Source: a virus (lineage: Duplodnaviria; Heunggongvirae; Uroviricota; Caudoviricetes). From it: DNA of 32,016 nt. Location of the stretch: IMG/VR virus record IMGVR_UViG_2541047849_000007; one strand, written 5' to 3'. A program made the translations under genes and the position numbers. The notes below the pieces were generated by a model. That model was not told the origin of the DNA and did no database searches. It saw only the letters and a list, made by a program, of their open reading frames with translations. This document shows positions 1 through 32,016 of this stretch, in pieces. Every line of letters begins with the position of its first letter. The first letter of the stretch is position 1.

Positions 1-633
1 TCATTCATCGTTCGTTGCACGAACGCGCCTGATCTCCACTCTGGCAATCTGATCTGCTGGAATATAGGTTGCCAGAGCTCCCCAGTACTTATCAACCACG
101 CCTTTATACTCTTCCCATTCGTTACTGCCTGAAGGGCTGCTGTGCGTGACGTAAAGAACCATATCGCCTTTATTCCCCAGGGTAAACGGACCGTTAGGCC
201 ACTCTTCAAAGTTCCCTGGCAGCCGTGACATCATACCGGAACCATCGCGAAGAATCACTCTGACCTCGGTAACGCTGAAGCCTGTTTGATCAAACATTGC
301 CTGCCATGCTGAGCTGGTATCGTCAGACCATGAAATATCATTATTCCACAGTAATCTGTACATCCATTTGCGACCGTACCTGCGCCACCACGCACCGCAT
401 GTAACGGCACACAGAAGTGCTGGTGGTGTTGCCAGCCAGGCATTCAGACCTGCCCACATAACAGCCTGGTAAGCCATCATTGCTGTCAGGCCAAAAATCA
501 GCGAAGAAAAAGTCACCTCAATGGGCTTGTGGTGATCCTTCAGTCCCACATTCGCAATAAAATACCCAATATAGCCACTGGTCAGGGTCACCAGTGTTGC
601 CCATGGCAGATTTAACAACGAAACGTCAAACAT
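1..633 (-). CDS. Membrane protein of unknown function (N-terminal TM helices plus soluble C-terminal domain)
   Basis: Track ORF 1..711(-). Preferred start is ATG at 631-633 with GGGAGA RBS about 5 nt upstream; stop at 1-3. Hydrophobic segments LPWATLVTLTSGYIGYFIANVGL, VTFSSLIFGLTAMMAYQAVMWAGL, AWLATPPALLCAVTCGAWW. No family recognised. Confidence 0.55.
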   Translation of the reverse strand: MFDVSLLNLPWATLVTLTSGYIGYFIANVGLKDHHKPIEVTFSSLIFGLTAMMAYQAVMWAGLNAWLATPPALLCAVTCGAWWRRYGRKWMYRLLWNNDISWSDDTSSAWQAMFDQTGFSVTEVRVILRDGSGMMSRLPGNFEEWPNGPFTLGNKGDMVLYVTHSSPSGSNEWEEYKGVVDKYWGALATYIPADQIARVEIRRVRATNDE

Positions 634-670
634 ATTTTCTCCCTGCATCCTGAATACTAAAGAGAGAGCA

Positions 671-707
671 TAAAAAAAGCACGGTAAGGGGTCTACCGTG
701 CTTTTAT
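671..707 (-). terminator. Rho-independent terminator downstream of mor-like gene (bidirectional hairpin)
   Basis: Perfect 9-bp inverted repeat AGCACGGTA / TACCGTGCT with 7-nt loop. Flanked by A7 on plus strand (U7 after the hairpin on the minus-strand transcript) and by TTTTA on the plus side. Confidence 0.55.
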
Positions 708-747
708 ACAATAAGGAGATTTTTGAAAGGACTTTAACAAGCAGGAA

Positions 748-1146
748 TTATCTGGATTTGTTAACGTCTTTCGTCTCCTCTGGCAGATCTTCATCAAACA
801 ACCTGCCCTGCATCCGATCCAGTTCTTCTTTTCTGACCCGCTTAACCACGCTGTAGACCCACTGAAGCGAAACACCAAACTTGCGGGCCAGTTCGTGGTG
901 GTTGCGTCCGTTAAACTCCCTGAAGATTTCCCGGTCGCGCTGACTGACCTTCCATACCATGCCCATCGGGAAATAAACGTTTTGCCCGCCCCAGACCTGC
1001 ATCATTCGGTTCGCGACGGCCTGACCAATCTGGTCGGCAATTGCGGGCTCAATATCAATAATCTCGCGAACGGTCTCAGAGGTATGCTGTGCCAGCTCCA
1101 CCAGGAGTTCCGGCCCTTTACTTCGAAACTGATTCAGGTCGCTCAT
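748..1146 (-). CDS. mor: Mor/C-family transcriptional activator (Mu middle/late activator family)
   Basis: 132 aa. C-terminal FREFNGRNHHELARKFGVSLQWVYSVVKR matches the Mor/C HTH region as I remember it. ATG at 1144-1146 with GGGAG RBS. Lies directly downstream of the GemA-like gene as in Mu. Confidence 0.7.
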   Translation of the reverse strand: MSDLNQFRSKGPELLVELAQHTSETVREIIDIEPAIADQIGQAVANRMMQVWGGQNVYFPMGMVWKVSQRDREIFREFNGRNHHELARKFGVSLQWVYSVVKRVRKEELDRMQGRLFDEDLPEETKDVNKSR

Positions 1147-1570
1147 GTTTTACTCCCGCAGCTCTGTGCTGCCACTTCTTCAGTTTCTCAATAACACTGC
1201 TTGCCTGTTCAGTATTGAGCCAGCGCAGGGCGCTGATGCCCGTTTCCCGCTTGATCCACCGCGCTAATGCATTTTCTGAACGGTCACGAACAATGCCGGC
1301 AGCAGCCATTTCAAGCCATAGCGCACGGATTTTCCTGGACTGCGGATGGTTATCCAGCGGTAAACCGGAGCTGGCTTTTCCGGCAGGCTTAACGCGAAAG
1401 CCTTTCCTTTTCATGGATTCCAGCACGCAGTTTAGTTGTGTGGTATCCATTCCTTTGGTTGAGGCTTTACCGGTCAGCCCCTGTAACATCTGGCGATAGG
1501 TGTCTTCATCCATACCCAGTTCATTACGGGCAATATGAATGAGCTGGATAAGACGTTGTTTAGTCATCAT
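1118..1570 (-). CDS. gemA: GemA-like protein (Mu gp16 family, DUF1018)
   Basis: About 150 aa from ATG 1568-1570 (AAGGAG RBS 5 nt upstream). N-terminal KQRLIQLIHIARNELGMDEDTYRQML resembles the GemA family. Overlaps the mor start by 29 nt. Confidence 0.65.
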   Translation of the reverse strand: MMTKQRLIQLIHIARNELGMDEDTYRQMLQGLTGKASTKGMDTTQLNCVLESMKRKGFRVKPAGKASSGLPLDNHPQSRKIRALWLEMAAAGIVRDRSENALARWIKRETGISALRWLNTEQASSVIEKLKKWQHRAAGVKHERPESVSK

Positions 1571-1775
1571 CGTTGCTCCTTTTACCTGCGCCACCGATAT
1601 AATCGACATATAAAGGAAGCGCCACAGGCCAGCACAGGAACATCACCGACCAGCTAATCCAGTAGCCGGCACCACTGTAACGTGAATAAAACCCTGAACG
1701 GCGGTGCAGTTCAGCAGTACACCAACCGACAAAACAATACCAGAACAGGGCACATACAACAGATTCAGCCGTCAT
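1560..1775 (-). CDS. Small hydrophobic protein (71 aa), unknown function
   Basis: Internal ATG 1773-1775 of track ORF 1560..1931, preceded by a G-rich RBS. Product is largely hydrophobic (VVCALFWYCFVGW ... WSVMFLCWPVALPLYV). Overlaps neighbouring genes on both sides. Confidence 0.35.
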   Translation of the reverse strand: MTAESVVCALFWYCFVGWCTAELHRRSGFYSRYSGAGYWISWSVMFLCWPVALPLYVDYIGGAGKRSNDDD

Positions 1776-1995
1776 TCTGAATATCCCCCCAACTGATATG
1801 AATATTACGGGCAGCAATGACAGGGTCGTTATTCCACCATGCACCTGACATGTATTTTTCAACCTGTTCGCGTCCGGCAATAACACCAATTGTGATCCCC
1901 GGCCTGACGTTCTTAAAAAAGGCGCGGGCAAAAAGGTATCTGGCAGATATTCGGCAGGCTTTTAATTTCCGGCTGTTACCTGATAGCGTAATCAT
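1765..1995 (-). CDS. Hypothetical protein (76 aa)
   Basis: ATG 1993-1995 overlaps the stop of the upstream gene (ATGA coupling); GGAGG RBS. Confidence 0.45.
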   Translation of the reverse strand: MITLSGNSRKLKACRISARYLFARAFFKNVRPGITIGVIAGREQVEKYMSGAWWNNDPVIAARNIHISWGDIQNDG

Positions 1996-2676
1996 CTGGC
2001 CTCCAGTTTCTGTTGTTCCTGCCCACTGACCGGGCGGTGCAGTCTGACGTTCTGCCCTTCACGAAACCCCGCATAGCGCGAGGCGTCGCCATTGCGGCTT
2101 CTTCCCGGTTTACGCGCCCTGGTGGTTTGCGTCTGCGGGTATTTATGTTCCAGCCACTGCTGCATCAGTTCACGCTCATCATCGGTCAGGGCAAAGGACT
2201 GTATTTCACTGATAACGGCCAGCACCCAGCCTTCGGCAAACTGGTCTCCACGGCTGGTGCGGGTGGCGGTTTTTATTCTTTTGTTCTGTGCACTGATATA
2301 CTGCTGACGCGCCTTTTTCAGCTGACGGGCCAGCACTTCCCAGGTGTATGCAGCCAGTGCCGCACGTTCCCGGTTGCCGTAGAACCCCACAGACGGATGC
2401 GTGCCGGGGTGAATGATGGAGTTAACACCAAATACCTCGCGGATGATGTTCATCAGGCCTGGCATGTAGCGCGGTGGACGGAGACTGCCTGTCGGCCAGT
2501 AGTGACTGATGGTTTCATCAATATCACTCATAGCAATGTCGGAATGTGTGATGCCGTGAACATCCATCAGTTTACGGGCTCGGCGCAGTGCCAGAGCGGC
2601 CTCGTGCGGGTTGCCGGATGCGGCCAGCGCCAGCAACTTTTTCAGTTTCTCAATGTGTTTATTCTGGTCTGTCATT
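1992..2676 (-). CDS. Hypothetical prophage protein, DUF2786-like N-terminus
   Basis: Start ATG 2674-2676 (GGAGAT RBS). N-terminal IEKLKKLLALAASGNPHEAALALRRARKLM resembles the DUF2786 signature from memory; needs HMM confirmation. Confidence 0.5.
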
Positions 2677-2887
2677 GTTCTGTATCTCCGGTATTTTTCT
2701 GCCGTTTCCATGCCCGGACAGCGTCGGACAGCTCTTTCAGGCTGTATGCTGCTTTAAGCTTTTCCCATAACCACTGTGTTGTTATGTGCATCAGCAGGGC
2801 AGCCAGGGCTGCCCCCGCACTGAGGCATGTCGCCAGGCCAGTAAGAATCAGTATCCATGCGGTGATTTCCCTGAGTATGTCAGCCAT
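2672..2887 (-). CDS. Small membrane protein (71 aa)
   Basis: ATG 2885-2887 with GGGAGG RBS. Central hydrophobic stretch AWILILTGLATCLSAGAALAALLM. Confidence 0.45.
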   Translation of the reverse strand: MADILREITAWILILTGLATCLSAGAALAALLMHITTQWLWEKLKAAYSLKELSDAVRAWKRQKNTGDTEQ

Positions 2888-2901
2888 TGAATGCCTCCCG
2901 G

Positions 2902-3198
2902 TTACTCGTTCGTGTAAATCACGCCCAGTCGTGCAGCCAGACGTTCCAGTTTTTTCTGTTTGTGGAAGTCAATCAGCCGGTCCATCCCCTGAAGGCGCAA
3001 TTGCTCTGTCATGATTTCCACGTCTGCCAGCTCTGCCGCGAGGTCGCTTTCGCTGCCCTGTCCGTTCAGATTGCGGGCAGCACTGGCCGCCAGTTCAGCG
3101 GCCTCTTCTGTCAGTTTCAGGGCCTGTGCGTCCGGCCCGAAACGCTGCAGGGCCAGACGGTAGAGGGCGGTGCGGGTGAGTATGGTGTTCCGTGTCAT
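2902..3198 (-). CDS. MazG-like all-alpha NTP pyrophosphohydrolase (putative)
   Basis: 98 aa. EExxE-type motif (LTEEAAELAAS) and a second acidic motif (AAELADVEIM) in the arrangement typical of MazG/HisE-type pyrophosphatases. ATG 3196-3198 with GAGGG RBS. Confidence 0.45.
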   Translation of the reverse strand: MTRNTILTRTALYRLALQRFGPDAQALKLTEEAAELAASAARNLNGQGSESDLAAELADVEIMTEQLRLQGMDRLIDFHKQKKLERLAARLGVIYTNE

Positions 3199-3207
3199 GC
3201 CGCGCCC

Positions 3208-3480
3208 TCAGTGCTTCCGGCTGACGGTGATGTGCAGGCCGCCTTCTGCAGTGGTTTCCATCCGGTACGGCACCTCATGCTCTGCCGTGTGGGTGAGTGT
3301 GTTCATCAGTACCTGCAGGGCAGCCGCCTTTCCGTTGGTTGCCACAATGGCCTGTGTGGTCATGCTGATTAGCGCCGTCAGGACGTGCTTCACATCGGTG
3401 AGGTCGCGGCATTCACACTCGTTGACATAGTGTTCAACAAGGGTTCGGGTGCGCTGTCGTGCTTCCTGTGGGGTAATCAT
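3208..3480 (-). CDS. Hypothetical protein (90 aa)
   Basis: ATG 3478-3480 with GGGAGG RBS; ATGA overlap with the downstream gene stop. No family recognised. Confidence 0.45.
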   Translation of the reverse strand: MITPQEARQRTRTLVEHYVNECECRDLTDVKHVLTALISMTTQAIVATNGKAAALQVLMNTLTHTAEHEVPYRMETTAEGGLHITVSRKH

Positions 3481-3671
3481 TGCGAGTCCTCCCTGTCAGG
3501 GCGGGAGAATTCCATGACGGGCACGTCTGCCGAAAAATGCTGGCTGCAGTACGGGCAGACCAGGGTGACGCGTACCGCAGGGATGTGGTATTTACCGGAC
3601 ATCACGGCGATGGCGCTGTGAAAACGCAGGGCTGTTATATCCCTCTCGCACTGAATACATTTAAATATCAT
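3477..3671 (-). CDS. Small Zn-ribbon-like protein (64 aa)
   Basis: Two CxxC pairs (CIQC ... CPYC). ATG 3669-3671 with GAGGAG RBS. Confidence 0.5.
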   Translation of the reverse strand: MIFKCIQCERDITALRFHSAIAVMSGKYHIPAVRVTLVCPYCSQHFSADVPVMEFSRPDREDSQ

Positions 3672-3768
3672 GATTTAATTCTCCTCTGTTTCCGGCGTGC
3701 AGAAGCCCGCGGCGCTGACGCCGGAATAAAAAAGAAAATGTTTTTATTAAATAATTAACGTGGTGTGT

Positions 3769-4299
3769 TTACTGCACATCCTGCTCAAAAGGAATTATTG
3801 AAAAATCCTCAATGTCGCTTTTAATGGAAATACCGGGAATATTTTTCACGGCCTCTTTTTCATTCAGGATAGCGTCTTTATTTATTTCCTCTTTTACACG
3901 AATAAAGCGCTCAAGCCCCAGACGTCTCAGTAATTCAATAACATTATCCGCCCCACGGATACTGACTGATGGCGGACGGTTTCGCCACTGCACCTCGCCG
4001 GTGGTAAGGTTAGCGAACTTCACCTTCCCGTTGCCGGTCAGTTCATCACGGTGCGCCTCACACCATGTCTGGATACCGGACTGCAGTTCGGCCATGCGTT
4101 TTTTCAGGCTCTCGGTGAGCGGGGCATAACGTGCGGTGATATCGCCAATGGCGTCATTCATTTCTGTTTCAGCCCTGACCAGTTCACGTTGTGCGTCACC
4201 GAGTAGTCTGATTCCCTCAATGACCTCTTCGCGTGTCCCTGGTACCCAGAGTGCCGCTGCGGCCTTGATACGTTTTGCCCCTTTTGTACTTTTTGCCAT
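3769..4299 (-). CDS. gam: Gam-like host-nuclease inhibitor (Mu Gam family)
   Basis: 176 aa with the size, charge pattern and coiled-coil character of Mu Gam. Sits downstream of transposition gene B as in Mu. Confidence 0.65.
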   Translation of the reverse strand: MAKSTKGAKRIKAAAALWVPGTREEVIEGIRLLGDAQRELVRAETEMNDAIGDITARYAPLTESLKKRMAELQSGIQTWCEAHRDELTGNGKVKFANLTTGEVQWRNRPPSVSIRGADNVIELLRRLGLERFIRVKEEINKDAILNEKEAVKNIPGISIKSDIEDFSIIPFEQDVQ

Positions 4300-4326
4300 A
4301 TTTTATGATTTCTCCGGTTGTGCTGA

Positions 4327-4596
4327 TTACCACAAAGATTCCGGCCACACGACGCGACAGCCGTGCAGTTCGAAAACGCCCTGACGGAAATATCCCCTGT
4401 GGTCATGTCCGGTATACAGATAACAGGCCTTTCCCTGCTCAAGCATGCGCATGCAATGCGCACTCCGGGAAACGCGGATGACAGGTTTGTTACCCCTGAT
4501 GGTGATGCTTTGTACATCCGTGTTCGTCGCCTTAAGCGCCATAATGGCTGACTGCACTTTGCTGATTTGCTGGTTGATACCTGTGGTGGATTTCAT
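4327..4596 (-). CDS. Hypothetical protein (89 aa)
   Basis: ATG 4594-4596 with AAGGAG RBS, immediately after the B stop (TAATAATG). Confidence 0.45.
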   Translation of the reverse strand: MKSTTGINQQISKVQSAIMALKATNTDVQSITIRGNKPVIRVSRSAHCMRMLEQGKACYLYTGHDHRGYFRQGVFELHGCRVVWPESLW

Positions 4597-4598
4597 TA

Positions 4599-5765
4599 TT
4601 AAACTCCTTTGACAACGTCAGCGTTGACCTGTGGAACCCCGATTTCAGCGGCCAGATTCATGGCGGCTATTACCAGGTTACTGACGGCCAGCGGATACAG
4701 CAGGCTGACCATATTTTTACGATGACTTCCCGGATTGCTCAGGCGGGCACGTATGGCATCCACTGCGCTGGCGTCCATAATGTCCGTCAGTTGTTTACCG
4801 GCCCGTTGCAGTTTGAACGTCAGAAATTCTTCAAGGTTATTGTCCAGAGGCAGAAGTTCGACCACCTCACAGCGCTGAACGACTTCACGGACTTCCATAT
4901 TGCGTTCAGACAGTTTTGTCGCCAGTTCCGGCTGGCCAATCAGCACGATGGACAGCAGTTTTTTGAAACCGGACTCCAGCTCAAAAAAGCGTTTGAGGTG
5001 TTTCAGTGTCGGAATGGGCAGACTGTGGGCCTCCTCAATCACCAGAACGTGGCTGAACCCCGCCTGGCTGCTGTCTTTCAGGACGCGATGCAACTGGCGA
5101 AAGCGGGCGTCCTGACTGCGTCTGATGCTTTCCAGTGGTGCGATGGTACTGATAATGGCTTCGGCAATAGCTGCTGCCTTCAGGGTTTTCCCTTTCACAT
5201 CGTTGTCTTCCATAGCGATGATGTATGGCTCGATAACAATTACCGGCGCATTCTCGCGGTTAATACGTTCAGTCAGGTCGCGGCGCAGCGTGGATTTACC
5301 CGCACCGGACTCACCGATGACGGCCATAAACCCACCATGACGGGCTGTCTGGTACAGCGCCTCACGCACGTAGCGAATGTCCGGGGTGGTGAACACATCA
5401 TCAGAACCCTGCATGGCTTCATCGGCGAACGGGTCACGGAAAAGACCAAACGCTTTTTTGGTTGCTGGAAATAACACCTGTTTTTTGAGTAACATATTCT
5501 CTTCCTCACTGAGGCTCGTTTTATCTGTGGTACCCGCTGTACGGGGCGTGGCCGCGCCCTGTACAGCATCAAAACTCTTCGTTGTATCAATCCCCTGACT
5601 TTCCAGCCAGGACGCAAGACGCCGGCGCACTTCTCCGGGGCTGGTGCGGGGCCACGCGTTATGATTCACAATCTGGGCCAGCGTGGCCTCAGAAACATCG
5701 ACAGCTCTCGCCGCCACCGCCTGTGGAATACGGGCCTCTTTCAGTTGCTGCTTCAGTACCAGCAT
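4599..5765 (-). CDS. AAA+ transposition ATPase / target-DNA activator (MuB/TniB-like)
   Basis: Walker A GESGAGKST and Walker B-like VLVIEEAH; N-terminal HTH-like region. Preferred start is ATG 5763-5765 (GAGGAGGG RBS 5 nt upstream) rather than the track start at 5792. Immediately downstream of the transposase. Confidence 0.8.
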   Translation of the reverse strand: MLVLKQQLKEARIPQAVAARAVDVSEATLAQIVNHNAWPRTSPGEVRRRLASWLESQGIDTTKSFDAVQGAATPRTAGTTDKTSLSEEENMLLKKQVLFPATKKAFGLFRDPFADEAMQGSDDVFTTPDIRYVREALYQTARHGGFMAVIGESGAGKSTLRRDLTERINRENAPVIVIEPYIIAMEDNDVKGKTLKAAAIAEAIISTIAPLESIRRSQDARFRQLHRVLKDSSQAGFSHVLVIEEAHSLPIPTLKHLKRFFELESGFKKLLSIVLIGQPELATKLSERNMEVREVVQRCEVVELLPLDNNLEEFLTFKLQRAGKQLTDIMDASAVDAIRARLSNPGSHRKNMVSLLYPLAVSNLVIAAMNLAAEIGVPQVNADVVKGV

Positions 5766-5775
5766 GTTTCCCTCC

Positions 5776-7545
5776 TCAGTTGCCGTTAACAATGCTGATA
5801 ACGCTGCTGCGGGCCGGCGTGGTCAGCGTGGCCATGACTTCATCCAGTGCGGCTTCCGGTACGCCGTCCGGGTACTGTGCTGTTAACTGGCGGTAATGTT
5901 CCGGCGTCCAGGTCAGGCCGTCGGCGCTGAACTTATCGCGCAGGGCTTTCGCGGCCTCCACATGAGTCATGGGACGCTGTTCAGTGCGCGGTCCGCGTAC
6001 GTCAGAGGCCTGACCACGCTTCGGTATACAGGCCGGAAGTGTGGCGTCATCAATATGTTTATACGGGTCAAGCCGCCCGCCGAACGGCAGCGCCTTCGCC
6101 TTGCGTGCGGCAGCTGCATCTGCGGCGTTGTCTGTACCGGTGACCAGCGCTTCGGTTTCTTTTGCCGCCATCTGCGCCGGGGTTTCCGGCAGGGCTTTGT
6201 AACTTTCGCCAAATACCGCCGCGCCTTCAGCAAAGCCAAACTCGTTCTTTCTGACCTCTTCGACCAGGAAGAACGTCTCGTGGCCGTCCTCACCGGTCAG
6301 AACCACCTGTGCCACATCGCTGCGCCACGGGTTACGGGTAATCATCAGTTTTTCACCGACCAGTACGCCCGGTACCGTTGATACGTCAAATTCAGTGCCC
6401 CGGAACGAGACACGAAGTTTTGGCGTGACTTTGCGGAGTTCTGGTGCCGCCACAGCCAGTTCACGACATACCTCAACGGAAGGCGCTTTTTTCAGCTGCT
6501 CAGCAGTAATCTTCAGCCAGATATCCGTGCGGGTTTTACCGTGGCGGCTGTGAACAGCCGTGGCGTTAAAGTGGCTGCGCCATTTCGCGGCCAGCGCGTT
6601 GAGTTCTTCCAGACTGTGAACCGGCCGGAACTTCAGACCCGGCTCCAGCTTGCGTTCGATAATGTCACGCGCCTTTTCCACCTGTCCGGTGGCGCGGGCG
6701 TTATGCGGCTTGTGCGCTATCAGGTCGATGCCCAGTGAGCGGCACATGTTTTTCGTCATACCCGCGGTGTTTGCCGAGCCGGGGTCGAGATAGAGTATTT
6801 TTGGCACGCCGTGCAGCACGTCTGCGCCGCCACGCTCCTGCATGGCGTTGATAAGCACAGAACACAGGTTCTCACCGGATTCCGCACCCGTCACATACTC
6901 AACGTAAATCCAGCCGCTGGCATGGTCGGTAATCTCGTAACTCCACACGCGGTCACTGGCGATACGGGCAAGGTTAGCGGGCTTGTTTTTGTAGAATTTC
7001 GCGCTGTCCATCACCTGCAGCCCTTTATGTCCATTGCTCAGGTAGTAAAGCGTGCAGAGTGAGGCGTCAATCTGCCAGACATGATTGGGGTGCAGACTGG
7101 CCACTTCGGTATGCGGTGCAGGGGCATCCAGTTGTTCCGGGTGCAGGCCATAGTTACGCAGGGCACGACTGATGGCATCTTCGGACAACGGGAAAAACTC
7201 ACCGGTGGTTTCATCTGTTCTGCCTGCGGAGATAAAGCCGTTAGCCCGCAGGGTTTCCACTGCATCCGCGATGGAATAGAGACGCTTACCGTTCTTGCGG
7301 GTGGCCTCACGTAGTGTGGCAGATATCAGCGCGGCTTCGTCGCGGGTCAGGGTGCTGCGTCCGGCATCGGCGCGTTTTTTGCGTTTATCAGTCACAGAGA
7401 CCTCCTTCAGCCTGCGCAGCAGAGTGGCGCGGGACATGCCAAGTTCAGCACAGGCAGCGTCGTATATTGCACCGCGTTTACCATGCCCCGCATTACGTGC
7501 CGCGCGGGCTGTTTCAACAAGTTTTTCAGTCAGTGCCGGGGTCAT
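5776..7545 (-). CDS. DDE transposase (Mu A-like, rve/integrase core)
   Basis: 589 aa. N-terminal HTH region, then a catalytic core with candidate DDE residues (HVWQIDAS ... LYLDPGSANT ... downstream E). ATG 7543-7545. Confidence 0.85.
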   Translation of the reverse strand: MTPALTEKLVETARAARNAGHGKRGAIYDAACAELGMSRATLLRRLKEVSVTDKRKKRADAGRSTLTRDEAALISATLREATRKNGKRLYSIADAVETLRANGFISAGRTDETTGEFFPLSEDAISRALRNYGLHPEQLDAPAPHTEVASLHPNHVWQIDASLCTLYYLSNGHKGLQVMDSAKFYKNKPANLARIASDRVWSYEITDHASGWIYVEYVTGAESGENLCSVLINAMQERGGADVLHGVPKILYLDPGSANTAGMTKNMCRSLGIDLIAHKPHNARATGQVEKARDIIERKLEPGLKFRPVHSLEELNALAAKWRSHFNATAVHSRHGKTRTDIWLKITAEQLKKAPSVEVCRELAVAAPELRKVTPKLRVSFRGTEFDVSTVPGVLVGEKLMITRNPWRSDVAQVVLTGEDGHETFFLVEEVRKNEFGFAEGAAVFGESYKALPETPAQMAAKETEALVTGTDNAADAAAARKAKALPFGGRLDPYKHIDDATLPACIPKRGQASDVRGPRTEQRPMTHVEAAKALRDKFSADGLTWTPEHYRQLTAQYPDGVPEAALDEVMATLTTPARSSVISIVNGN

Positions 7546-7560
7546 AGCTTGTCTTCCCTG

Positions 7561-7878
7561 TTATCCGATTCTGGCGGCAATTTTTCTGGCACGGTCGCGC
7601 AGGGTTTCGCCATCGCAGGTTTTCACCACGTTATTTACCGGTTGCGGCGCAACTGCCGGGCGCAATGCTGACTGATGCTGCAGACGTCTTATCTGCTGCA
7701 TCAGCATCACTTCCATCGTCAGTACAAACGGATGCGCCTCCTGTGCGGGTACGCAGATTTCACCGGAAGGTGTCACCACGCGGAAACCCTGCACCATCTC
7801 CGGCAGCAGATTACACAGTGCGTGCCCCAGTGCCTCCGGGCTGTCCATCAGGATATTTTGTGTGTTATCCGTGTTCAT
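7561..7878 (-). CDS. Hypothetical protein (105 aa)
   Basis: ATG 7876-7878 overlaps the upstream stop (TAATG). No family recognised. Confidence 0.4.
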   Translation of the reverse strand: MNTDNTQNILMDSPEALGHALCNLLPEMVQGFRVVTPSGEICVPAQEAHPFVLTMEVMLMQQIRRLQHQSALRPAVAPQPVNNVVKTCDGETLRDRARKIAARIG

Positions 7879-8795
7879 TACTGCATGCCCTCCGGTCGGT
7901 TGATTTCAGGCTCCGGTTCGGTCAGCCATGCGGGGACATCGTTACCCGATGGTGCGGCATCAAGGTCGAACGTCTCACGCAATGCATGAACACTGCGTTC
8001 AATCTGGCAGACCAGACCGGCCATGAAATCTCTGGGGGTATCAATCATGTTTTTACTGCAGTATTCACACAGGGTTTCAAAGGCACCGGAGAGCCGGACG
8101 GCGATGGCAGATTCCGCCTCAACCGCTAATGCGGTCACTTCCGCCCGCAGCTTCTTCACCTCTTCATCAGGCTCAGGCGGTTGAATACGGGATTTCTTCT
8201 CCAGTTTTGTGGCCAGTTCGTTGATTTTTTCGTCCTTTCCGGCAAGCACCTGTTGCTGAGCTGCGTTAGTTTCGCGCGCTTCACGCAGGGCCTGGCGAAG
8301 TTCACGTACTGACATGCGATCAACATCATCAAGCGTCAGGCCGGCAACTGTGCCGCCGTCGGCCAGTTCGGCAAGGTCTTCATCGTCTTCAGCAACAAGT
8401 TCAAATAATTTTGCCTTACCCAAAAGCGACAACGTTGTCGCTTTTGGCTCTAGTTTTGGTGAAAGGTATTTCAAAGATGCTTTCATCATTCGTTGTGCTG
8501 CGCGCACGTGCAAACCAAGTTGTTCTTCTACAATTCCAACAAAGTCCCCGTGTGGCTCATTTTCTTTTAAGATGATCAGCCGTTTACCCGCTTCCAGCAT
8601 AGATTCAGCACTCTGCGCCATATAAAAACGTGCTTCGTGAACGATGCGATCACGTTCATAAGGCAGTCCATCACCAAACTGCTGCATGATCTCCATGCGA
8701 TGCTGTGTCATGGCATTCAGGCTGACGTTGAGATCATCCGACAGCGGTACCTCGGCGTTCAGTTCAGTGTTAACCGGTGATTTGGTGCGTCCCAT
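7878..8795 (-). CDS. Hypothetical protein (305 aa), acidic coiled-coil C-terminal half; possibly DUF3102-like
   Basis: ATG 8793-8795 with AAGGAG RBS. Family assignment is tentative and from memory only. Confidence 0.45.
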   Translation of the reverse strand: MGRTKSPVNTELNAEVPLSDDLNVSLNAMTQHRMEIMQQFGDGLPYERDRIVHEARFYMAQSAESMLEAGKRLIILKENEPHGDFVGIVEEQLGLHVRAAQRMMKASLKYLSPKLEPKATTLSLLGKAKLFELVAEDDEDLAELADGGTVAGLTLDDVDRMSVRELRQALREARETNAAQQQVLAGKDEKINELATKLEKKSRIQPPEPDEEVKKLRAEVTALAVEAESAIAVRLSGAFETLCEYCSKNMIDTPRDFMAGLVCQIERSVHALRETFDLDAAPSGNDVPAWLTEPEPEINRPEGMQ

Positions 8796-8805
8796 TGATT
8801 ACTCC

Positions 8806-9120
8806 TTACAAACGACTACCTGAAATGACACGTTGGTTGATTTCGTTAATGCGATCCTGTGCACGTGCCATCTCGTTACTGTGGGCCATGGCGATCTGCA
8901 GCAACTGGATGCCCGGTGCGAAACGCCCGTTTTCCAGTTTCAGGGCCAGTCCTTCTTCAATGAGGGTGTTGAGTGCCCGGTTGATGTTTGCCGGTGACTC
9001 GTGCAGTGCTGCCGCCAGTTCACCATTGGAAATACCGTTCAGGGCATGACCGCGCAGCGCTTTGAGTACCCGGAGGATGCGACTGCCGGAGCTTGAAACA
9101 TTCGTCTTACTCATCTGCAT
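8806..9120 (-). CDS. Winged-helix DNA-binding regulator (putative)
   Basis: ILRVLKALRGH ... ISNGELAAALHESPANINRALNTLIEEGLA resembles MarR/IclR-type winged HTH. An alternative start at ATG 9112-9114 has better GAGG spacing. Confidence 0.5.
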   Translation of the reverse strand: MQMSKTNVSSSGSRILRVLKALRGHALNGISNGELAAALHESPANINRALNTLIEEGLALKLENGRFAPGIQLLQIAMAHSNEMARAQDRINEINQRVISGSRL

Positions 9121-9166
9121 ACCTCTTTTGCGATATGTGATAACCTTTTACAAAGAATCAAAATAT

Positions 9167-9355
9167 TCAGGCTGCCTGAGCTGTTGATTTCAGCCCCAGT
9201 TTCACGGCGATTTCATGGGATTTACCGTAACGTGCTTTGCTCTGCCCATTGAGAACGCGGTATACCTCATTGCGGTTGTAGCCGTTTTCTTCTGCCCAGC
9301 GGGTGAAAGTGATCCCGCGCTGGCGGAAGAGAGCTTTGACTTGTTCTGCAGTCAT
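9167..9355 (-). CDS. ner: Ner-like DNA-binding protein (first gene of early operon)
   Basis: 62 aa. RYGKSHEIAVKLGL resembles the Mu Ner/Nlp C-terminal helix region. AAGGAG RBS. Sits directly downstream of a strong sigma70-like promoter and diverges from the repressor gene. Confidence 0.55.
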   Translation of the reverse strand: MTAEQVKALFRQRGITFTRWAEENGYNRNEVYRVLNGQSKARYGKSHEIAVKLGLKSTAQAA

Positions 9356-9402
9356 CGTTGTCTCCTTTGTTGATGCAATGATGTTTGCCTTATGTGTGAT
9401 AG

Positions 9403-9431
9403 ATTATGGTGCAGATTATCTCACCAGTCAA
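9403..9431 (-). promoter_or_regulatory. Early promoter (Pe-like) with overlapping putative operator repeats
   Basis: On the minus strand: TTGACT (-35; plus 9426-9431), 17-nt spacer, CATAAT (-10; plus 9403-9408). Direct repeats AGATTAT at about 9401-9407 and 9413-9419 overlap the -10 and spacer. Confidence 0.5.
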
Positions 9432-9455
9432 CTTAAAGAGTGCAGAAAAACTCAC

Positions 9456-9794
9456 ATGATCGGGTTACGTATTAAAGAAGAAAGAGAGCGTCTATCTCTT
9501 ACACAGCAAGGGTTGGCTGATGCTATCGGTGTGGCAAAGAGAACTTTTATTGATTGGGAAAAAGATCGCACTTCTCCTACTGCAGTGCAGTTATCTGCAC
9601 TATCAGAAATCGGTGTAGATGTTTTGTATGTAGTTACTGGGGTGCGGAGTCAGCCTGTTGTTGCACCTTATATGTCACAAGAAAAGAAAGAGTTAATGGA
9701 TGCATTCGACGAGATGAGCCCCGAACAACGGAGGGCAATTCTTGAGGTCGGCAAAGTCTTCATTCAACCCAAACCAAGCAAACTCGCAGGCTGA
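9456..9794 (+). CDS. XRE-family HTH repressor (lysogeny repressor candidate)
   Basis: ATG 9456. Classic HTH_3 region LSLTQQGLADAIGVAKRTFIDWEKDRTSP. Divergent from the early operon. The track ORF begins at an upstream GTG inside ner and is not preferred. Confidence 0.7.
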   Translation: MIGLRIKEERERLSLTQQGLADAIGVAKRTFIDWEKDRTSPTAVQLSALSEIGVDVLYVVTGVRSQPVVAPYMSQEKKELMDAFDEMSPEQRRAILEVGKVFIQPKPSKLAG

Positions 9795-9880
9795 TTCTGA
9801 CCTGGACAGAAAGGACAGGTGGTTGATCTGGATGCTTTCAGAAAACGCCGTCAGTAGCATGGCAGAAATCGGCGGGCTTA

Positions 9881-9914
9881 CCGGAAAGCACTGTACTTTC
9901 CGGTTATGGCTTTT
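9881..9914 (+). terminator. Rho-independent terminator after repressor gene
   Basis: CCGGAAAG-cactgta-CTTTCCGG (8-bp perfect stem) followed by TTATGGCTTTT. Also sits at the 3' end of the convergent dam gene. Confidence 0.55.
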
Positions 9915-10677
9915 AGAAATTGCAGATCACCAGCTCACGGCGTGGAGTTGATTTGCCTGCCAGACTGTAGTTGATGTTCACTGTCTGTATGTTCAGTCCA
10001 GTGAACACCTCGCGCATCTGCGGGATGTCGTTCACCGAAATTATCATCTTTCCTCTGATGCACCGGGCCAGCTCTGCCAGCCGCGAGTAGTTCCCTTCAG
10101 GAAAATCCACACCATAGCCTTCTGTACCCAGATACGGCGGGTCACAGTAGAACAGCGTGTGCGGACGGTCATAGCGCTCAATGCACTGTTGCCAGTCCAT
10201 GTGTTCTATCACCGTTCTGGAAAGCCGCAGGTGTGCCGCTGACAGTTCTTCCTCGATACGCAGCAGGTTGAAGCGTGGCGGGGATGTGGTGGAGGTGCCG
10301 AAGCTGTGCTCTGCCACCTTGCCGCCAAACGCCTGCTTCTGGAGGTAGTAGAACCGTGCTGCACGCTGGATATCCGTCAGTGTTTCTGTCGGGGTGATCT
10401 GCAGCCATTTGTAGATCTGCCGGCTGACCAGCGCCCATTTGAACTGGCGGACAAATTCTTCCAGATGATGTTTTACCACCCGATACAGATTTACCAGTTC
10501 ACCATTGATATCGTTAATGACTTCGAGCTTACCAGGTGTCTTAAGAAAATAGAGCGCTGCTGCGCCGCAGAACGGCTCCACGTAACATTCATGCGCCGGA
10601 AACAGCGGCAGGATGTGTTTTGCCAGGCGACGTTTGCCACCAATCCATGGAACGATGGGTAATGTCTGCATTTTCAT
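9913..10677 (-). CDS. dam: DNA N6-adenine methyltransferase (Dam/D12 class)
   Basis: 254 aa. Motif I region VEPFCGAAALYF and catalytic motif IV DPPY (FYCDPPYLGTEGYG). Confidence 0.85.
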   Translation of the reverse strand: MKMQTLPIVPWIGGKRRLAKHILPLFPAHECYVEPFCGAAALYFLKTPGKLEVINDINGELVNLYRVVKHHLEEFVRQFKWALVSRQIYKWLQITPTETLTDIQRAARFYYLQKQAFGGKVAEHSFGTSTTSPPRFNLLRIEEELSAAHLRLSRTVIEHMDWQQCIERYDRPHTLFYCDPPYLGTEGYGVDFPEGNYSRLAELARCIRGKMIISVNDIPQMREVFTGLNIQTVNINYSLAGKSTPRRELVICNF

Positions 10678-10869
10678 AATCTGTAAGCCTTTTACAATTA
10701 TTAAAAATATGGCAGGCTAGTCTGGTCTCGCGAGACTGACTGAACCCCGGTCGGCTCACAGCGCATTCCTGTGGGACGATGGCCAGCCCGGTGGGTCCGA
10801 AGCACCGGGCTGGTCGTTCTTTCATGATGCGGCAGGGATGAAGTGATTTCTGTTAATGTGGTTTAGGGA

Positions 10870-11085
10870 TTATCCGGGGCGATTTTCTGACCTTATCTGG
10901 TCCAGGGCATAAGTGATCCCTTCTGCAAAAACAGAAGTATCAAACTGCTTTTGTATTTCCTGAAAATGAACAGTGGCACGACAGACACTCAGTTCTCCGC
11001 GATGTAACCGGATAATATCTTCCAGAACATTGTTCACTGCTTCGGCACGGCGCTGATGTTCTGTTAACGTTAATCGGGGATTCAT
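10870..11085 (-). CDS. Hypothetical protein (71 aa)
   Basis: ATG 11083-11085 with AAGGAG RBS 7 nt upstream. No family recognised. Confidence 0.5.
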   Translation of the reverse strand: MNPRLTLTEHQRRAEAVNNVLEDIIRLHRGELSVCRATVHFQEIQKQFDTSVFAEGITYALDQIRSENRPG

Positions 11086-11462
11086 GATGCACTCCTTAAA
11101 TGATGATTTTTATGTACTCACCGGCAAAATATTCTGCCGATTACTGAACACGCATCCGGCTCCTCAGGTTTTGATTTATTCTGGTTTTTTCGATATCCCG
11201 GACCAGGTTGATCACGACAGAAAAAGTGCCGGTATTTTATTGATACGCTGATATGGCTTCGGGATAACAGCTATATTCGTTACTCTCAGTTGCTGGCTGT
11301 GGGAGCGGCTGATGTCGTCCTCACGGAAAAAACGCTCTGTCTGCTCAATGCCATGCCGACCTTTCTGCAGCCCCGGCCCGTACCATTTAAAGAGTCACTT
11401 CTGGATGCAGTAAAAACCGGTGAAAATGCAGTCATCGCTGAATGCGTATCCCGGATTATGCG

Positions 11463-12011
11463 TTACGTGTTTAATGAACGTAAGTGAGGTTTATCCGCTG
11501 TCTGCATAATCCCGATAGCCAGTGCGAGGGGAAGCAATTCCGGGGAAACTCTTTCAAACAGCGATTCCCATTCTCCTCTCGCCATCACTCTGTCCAGCCC
11601 GCCCTCCAGCTGCATTTCAGCAATCTTCCTGATTTCCCGGAACAACGCCGCTTTGATCTCTTCATGCTCAGCTTTATTTTCCGGTGTCAGAATGTATTCG
11701 TCGAAGAACCGGGGAGGCTGGTTAACGGGGGGCATGTTCACCGGGATGTGTTCCTGTATCCCGTACTCCGGGGCTGAAAAACATTTTGTTGTCTGACCGG
11801 TGAGTTTGCGTAACACCTTCATGAGTTGCTCCTGAAGCAGCTCATTCGTCCGACAGATACGCTCGTCGTCCACAACTGCGGCATCGACAATGACGCTTTT
11901 TCCAAATTCCTTTTTCACCATCTCTTTTATACGCGTCAGAACGTAACTTTTACCGCTGCCTACAGGCCCGGACACTCTGACGGTGATGGTCGGCTTCGGT
12001 GTGACTGTCAT
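11463..12011 (-). CDS. P-loop NTPase, small kinase-like fold (unknown substrate)
   Basis: Preferred start ATG 12009-12011 (AAGGAG RBS 7 nt upstream), giving about 182 aa. Walker A GPVGSGKS sits about 15 aa from the N-terminus, followed about 25 aa later by VIVDAAVVDDE, as in small nucleotide kinases. Confidence 0.55.
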   Translation of the reverse strand: MTVTPKPTITVRVSGPVGSGKSYVLTRIKEMVKKEFGKSVIVDAAVVDDERICRTNELLQEQLMKVLRKLTGQTTKCFSAPEYGIQEHIPVNMPPVNQPPRFFDEYILTPENKAEHEEIKAALFREIRKIAEMQLEGGLDRVMARGEWESLFERVSPELLPLALAIGIMQTADKPHLRSLNT

Positions 12012-12039
12012 TCTGTATCTCCTTTGTGAGTGATCCAGC

Positions 12040-12354
12040 GTGTATTCTGCATACCCCGAACACGCCTCTCTCTTAACGCGCTTTAAAATCCTCCGCGCCA
12101 CGCTTTTGCCATGCTGTCTCCACACAACAAGGAGACATTTTCATGAAACCATTCACTTCCCTTACCCGGACACCACGCAACTGGAACTGCGCCGTGAGCT
12201 TGATTACCTGGCAGATCGCAAAATGGTGGAACTGGAGAGGAGACCGTCCGGTGACTGGTTTGCCGATCTGAGTCGCCTTGGTGTGGATATTGTGGAATAC
12301 ACCGTGGAATGCGGCCCCGGTATTGCCCGCCCGGAAAAATACTGGAGTGAGTGA
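12040..12354 (+). CDS. Hypothetical protein, start undetermined (possible frameshifted gene)
   Basis: Protein-like reading frame runs to a TGA 2 nt before the terS ATG, but has no in-frame ATG with an RBS. The only ATG with a strong RBS (AAGGAGA, ATG 12143) is in the adjacent frame and gives a 42-aa Trp-rich product. Confidence 0.3.
   Translation: MYSAYPEHASLLTRFKILRATLLPCCLHTTRRHFHETIHFPYPDTTQLELRRELDYLADRKMVELERRPSGDWFADLSRLGVDIVEYTVECGPGIARPEKYWSE
12066..12090 (+). promoter_or_regulatory. Candidate late promoter motif, copy 1 (head of late operon)
   Basis: CTCTCTTAA-cgcg-CTTTAAAATC. Shares the TCTTAA-N4-CTTTAA(A/T)ATC pattern with sites at 23227 and 29577. About 50 nt upstream of the first late-operon RBS. 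Confidence 0.4.
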
Positions 12355-12356
12355 TT

Positions 12357-12899
12357 ATGGGACGTCGCAGCAGCATTGATTCTCTGCCGAAGGAGGTCCG
12401 TCGCTGGCTTGAGCGGGCACTGACGGAGAATAATTTCACCGGCTATGCAGAGCTTGAAAGTCTGTTGAAGGAAAAGGGGTACAGCATCACCCGCTCTTCC
12501 CTGCAGCGGTTTGGCTACAAAATGGAGCAGCAACTGGCCCGTGTGCGGGCGGCAACCGAGGCAGCGCGTCTGCTTGCCCGGGAGGCCGGAGACGATCCTG
12601 ATGACCGTTCAGCCGGACTGATAACCCTCGTCCAGACCGAAATGACGGATATCCTGATGCGCCTGCAGGAGTCGCGGGAAAACGACGATCCCTTCGCCCG
12701 GGCAAAACTGCTGGCAACGGCTTCAAAAAATATCGCCACACTGACCCGCGCCTCGGTCAACCTCAAGCGCTATCAGGCAGAAGTCAGAGAGAGGGTTGAA
12801 CGTGCTGCCGCTGCCGCCGAGAAAATTGCCCGTAAGGGCGGGCTCTCTGCGGAAGCCGTACAGGCACTGCGCCGGGAAATTCTGGGGGTGGCGTCATGA
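12357..12899 (+). CDS. Terminase small subunit (Mu gp27-like)
   Basis: 181 aa from ATG 12357. Positioned immediately upstream of, and overlapping (ATGA), the large terminase gene. N-terminal region resembles Mu gp27. Confidence 0.65.
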   Translation: MGRRSSIDSLPKEVRRWLERALTENNFTGYAELESLLKEKGYSITRSSLQRFGYKMEQQLARVRAATEAARLLAREAGDDPDDRSAGLITLVQTEMTDILMRLQESRENDDPFARAKLLATASKNIATLTRASVNLKRYQAEVRERVERAAAAAEKIARKGGLSAEAVQALRREILGVAS

Positions 12900-14419
12900 C
12901 GGAGCTGCCGCCGCACATTCCTGACACCGCGAGTTATGAGACACCGCCGGTTCTGTTGCCTTACCAGCAGCGCTGGGTGGCAGATACCTCTCCGCTTAAG
13001 GTGATGGAAAAGAGCCGTCGTACCGGTATTACATGGGCTGAGGCATCCGATAACGTACTGACCGCAGCCTCTTCTGCGCCTGCAGGCGGGATGAATGTGT
13101 ATTACATCGCCTATAACCAGGATATGACCGTCGAATACATTCAGGCGTGTGCGATGTGGGCGCGGGCATTCAACTATGCGGCCAGTGAAATTGAAGAAGG
13201 ATTCTGGGAGGAGGACGACGACGATAAACACATCAGGACTTACACCATCAAATTTCCTGACTCCGGCTTTCGCATTGTCGCGCTCTCCAGCCGCCCGTCT
13301 AACCTGCGTGGCCGTCAGGGTATTATTGTTATCGACGAAGCGGCGTTCCATGAGCAACTGGACGAACTGCTGAAAGCGGCGCTGGCGATGCTTATCTGGG
13401 GGGGCAAGGTACGCGTTATCTCCACCCATGACGGTGACGACAATCCATTCAGTACGCTTATCGGAGATATCCGTGCCGGACGTCAGGGAGGCAGCGTACA
13501 TCGCATCACTTTCCGGGAAGCCGTATCTGAGGGGCTGTTCCAGCGCGTTTGTCTGCGCACCGGGAAGGAATGGTCGGAGGCATCCGAGCTGGCCTGGATG
13601 GCGTCGGTGTACAAATTCTACGGTGCCGGCGCATCCGAAGAGCTTGACTGTATTCCGGCCAACGGTGGCGGTGCCTGGCTGTCCCGTGCCCTGATAGAGT
13701 CCCGAATGTCCGCTGATACGCCAGTATTGCGTCTGACCTGCAAGGAAGGTTATGAACTGCTGTCTGATGAGGTTCGCTTCCACGAGACACAGGACTGGCT
13801 TGATGAGCATCTGAAACCCTTGCTGGAGGCACTCCCCACTGATGCCCGCTCTTTCCTGGGGCGCGACTTTGGTCGCAGCGGTGATTTGTCGGTGGACTAT
13901 CCCCTGCTGCAGGAGAAGAACCTGGTACGACGCGTGCCATTCGTACTGGAGCTGCGTAACGTGCCGTTCAGACAGCAGGAGCAAATCACCTGGTATCTGA
14001 TGGATGGCCTGCCCGGTCTGCTGGGTGCAGCATTTGATGCCCGTGGTAATGGTGCCTATCTGGCTGAATACGCCATGCAGCGCTACGGCTCCAGCCGGGT
14101 TCAGCAGGTGATGCCAACCGAAGGCTGGTACCGGGAGCATATGCCTCCGGTCAAAGCTGCACTGGAAGACGGTAACCTGCTGGACTTACCAAAAGATGAA
14201 GACACACTGGATGACCTGCGGGCCGTTCAGGTGGTGAACGGTGTCCCCCGCGTGCCGGAACAACGCTCAAAAGCAAAGGCTGATGGTGGTAAACGCCACG
14301 GGGATTCAGCCATCGCACTGGCGCTGGCGTATTTCGCCAGCCGTGAAATTAACAAAGGGCCGGTGAAGGCAAGCTCACGACGTCGTCGTCAGGCGGCCCG
14401 TATGCTGGAGGGATTCTGA
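12896..14419 (+). CDS. Terminase large subunit (Mu gp28-like)
   Basis: 507 aa. Size, position and acidic nuclease-like C-terminal half fit a Mu-type large terminase. Confidence 0.8.
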   Translation: MTELPPHIPDTASYETPPVLLPYQQRWVADTSPLKVMEKSRRTGITWAEASDNVLTAASSAPAGGMNVYYIAYNQDMTVEYIQACAMWARAFNYAASEIEEGFWEEDDDDKHIRTYTIKFPDSGFRIVALSSRPSNLRGRQGIIVIDEAAFHEQLDELLKAALAMLIWGGKVRVISTHDGDDNPFSTLIGDIRAGRQGGSVHRITFREAVSEGLFQRVCLRTGKEWSEASELAWMASVYKFYGAGASEELDCIPANGGGAWLSRALIESRMSADTPVLRLTCKEGYELLSDEVRFHETQDWLDEHLKPLLEALPTDARSFLGRDFGRSGDLSVDYPLLQEKNLVRRVPFVLELRNVPFRQQEQITWYLMDGLPGLLGAAFDARGNGAYLAEYAMQRYGSSRVQQVMPTEGWYREHMPPVKAALEDGNLLDLPKDEDTLDDLRAVQVVNGVPRVPEQRSKAKADGGKRHGDSAIALALAYFASREINKGPVKASSRRRRQAARMLEGF

Positions 14420-15915
14420 TGGCAAAAGGTATCTGGGTTTCACCCGATGAGTTCGTGGCGTTTGCCGAACCCAAAAAGTCACTGACCGCGCAGATTGCCT
14501 CCCGCAGCCGCGCCATCGACTTTTACGCTCTGGGAATGTACCTGCCCAACCCTGATCCCATTCTCAAGGCTCAGGGACGGGATATCCGTATCTACCGCGA
14601 ACTGCGCACCGACCCGCTGGTCGGGGGCTGTATCCGCAGACGTAAAGCAGCGGTCAAATCGCTGGAACGTGGACTGGAGCGCGGTCACGCTTCTGCCCGG
14701 GTCTTCCGTTTCATCCGCGACATGCTCGACGATCTGGATCTGTCCCGCATCATCGGTGAGATGAGCGATGCCGTGCTCTACGGGTATCAGCCCTGTGAAA
14801 TCATGTGGGGCCGTTCGGTCAGGGCGTGGGCGGTGACGGATATTGTCGGCAAACCGCCTGAGTGGTTTCAGTTTGATACGGACAACTGCCTGCGCTTCCG
14901 GGCTCGTGATGCGGGTGTGGAGGGTGAGCTGCTGTCACCGTCAAAATTCGTGGTGCCGGCACAGGATGCCTCGTATGACAATCCTTACGGTTTCCCGGAC
15001 CTGTCCATGTGCTTCTGGCCGGTCGCCTTCAAGAAAGGCGGGATGAAATTCTGGCTCCGCTTTGCCGAAAAGTTTGGCTCCCCCTGGGTCATCGGTAAGC
15101 ACCCGAGGGGTGCAAATGATGCAGAGATTGAAAAACTGCTGGACTCCATGGAGCAGATGGTGGAGGACGCGGTGGCCGCCATCCCTGATGACAGCAGCAT
15201 CGAACTCAAAGCAGCGGATGGCAAGGCGGACAGCAGCGAGGTATTCCGCGAGCTGATCACACTGTCACGCAGTGAGATCTCCATTGCATTACTCGGTCAG
15301 AATCAGACCACGGAAGCGAACAGTAACAAGGCCTCTGCACAGGCCGGGCTGGAGGTGACGGCTGATATCCGCGATGCGGATGCGGACATCATTCAGGCGG
15401 CAGTGAATCAGGTCATAAGAACGGTGGTCACCCTGAACTTCGGCGATGTGCCGTGTCCGGTCTGGGCCATGTGGGAACAGGAGGCCATTGATGACACCCG
15501 TGCCACCCGCGATGAAAAACTCACCCGGGCGGGTCTGCGTCTGACCCCGCAATACTTCAAGCGTGAGTACCAGCTGCAGGACGGCGATATTGACGAGACA
15601 CCACCGTCAGAATGCGAGAAGAACATGCTGCCGCTGTCATTTGCCGAGGCGATTGATGCCGATATTCAGGCTCAGCAGCAGCTTGACGACGCGCTGGACA
15701 TTCTGATGAACGGAGGTGTGTTAAATGGCACGCTGGAACCCGTCCTGGCACCTCTGTTCAGACGGGTCGAAAACGGGGTTAACCCGACTGAGCTGCTGGG
15801 CGAACTGGCGGAGCTCTACCCTCAGATGAACACGGACGATCTGCAGGAGCGGCTGGCCCGTATTCTCTTTGTGGCAAATATCTGGGGGCATCTGCATGAG
15901 CGTGACAACGGCTGA
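14419..15915 (+). CDS. Portal protein (Mu gp29-like, DUF935)
   Basis: 498 aa immediately after the large terminase (TGATG overlap), the standard position for a Mu-like portal. Confidence 0.8.
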   Translation: MAKGIWVSPDEFVAFAEPKKSLTAQIASRSRAIDFYALGMYLPNPDPILKAQGRDIRIYRELRTDPLVGGCIRRRKAAVKSLERGLERGHASARVFRFIRDMLDDLDLSRIIGEMSDAVLYGYQPCEIMWGRSVRAWAVTDIVGKPPEWFQFDTDNCLRFRARDAGVEGELLSPSKFVVPAQDASYDNPYGFPDLSMCFWPVAFKKGGMKFWLRFAEKFGSPWVIGKHPRGANDAEIEKLLDSMEQMVEDAVAAIPDDSSIELKAADGKADSSEVFRELITLSRSEISIALLGQNQTTEANSNKASAQAGLEVTADIRDADADIIQAAVNQVIRTVVTLNFGDVPCPVWAMWEQEAIDDTRATRDEKLTRAGLRLTPQYFKREYQLQDGDIDETPPSECEKNMLPLSFAEAIDADIQAQQQLDDALDILMNGGVLNGTLEPVLAPLFRRVENGVNPTELLGELAELYPQMNTDDLQERLARILFVANIWGHLHERDNG

Positions 15916-16717
15916 ACTGGCGTACTGCATGACGCTTCCCCCGAAGCGGGCAGTCAGCTACCTGAAGTCCAAAGGGTATCAGATTACCTGGGACCAGGAA
16001 GAAATGTGGCAGGACGCCCATGCCCGCGCCTTTACCGTCGCTAAAGTGACCCGCCTGGATATTCTGGAAGATATTCGCGGGACACTGCAGCAGGCTGTTG
16101 ATGAAGGAAAAACCGATCGCTGGTTCCGGCAGGAGCTGGAGCCGGCGCTGAAGCGCAGGGGATGGTGGGGACCGCGTGACACGACTGACCCGGTAACGGG
16201 TGAGCCGGTCACCATTCAGCAGGGCAGTCCGTGGCGGCTCGATACCATCTTTCGCACCAATATGTCCGTACTCTACAGCGCCGGTCGTTGGGCGGAGCAG
16301 ATGGAAAACGTCGACGACAGGCCGTACTGGATGTATACCGGCATCAACGACAGCCATACCCGCAGGAGCCATCTGGCGCTGCATGGTCTGGTGCTGCGCT
16401 GGGATGACCCGTTCTGGCAGGCATTTTACCCGCCGAACGGCTGGCGCTGCCGCTGTAGTGTGATTGCCCTGAGTGCGGCGGATGTACGTGCCCGTGGCCT
16501 GAAGGTTATCAGCTCCGGCTCTGCCATGGGCCAGGAACTGAAACTGGTCTCAGAGAAAACCGGCGAAATGTGGAACGTGGCCACCTTTAATACCGGCACC
16601 ACGAAGGTGACCACCGACGTCGGCTGGTCTTATGCACCGGGGGCAGCATACCGTCCCGACCTGGCCCGCTATCAGGGTACGCTTCAGCCACTGGCACAAC
16701 AGGAACTGAGAGGATAA
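15896..16717 (+). CDS. Head morphogenesis protein (Mu F / gp30-like)
   Basis: About 273 aa from ATG 15896, overlapping the portal end. Position and content fit the Mu F family. Confidence 0.7.
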   Translation: MSVTTAELAYCMTLPPKRAVSYLKSKGYQITWDQEEMWQDAHARAFTVAKVTRLDILEDIRGTLQQAVDEGKTDRWFRQELEPALKRRGWWGPRDTTDPVTGEPVTIQQGSPWRLDTIFRTNMSVLYSAGRWAEQMENVDDRPYWMYTGINDSHTRRSHLALHGLVLRWDDPFWQAFYPPNGWRCRCSVIALSAADVRARGLKVISSGSAMGQELKLVSEKTGEMWNVATFNTGTTKVTTDVGWSYAPGAAYRPDLARYQGTLQPLAQQELRG

Positions 16718-16719
16718 CA

Positions 16720-17178
16720 ATGGCTTCCGATAACCTGGTCAGTGTCACCATTAATGATAAATCCCTGCGCCGGAGCCTCCGTGCGCTGGATCTGGCTGCC
16801 ACAGACATGGAGCCTGCGATGCGCAAAATCGCCGGAACCCTGCTGGCGGAAACACAGTTTAACTTTCTTGATGAGGGGCGTCCGGGGTGGATGCCCTCGC
16901 TGGCAGCGGAAGAACGTAACGGACAGACACTGCAGGATACCGGGCGTCTGATGGGGTCAGTATCAACCGAGCATGACGACCGGCAGGCTGTTGTGGGGAC
17001 CAACGTTGTTTACGGTGCCATTCACCAGTTCGGGGGTAAAACGGGGCGTAATGAGTCTGTTGAACTTCCGGCCCGCCCGTTCCTGCCGGTGACGGAGGAT
17101 GGAGAGCTACAGCCTGAAGTGGTAGTCCCCATCCTCGATACCATTGTCCGCCATCTTGAAGCAGCGGCCCGTCGCTGA
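16720..17178 (+). CDS. Virion morphogenesis protein (Mu G-like)
   Basis: 152 aa; position and size match Mu G. GAGAGGA RBS. Confidence 0.65.
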   Translation: MASDNLVSVTINDKSLRRSLRALDLAATDMEPAMRKIAGTLLAETQFNFLDEGRPGWMPSLAAEERNGQTLQDTGRLMGSVSTEHDDRQAVVGTNVVYGAIHQFGGKTGRNESVELPARPFLPVTEDGELQPEVVVPILDTIVRHLEAAARR

Positions 17179-17318
17179 GTTTTCTCTCTTCAGGCGGGTG
17201 ATTTATCATTGCCAGCGAATGAGGGGCTGTATTACCTTTATAAAGGCTTTACAGCCTCTGTTTTATAACTGCCTCCGGTTCACCACATTGCTTTCCCTGT
17301 CCTTCTCCCCTGATGTTT

Positions 17319-17337
17319 TCTAAAGCAGATTAAAATC
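17319..17337 (+). promoter_or_regulatory. Candidate late promoter motif, copy 2 (upstream of I; weaker match)
   Basis: TCTAAA-gcag-ATTAAAATC about 55 nt upstream of ATG 17393. One base shorter than the other copies. Confidence 0.3.
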
Positions 17338-17392
17338 GCCGGGCCCGCATTTCTCACAAACTGTCTCCGACAACATAACGCGGGACAGCAAA

Positions 17393-18508
17393 ATGTCAGC
17401 CATTCACATTTTTAAAGCCGGTACTCATACCGATATGCACGGCAAAAAACTGCCGTTCACGCCAGACGATCTTGCCGCCTGCGTGAAAGCCTATGACCCG
17501 TCCGTCCATGAAGCACCACTCGTGATTGGTCATCCCAGAACGGAAGACCCGGCGTGGGGCTGGGTGAAAGCCCTGTCGCTCAGCGGCGTCGATCTGATGG
17601 CAGAGCCTGCCCAGCTGGACCCGCAGTTTGCTGAGATGGTCACCGACGGACGATTCAAAAAAGTGTCTGCCTCTTTCTACCTCCCGGATTCACCGTCCAA
17701 TCCGAAGCCCGGCGTGCTCTACCTGCGCCATGTGGGCTTTCTTGGGGCACAGCCACCTTCCGTCAAAGGACTGAAACAGGTGTCCTTCAGTGAGCAGGAA
17801 GAAGGTGTGGTGGAGTTCGCCGACTGGCAGGCCATCACGAATGCCTCACTGTGGGGAAAGCTGCGCGATTTTCTGATCGCCCGCTTCAGTCTGGACGAAG
17901 CAGAAAAAGTTCTGCCGGAATGGCAGCTCAACAGTCTGCGCGAAGAGGCGTACCGCGACACACCGTCGCAGGATGCAGCAGGTGCGCAATTCAGTGAGAC
18001 AGGCCAGGTGCCGTCTTCCGCAAGTAACGAGGAATCATCGATGACAAAAGAAGAGATTGAAGCCCTTCAGGCGGAGAACCGCCGCCTGAAGCAGCAGGCT
18101 GCTGATCGCGATGCGCGTGATGCACAGGTCAGACAGGAGCAACTGCATAAGGACAATGTGGCCTTTGCAGAAAAACTGGTCGCAGAGGGCCGTCTGGCTC
18201 CCCGCGCCTCCTCCGTGGTGGTTGCCCTGCTGGATGCCGTCGCCGGTGGCGACAAGCCGGTGGAGTTTGCTGAGGGGGAAAGCCGCACACCGCTGGCCAC
18301 CGCCTTCCGTTCGCTGCTCTCCGACGGGGAGCCGGTGATGAACTTCGCCGAACAGGCCACGAAGGAGCGTGTCGGCGACACGGTGAAAGTGGATGTGACG
18401 GAGTTTGCAGAAGCCGACCCTGACCGTCTGGCACTGCACCAGAAGGCTGTGGAACTGTCGAAAAAAGAAGGCATCAGCTATGAGGCTGCTGTCACACGCT
18501 GCCTGTAA
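17393..18508 (+). CDS. Head protease/scaffold protein (Mu I-like)
   Basis: 371 aa with a coiled-coil, acidic C-terminal half (scaffold-like). Located between the G-like and major capsid genes as in Mu. Confidence 0.75.
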   Translation: MSAIHIFKAGTHTDMHGKKLPFTPDDLAACVKAYDPSVHEAPLVIGHPRTEDPAWGWVKALSLSGVDLMAEPAQLDPQFAEMVTDGRFKKVSASFYLPDSPSNPKPGVLYLRHVGFLGAQPPSVKGLKQVSFSEQEEGVVEFADWQAITNASLWGKLRDFLIARFSLDEAEKVLPEWQLNSLREEAYRDTPSQDAAGAQFSETGQVPSSASNEESSMTKEEIEALQAENRRLKQQAADRDARDAQVRQEQLHKDNVAFAEKLVAEGRLAPRASSVVVALLDAVAGGDKPVEFAEGESRTPLATAFRSLLSDGEPVMNFAEQATKERVGDTVKVDVTEFAEADPDRLALHQKAVELSKKEGISYEAAVTRCL

Positions 18509-18517
18509 GGAGAAAGC

Positions 18518-19471
18518 ATGTCTGATTACTTAAAAAATAAACGCGTTGTTGATCCTGTTATGACCAGCATCGCGCGTGGCTACAGGAATGCAGCCTTCAT
18601 CGGAGAACATATATTTCCGGTTGTGTATACGGACAGAGAAGCGGTAACGGTCCCCGTTTTCGGGAGATCAGCGTTTGTGGAAGTTGATACCGTCCGTGCT
18701 GTGGGGGCAGACAGTAATGTTCTGATCAGGGAAAAGAGCAGTACGCTGGATCTGGTGTTGCATGAGCACGATCTTGCTGCACCTGTGGACTACCGTGAAC
18801 AGACGGAGTCAATGTTCAACGAAGAGGCCAAGGCAATCCGGCGGGTGACAAATGGCATTCATCTTCGCCGTGAGCTTATTGCTGCCCGTCTTGCGCAGGA
18901 CAAAAAAGTGTACCCGGCATCTTCGGTAAAGACGATGACGTCTGTTGAACGCTGGGAAGGAGGCCATGGTGATCCTGTTGAGGTCATTGAGGGAGGCATT
19001 GAAGCTGTGCGAAGTAAGATCGGGGTCAGACCCAATCTGATGGTCATGGGAGCCAGTGTGATGCCCCTGCTGAGATATCATCCAGCCATCACCACTGCTC
19101 TGGGACTTAATGAGAGAAAACGGATCACCCCGCAAATCCTCAGGGAGCTTTTTGGTCTGGACAAGGTCATTGTGGGTGAGCCTGTTTCCATGGCATCCAT
19201 GACTGATGCAGGCAACCGGAACAAATATCCGGTGGACATCTGGGGAGATAATCTCATGCTCTTCTATGTCACTCCACCGCGAGAAGGTGCCGAAAGTGCC
19301 GACGAAAATGAACCATCGTTCGGGTATACCCTGCGACGTAAGGGGATGCCGGTGGCAGATAAATACGATGGAGTGGGCGGAAAGGTGAAGTACTGCCGTT
19401 ATACCGACATCTATAAGGTGGCGGTCGTGGGCGGGGATGCCGGTTATCTCGTTACAAATATAGTGAAGTAA
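18518..19471 (+). CDS. Major capsid protein (Mu T-like)
   Basis: 317 aa with a strong RBS (AAGGAGA), following the protease/scaffold gene. Confidence 0.8.
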   Translation: MSDYLKNKRVVDPVMTSIARGYRNAAFIGEHIFPVVYTDREAVTVPVFGRSAFVEVDTVRAVGADSNVLIREKSSTLDLVLHEHDLAAPVDYREQTESMFNEEAKAIRRVTNGIHLRRELIAARLAQDKKVYPASSVKTMTSVERWEGGHGDPVEVIEGGIEAVRSKIGVRPNLMVMGASVMPLLRYHPAITTALGLNERKRITPQILRELFGLDKVIVGEPVSMASMTDAGNRNKYPVDIWGDNLMLFYVTPPREGAESADENEPSFGYTLRRKGMPVADKYDGVGGKVKYCRYTDIYKVAVVGGDAGYLVTNIVK

Positions 19472-19481
19472 GGAGAAGTCT

Positions 19482-19817
19482 ATGACTACACAGCAGGTCA
19501 CTCTGACCATGACAGTCACAGCCAGTACTGCACTTACTCAGCAGAGGTTTGTGGGAGCAGATAACGGCGCATGTAAGCAGGGTGCCGTTGCCGTCGGTGT
19601 CGCCCAGGTGGATGCCCGTGCAGGTGATCTGACCCCGGTGAGTGTGACCGGGATCCTTGCAGTTGAAACGGGAGCGGCAGTTTCCAGAGGGGCACTGGTA
19701 CAGTCTGATGCCAAATCAAGGGCTGTTCCTCAGGCTGACAGTGGTAAATCCTGTGGCATTGCACTGGATGAGGCAAAGGCCGAAGGCGACATCATCCGTA
19801 TCCTGCGCGGGGTGTGA
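19482..19817 (+). CDS. Hypothetical head-associated protein (111 aa)
   Basis: AAGGAG RBS. Ala/Gly/Val-rich. Position after the major capsid gene suggests a decoration or head-completion role. Confidence 0.5.
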   Translation: MTTQQVTLTMTVTASTALTQQRFVGADNGACKQGAVAVGVAQVDARAGDLTPVSVTGILAVETGAAVSRGALVQSDAKSRAVPQADSGKSCGIALDEAKAEGDIIRILRGV

Positions 19818-19818
19818 G

Positions 19819-20265
19819 ATGTACTGCACCCTGGAGGATTTGCTTGCGCAGGTGCCGGAACGAACGCTGATCGAGCTCACCAGTGAAGATATGGACTTCG
19901 ACTCGCCTGCAACAGTGAATACCCGTGTGGTGGACAGCTGTATCCGCTATGCCGACGAGCTGATTGATGCCCATCTGCGCGGACGCTATATCCTGCCGCT
20001 GGCGGAGATACCGACCGTTCTGCGGGACATTGCCATCACGCTGGTCCGTTACCGGCTCTACGCCCGCCGCCCGGAAGGTGACCTCCCGGATACGGTGAAG
20101 GATGACCACAAAGAAGCGCTGCGGCAACTCAGGGAGTTACGTGATAACAGGCTCACGCTGGGGCTGCCGTCCACTCAGAAAGATGTGCCTGAGCCAGGAG
20201 AGTTTCGTGTACGCAGTCGCCCGGCCACTTTCGGCGGTCGTGACGGTTTACTGGAGAAATACTGA
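19819..20265 (+). CDS. Head-tail connector/completion protein (Mu gp36-like, DUF1320)
   Basis: 148 aa from ATG 19819; size and position fit Mu gp36. Confidence 0.55.
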   Translation: MYCTLEDLLAQVPERTLIELTSEDMDFDSPATVNTRVVDSCIRYADELIDAHLRGRYILPLAEIPTVLRDIAITLVRYRLYARRPEGDLPDTVKDDHKEALRQLRELRDNRLTLGLPSTQKDVPEPGEFRVRSRPATFGGRDGLLEKY

Positions 20266-20729
20266 TGAACGTTCTGCCCGTCCTTGATGCGGTACTGGCC
20301 CGGTTACGCGAGAACCTGCCGCAACTGCAGGTGGAGTACTTCCCGGAGAAACCGGCTGAATATCGCCTGAACCATCCGGTTGGCGCGTTGCTGCTGAGCT
20401 ATGCCGGTTCGCGCTTTGACAGGCCGGATGATACCGGTGCGGTGATCCAGCCTCAGACTATCCAGCTCTGCGTCACGGTGGTCTTCCGCCAGCTCAACGG
20501 TAAAAAAGGGGCGATTAATGTCCTGGATGCTGTCCGCCGCATTCTCGGTGGCTACACCCCGCCCGGCTGCCGCCGTCGTATCTGGCTGACCCGCGAGGTG
20601 TTTATCGGTGAAGTCAGGGGGCTGTGGCAATACGCCCTCGACTTCGCGACTGAAAGCGTCTTTATCGAAGACAGCGATTTACCGTCCGGCCCGCTGTTAA
20701 CCGAAGTGAACTATGAGGAAAGCGAGTGA
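20265..20729 (+). CDS. Mu gp37-like protein (DUF1834)
   Basis: 154 aa; ATG overlaps the upstream stop. Position fits Mu gp37. Confidence 0.55.
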   Translation: MNVLPVLDAVLARLRENLPQLQVEYFPEKPAEYRLNHPVGALLLSYAGSRFDRPDDTGAVIQPQTIQLCVTVVFRQLNGKKGAINVLDAVRRILGGYTPPGCRRRIWLTREVFIGEVRGLWQYALDFATESVFIEDSDLPSGPLLTEVNYEESE

Positions 20730-20980
20730 TGAAAGCATACCGCTATTCCGGCCCGGCCAGCGGCGTCACGCTGTCGGACGGAACCGAAATCCTGCTCTGG
20801 CCGGGGAAGACGTTTTCCCTGCCGGAGGAGCATGACTACGTGAAGGTACTGGTGGCGCTGAAACATCTGACGCCGGTACCTGAAGAGACTAAACTCGCCG
20901 GCACACCGGCTGTGCAGTCACCAAAGCGCAGAAGCAGCAGTGACAGCGAAGTGAAAACGGAGGACACCCATGGCAGCTAA
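20729..20980 (+). CDS. Hypothetical protein (about 83 aa)
   Basis: ATG 20729 overlaps the upstream stop (TGATG); GAGGAA RBS. The track begins 3 nt earlier at a GTG. Confidence 0.5.
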   Translation: MKAYRYSGPASGVTLSDGTEILLWPGKTFSLPEEHDYVKVLVALKHLTPVPEETKLAGTPAVQSPKRRSSSDSEVKTEDTHGS

Positions 20981-22397
20981 CTATCTGCATGGTCCCGAAA
21001 CCATTGAGGTGGAAAACGGTGCCCGCCCGGTTAAAACGGTGAAATCTGCCGTTATTGGCCTGATTGGTACCGCCCCGATGGGGGACGTCAATACGCTGGT
21101 ACAGTGCCTGTCTGAGAAAGACGCAGCGGCATTTGGCAGCCAGTTCACCGGCTTTACCATTCCGCAGGCGCTGGATGCGATTTATGACCATGGTGCAGGC
21201 ACCGTTCTGGTCATTAACGTCCTCGACCCGGCGAAACATAAAACGGCGATCCAGGGTGAAGTGGTTACCTTTGACAAATCGACAGGGCAGGCCAGACTTG
21301 CGCATCCGGTTGTCGCTAATGTGGTGGTGAAAAACAGTGAAGGCAGCACCACCCACACGGCGAACACGGACTACCGTGTTGATGCGCAGGCGGGTGTGCT
21401 CACGAACCTGGGCAAGGCTATTGAGGCCGGTGGCAGCGTGAAGGTGAGCTATGAGTACGCGGACCCGTCGAAGGTGACTGCGGCGGACATCATCGGCGGG
21501 GTGAACAGCGCCGGAAACCGAACCGGCATGAAGCTGCTTAACGACAGCTTCAACCTGTACGGCTATTTTGCCAAAATTCTGATTGCGCCGGTGTTCTGCA
21601 CCCAGAAGAGTGTAGCAGTTGAGCTTATCGCCATGACAGAGAAGCTGGGCGCGGTAACCTACATTGATGCGCCTGTCGGTACCACCTTTGCACAGGCTCT
21701 GGCAGGTCGTGGCCCGGAAGGCACCATTAACTTCAATACCAGCTCCGACCGCGTCCGTCTGTGCTATCCGCATGTGAAGGTATATGACCCGGTGACAAAC
21801 ACGGAGCGTCTGGAGCCGCTCAGCCAGCGTGCAGCAGGTCTGCGTGCCAGAGTCGATCTGGACAAGGGCTACTGGTGGTCATCCTCCAATCAGGAGATTC
21901 TGGGGATCACCGGCGTGGAGCGCCAGCTGTCCGCGATGATTGATGACCCGCAGAGTGAGGTGAACCTGCTTAACGAACAGGGGATCACCACGGTATTCAG
22001 CAGTTACGGCAGCGGCCTTCGTCTGTGGGGTAACCGGACGGCAGCATGGCCAACGGTCACCCATATGCGTAACTTTGAGAACGTTCGCCGCACCGGTGAT
22101 GTGATCAACGAGTCCATTCGTTATTTCAGCCAGCAGTACATCGACATGCCGATTACTCAGGCGCTGATTGATGCACTGACGGAGTCGGTCAACGCCTACG
22201 GTCGCAAAATGACTGGTGATGGTGCGGTACTGGGCTTCCGTTGCTGGTTTGATCCGGCCCGCAATCCGGAGACGGAGCTGGCCGCCGGGCACCTGTTGCT
22301 GAGCTACAAATATACGCCACCACCGCCGCTGGAGCGACTGACGTTTGAGACTGAGATCACCTCGGAATACCTGTTAACCCTGAAAGGGGGCAACTGA
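20970..22397 (+). CDS. Tail sheath protein
   Basis: 475 aa with a GGAGGA RBS, immediately upstream of the tube gene. Size and position fit contractile-tail sheath (Mu L / P2 FI). Confidence 0.85.
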   Translation: MAANYLHGPETIEVENGARPVKTVKSAVIGLIGTAPMGDVNTLVQCLSEKDAAAFGSQFTGFTIPQALDAIYDHGAGTVLVINVLDPAKHKTAIQGEVVTFDKSTGQARLAHPVVANVVVKNSEGSTTHTANTDYRVDAQAGVLTNLGKAIEAGGSVKVSYEYADPSKVTAADIIGGVNSAGNRTGMKLLNDSFNLYGYFAKILIAPVFCTQKSVAVELIAMTEKLGAVTYIDAPVGTTFAQALAGRGPEGTINFNTSSDRVRLCYPHVKVYDPVTNTERLEPLSQRAAGLRARVDLDKGYWWSSSNQEILGITGVERQLSAMIDDPQSEVNLLNEQGITTVFSSYGSGLRLWGNRTAAWPTVTHMRNFENVRRTGDVINESIRYFSQQYIDMPITQALIDALTESVNAYGRKMTGDGAVLGFRCWFDPARNPETELAAGHLLLSYKYTPPPPLERLTFETEITSEYLLTLKGGN

Positions 22398-22918
22398 TGT
22401 CAAAGATTGAGATAAACCGCATCACGAATGCCAACATCTATCTGGATGGTACTAACCTGCTGGGACGGGCTGAGGAAGTTAAACTCCCCGATGTCTCCAT
22501 GATTATGCAGGAACACAAGGCGCTGGGGATGGTGGGTAAGGTGGAACTCCCGGCTGGTTTTGACAAACTGGAAGGCGAAATCAAATGGAACAGCTTTTAC
22601 CGCGATGCGATGCTGTCTGCCGCGAACCCGTACAGGTCGCTGGCACTGCAGTGTCGTTCCAGCGTCCAGCGCTACAGCTCGCAGGGGCTGATTGACGAAA
22701 TCCCGCTGGTCACCTTCCTGACGATTATGTTCAAGAAGAACCCGCTGGGGACGTTCAAACAGCACGAGAACGCCGAGTTCTCCAGTAGCTTCACATGCAC
22801 GTATATCAGACAGGTACTGGATGGTGAAGAGCTGCTGCAACTGGACTATCTGGCCAACATCTTCCGGGTCGGCGGTGTTGATCAACTGACTGACTACCGT
22901 ATCAATATCGGGGGCTGA
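22397..22918 (+). CDS. Tail tube protein
   Basis: 173 aa directly after the sheath gene; fits Mu M / P2 FII. Confidence 0.8.
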   Translation: MSKIEINRITNANIYLDGTNLLGRAEEVKLPDVSMIMQEHKALGMVGKVELPAGFDKLEGEIKWNSFYRDAMLSAANPYRSLALQCRSSVQRYSSQGLIDEIPLVTFLTIMFKKNPLGTFKQHENAEFSSSFTCTYIRQVLDGEELLQLDYLANIFRVGGVDQLTDYRINIGG

Positions 22919-22920
22919 CG

Positions 22921-23202
22921 GTGAGTGTTGAACTGACGGATAAAGGAGGACGATGTGCGGCACTGGGCATGTCAAATGGTACGTGGTTTACCCTCCTTGA
23001 TATTCCGGGGGTGGAAACCCTTTTTAATACCCGTAAAACCAATGACCCGATTGACTGCACACGTTCAAAGGCCCGCAGACTGGCGGATTTGATTGAAGCA
23101 TGGGAGCCTCCCGACCACTGGTTCTCCGGCACCGGCAAATCTGAGGGAAAGACGCTTCTCATCGCTTTCCTGCGTAACTGCAAGGGGTTTCGCACTTGCT
23201 GA
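22921..23202 (+). CDS. Hypothetical protein (non-ATG start; uncertain)
   Basis: Track ORF starts at GTG 22921, 2 nt after the tube stop. The first in-frame ATG (22969) has no well-spaced RBS. Confidence 0.3.
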   Translation: MSVELTDKGGRCAALGMSNGTWFTLLDIPGVETLFNTRKTNDPIDCTRSKARRLADLIEAWEPPDHWFSGTGKSEGKTLLIAFLRNCKGFRTC

Positions 23203-23209
23203 CATCACA

Positions 23210-23234
23210 GGGGCTCCGGCCCCTTCTTCTTAAT
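23210..23234 (+). terminator. Putative partial terminator after the sheath/tube unit
   Basis: AGGGGC-tccg-GCCCCT hairpin followed by TCTTCTTAATCT. Confidence 0.4.
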
Positions 23235-23248
23235 CTCCTTTAATATCC
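23227..23248 (+). promoter_or_regulatory. Candidate late promoter motif, copy 3 (upstream of tail chaperone/TMP)
   Basis: CTTCTTAA-tctc-CTTTAATATC, identical outside the 4-nt spacer to the copy at 29577. About 51 nt upstream of ATG 23300. No recognisable -35. Confidence 0.45.
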
Positions 23249-23299
23249 GTCACGCGCTTCTCCCGACATACTGCCCTGAACTTACACAGGAGCACAATC

Positions 23300-23635
23300 A
23301 TGTCACAGACCCCATCCGATACTTTTAAATTGTCTTATCCCTTCACCACTGCTGCAGGCACCAGAATTGAGCTGGTTGAACTGAAACGCCTGACGGTAAA
23401 AGACCTGAAGCAGGTGCGCAAAATCAGCAAAAACCCGGCAGACTGGGACGAACCGCTGATTGCCCGCAGTACTGGTCTTCTCCCGGAAGATCTCGACAAT
23501 ATGGATCTGGCTGATTACCTGCAGTTACAGAAACGATTTCAGCTCATCACGGGGATGGGTGAGAGCGACAAAGGCGCTGACGCAGGCGCAGGGGCTGCTG
23601 GCGAGATGGTTCCGGTTTCAGCCGGGGGAGATTGA
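23300..23635 (+). CDS. Tail assembly chaperone (P2 E-like)
   Basis: 111 aa between the tube and tape measure genes. Gly/Ala-rich C-terminus ending in a G-run next to its stop. Confidence 0.6.
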   Translation: MSQTPSDTFKLSYPFTTAAGTRIELVELKRLTVKDLKQVRKISKNPADWDEPLIARSTGLLPEDLDNMDLADYLQLQKRFQLITGMGESDKGADAGAGAAGEMVPVSAGGD

Positions 23636-23717
23636 TGCCCTCGATACTGACGATCTGGAGATGTGGCTGGAGCAGGCTGAAGAGCAAATAAAAAGCGAGT
23701 ACGGCGACAAATCATAG
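23300..23717 (+). CDS. Predicted frameshift-extended tail chaperone (requires a +1 shift near 23624-23630)
   Basis: A protein-like +1 frame (ARWFRFQPGEIDALDTDDLEMWLEQAEEQIKSEYGDKS) is open across the 3' end of the chaperone ORF and stops at 23717. The -1 frame is also open but reads as Arg/Trp-rich junk. Confidence 0.4.
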
Positions 23718-23792
23718 TACAGACAGCCGCCAGTAGCGGCTGTTCTGCGTTATCCCCTCACGTCTTTTCACCTTCCCCGGAGGTTAACCACT

Positions 23793-26744
23793 ATGTCGGG
23801 ACAGTTTTCAGTCGGCGTTGTTATCGGCGGGATGATTGGCAGCACATTCCGTTCTGCAATGAGCGGTACCCGCCGTGCGCTTGATTCCCTGAGCGATACC
23901 TCACGCCGCCTGCAGGAACGTCAGAACGCTTTAACCCGTGCAACAGAACGTTATGGTCAACTGGGCTCTTCCCGGATGCAGCATCTCAACAGCGAGCTGC
24001 TGCGGGTAAGCCGCACCATGGAGCAAATTGAGCGCCAGCAGCGCCGTCTGTCAGCGGCATCAGCCACCAGTGATGCGCTGAAAGCTAACCGCATGGCGCT
24101 GTATGGTCAGGGGATTGAAGCGTATGGCATGGCACAGACTGTTTATCATACGGTTTCCCCTGCCGTTCAGCAGTCCATGTCTTTTCAGGACAAAATGATT
24201 GATATGTCGATCACCGCAAAATATGACAATAAAACGCGGGATGCACTTGCCGGACAGATAAAAGGCTGGGCGCAAAAATACAATCAGTATCAGGATGAAC
24301 TGCAGGAGGCGGTGGGTTCGCTCATCAGCGACAATATTGATAACTTGTCAGATATCGGTTTTCTGATGCCGGATATTGCCCGCGCGGCAACGGCAACACG
24401 CACGTCATCTCAGGACTGGGCAAAAGTGGCCGCAGTCTGGCAAAACTCCCTGAAAGGTGCGGCCAGAGATTTTAGTGCCGTCCAGAATATTATGGCTTAT
24501 GCCGGTGACCAAGGGTCATTTGAAATCCCGGATCAGGTCAAGTGGATGCAGTCCCTGGCCCCAATGATGGCGGGTATTGCCAGTGGAAAAGAGGCTGTTG
24601 CTGAAATCGGGGCCAGTCTCCAGATAGCAAAAATCGGTGCGGGCTCCACCGACGAAGCAGCCAATAATTTTAAAAACTTTCTTACCAAAATTTTTGCCCG
24701 CGATACTCAGAAACAGTTTGCTGATCTGGGTATTGATTTGCAGGGTTCTGTTGCGAGTTATAAGGCTGCGGGGATCTCTCCGATTGAAGGGATGTTGAGT
24801 GTTATAGAACGTTACCTCAATGCCAAAAGCCCCGAAGCGCTGGCCGGCTTCAAATCCGCCATGAAAATAAAGAATGATACGGCAAGAGATGAGGCACTTC
24901 AGGCTCTGGCGAAAAACTTTGGTCTGGGCGATATGTTCGCGGATATGCAGGTCATGGCATTTATCCGCCCGATGCTGGCCAACATGGACAGATATCGCGA
25001 GATCCGTGCCGGTGCTCTCAGGGCTGCGGATAACGATTTGCTTGCCAGTGCTTACGATCAGCGGCTGAAATCTCCCCTTGAAGCCACTAAAGCGCTTATG
25101 GTCAGCAGTCGCGATCTGGCTATTACGCTGGGCGATCAGCTCGCCCCCTCTTTTATTTCTCTGACTCAGGAGCTGATCCCACTCATTCAGGGGGCAAAAC
25201 ACTGGGTGGCGACTCACCCGCAATTTGTCAGTGGGGCTTTTAAGCTCATCAGTGCGCTCCTTGCGATTAAGATAGCGACTGTTGGTCTCAAACTGGGGCT
25301 GAATCTCCTTATTTCCCCCTTTGTGAACGTCTGGAAAACTGCTGTTTTACTCCGGACCAACTGGCATCGACTGACTACCGCACTAGGAGAAGGTGGCAAA
25401 TTACGCTGGCTTGTCACTGGATTTAGCCGACTGACCAGCGGAGGACTGAAACTCAGCAAAGTTCTGGCGGGCAGCCTCGTTCGCGGTTTTATGAGCGCTG
25501 CACGTGCCGTTCTCTGGATTGGGCGAGCGCTGATGATGAATCCCATCGGTCTCGTTATCACCGCTGTCGCGGCAGCAGCTTACCTTATCTACCGCAACTG
25601 GGGGACAGTCAGTGGCTGGTTTAAACAGCGCTGGGCTGACATTCAGGAAGCCTTTAACGGCGGTATCGCGGGAACTGGTAAGCTGCTGATTAACTGGTCG
25701 CCGGCAGGGCTGCTCTATAAAGCCTTTGCGGCTGCGCTGAAATATTTCGGCGTTGCTCTGCCGGCAAAGTTCACCGACTTCGGTGGCCATCTTGTCGACG
25801 GTCTGATTAACGGTATCAAAAACAAATGGGGGTCGCTCAAATCCAGTGTAACCGGAATGGGTGACAGCATCAGTAGCTGGTTTAAACAGTGCTGGTCTGA
25901 CATTCAGGAGGCCTTTAACGGCGGTATCGCGGGAACTGGTAAGCTGCTGATTAACTGGTCGCCGGCAGGTCTGCTCTATAAAGCCTTTGCAGCTGCGCTG
26001 AAATATCTTGGTGTTGATCTGCCGGCAAAGTTCACCGACTTCGGTGGCCATCTTGTCGACGGTCTGATTAACGGTATCAAAAACAAATGGGAGTCGCTCA
26101 AATCCAGTGTAACCGGAATGGGTGACAGCATCAGTGGCTGGTTCAGTGAAAAGCTGGGTATTCATTCGCCGAGCCGCGTGTTTATGGGCTTTGGTGACAA
26201 TATCGCGCAGGGGGCCGCCATTGGCCTGCAGCGGAGCACTCCGATTGCAGCTCTGGCCGGGCAGCGAATGGCCAGTGAACTGCTCCCCAGAATGCCCGTG
26301 AGCATTCAGGGGCCAGAAATACGGGATAACACTTCAGGTGTTCGCTTCAGTATGCCGTTGCCCGATATCAACGGGTTTATGTCGTCTGCTAAAAATGCGA
26401 TCGGATCCGTAATCAATAGTTTGTCTTCCATGCCCGCTATTCCGATCTCCACCCGGGCATCGACTTTACCAGGTCAACGTCTGGCAAATGAGATGACACC
26501 GGATGTTCCCCGTATCCCCTCGCCTGAAATCCTGGCTGCCGGATATTCAGGCCGTGGTGCAGCTGCAACCGGCGGTGGAACGTCTGGTGGTATCCAGGTC
26601 AGCTTTAATCCTCAGTTTTTCCTCAATGGCAGGGAAACCACAGCGCCTGCAGGACTGACTGGTGCCCTGAATATGAGTCTGCATGAGCTGGAAAAAATGC
26701 TGGAGCGTCTGCTGGCTCAGAAACAACGTAAGGAGTACCGCTGA
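23793..26744 (+). CDS. Tail tape measure protein
   Basis: 983 aa, mostly helical with Gly-rich segments, downstream of the chaperone pair. Contains an internal 87-aa tandem duplication. Confidence 0.85.
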   Translation: MSGQFSVGVVIGGMIGSTFRSAMSGTRRALDSLSDTSRRLQERQNALTRATERYGQLGSSRMQHLNSELLRVSRTMEQIERQQRRLSAASATSDALKANRMALYGQGIEAYGMAQTVYHTVSPAVQQSMSFQDKMIDMSITAKYDNKTRDALAGQIKGWAQKYNQYQDELQEAVGSLISDNIDNLSDIGFLMPDIARAATATRTSSQDWAKVAAVWQNSLKGAARDFSAVQNIMAYAGDQGSFEIPDQVKWMQSLAPMMAGIASGKEAVAEIGASLQIAKIGAGSTDEAANNFKNFLTKIFARDTQKQFADLGIDLQGSVASYKAAGISPIEGMLSVIERYLNAKSPEALAGFKSAMKIKNDTARDEALQALAKNFGLGDMFADMQVMAFIRPMLANMDRYREIRAGALRAADNDLLASAYDQRLKSPLEATKALMVSSRDLAITLGDQLAPSFISLTQELIPLIQGAKHWVATHPQFVSGAFKLISALLAIKIATVGLKLGLNLLISPFVNVWKTAVLLRTNWHRLTTALGEGGKLRWLVTGFSRLTSGGLKLSKVLAGSLVRGFMSAARAVLWIGRALMMNPIGLVITAVAAAAYLIYRNWGTVSGWFKQRWADIQEAFNGGIAGTGKLLINWSPAGLLYKAFAAALKYFGVALPAKFTDFGGHLVDGLINGIKNKWGSLKSSVTGMGDSISSWFKQCWSDIQEAFNGGIAGTGKLLINWSPAGLLYKAFAAALKYLGVDLPAKFTDFGGHLVDGLINGIKNKWESLKSSVTGMGDSISGWFSEKLGIHSPSRVFMGFGDNIAQGAAIGLQRSTPIAALAGQRMASELLPRMPVSIQGPEIRDNTSGVRFSMPLPDINGFMSSAKNAIGSVINSLSSMPAIPISTRASTLPGQRLANEMTPDVPRIPSPEILAAGYSGRGAAATGGGTSGGIQVSFNPQFFLNGRETTAPAGLTGALNMSLHELEKMLERLLAQKQRKEYR
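25617..26140 (+). repeat. Tandem duplication (2 x 261 bp, about 96% identical) inside the tape measure gene
   Basis: Unit beginning TGGTTTAAACAG recurs 261 bp later. The protein repeat is WFKQ(R/C)W(A/S)DIQEAFNGGIAGTGKLLINWSPAGLLYKAFAAALKY ... FTDFGGHLVDGLINGIKNKW(G/E)SLKSSVTGMGDSIS. Confidence 0.85.
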
Positions 26745-27628
26745 TGTTTGCCGTACTGGGTGATATTGAGTTTGATCTGATTACCTACTGGGACGGCTTC
26801 GAGGCCACGTTCGGCGTCGATTATGCGGAGCATGCCCGCATCGGGGGTAAGCCTGGCCTGCAGTTCGTCGGCGACAGGCTGGACGAAATCCAGATAAGTC
26901 TGGTCTTCCATCAGCATTATTGTGCACCCGATGTGGAGCTGGCGAGACTGCGAACAACCATGAAAGCCCATCAGGCACTGGCGCTGGTCTTCGGCAACGG
27001 TGACTATCGTGGCTGGTTCGTGATTACCGATGTGACCGCAACCAGCGAGCAGACAGACAGCACCGGTAACGTGCTGGCTGTCAGTGCCACCGTGTCTCTC
27101 CGGGAATACACCGGTGATCCGAAAAATCCTCTGCAACCACCGGCAATACGCACGAAGCTCCCGGGTGTCGGGGCGGTCTCCGGTGCCATTCCTTCACCTT
27201 CAGGGGTGGCGCAGTTCATCCGCAACGGCGTCAACTATGCGAAACAGGCGCAGTCTGTACTCCAGACCACTATCAGCGCCGTTCGGGTGACACAGAAAAT
27301 GAAGGATAACCCCGTTGTCGCACTGACCCGTGTGCCGGGGCTGATGAGCGGACTGGGTAATATCTCCGGGGCTCTGGGGAAAAGTGTTCCGGCGTTTAAC
27401 GCACTCTCTGAATCCATGCCCGATGCCATCAGTCTGGCCAGAACAGCCAGCGAAGCAGCCACGTATGTACAGCAGGCACAGTCTGCGCTGAGTGGTGTGG
27501 ACAAAAGAAATATTGCAGGTGCTCTGGATACCGTTTCCGGGCAGCTTAACGCCGCCAGCACAGCATTCAACCGCATGTCTCCGGGATTAAGTGCAATGGC
27601 CGCCAGAATACTGACGAGGAGTGTGTGA
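26744..27628 (+). CDS. Tail protein (P2 gpU / Mu N DNA-circulation family)
   Basis: 294 aa directly after the tape measure gene (1-nt overlap TGATG). N-terminus MFAVLGDIEF ... is gpU-like. Confidence 0.55.
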   Translation: MFAVLGDIEFDLITYWDGFEATFGVDYAEHARIGGKPGLQFVGDRLDEIQISLVFHQHYCAPDVELARLRTTMKAHQALALVFGNGDYRGWFVITDVTATSEQTDSTGNVLAVSATVSLREYTGDPKNPLQPPAIRTKLPGVGAVSGAIPSPSGVAQFIRNGVNYAKQAQSVLQTTISAVRVTQKMKDNPVVALTRVPGLMSGLGNISGALGKSVPAFNALSESMPDAISLARTASEAATYVQQAQSALSGVDKRNIAGALDTVSGQLNAASTAFNRMSPGLSAMAARILTRSV

Positions 27629-27840
27629 TGTTTCTTGAACATGTTACCCGTGACGGAGAGCGCTGGGATTCGCTGGCATGGCAGTACTACGGTGACCCGC
27701 TGGGCTATCCCCGGATTATTGCCGCCAATCCGCACGTGGCCATCACGCCGGTGCTGCCCTCCGGGCTGTTGTTACTGATCCCGGTGATTGAGGCTGAAGA
27801 AGCCCGTACAGAAGAGGATATTGCCCCATGGCTGAGATAA
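27628..27840 (+). CDS. Tail protein X (P2 gpX-like)
   Basis: About 70 aa from ATG 27628. Size and position between the gpU-like and gpD-like genes fit P2 X. Confidence 0.55.
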   Translation: MFLEHVTRDGERWDSLAWQYYGDPLGYPRIIAANPHVAITPVLPSGLLLLIPVIEAEEARTEEDIAPWLR

Positions 27841-28982
27841 ACAGCACTGCGCAAGTCACATCAGCGTTAACCAGCGTCAGCGATGTGCTGACACCGGTGT
27901 TCACTCTGTGGTATCTGCAGAAAAACATCACCTCTGATATCGCGCCTTATGTCACCCGTGTGACCTGGAGCGATAACATCAAAAATGAGTCCGATACCAT
28001 TGAGGTGGAGCTGGACGACACCGATGGCCGCTGGCTGGATAAGTGGTATCCGGGCAAGGGTGACACGCTGACGCTGAAAATGGGCTATCAGGGCGAGAAG
28101 CTGCTGTCCTGCGGTACGTTCTCTATAGACGAGATCGAAGTGAGTTCGCCCGCTTCCGTTGTTTCTATCCGTGGGGTGGCCACCTCGGTTAACAGTGCTC
28201 TGCGGACTAAAACCAGTCGTGGTTTTGAGAACACCACGCTGGCAGCTGTTGCGGGGCGGATTGCCAGAAAGCACCGACTGAAACTGGTGGGCAGCATTGA
28301 GTCCATCAGAATCGACCGGGTGACCCAGTATGCTGAAACCGACGTGGGTTTTCTGCGCCGGCTGGCCAGCGAGTATGGTTATGCAGTGAAAGTGGTCAGT
28401 GACCAGCTGATTTTTTCTCATCTGGCCACACTGCGCAGTCAGGAGCCGGTCAGGCAGTTAAAACCGCAGGATGTGGCCCGCTTTTCCCTGCGTGACACCA
28501 TCAACCGGGTCTATAAATCTGCAAAGGTAAAACACCAGAAAAGCAGCAGTAAAAAACTGATCGTCTACGAAGCTGATGGTGGTACCCGTGAAAGCGACAA
28601 AAAGCTCAAAGGTGGTAAGGTTACCAGCGCTGACTCACTTAAAGTTAACAGCCGCGTCAGCGACCCGGACAGTGCCCGGATTAAAGCGGATTCAGCACTG
28701 GCCAGACATAACGAATACCAGCAGAACGGCTCCCTGACGCTGACGGGAACACCTCAACTGACAGCAGGCAACAAAATTGAACTGGTGGGTTTTGGGCAGT
28801 TATCCGGGCCATGGCTCATAACCACTGCCCGCCATGCGTTTGACCGTAACAGCGGCTACACCACAGAGCTGGAAGTGGCACGGGGGCCAGTCACAAGAGG
28901 GAAAAAACAAAAAACTCAGAAACTCACGGTTTATCACCCGGATGGCAGTACATCGACGGTGATTAAGGAGAAGAAAAAATGA
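27828..28982 (+). CDS. Late control D-like tail/baseplate hub protein (P2 gpD / Mu P)
   Basis: 384 aa; size and order match P2 gpD. Confidence 0.75.
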   Translation: MAEINSTAQVTSALTSVSDVLTPVFTLWYLQKNITSDIAPYVTRVTWSDNIKNESDTIEVELDDTDGRWLDKWYPGKGDTLTLKMGYQGEKLLSCGTFSIDEIEVSSPASVVSIRGVATSVNSALRTKTSRGFENTTLAAVAGRIARKHRLKLVGSIESIRIDRVTQYAETDVGFLRRLASEYGYAVKVVSDQLIFSHLATLRSQEPVRQLKPQDVARFSLRDTINRVYKSAKVKHQKSSSKKLIVYEADGGTRESDKKLKGGKVTSADSLKVNSRVSDPDSARIKADSALARHNEYQQNGSLTLTGTPQLTAGNKIELVGFGQLSGPWLITTARHAFDRNSGYTTELEVARGPVTRGKKQKTQKLTVYHPDGSTSTVIKEKKK

Positions 28983-29575
28983 CTGGTGTCACTCGTCAGG
29001 TCGGTACGGTCAGTGCCGTTGATGCCGACAGGGTTCAGGCCCGCGTTCGTCTGCCTGAATGCGATAACCTGCGCACAAACTGGCTTAACGTGCTGCAGCG
29101 CAATACCCAGGATAACAAAGATTACTGGCTCCCTGACGTGGGGGAGCAGGTTGAGGTGCTGCTCGATGCCAACGGCGAGGATGGTGTTATTCTGGGCGCG
29201 GTGTATTCAGACGTCGATAAACCACCGTTCAGTGACAAAAATATCCGGGGAACCCGGTTTGCTGATGGTGCAGAGTACAGCTACAACCGGAAGACGCACA
29301 CTCTGACCATCCGGGGCGGCATTGAGCATATTGTCATTGAGTGTGGTGCTGATGTGGTATTGAAAACACAGAAAGCCACGATTGACGCACCGGAAACCGA
29401 ACTTACCGGAGATCTGCGTGTCAGGGGAAAGCTGATTTACGAAGGAGGCATGGCGGGTTCTGGTGGTAAAGGTGTTACCGCGACCATCCATGGCAATATC
29501 GAGATTAAAGGGAATGCCCATGCCACGGGCAGTATGCTGTCTGATGGCGAAAACTCCAGCCACCACTCCCACTGA
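28979..29575 (+). CDS. Baseplate assembly protein V / spike (P2 gpV-like)
   Basis: 198 aa with a strong RBS (AAGGAG). Gly-rich C-terminus ending in a His-rich tip (SSHHSH), as seen in spike proteins. Confidence 0.7.
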   Translation: MTGVTRQVGTVSAVDADRVQARVRLPECDNLRTNWLNVLQRNTQDNKDYWLPDVGEQVEVLLDANGEDGVILGAVYSDVDKPPFSDKNIRGTRFADGAEYSYNRKTHTLTIRGGIEHIVIECGADVVLKTQKATIDAPETELTGDLRVRGKLIYEGGMAGSGGKGVTATIHGNIEIKGNAHATGSMLSDGENSSHHSH

Positions 29576-29576
29576 G

Positions 29577-29598
29577 CTTCTTAAACGCCTTTAATATC
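29577..29598 (+). promoter_or_regulatory. Candidate late promoter motif, copy 4 (upstream of baseplate W)
   Basis: CTTCTTAA-acgc-CTTTAATATC immediately after the V stop and about 31 nt upstream of ATG 29630. Confidence 0.45.
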
Positions 29599-29629
29599 AG
29601 CGTTCCCGCACGGGGGCAATACTGCCCCC

Positions 29630-29977
29630 ATGAAAACGACCTCAGTATTCTGGCAACCAGCCCTGCAGGCTCCCGGCGAAATTGTCCGGGGGCTGGATGA
29701 TATCCGGCAGGCGATTCAAATTATCCTGCGGACTCCCCGCGGCAGCGACCCGCATCGCCCGGAGTTCGGCAGCAATCTGCATCTTTATATCGACTGGCCT
29801 GTAGACCGGGCCATTCCGCATGTGGTGCGCGAATCCGTCGATGCCATCCGGCGCTGGGAGCCCCGCTGCCAGCTTATGTCAGTTAAACCCGCCGTCGACG
29901 GCGAACATCTTACGCTCCGGGTGAGCTGGAAAGGCTCAGACGGACAGACCCGGACTCAGGAGCTGCTATGGCGCTGA
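29630..29977 (+). CDS. Baseplate protein W (P2 gpW / GPW_gp25 family)
   Basis: 115 aa. The GLDDIRQAIQIILRTPRGSDPHRPEFGS region aligns to the conserved gpW core as I remember it. Confidence 0.8.
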   Translation: MKTTSVFWQPALQAPGEIVRGLDDIRQAIQIILRTPRGSDPHRPEFGSNLHLYIDWPVDRAIPHVVRESVDAIRRWEPRCQLMSVKPAVDGEHLTLRVSWKGSDGQTRTQELLWR

Positions 29978-31071
29978 CAGAACCCGATTTTATTGAACGC
30001 GATGCCGACAAAATCACGGCAGAAATGATTGCGAAGTATGAAGCGGATACCGGCAAAACGCTGTACCCGGCACAGGCAGAACGTCTGCTGATTGATCTGT
30101 GGGCCTATCGCGAAATGCTGGTCAGGGTTGCGGTACAGGAGGCAGCAAAGCAGAATCTGGTCGCCTTTGCCCGTGAGCCGATGATTGATTACCTCGGTGA
30201 ACTGGTCGGTGTATACCGTCTTGCCGCGCAGCCTGCCACCACCACGCTCCAGTTCTCCGTAGATGAGGCACTGGCCATTGATGTGCTGATCCCGGCAGGC
30301 ACCCGCGTCAGCGCTTCCGACAGCGTTATTTTTGCCACCGATACAGATGTGGTACTGAAGGCCGGATTGCTGCTGGTCAATGTCACGTCCACCTGTACCG
30401 AACCCGGTACCGCTGGTAACGGCTGGCAACCTGCGCAGGTCAGTCAGTTACTCGATGAGATTGATAACGTCGACCTGCTGGTGAGCAATCTGACGGCCAG
30501 TTCCGGCGGTTCAGAACAGGAAGACGATGACAGGCTCCGGGAGCGTATCAGGCTGGCCCCGGAGTCATTCACCAATGCCGGAAGCCGTGGCGCATACCGC
30601 TTTCATGCCATGCAGGCCCATCCCAACATTGTCGATGTTGCTGTGCTTTCCCCGGTTCCCGGGACCGTAGATCTGTATCCGCTGCTCAGTACCGGTCTGC
30701 CGGACGGCGGTGTTCTCACGCTGGTAGAGAGTTTCTGCTCTGATGAGAAAGTCAGGCCACTCACTGATACAGTGCGGGCTAAAACACCAGTGAAGGTGGA
30801 TTACACCATTGAAGCCAGGATTACGATCTATCGTGATCAGGATGCCAGGTCTGTAAAAGATGCCGCTAACAGCGCCATACAGAACTGGGTGGCATCACGT
30901 GCCGCCACGCTGGGGCGTGATATTGTCCCCAGCCAGATTATCAGTGCATTGTCCGTTTCCGGGGTGTACCAGGTTGAACTGGTGACACCGGCACTGCGGG
31001 TGGTGGCAGAAAACGAATGGGCAAACTGTACGGCAATCACTCTTAACATGAGTGGAGTGTCTGATGACTGA
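29968..31071 (+). CDS. Baseplate protein J (P2 gpJ-like)
   Basis: 367 aa following W with overlapping start (AGGAG RBS). Confidence 0.8.
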   Translation: MALTEPDFIERDADKITAEMIAKYEADTGKTLYPAQAERLLIDLWAYREMLVRVAVQEAAKQNLVAFAREPMIDYLGELVGVYRLAAQPATTTLQFSVDEALAIDVLIPAGTRVSASDSVIFATDTDVVLKAGLLLVNVTSTCTEPGTAGNGWQPAQVSQLLDEIDNVDLLVSNLTASSGGSEQEDDDRLRERIRLAPESFTNAGSRGAYRFHAMQAHPNIVDVAVLSPVPGTVDLYPLLSTGLPDGGVLTLVESFCSDEKVRPLTDTVRAKTPVKVDYTIEARITIYRDQDARSVKDAANSAIQNWVASRAATLGRDIVPSQIISALSVSGVYQVELVTPALRVVAENEWANCTAITLNMSGVSDD

Positions 31072-31642
31072 GCCATTACAACTCCCGCCACCGCTTGAGG
31101 GTGATATCAGTCTCAGGACGCTGGGAAGACTGGCAGGACGGCTGGATAACATCGACCTGAGCGTACTGATGGTCTTTCTCGTCGATATCGTCGACAGTTC
31201 CGCGCTGCCATGGCTGGGCGAGCAGTTCTCACTGTCTGGCGATGGCTGGGAGCTGGCGGAATCGGACGATGTTCGCCGCATGCTTATAAAAGCAGCCATC
31301 GAACTGCACCGGTATAAAGGGACGCCGTGGTCAATCCGGGAAGTTATCCGCCGTTTTGGCTTTGGTGAAGTGGATCTGATTGAAGGCACAGGTCGTCTCA
31401 GTTACGACGGCAATCGCAGCTATAACGGACTGTTTGTTCATGGAGATGCAGCCGCCTGGGCAGTTTATCGCGTTATTCTGAAACAGCCCATTACTAACGA
31501 TCAGGCCGCGATGCTGCGTCAGACGCTGGCTGCATTTGCACCGGCCCGCTGCCATCTGGCCAGCCTGGAGTATCAGTCTGTGGCCATTCGCTATAACAAT
31601 ACCGCCATCCATGATGGCAGTTATAACCACGGGAGCAGTTGA
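31064..31642 (+). CDS. Tail/baseplate protein (P2 gpI-like)
   Basis: ATG 31064 overlaps the J stop (ATGACTGA). About 192 aa. Position between J and the tail fibre gene. Confidence 0.6.
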   Translation: MTEPLQLPPPLEGDISLRTLGRLAGRLDNIDLSVLMVFLVDIVDSSALPWLGEQFSLSGDGWELAESDDVRRMLIKAAIELHRYKGTPWSIREVIRRFGFGEVDLIEGTGRLSYDGNRSYNGLFVHGDAAAWAVYRVILKQPITNDQAAMLRQTLAAFAPARCHLASLEYQSVAIRYNNTAIHDGSYNHGSS

Positions 31643-31645
31643 TTA

Positions 31646-32016
31646 TGGGAAACCTGAATGAAACAGAAAAGTGGGAAGAAAATATCTATCAACTGGAGAC
31701 ATCAGATCCGGTTCTGGGTGGTGCAGACGGGATATCAAATCGAGCCCCCCGGCAACTGGCAAACAGGACGAAATGGCTGAAGAAGAAAACGGAGGAAGCC
31801 GCACAGTCACTGGCTGAACACGTACGTTCCCGTAACCACCCGGACGCGACACTGACAGCTAAGGGGTTCACCCAACTGAGCAGTGCCACCAACAGCACCT
31901 CTGAAACGCTGGCCGCCACACCAAAAGCGGTCAAGGCTGCATACGACCTGGCAGCCGGCAAGGCGCCTGCCAGCCACACTCACCCGTGGAGTCAGATAAC
32001 GGGAGTGCCTGCGGCT
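31646..32016 (+). CDS. Tail fibre protein, N-terminal part (3' end beyond window)
   Basis: ATG 31646; the frame stays open to the window end. Contains the conserved tail-fibre N-terminal motif FTQLSSATNSTSETLAATPKAVKAAYDLA, as in lambda Stf and P2 H. Not in the ORF track because it has no stop in the window. Confidence 0.7.

Follow-up and report, generated by a model that had tools for sequence, protein, structure and literature searches.

In this study we find that a conserved P2 gpE'-like peptide is encoded in the +1 frame of a phage tail assembly chaperone gene. Comparison of the related loci points to a single CGA_UUU_C site as the place where the frame changes. The best explanation, which we think is probably correct, is a +1 slip of the P-site tRNA-Phe from UUU to UUC at 23537-23540, and this would join the gpE-like chaperone to the extension as an E+E' fusion. 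All coordinates refer to a stretch of viral DNA of 32,016 nt, the whole of which is called the window here.

RESULTS

A chaperone locus between the tube and tape-measure genes

An earlier note on this DNA had placed a tail assembly chaperone between the tube and tape-measure genes and had called the phage Mu-like. Both statements are borne out: the profile matches follow each other in the order PF04985, PF10109 and PF10145, and Escherichia phage PhiKM, which GenBank places under Bcepmuvirus, is 99% identical to the window over the chaperone region. The same segment or prophage is carried by 637 of 5426 complete E. coli genomes. In the window the tail sheath gene (20970-22397; PF04984/PF17482) is followed by a tail tube gene of the P2 FII type (22397-22918, + strand; PF04985, 180.5 bits), whose product is the presumed partner of the E' domain. 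A 93-aa ORF (22921-23202) separates the tube gene from the frame-0 chaperone gene ORF1 (23300-23635, + strand), which encodes a gpE-like protein of 111 aa. Further downstream lies a tape-measure gene of 983 aa (23793-26744, + strand; PF10145, 73.9 bits), the product of which may be bound by the chaperone. ORF1 thus sits between tube and tape-measure genes, in the position of the lambda G/GT pair. It has an AGGAG 8 nt 5' of its ATG and matches Phage_TAC_7 (PF10109; family of P2 E, Mu gp41 and gp14) over residues 8-81 with 74.8 bits, above the gathering cut-off of 25 bits, so that the chaperone domain ends at about residue 81. RefSeq names the product 'phage tail assembly protein'. In the gap between chaperone and tape-measure genes, just 3' of the E' stop, folding of the window and its relatives gives a GC-rich 8-bp hairpin (23723-23743, + strand). 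Stem substitutions in the relatives preserve its pairing, and the hairpin lacks the T-run that our terminator scan looks for.

A conserved extension in the +1 frame

The +1 (or -2) frame stays open between 23460 and the TAG at 23715-23717 and reads ...QAQGLLARWFRFQPGEIDALDTDDLEMWLEQAEEQIKSEYGDKS. It forms a second ORF overlapping ORF1 that has no conserved start of its own, the GTG at 23559 not being conserved. The -1 frame reads RRRRGCWRDGSGFSRGRLMPSILTIWRCGWSRLKSK up to a stop that closes it at 23691; it is rich in Arg and Trp and without conservation. The view that the extension uses the +1 (= -2) frame instead of the usual -1 frame, and that the -1 frame is junk, has therefore stood up, and the same frame is used in all relatives having E'. 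Relatives were taken from phage records, from 80 viral contigs found with the window family as query, from 18 further viral contigs (queries BcepMu gp41 and the phage Bise chaperone) and from 30 bacterial genome loci. Of the viral-contig relatives, 84/84 carry the E' peptide in the +1 frame; so do the 18 BcepMu- and Bise-like loci and those from bacterial genomes, and with them every related locus having E' (>130 loci in all, which are phylogenetically related and do not count as independent events). Their hosts include Enterobacterales, Burkholderia, Pseudomonas, Ralstonia, Pandoraea, Undibacterium, Verminephrobacter and other Betaproteobacteria. In the linker region conservation of the +1 frame is somewhat above that of frame 0. 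Judged from these alignments, the conservation of the +1 peptide is well beyond chance.

Profile and alignment comparisons indicate that the +1 peptide is a P2 gpE'-like domain. Its core, ARWFRFQPGEIDALDTDDLEMWLEQAEEQIKSE (23598-23696, + strand), corresponds to positions 4-36 of 37 in the profile PF06528 (Phage_P2_GpE). The peptide of the window scores 14.6 bits (E = 0.023) over ARWFRF...IKSE, against a cut-off of 23 bits. Homologous +1 peptides reach 20 bits in Salmonella, 16.5 bits in locus L111 and 32.1 bits, above the cut-off, in locus L110; for comparison, 52 bits are reached by a Pasteurella phage's -1-frame peptide and 78 bits by P2 E'. The +1 peptides of BcepMu, Bise and Komp have no PF06528 match. 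A search of NCBIfam with the fusion and E' peptides gave no match, nor did a sequence search of the PDB. In one degraded E. coli copy the equivalent ORF is called 'GpE family phage tail protein' by RefSeq. Alignment with P2 E+E' shows P108, E110 and W122 to be invariant. Homology to E' begins at LLARWF (from 23595) and the Pfam match at 23598; LLARWFRFQP is the most conserved part of E', and a motif P-x-x-x-L-W 5' of LLARWF is conserved in the +1 frame as well.

Confinement of the frame change to CGA_UUU_C

The proposed +1 shift cassette is CGA_UUU_CAG at 23534-23542 (+ strand), with the window codons CGA (23534), TTT (23537) and CAG (23540) and the slip tetranucleotide UUU_C at 23537-23540. 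The site can be bounded by stop codons. Upstream, the +1 frame opens only 8 nt before TTT in Ralstonia phage YO107_2 and Pseudomonas phage Komp_PAO1_1, and the same bound of 8 nt is seen in four betaproteobacterial genomes (Undibacterium, Pandoraea, Verminephrobacter and Beta proteobacterium L13). Downstream, frame 0 closes 30 nt past TTT in the Bise group and 33 nt past it in locus L029 and in a 90-aa allele of ORF1. Provided that the shift position is common to all clades, the stop codon positions therefore confine the shared site to -8..+30 nt around Phe80 (38 nt).

Within these 38 nt the only invariant bases are TTT and the C that follows, in 107 loci with 39 distinct contexts; TTT_C is also present in the bacterial-genome loci. 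The most frequent context is CGA_TTT_CAG (82 loci). Others are CGA_TTT_CAA, CGA_TTT_CTG, TCC_TTT_CGC, GCC_TTT_CGC, TCT_TTT_CGT, GCA_TTT_CAA, GCG_TTT_CAR, GTG_TTT_CGG and AAA_TTT_CAG. TTT is retained even in GC-rich phages and in the BcepMu-like ones, where it makes up only ∼23% of Phe codons. The same picture emerges from a codon alignment of 68 unique chaperone genes, in which 36 columns combine residue conservation with codon degeneracy. Synonymous variation is absent from just two of them, R79 (CGA in 49/49) and F80 (TTT in 68/68), as compared with TTC 40 / TTT 10 in the other Phe column and CGC 57 / CGT 8 / CGG 2 / CGA 1 in the other Arg column. The E-site codon varies by clade (CGA, UCC, GCC, GCA, GCG, GUG or AAA), and one Lelliottia locus has CGG_TTT_C. 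The overlap hence contains a conserved slippery sequence in the form of the invariant TTT_C. It is not a canonical X_XXY_YYZ; at 23537-23540 it is of the UUU_Y kind, a frame-0 UUU followed by a pyrimidine.

Alternative sites and alternative readings

Alignment with the related phages thus puts the frame change ∼90 nt upstream, at CGA_UUU_C (23534-23540), of the place where the earlier note had looked for it. That note had proposed a slip on a G-run at the end of ORF1, GGG GGA GAT TGA (23624-23635, + strand), and its codons do start at 23624, 23627, 23630 and 23633. In the +1 frame they encode Pro-Gly-Glu-Ile-Asp of E', and the run is not a shared slip site. That GGG_GGA_GAU_UGA serves for shifting, either by +1 movement of tRNA-Gly on GGG or by a -2 movement as in Mu, with a junction ...VSAG(G)EIDALD..., seems to us very unlikely. 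It is true that five Gs permit perfect re-pairing, that GGA is a less used codon with a stop two codons on, that the slip of Mu, for which -2 is verified, also takes place on five Gs (CGG_GGG_CGA), and that a low level of slipping may occur in this particular phage. Yet frame 0 ends upstream of the run's position in 64/106 related loci (49/75 unique sequences), including E. coli alleles that are 99% identical; a typical early end is ...GAAGEVV, with GTT TAG 12 nt 5' of the G-run. Relatives in Salmonella, Burkholderia, Pseudomonas and Ralstonia lack the run altogether, having CCCAGTGAA (Salmonella), CCGTCCGAG (Burkholderia) or other sequences in its place, and still keep E' in the +1 frame. Conservation of GGGGG within the enteric clade is explained by its coding for Pro-Gly-Glu of E'. 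Moreover, both LLARWF and the start of the Pfam match lie upstream of the run, and so the product, predicted to read ...GEMVPVSAG(G)EIDALDTDDLEMWLEQAEEQIK without ALTQAQGLLAR, would lack LLARWFRFQP and with it part of the PF06528 match, as well as the P-x-x-x-L-W motif. The junction VSAGG/EIDALD given in the note corresponds in fact to a -2 slip; the +1 slip that it described would yield VSAG/EIDALD. Database proteins with exactly this junction have additional frame errors at homopolymers and look like sequencing artefacts.

The 90-aa allele of ORF1 (P0015) deserves attention here. It is widespread in E. coli, being listed in 1681 index blocks of a public collection, and arises from a CAG->TAG change at the equivalent of 23570-23572, 54 nt upstream of the G-run. 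The change is nonsense in frame 0 and synonymous (ACC->ACT) in the +1 frame, leaving the +1 ORF intact; the neighbouring sheath, tube and tape-measure genes are intact too. The allele could nevertheless come from defective prophages. It also bears on slipping at another G-rich site, GCA_GGG_GCU (23588-23596, GGG to GGG) or ACG_GGG_AUG (23549-23557), which we regard as quite unlikely. GGG_G at 23591-23594 would re-pair perfectly in +1 just 5' of LLARWF, and Ralstonia has GGC_GGG_GGA at the equivalent place; but frame 0 ends before 23591 in the 90-aa allele (+33) and in the Bise group (+30), the Salmonella clade has AAT_GGC_GCT there, and the conserved P-x-x-x-L-W would be lost from the product. 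As to the other candidate, ACG_GGG_A is ACT_GGG_C in most relatives. It is also unlikely that no frameshift takes place and that E' is a separate small protein made from an internal start such as GTG 23559. The RefSeq (PGAP) entry mentioned above is indeed a 52-aa protein from the equivalent GTG, in the one genome with the degraded copy, and the BcepMu record gives gp42 an ATG of its own, the Met being conserved within the BcepMu clade. Across clades, however, no start codon is shared (the KP12-like majority has GCA in place of the GTG), no convincing Shine-Dalgarno sequence was seen by eye before the candidate starts, and the +1 frame is open back to TTT in every clade. A separate start would leave the invariant TTT_C and CGA unexplained, and for the P2 homologue the annotation gives an E+E' fusion. 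Finally, one might take the +1 ORF for a relic without function or an effect of base composition, a view for which the one supporting point is that genome annotations leave it unmarked. This is scarcely credible in view of the PF06528 match, the amino-acid conservation, despite diverging DNA, in hosts from Gamma- and Betaproteobacteria, and the substitution just described that is nonsense in frame 0 and synonymous in +1.

A proposed slip of tRNA-Phe

According to the UUU_C slip that we favour, most ribosomes would stay in frame 0 as far as the TGA at 23633, yielding the gpE-like chaperone of 111 aa. A smaller fraction would slip by +1 while the P-site tRNA-Phe sits on UUU (23537-23539): its anticodon GAA would re-pair with the overlapping UUC (23538-23540), and from there the +1 frame would be translated up to the TAG at 23715. 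Conservation in the relatives and analysis of the frames place the segment read after the slip at 23541-23717 (+ strand; 58 codons and the TAG). The product would consist of chaperone residues 1-80 (M1...LQLQKRF80) followed by SSSRGWVRATKALTQAQGLLARWFRFQPGEIDALDTDDLEMWLEQAEEQIKSEYGDKS, an E+E' of 138 aa; the earlier note, which had expected a fusion of about 137 aa and a size like that of P2 E+E' (142 aa), was close to this. Tryptic peptides predicted for such a protein are FSSSR, GWVR, ALTQAQGLLAR and FQPGEIDALDTDDLEMWLEQAEEQIK, and chymotryptic or Glu-C digestion should give a junction peptide ...LQLQKRFSSSRGW.... If lambda G/GT and P2 E/E+E' are a guide, the N-terminal domain common to both products would bind the tape-measure protein and E' would recruit the tube protein, and neither chaperone product is expected in the finished virion. 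The weakly pairing CGA in the E site might act as a helper. We infer that the frame change is ribosomal, and likewise its direction and efficiency, the helper role of CGA and the functions of the proteins.

The direction follows from the site: a -2 move at CGA_UUU_C would land on GAU, which cannot pair with tRNA-Phe, and a -2 slip there was rejected. Transcriptional slippage was rejected as well: by known standards, neither three T nor five G in a row are enough for it. How the slip could be stimulated is a weaker point of the model. In-frame TTT_C occurs 31 times in the + strand ORFs of the window, so that the tetranucleotide alone cannot set the level of programmed shifting. The A-site codon CAG is common, not rare. 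No Shine-Dalgarno-like element was seen by eye upstream of the slip site. The downstream RNA (23541-23640) has a folding energy of -37.5 kcal/mol and shuffles one of -35.4 (z = -0.61), so that it folds no better than they do, and an apparent GGCUG/CAGCC pairing shows no compensatory change in locus L077; a stimulatory downstream structure was therefore dismissed. CGA is decoded via an inosine:A wobble pair. Weak E-site pairing has been linked to more +1 shifting in a published discussion (PMC3498833); since the E-site codon differs between clades, any such role at this locus is a hypothesis.

Several 138-aa database proteins span the predicted fusion in frame. Their junctions lie at differing homopolymers (G5, G3 and A-runs), and some have a second frame error at an A5 run; we treated them as sequencing or assembly errors, as we did locus L082, with a 1-nt deletion before the G-run, and the Apirhabdus locus L125.

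DISCUSSION

Relation to P2 and to other recoding sites

The locus is a P2-type E/E' pair with the opposite direction of slip, and not a copy of the Mu case. Like P2 it combines PF10109 for E with PF06528 for E' (a weak match in the window, below the cut-off) and has the gene order sheath, tube, chaperone, tape measure, with a product of 138 aa here and 142 aa in P2. Fusions predicted for six clades, 134-152 aa in length, align collinearly with P2 E+E', which the P2 record annotates as the product of a -1 frameshift. The Phe at the junction is an invariant column of this alignment; its counterpart in P2 belongs to the slip site U_UUU_UUG. From the alignment, P2 and the present lineage appear to change frame at a homologous codon in opposite directions. 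P2 shifts by -1 on the heptanucleotide U_UUU_UUG of its FETUD tail operon, whereas here E' is in +1, the slip motif is UUU_C with a single P-site re-pairing, and a -1 shift of the P2 type finds neither an open and conserved -1 frame (closed at 23691) nor a T-run heptamer. E' also does not overlap the tape-measure gene here: a spacer of 75 nt with the hairpin follows E'.

With the Mu pair gp41/gp41-42 the locus shares the setting in transposable Mu-like phages, the place between tube and tape-measure genes and an extension in the same relative frame (+1 = -2). The Mu -2 frameshift has been verified, with an efficiency of about 2.2% (PMC3498833). It differs in that the slip takes place on CGG_GGG_CGA near the end of gene 41 and re-pairs two bases back; G-runs in the window are unconserved and in relatives lie beyond the frame-0 stops. 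In addition, Mu gp41 belongs mainly to PF23746 and its extension has no PF06528 match, and the tail module of the present phage is P2-like, not Mu-like. Direct homologues are found in BcepMu as gp41, the chaperone, and gp42, the E' ORF in the +1 frame of gp41. In the BcepMu record, however, gp42 is an independent lambda-G-like gene that slips into gp43. The conserved signal lies instead at the gp41/gp42 junction, gp43 has no counterpart in the window, and the gp42/gp43 slippage annotation looks misplaced.

Lambda uses a -1 shift on G_GGA_AAG. Lambda gpG/gpGT and other chaperone frameshifts resemble the locus in genomic position and, by analogy, in giving two products with a common N terminus in a fixed ratio, without sequence similarity. 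In lambda G/GT the tape-measure protein is bound by the domain present in both products, and the extension brings in the tube protein (PMC5009743). Chaperone frameshifts of -1, -2 and +1 are known (PMC5009743), with +1 cases annotated in actinobacteriophages and predicted in a halovirus; the training set of PRFect holds 350 forward slippery-site cases, mostly from actinobacteriophage chaperone genes. The tetranucleotide itself has precedents. UUU_Ynn is described as particularly liable to shift by +1 in bacteria, even when no stop codon is present, and as the likely site in YopN-TyeA of Yersinia (PMC5009743), and influenza PA-X is made by a +1 shift on UCC_UUU_CGU with the same tRNA-Phe re-pairing (PMC3498833). 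Here the tetranucleotide is the same, with the same re-pairing from UUU to UUC proposed, and the BcepMu site UCC_UUU_CGC nearly equals the PA-X cassette. The present site differs in having no evident slowly decoded A-site codon (CAG) and in its role, which would be the control of a chaperone ratio.

Annotation and significance

A joined E+E' product is annotated neither in PhiKM, KP12, BcepMu and phiE255 nor in the RefSeq E. coli records that we inspected. The PhiKM record has 'tail protein E' only and that of KP12 a hypothetical protein, while phiE255 gp15 and gp16 and BcepMu gp41 and gp42 are listed as separate proteins. Chaperone shifts and UUU_Y sites as such are known; the present case is marked as a frameshift in none of the records examined.

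A wider hypothesis, toward which we are tentative and slightly sceptical, is that one conserved Phe recodes both ways, by a P2-like -1 shift on U_UUU_UUG and by a BcepMu-like +1 shift on UUU_C, with a rare and near-invariant CGA as E-site stimulator in the enteric/betaproteobacterial clade. If this were true, it would amount to a compact bacterial +1 signal that works without a stop codon, a rare A-site codon or RNA structure, and that annotation has overlooked in the BcepMu type record as well as in hundreds of E. coli genomes. The locus probably offers a strongly conserved natural bacterial UUU_C +1 site with a defined selective purpose. With a +1 site at the codon homologous to the -1 site of P2, the control of direction and efficiency could be compared within one family, and the invariant CGA before the slip site provides a testable hypothesis on E-site effects. 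Building these tails, or the related tailocins, would require the correct junction.

DISCUSSION

Chaperone-E' fusions in a single reading frame are present in public assemblies: database proteins (P0001-P0009) and two of the loci that we compared, L082 and L125 (Apirhabdus apintestini CP138906.1). Their junctions lie at homopolymer runs, namely G5 (23624-23628 in the window), A5 near 23690 and a G3 run, and several of them carry a second frame error as well. We consider these in-frame fusions to be probably sequencing errors, which might be taken for natural chaperone-E' fusions.

Annotation of the same region also deserves comment. In BcepMu (L092, AY539836; 4603-5364) gp42, which bears the E' motif, is encoded in the +1 frame relative to gp41. 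GenBank describes gp42 as a lambda-G-like gene in its own right, with slippage from it into gp43. Our comparison suggests that gp41 and gp42 form the true pair and that gp43 is probably spurious. RefSeq annotates the +1 ORF only in L011 (E. coli E300010), as a 52-aa 'GpE family phage tail protein' with a GTG start. This locus (2438-2785) is a degraded prophage copy, where a fragment of the minor head protein adjoins the E' region.

A widespread allele in E. coli genomes (L144-L149) carries CAG->TAG at the equivalent of window 23570-23572, a change that is synonymous in the +1 frame and cuts the frame-0 chaperone to 90 aa. Because this allele ends the chaperone so early, the final 21 residues of the frame-0 product seem to be dispensable.

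Six nucleotides 3' of the E' stop, inside the 75-nt spacer preceding the tape-measure gene, we found a GC-rich hairpin with an 8-bp stem (23723-23743; ACAGCCGC-cagta-GCGGCTGT). It is retained in enteric relatives, and in some of them (L046, L076, L082) the stems are altered yet still complementary and are followed by T-rich tails. The hairpin looks like a terminator, an attenuator or an RNA-stability element; it does not pass a terminator scan with a simple T-run criterion. Upstream, a 93-aa ORF (22921-23202; weak DUF7739 match, 25 bits) forms an insertion separating the tube gene from the chaperone gene, with a terminator-like hairpin located 3' of it (23209-23224; AGGGGCTCCGGCCCCT followed by TCTTCTT). 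A Salmonella relative (L004) lacks the ORF, and in E. coli IAI39 it is interrupted by an internal stop.

Finally, within the tape-measure gene a 261-nt segment (87 aa) is duplicated in tandem (25609-25869 and 25870-26130); the two copies are 96% identical and in perfect register. In the PhiKM record this region is interrupted by a sequencing gap. The duplication gives rise to a tape-measure protein of 983 aa; other E. coli copies have 896 aa, and the protein of the related phage KP12 has 821 aa. One would expect a longer tail.

Follow-up and report, generated by a model that had tools for sequence, protein, structure and literature searches.

Is the tandem repeat in the tape measure gene of this Mu-like prophage genuine, how did it arise, and what would it do to the phage tail? 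Few molecular machines have a ruler that sets their size; the classic example is the tape measure of phages. The question goes back to a preliminary description of the window, by which we mean the whole stretch of 32,016 nucleotides analysed here (IMG/VR virus record IMGVR_UViG_2541047849_000007). The host of the Mu-like prophage is E. coli. The following features of the window are relevant for the analysis.

23300..23717, + strand: tail assembly chaperone gene (23300-23635) and overlapping downstream ORF (end 23717); PF10109 Phage_TAC_7, E=5.5e-21
23793..26744, + strand: tail tape measure protein (TMP) gene, 983 aa, uninterrupted ORF
25224..25316, + strand: hydrophobic (membrane-like) segment 1, aa 478-508; Kyte-Doolittle mean >1.6 in a 19-residue window
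25527..25592, + strand: hydrophobic segment 2, aa 579-600, immediately 5' of the repeat; Kyte-Doolittle mean >1.6 in a 19-residue window
25609..25869 (codon register 25611-25871), + strand: repeat copy 1, 261 bp, aa 607-693; Tandem Repeats Finder, repeat search and alignment
25870..26130 (codon register 25872-26132), + strand: repeat copy 2, 261 bp, aa 694-780; Tandem Repeats Finder, repeat search and alignment
26131..26143, + strand: 13-nt start of a third unit, TCAGTGGCTGGTT, a short direct repeat bracketing the unit
26277..26489, + strand: 71-aa segment, a second length polymorphism of the TMP gene, missing in 821-aa alleles; protein alignment with L005 and L006
26744..27628, + strand: gpU-like tail protein gene, directly 3' of the TMP gene; PF06995 Phage_P2_GpU, E=6.5e-39

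Judged by family match and gene position, the 983-aa protein is a TMP. In a profile search it matched PF10145 (PhageMin_Tail) with E=2e-20 and 73.9 bits (cut-off 33.2); phrog_28, "tail length tape measure protein", was matched with E=5e-135, and phrog_794 and further TMP families were matched as well. Hundreds of RefSeq genomes carry the gene under the product name "phage tail tape measure protein". The gene order is sheath (PF04984), tube (PF04985), chaperone (PF10109), TMP, gpU (PF06995), gpX and gpD (PF05954), which places the TMP gene where a tape measure is expected, with the tube and chaperone genes ahead of it and those of the baseplate and hub behind it. The place equivalent to the chaperone and its overlapping ORF is annotated as "GpE family phage tail protein" in RefSeq. 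An antisense ORF of 254 aa (25401-26165) was rejected as coding; homology, synonymous changes and annotation favour the plus frame.

The window most probably represents a BcepMu-like (Bcepmuvirus) transposable myophage, as indicated by its relatedness to Escherichia phage PhiKM (PQ738613) and by a DDE transposase; a 589-aa protein encoded at 5776-7545 on the minus strand matches rve (PF00665). PhiKM is classified in Bcepmuvirus, has the same gene order and shares 97.6% nucleotide identity with the window in a comparison over the TMP gene. In PhiKM, however, a sequencing gap of 100 N within the repeat interrupts the TMP gene and hides the copy number. A literature search on PhiKM returned unrelated phage papers only.

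Tandem Repeats Finder detected one array at 25609-26143 with a period of 261, 2.0 copies, 95% matches, 0 indels and a score of 993, and at the nucleotide level it reported no shorter period between 24000 and 29000. A second repeat search paired 25609-25869 with 25870-26130 at 96% identity. The gap-free alignment of the two copies contains exactly 11 mismatches in 261 columns; chance would come nowhere near an agreement of 250 of 261 positions in exact tandem register. As 261 bp correspond to 87 codons, the reading frame is kept. The preliminary description had claimed an in-frame tandem duplication in a tape measure gene with about 11 differences; the 261-bp copies, the uninterrupted ORF, the PF10145 and phrog_28 matches and the gene order confirm this. 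Its coordinates (25617-26140) need correction, since the start lies 8 nt too late, and the given end is past copy 2, which stops at 26130, but short of 26143, where the partial third copy stops. Six of the 11 differences change an amino acid and five are synonymous (pN 0.030, pS 0.083), and constraint appears to act on both copies, as judged from a pN/pS of about 0.36. Compared to single-copy outgroups, copy 1 carries the derived states Gly2, Phe46, Ala49 and Gly74 of the unit, which are typical of first copies. Copy 2 carries the last-copy-type states Cys7, Leu46, Asp49 and Glu74; its Ser9 was seen only in the allele group of the window (the window and the P0020 cluster).

The gene family is present in 634 of 5426 complete E. 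coli genomes (~12%), including the ST131 reference strain EC958, and about 570 of the 634 contain at least two copies of the module. For two and three copies, the numbers of genomes were estimated by sampling the ranking at regular intervals. Query coverage was rejected as an exact count of three- and four-copy alleles; non-overlapping pieces are joined, so that two-copy genomes also reach 100%. The preliminary description had regarded the repeat as prone to recombinational expansion and contraction, and had named TMP length in related prophages as a means to check its duplication. The expansion and contraction are borne out by the following series.

1 copy, 896 aa: complete genomes MLI114, IPCEC48 and F1140
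2 copies, 983 aa: the window and EC958
3 copies, 1070 aa: complete genomes 10034292-3, FDAARGOS_1258, Z0117EC0055 and SaT040
4 copies, 1157 aa: complete genome LH50-c, and LR-31 by span

The units of these alleles are chimeric. All middle copies have a 5' end of the last-copy type and a 3' part of the first-copy type. Three single copies from within the clade were examined: those of MLI114 and IPCEC48 combine the 5' end of a first copy with the 3' part of a last copy, and that of F1140 is of the first-copy type throughout. The crossover points vary between alleles, and copies 2 and 3 of LH50-c are identical. In total, the complete genomes contain at least three contraction types, at least three expansion types and, in addition, the four-copy alleles. 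These chimeras argue that the array evolves by unequal homologous recombination. Two copies with 96% identity are substrates both for this process and for gene conversion, sister chromosomes or co-resident related prophages can serve as partners, and the outcome is alleles with one, two, three or four copies. Fitch parsimony on a neighbour-joining tree of the non-repeat residues gave 18 copy-number changes. This count was not relied on, as many alleles are from short reads and the gene is mosaic; it is an overestimate of unsure size, because some single-copy alleles may be short-read collapses. Literature searches for an earlier account of this copy-number polymorphism found none.

With respect to age, orthologous copies differ in 2-8 nt and paralogous copies in 11-19 nt. 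The duplication thus occurred before this group of prophages spread. Copy-specific substitutions are common to alleles whose flanks are 2-5% different. Compared to single-copy outgroup alleles from E. coli, 26-32 differences per unit were counted, and by this comparison the duplication is younger than the split from these alleles. The repeat had been called recent; this holds in so far as it is derived and younger than the single-copy split, but is too strong for a duplication that predates the diversification of the group and is common to most of the 634 genomes. The outgroup alleles, which are 821 and 892 aa long and ~90% identical to the window in the C-terminal half, contain one copy. Their single unit is flanked by the short direct repeat found at 26131-26143 in the window; L006 matches it at 11 of 13 nt, whereas L005 has a 7-nt exact core of it. 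This short repeat is likely to mark the site of the original duplication. We infer a microhomology mechanism: most likely, two copies of TCAGTnnCTGGTT (encoding S-x-W-F), which already bracketed the module, were joined by slippage or illegitimate recombination.

The consequence for the tail can be estimated from the tape measure rule of 0.145-0.15 nm of tail per residue (PMC5099701). At about 0.15 nm of tail per TMP residue, one copy of the module is expected to add ~13 nm, which would equal some three rings of tube and sheath. For comparison, the Mu-like myophage KS10 has a TMP of 811 aa and a tail of ~140 nm (PMC2628397). In TP901-1, a TMP duplication led to tails that were 30% longer, and the titre was kept (PMC5099701). 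The extension could be less than 0.15 nm per residue, because the glycine-rich unit (14 of 87 residues) contains two prolines and may not form one straight helix. A single-sequence AlphaFold2 model of aa 540-830, computed without an alignment, was helical, but with a pLDDT of 40 and a pTM of 0.20 it is uninformative and does not count as evidence here; a sequence search of the PDB found no solved homologue. Taken together, we assign a probability of about 0.85 to the explanation that the module was doubled via microhomology and that its copies then recombined unequally, giving one to four copies that would each contribute ~13 nm of tail.

Alternatively, the module might be a functional domain for membrane insertion, contact with the tube lumen or chaperone binding, such that its copy number alters that function, or nothing, and not the length of the tail. 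The module follows directly after the two hydrophobic segments of the TMP, and its unit is rich in glycine. Moreover, the NWSP-GL-YKAF core is strongly conserved in phages of Burkholderia, Ralstonia and Pseudomonas, and the unit is conserved across distant phages at ~50% identity, which suggests that it may do more than act as a spacer. However, in every experimentally tested TMP, in-frame deletions, those in hydrophobic regions included, and duplications shift tail length proportionally (PMC5099701). Furthermore, intact alleles of each copy number from one to four are common among complete genomes, which implies that module dosage is tolerated. We therefore consider a purely functional role of the copy number unlikely.

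It is still less probable that the two-domain architecture is ancient and fixed in the TMP family, with gene conversion keeping the copies at 96% identity. Such a history would be consistent with the full-length TMPs of distant relatives, of which 34 of 92 (from a library of 1.84 billion proteins) have two to four stretches of the module. It would also be consistent with conversion-like patches, for example in P0020, whose first copy has last-copy residues in the middle of the unit, and with the clustering of the copy differences, 10 of 11 being located in the first 146 nt (P=0.016). On the other hand, the nearest single-copy relatives are the E. coli prophage alleles described above, and the module is one uninterrupted match in 135 of 136 phage records. 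In the distant multi-copy TMPs, the copies share 35-74% identity among themselves and about 31-52% with the unit of the window; this is in line with other lineages having undergone separate duplications of greater age.

Assembly errors are known to occur at tandem repeats, and the PhiKM record is broken at exactly the repeat, which agrees with the assembly trouble anticipated in the preliminary description. Where single-copy alleles have flanks identical to those of the window, the assemblies are all from short reads or metagenomes, and some of these alleles may be collapses. A single copy in better assemblies had been proposed as the observation that would speak against the duplication; what was found is a TMP gene with both copies and 99.9-100% identity in 14 independent complete E. 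coli genomes ("complete" denotes assembly status and does not imply a sequencing technology) from poultry, humans, wild birds and food. Several hundred further complete genomes contain two copies at 93-98% identity. That the two copies of the window result from mis-assembly of the repeat or false doubling of a single copy is thus largely refuted and highly improbable, given these genomes, the 11 differences, which are not expected from spurious doubling, and the copy-specific substitutions common to diverged alleles. Because the repeat breaks or collapses short-read assemblies, TMP lengths from drafts or metagenomes require caution in this family.

The preferred reading, i.e. microhomology-mediated doubling followed by unequal recombination, can be compared with known systems. 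In gpH of lambda (Katsura & Hendrix 1984, Katsura 1987) and the TMP of TP901-1 (Mahony et al. 2016, PMC5099701), in-frame internal duplications or deletions likewise leave the ends intact, and a proportional change of tail length at 0.145-0.15 nm per residue is expected in the same way (PMC5099701). Those variants are laboratory constructs in non-contractile phages, whereas the series described here is natural and stems from a contractile-tailed transposable prophage. The tandem repeats in TMPs analysed by Belcaid et al. 2011 (PMC3271669) are similar in that comparing orthologous with paralogous differences reveals their history of duplication and loss. Their units, however, comprise 11 or 18 residues and are anchored by W/F; the unit of 87 residues is a multiple of neither, and at the nucleotide level no such periodicity was found. 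As the copies are few (one to four) and nearly identical, homologous unequal crossover is the evident mechanism here, compared to those repeats. BcepMu-like and P2-like TMPs of Burkholderia, Ralstonia and Pseudomonas (e.g. phiE255, phiE202, phiE52237) contain the same 87-residue module, about 48-54% identical, in the corresponding part of the protein; unlike the window with its two copies, these phage records show one uninterrupted match.

The repeat illustrates clearly, though in no unusual way, how the rulers of phage tails come to differ in length, and is as such of modest interest. Its value lies in a natural series of otherwise near-identical prophages with one to four copies of one 87-residue module. 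With this series, the length rule could be put to the test for contractile tails; it could also reveal whether tails come only in lengths of whole rings and whether their length affects infectivity. One may speculate, although we regard this as rather unlikely, that the series is not a neutral by-product of recombination but a standing, contingency-like polymorphism of tail length, maintained in populations of E. coli prophages. If so, a contractile-tailed temperate phage would switch its tail length at high frequency in steps of ~13 nm, or about three rings, perhaps matching the thickness of the host envelope or capsule, with co-resident prophages as recombination partners.

A search of positions 24000-29000 with Tandem Repeats Finder returned only one array, located at 25609-26143 and characterized by a period of 261 bp, 2.0 copies, 95% matches, no indels, and a score of 993. 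The array lies entirely within the uninterrupted open reading frame encoding the tape measure protein (TMP) of the tail, and the frame is kept because 261 bp correspond to 87 codons. The array, the alignment of its copies, and the reading frame bear out the in-frame tandem duplication proposed in the preliminary description; only the bounds given there (25617-26140) were a few bases off. The gap-free alignment contains exactly 11 mismatches between the two copies, six amino-acid-changing and five synonymous (pN 0.030, pS 0.083, ratio about 0.36). In orthologous comparisons with single-copy relatives, pN/pS was 0.12–0.22. The features are:

5776-7545, opposite strand from the TMP gene: 589-aa protein with rve integrase core
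23793-26744, plus strand: TMP gene, 983 aa
TMP residues 478-508 and 579-600: two hydrophobic segments just ahead of the repeat, which begins at residue 607
25609-25869: first copy (repeat search)
25870-26130: second copy (repeat search)
26131-26143: partial further unit of 13 nt, TCAGTGGCTGGTT, the unit start again
Neighbours of the TMP gene: sheath (PF04984), tube (PF04985), tail assembly chaperone (PF10109), gpU (PF06995), gpD-like hub (PF05954)

The 983-aa protein matches PF10145 (PhageMin_Tail, 73.9 bits) and PHROG 28, "tail length tape measure protein". The nearest cultured phage is Escherichia phage PhiKM (Bcepmuvirus), with 97.6% identity across the TMP gene. Judged by the gene neighbours, the rve protein, and the kinship with PhiKM, the window is a BcepMu/Mu-like transposable prophage with a contractile tail.

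Several further observations concern this region. An antisense reading frame of 254 aa (25401-26165, minus strand) spans the entire repeat and shows no sign of being a gene. Compared with the 821-aa outgroup alleles of GON1437 and 2014C-3075 (L005 and L006), TMP is a mosaic: residues 1-100 and 470-end are about 90% identical, whereas residues ~100-470 (window ~24090-25200) are only weakly similar, which indicates module exchange within the gene. A second length polymorphism is a 71-aa segment (26277-26489, residues 829-899), which is missing in these two alleles and present in the 892-aa outgroup allele L013. A diverged motif of some 21 aa, GQR[ML]A.E..P..P....PEI, flanks it on both sides, and the segment may be an old duplication or the result of a deletion between short repeats. 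Upstream, a reading frame ending at 23717, annotated in RefSeq as "GpE family phage tail protein", overlaps the chaperone gene (23300-23635) in the +1/-2 frame; with a G-run at ~23624-23629, the region 23300-23717 may harbour a programmed frameshift of the Mu (-2) type.

By means of megablast, the TMP gene family was found in 634 (repeat-region queries) to 636 (whole-gene query) of 5,426 complete E. coli genomes; "complete" denotes the public genome status, whatever the sequencing technology. All 2,952 bases were matched in one piece at 99.9–100% identity in 14 of them, originating from poultry, humans, black kites, oregano, and chicken meat. The same two-copy length occurs at 93–98% identity in several hundred more, and all window-type complete genomes have two copies. 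The suspicion that the second copy is an assembly artefact, and that better assemblies would contain one, is thus contradicted by public complete genomes. Within the clade, annotated TMP genes of complete genomes come in lengths spaced by exact multiples of 261 bp.

TMP gene and protein lengths, copy number of the unit, and corresponding genomes
2,466 bp, 821 aa; 1 copy (outgroup); GON1437, 2014C-3075
2,679 bp, 892 aa; 1 copy (outgroup); AF22
2,691 bp, 896 aa; 1 copy; MLI114, IPCEC48, F1140
2,952 bp, 983 aa; 2 copies; window, EC958
3,213 bp, 1,070 aa; 3 copies; 10034292-3, FDAARGOS_1258, Z0117EC0055, SaT040
3,474 bp, 1,157 aa; 4 copies; LH50-c (NZ_CP100500.1; allele L015 282-3755)

A second four-copy genome, LR-31 (NZ_AP027520.1), gave a one-piece match to the four-copy query. 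The single-copy query matched collinearly in 64–65 genomes, 17 of them full-length and the remainder with outgroup-type alleles. From evenly spaced samples of the match rankings, we estimate that about 70% of the genomes have two copies and about 20% three. In a collection of 5.8 billion proteins, the best-scoring relatives were 1,070, 983, and 896 aa long.

Assembly does fail at this repeat, as had been anticipated. Among cultured phages, the only closely related record is that of PhiKM (PQ738613.1). It is interrupted by a gap of 100 Ns (locus L001, 4915-5014) whose edges both map within the repeat, and the annotation splits its TMP into two fragments. For the single-copy alleles P0100 and P0101, whose flanks match the window except for one base in 2,430, the only sources are Logan, ENA metagenome, and draft assemblies. 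The breakpoints lie within stretches of 74 and 59 nt, the longest two shared without a mismatch by the copies; these alleles could be genuine recombinants or collapses of the de Bruijn graph. Single-copy alleles with such near-identical flanks (loci L008-L011, 3001-5691) are confined to short-read, draft, or metagenome assemblies. A parsimony count of 18 copy-number changes was set aside because of possible collapses among single-copy alleles.

The units were compared at variable sites, with changes polarised by single-copy outgroups. Derived states characterize the first copy at unit nt 4, 99, 136, 146, and 221, and the last copy at 19, 120, 138, and 141. In every three- or four-copy allele, each middle unit combines a last-copy-type 5' end with a first-copy-type 3' part, and the last-copy 3' part occurs only in the final unit. 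Among the in-clade single-copy alleles of complete genomes, two are the reciprocal chimera: IPCEC48 (crossover between nt 19 and 99, EC958-like background) and MLI114 (between ~nt 75 and 99, another background). The single copy of F1140 is of the first-copy type from end to end. Crossover points also differ among the three-copy alleles L003, L004, and L016. Such chimeric units with varied crossover points are the products expected of repeated unequal homologous recombination, and the predicted proneness to expansion and contraction is borne out by one- to four-copy alleles in complete genomes. These genomes alone account for a minimum of three types of contraction and three of expansion, plus one further step up to four copies; in the latter case (LH50-c), copies 2 and 3 do not differ, which makes the last expansion very recent. 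Allele P0020, whose first copy carries a last-copy patch mid-unit, suggests that gene conversion is also at work. Co-resident prophages of unlike copy number are available as recombination partners: NR3838 (NZ_AP040232.1) contains two related prophages, at 4.53 Mb and 4.62 Mb, with two (H67) and three (H230) copies. Several other genomes also have more than one related TMP locus.

The duplication is recent only in a relative sense. Orthologous copies are 2–8 nt apart (window versus EC958 or L003) whereas paralogous copies within one allele are 11–19 nt apart; it therefore predates the diversification of the prophage group. Between the single unit of the outgroup alleles in E. coli and the units of the window, 26–32 positions differ. 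In tblastn searches the unit was present in 136 of 50,697 phage records, mostly Burkholderia, Ralstonia, and Pseudomonas phages, always as one uninterrupted match save in PhiKM, which has it in two parts. Based on these sequence comparisons, the duplication is the derived state. A short direct repeat encoding S-x-W-F brackets the unit already in single-copy outgroups (11/13 nt match in 2014C-3075, 7-nt core exact in GON1437), and the window's copy junction lies inside it. The duplication hence probably originated via microhomology.

A query with the 87-residue unit matched 561 of 1.84 billion representative proteins. Among the best 150 were 92 full-length proteins (700 aa or more), of which 58 contain one stretch of the module, 24 two, eight three, and two four. 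In the distant multi-copy proteins the copies are 35–74% identical to each other and about 31–52% to the window's unit; this low inter-copy identity indicates earlier, repeated tandem multiplication in other lineages. The window represents the youngest among the cases seen here. The conserved core NWSP-GL-YKAF points to a role of the module beyond mere spacing.

It is well established that TMPs contain internal repeats, that these are duplicated and lost, and that a length rule applies (PMC3271669; PMC5099701). In contrast to the established units of 11 or 18 residues, this locus has 87, belongs to a contractile tail, and forms a natural, common one- to four-copy series in E. coli prophages. 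Literature searches found no earlier description of this copy-number polymorphism, which the sequences document solidly; its effect on the particle is an expectation. The tail length per TMP residue is 0.145–0.15 nm, and a TMP duplication in TP901-1 gave 30% longer tails with undiminished titre (PMC5099701). In the Mu-like myophage KS10, an 811-aa TMP goes with a tail about 140 nm long, that is 0.17 nm per residue (PMC2628397). With 14 glycines and two prolines in the unit, extension per residue could fall below the assumed figure. Sequence search yielded no solved homologue, and the AlphaFold2 model of residues 540-830, calculated without alignment, has a pLDDT too low to serve as evidence (40). 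Multiplied by 87 residues, the published figures would add about 12.6–15 nm of tail. Ring rise in known contractile tails is about 4 nm; by our own reckoning, the gain would correspond to about three tube and sheath rings.
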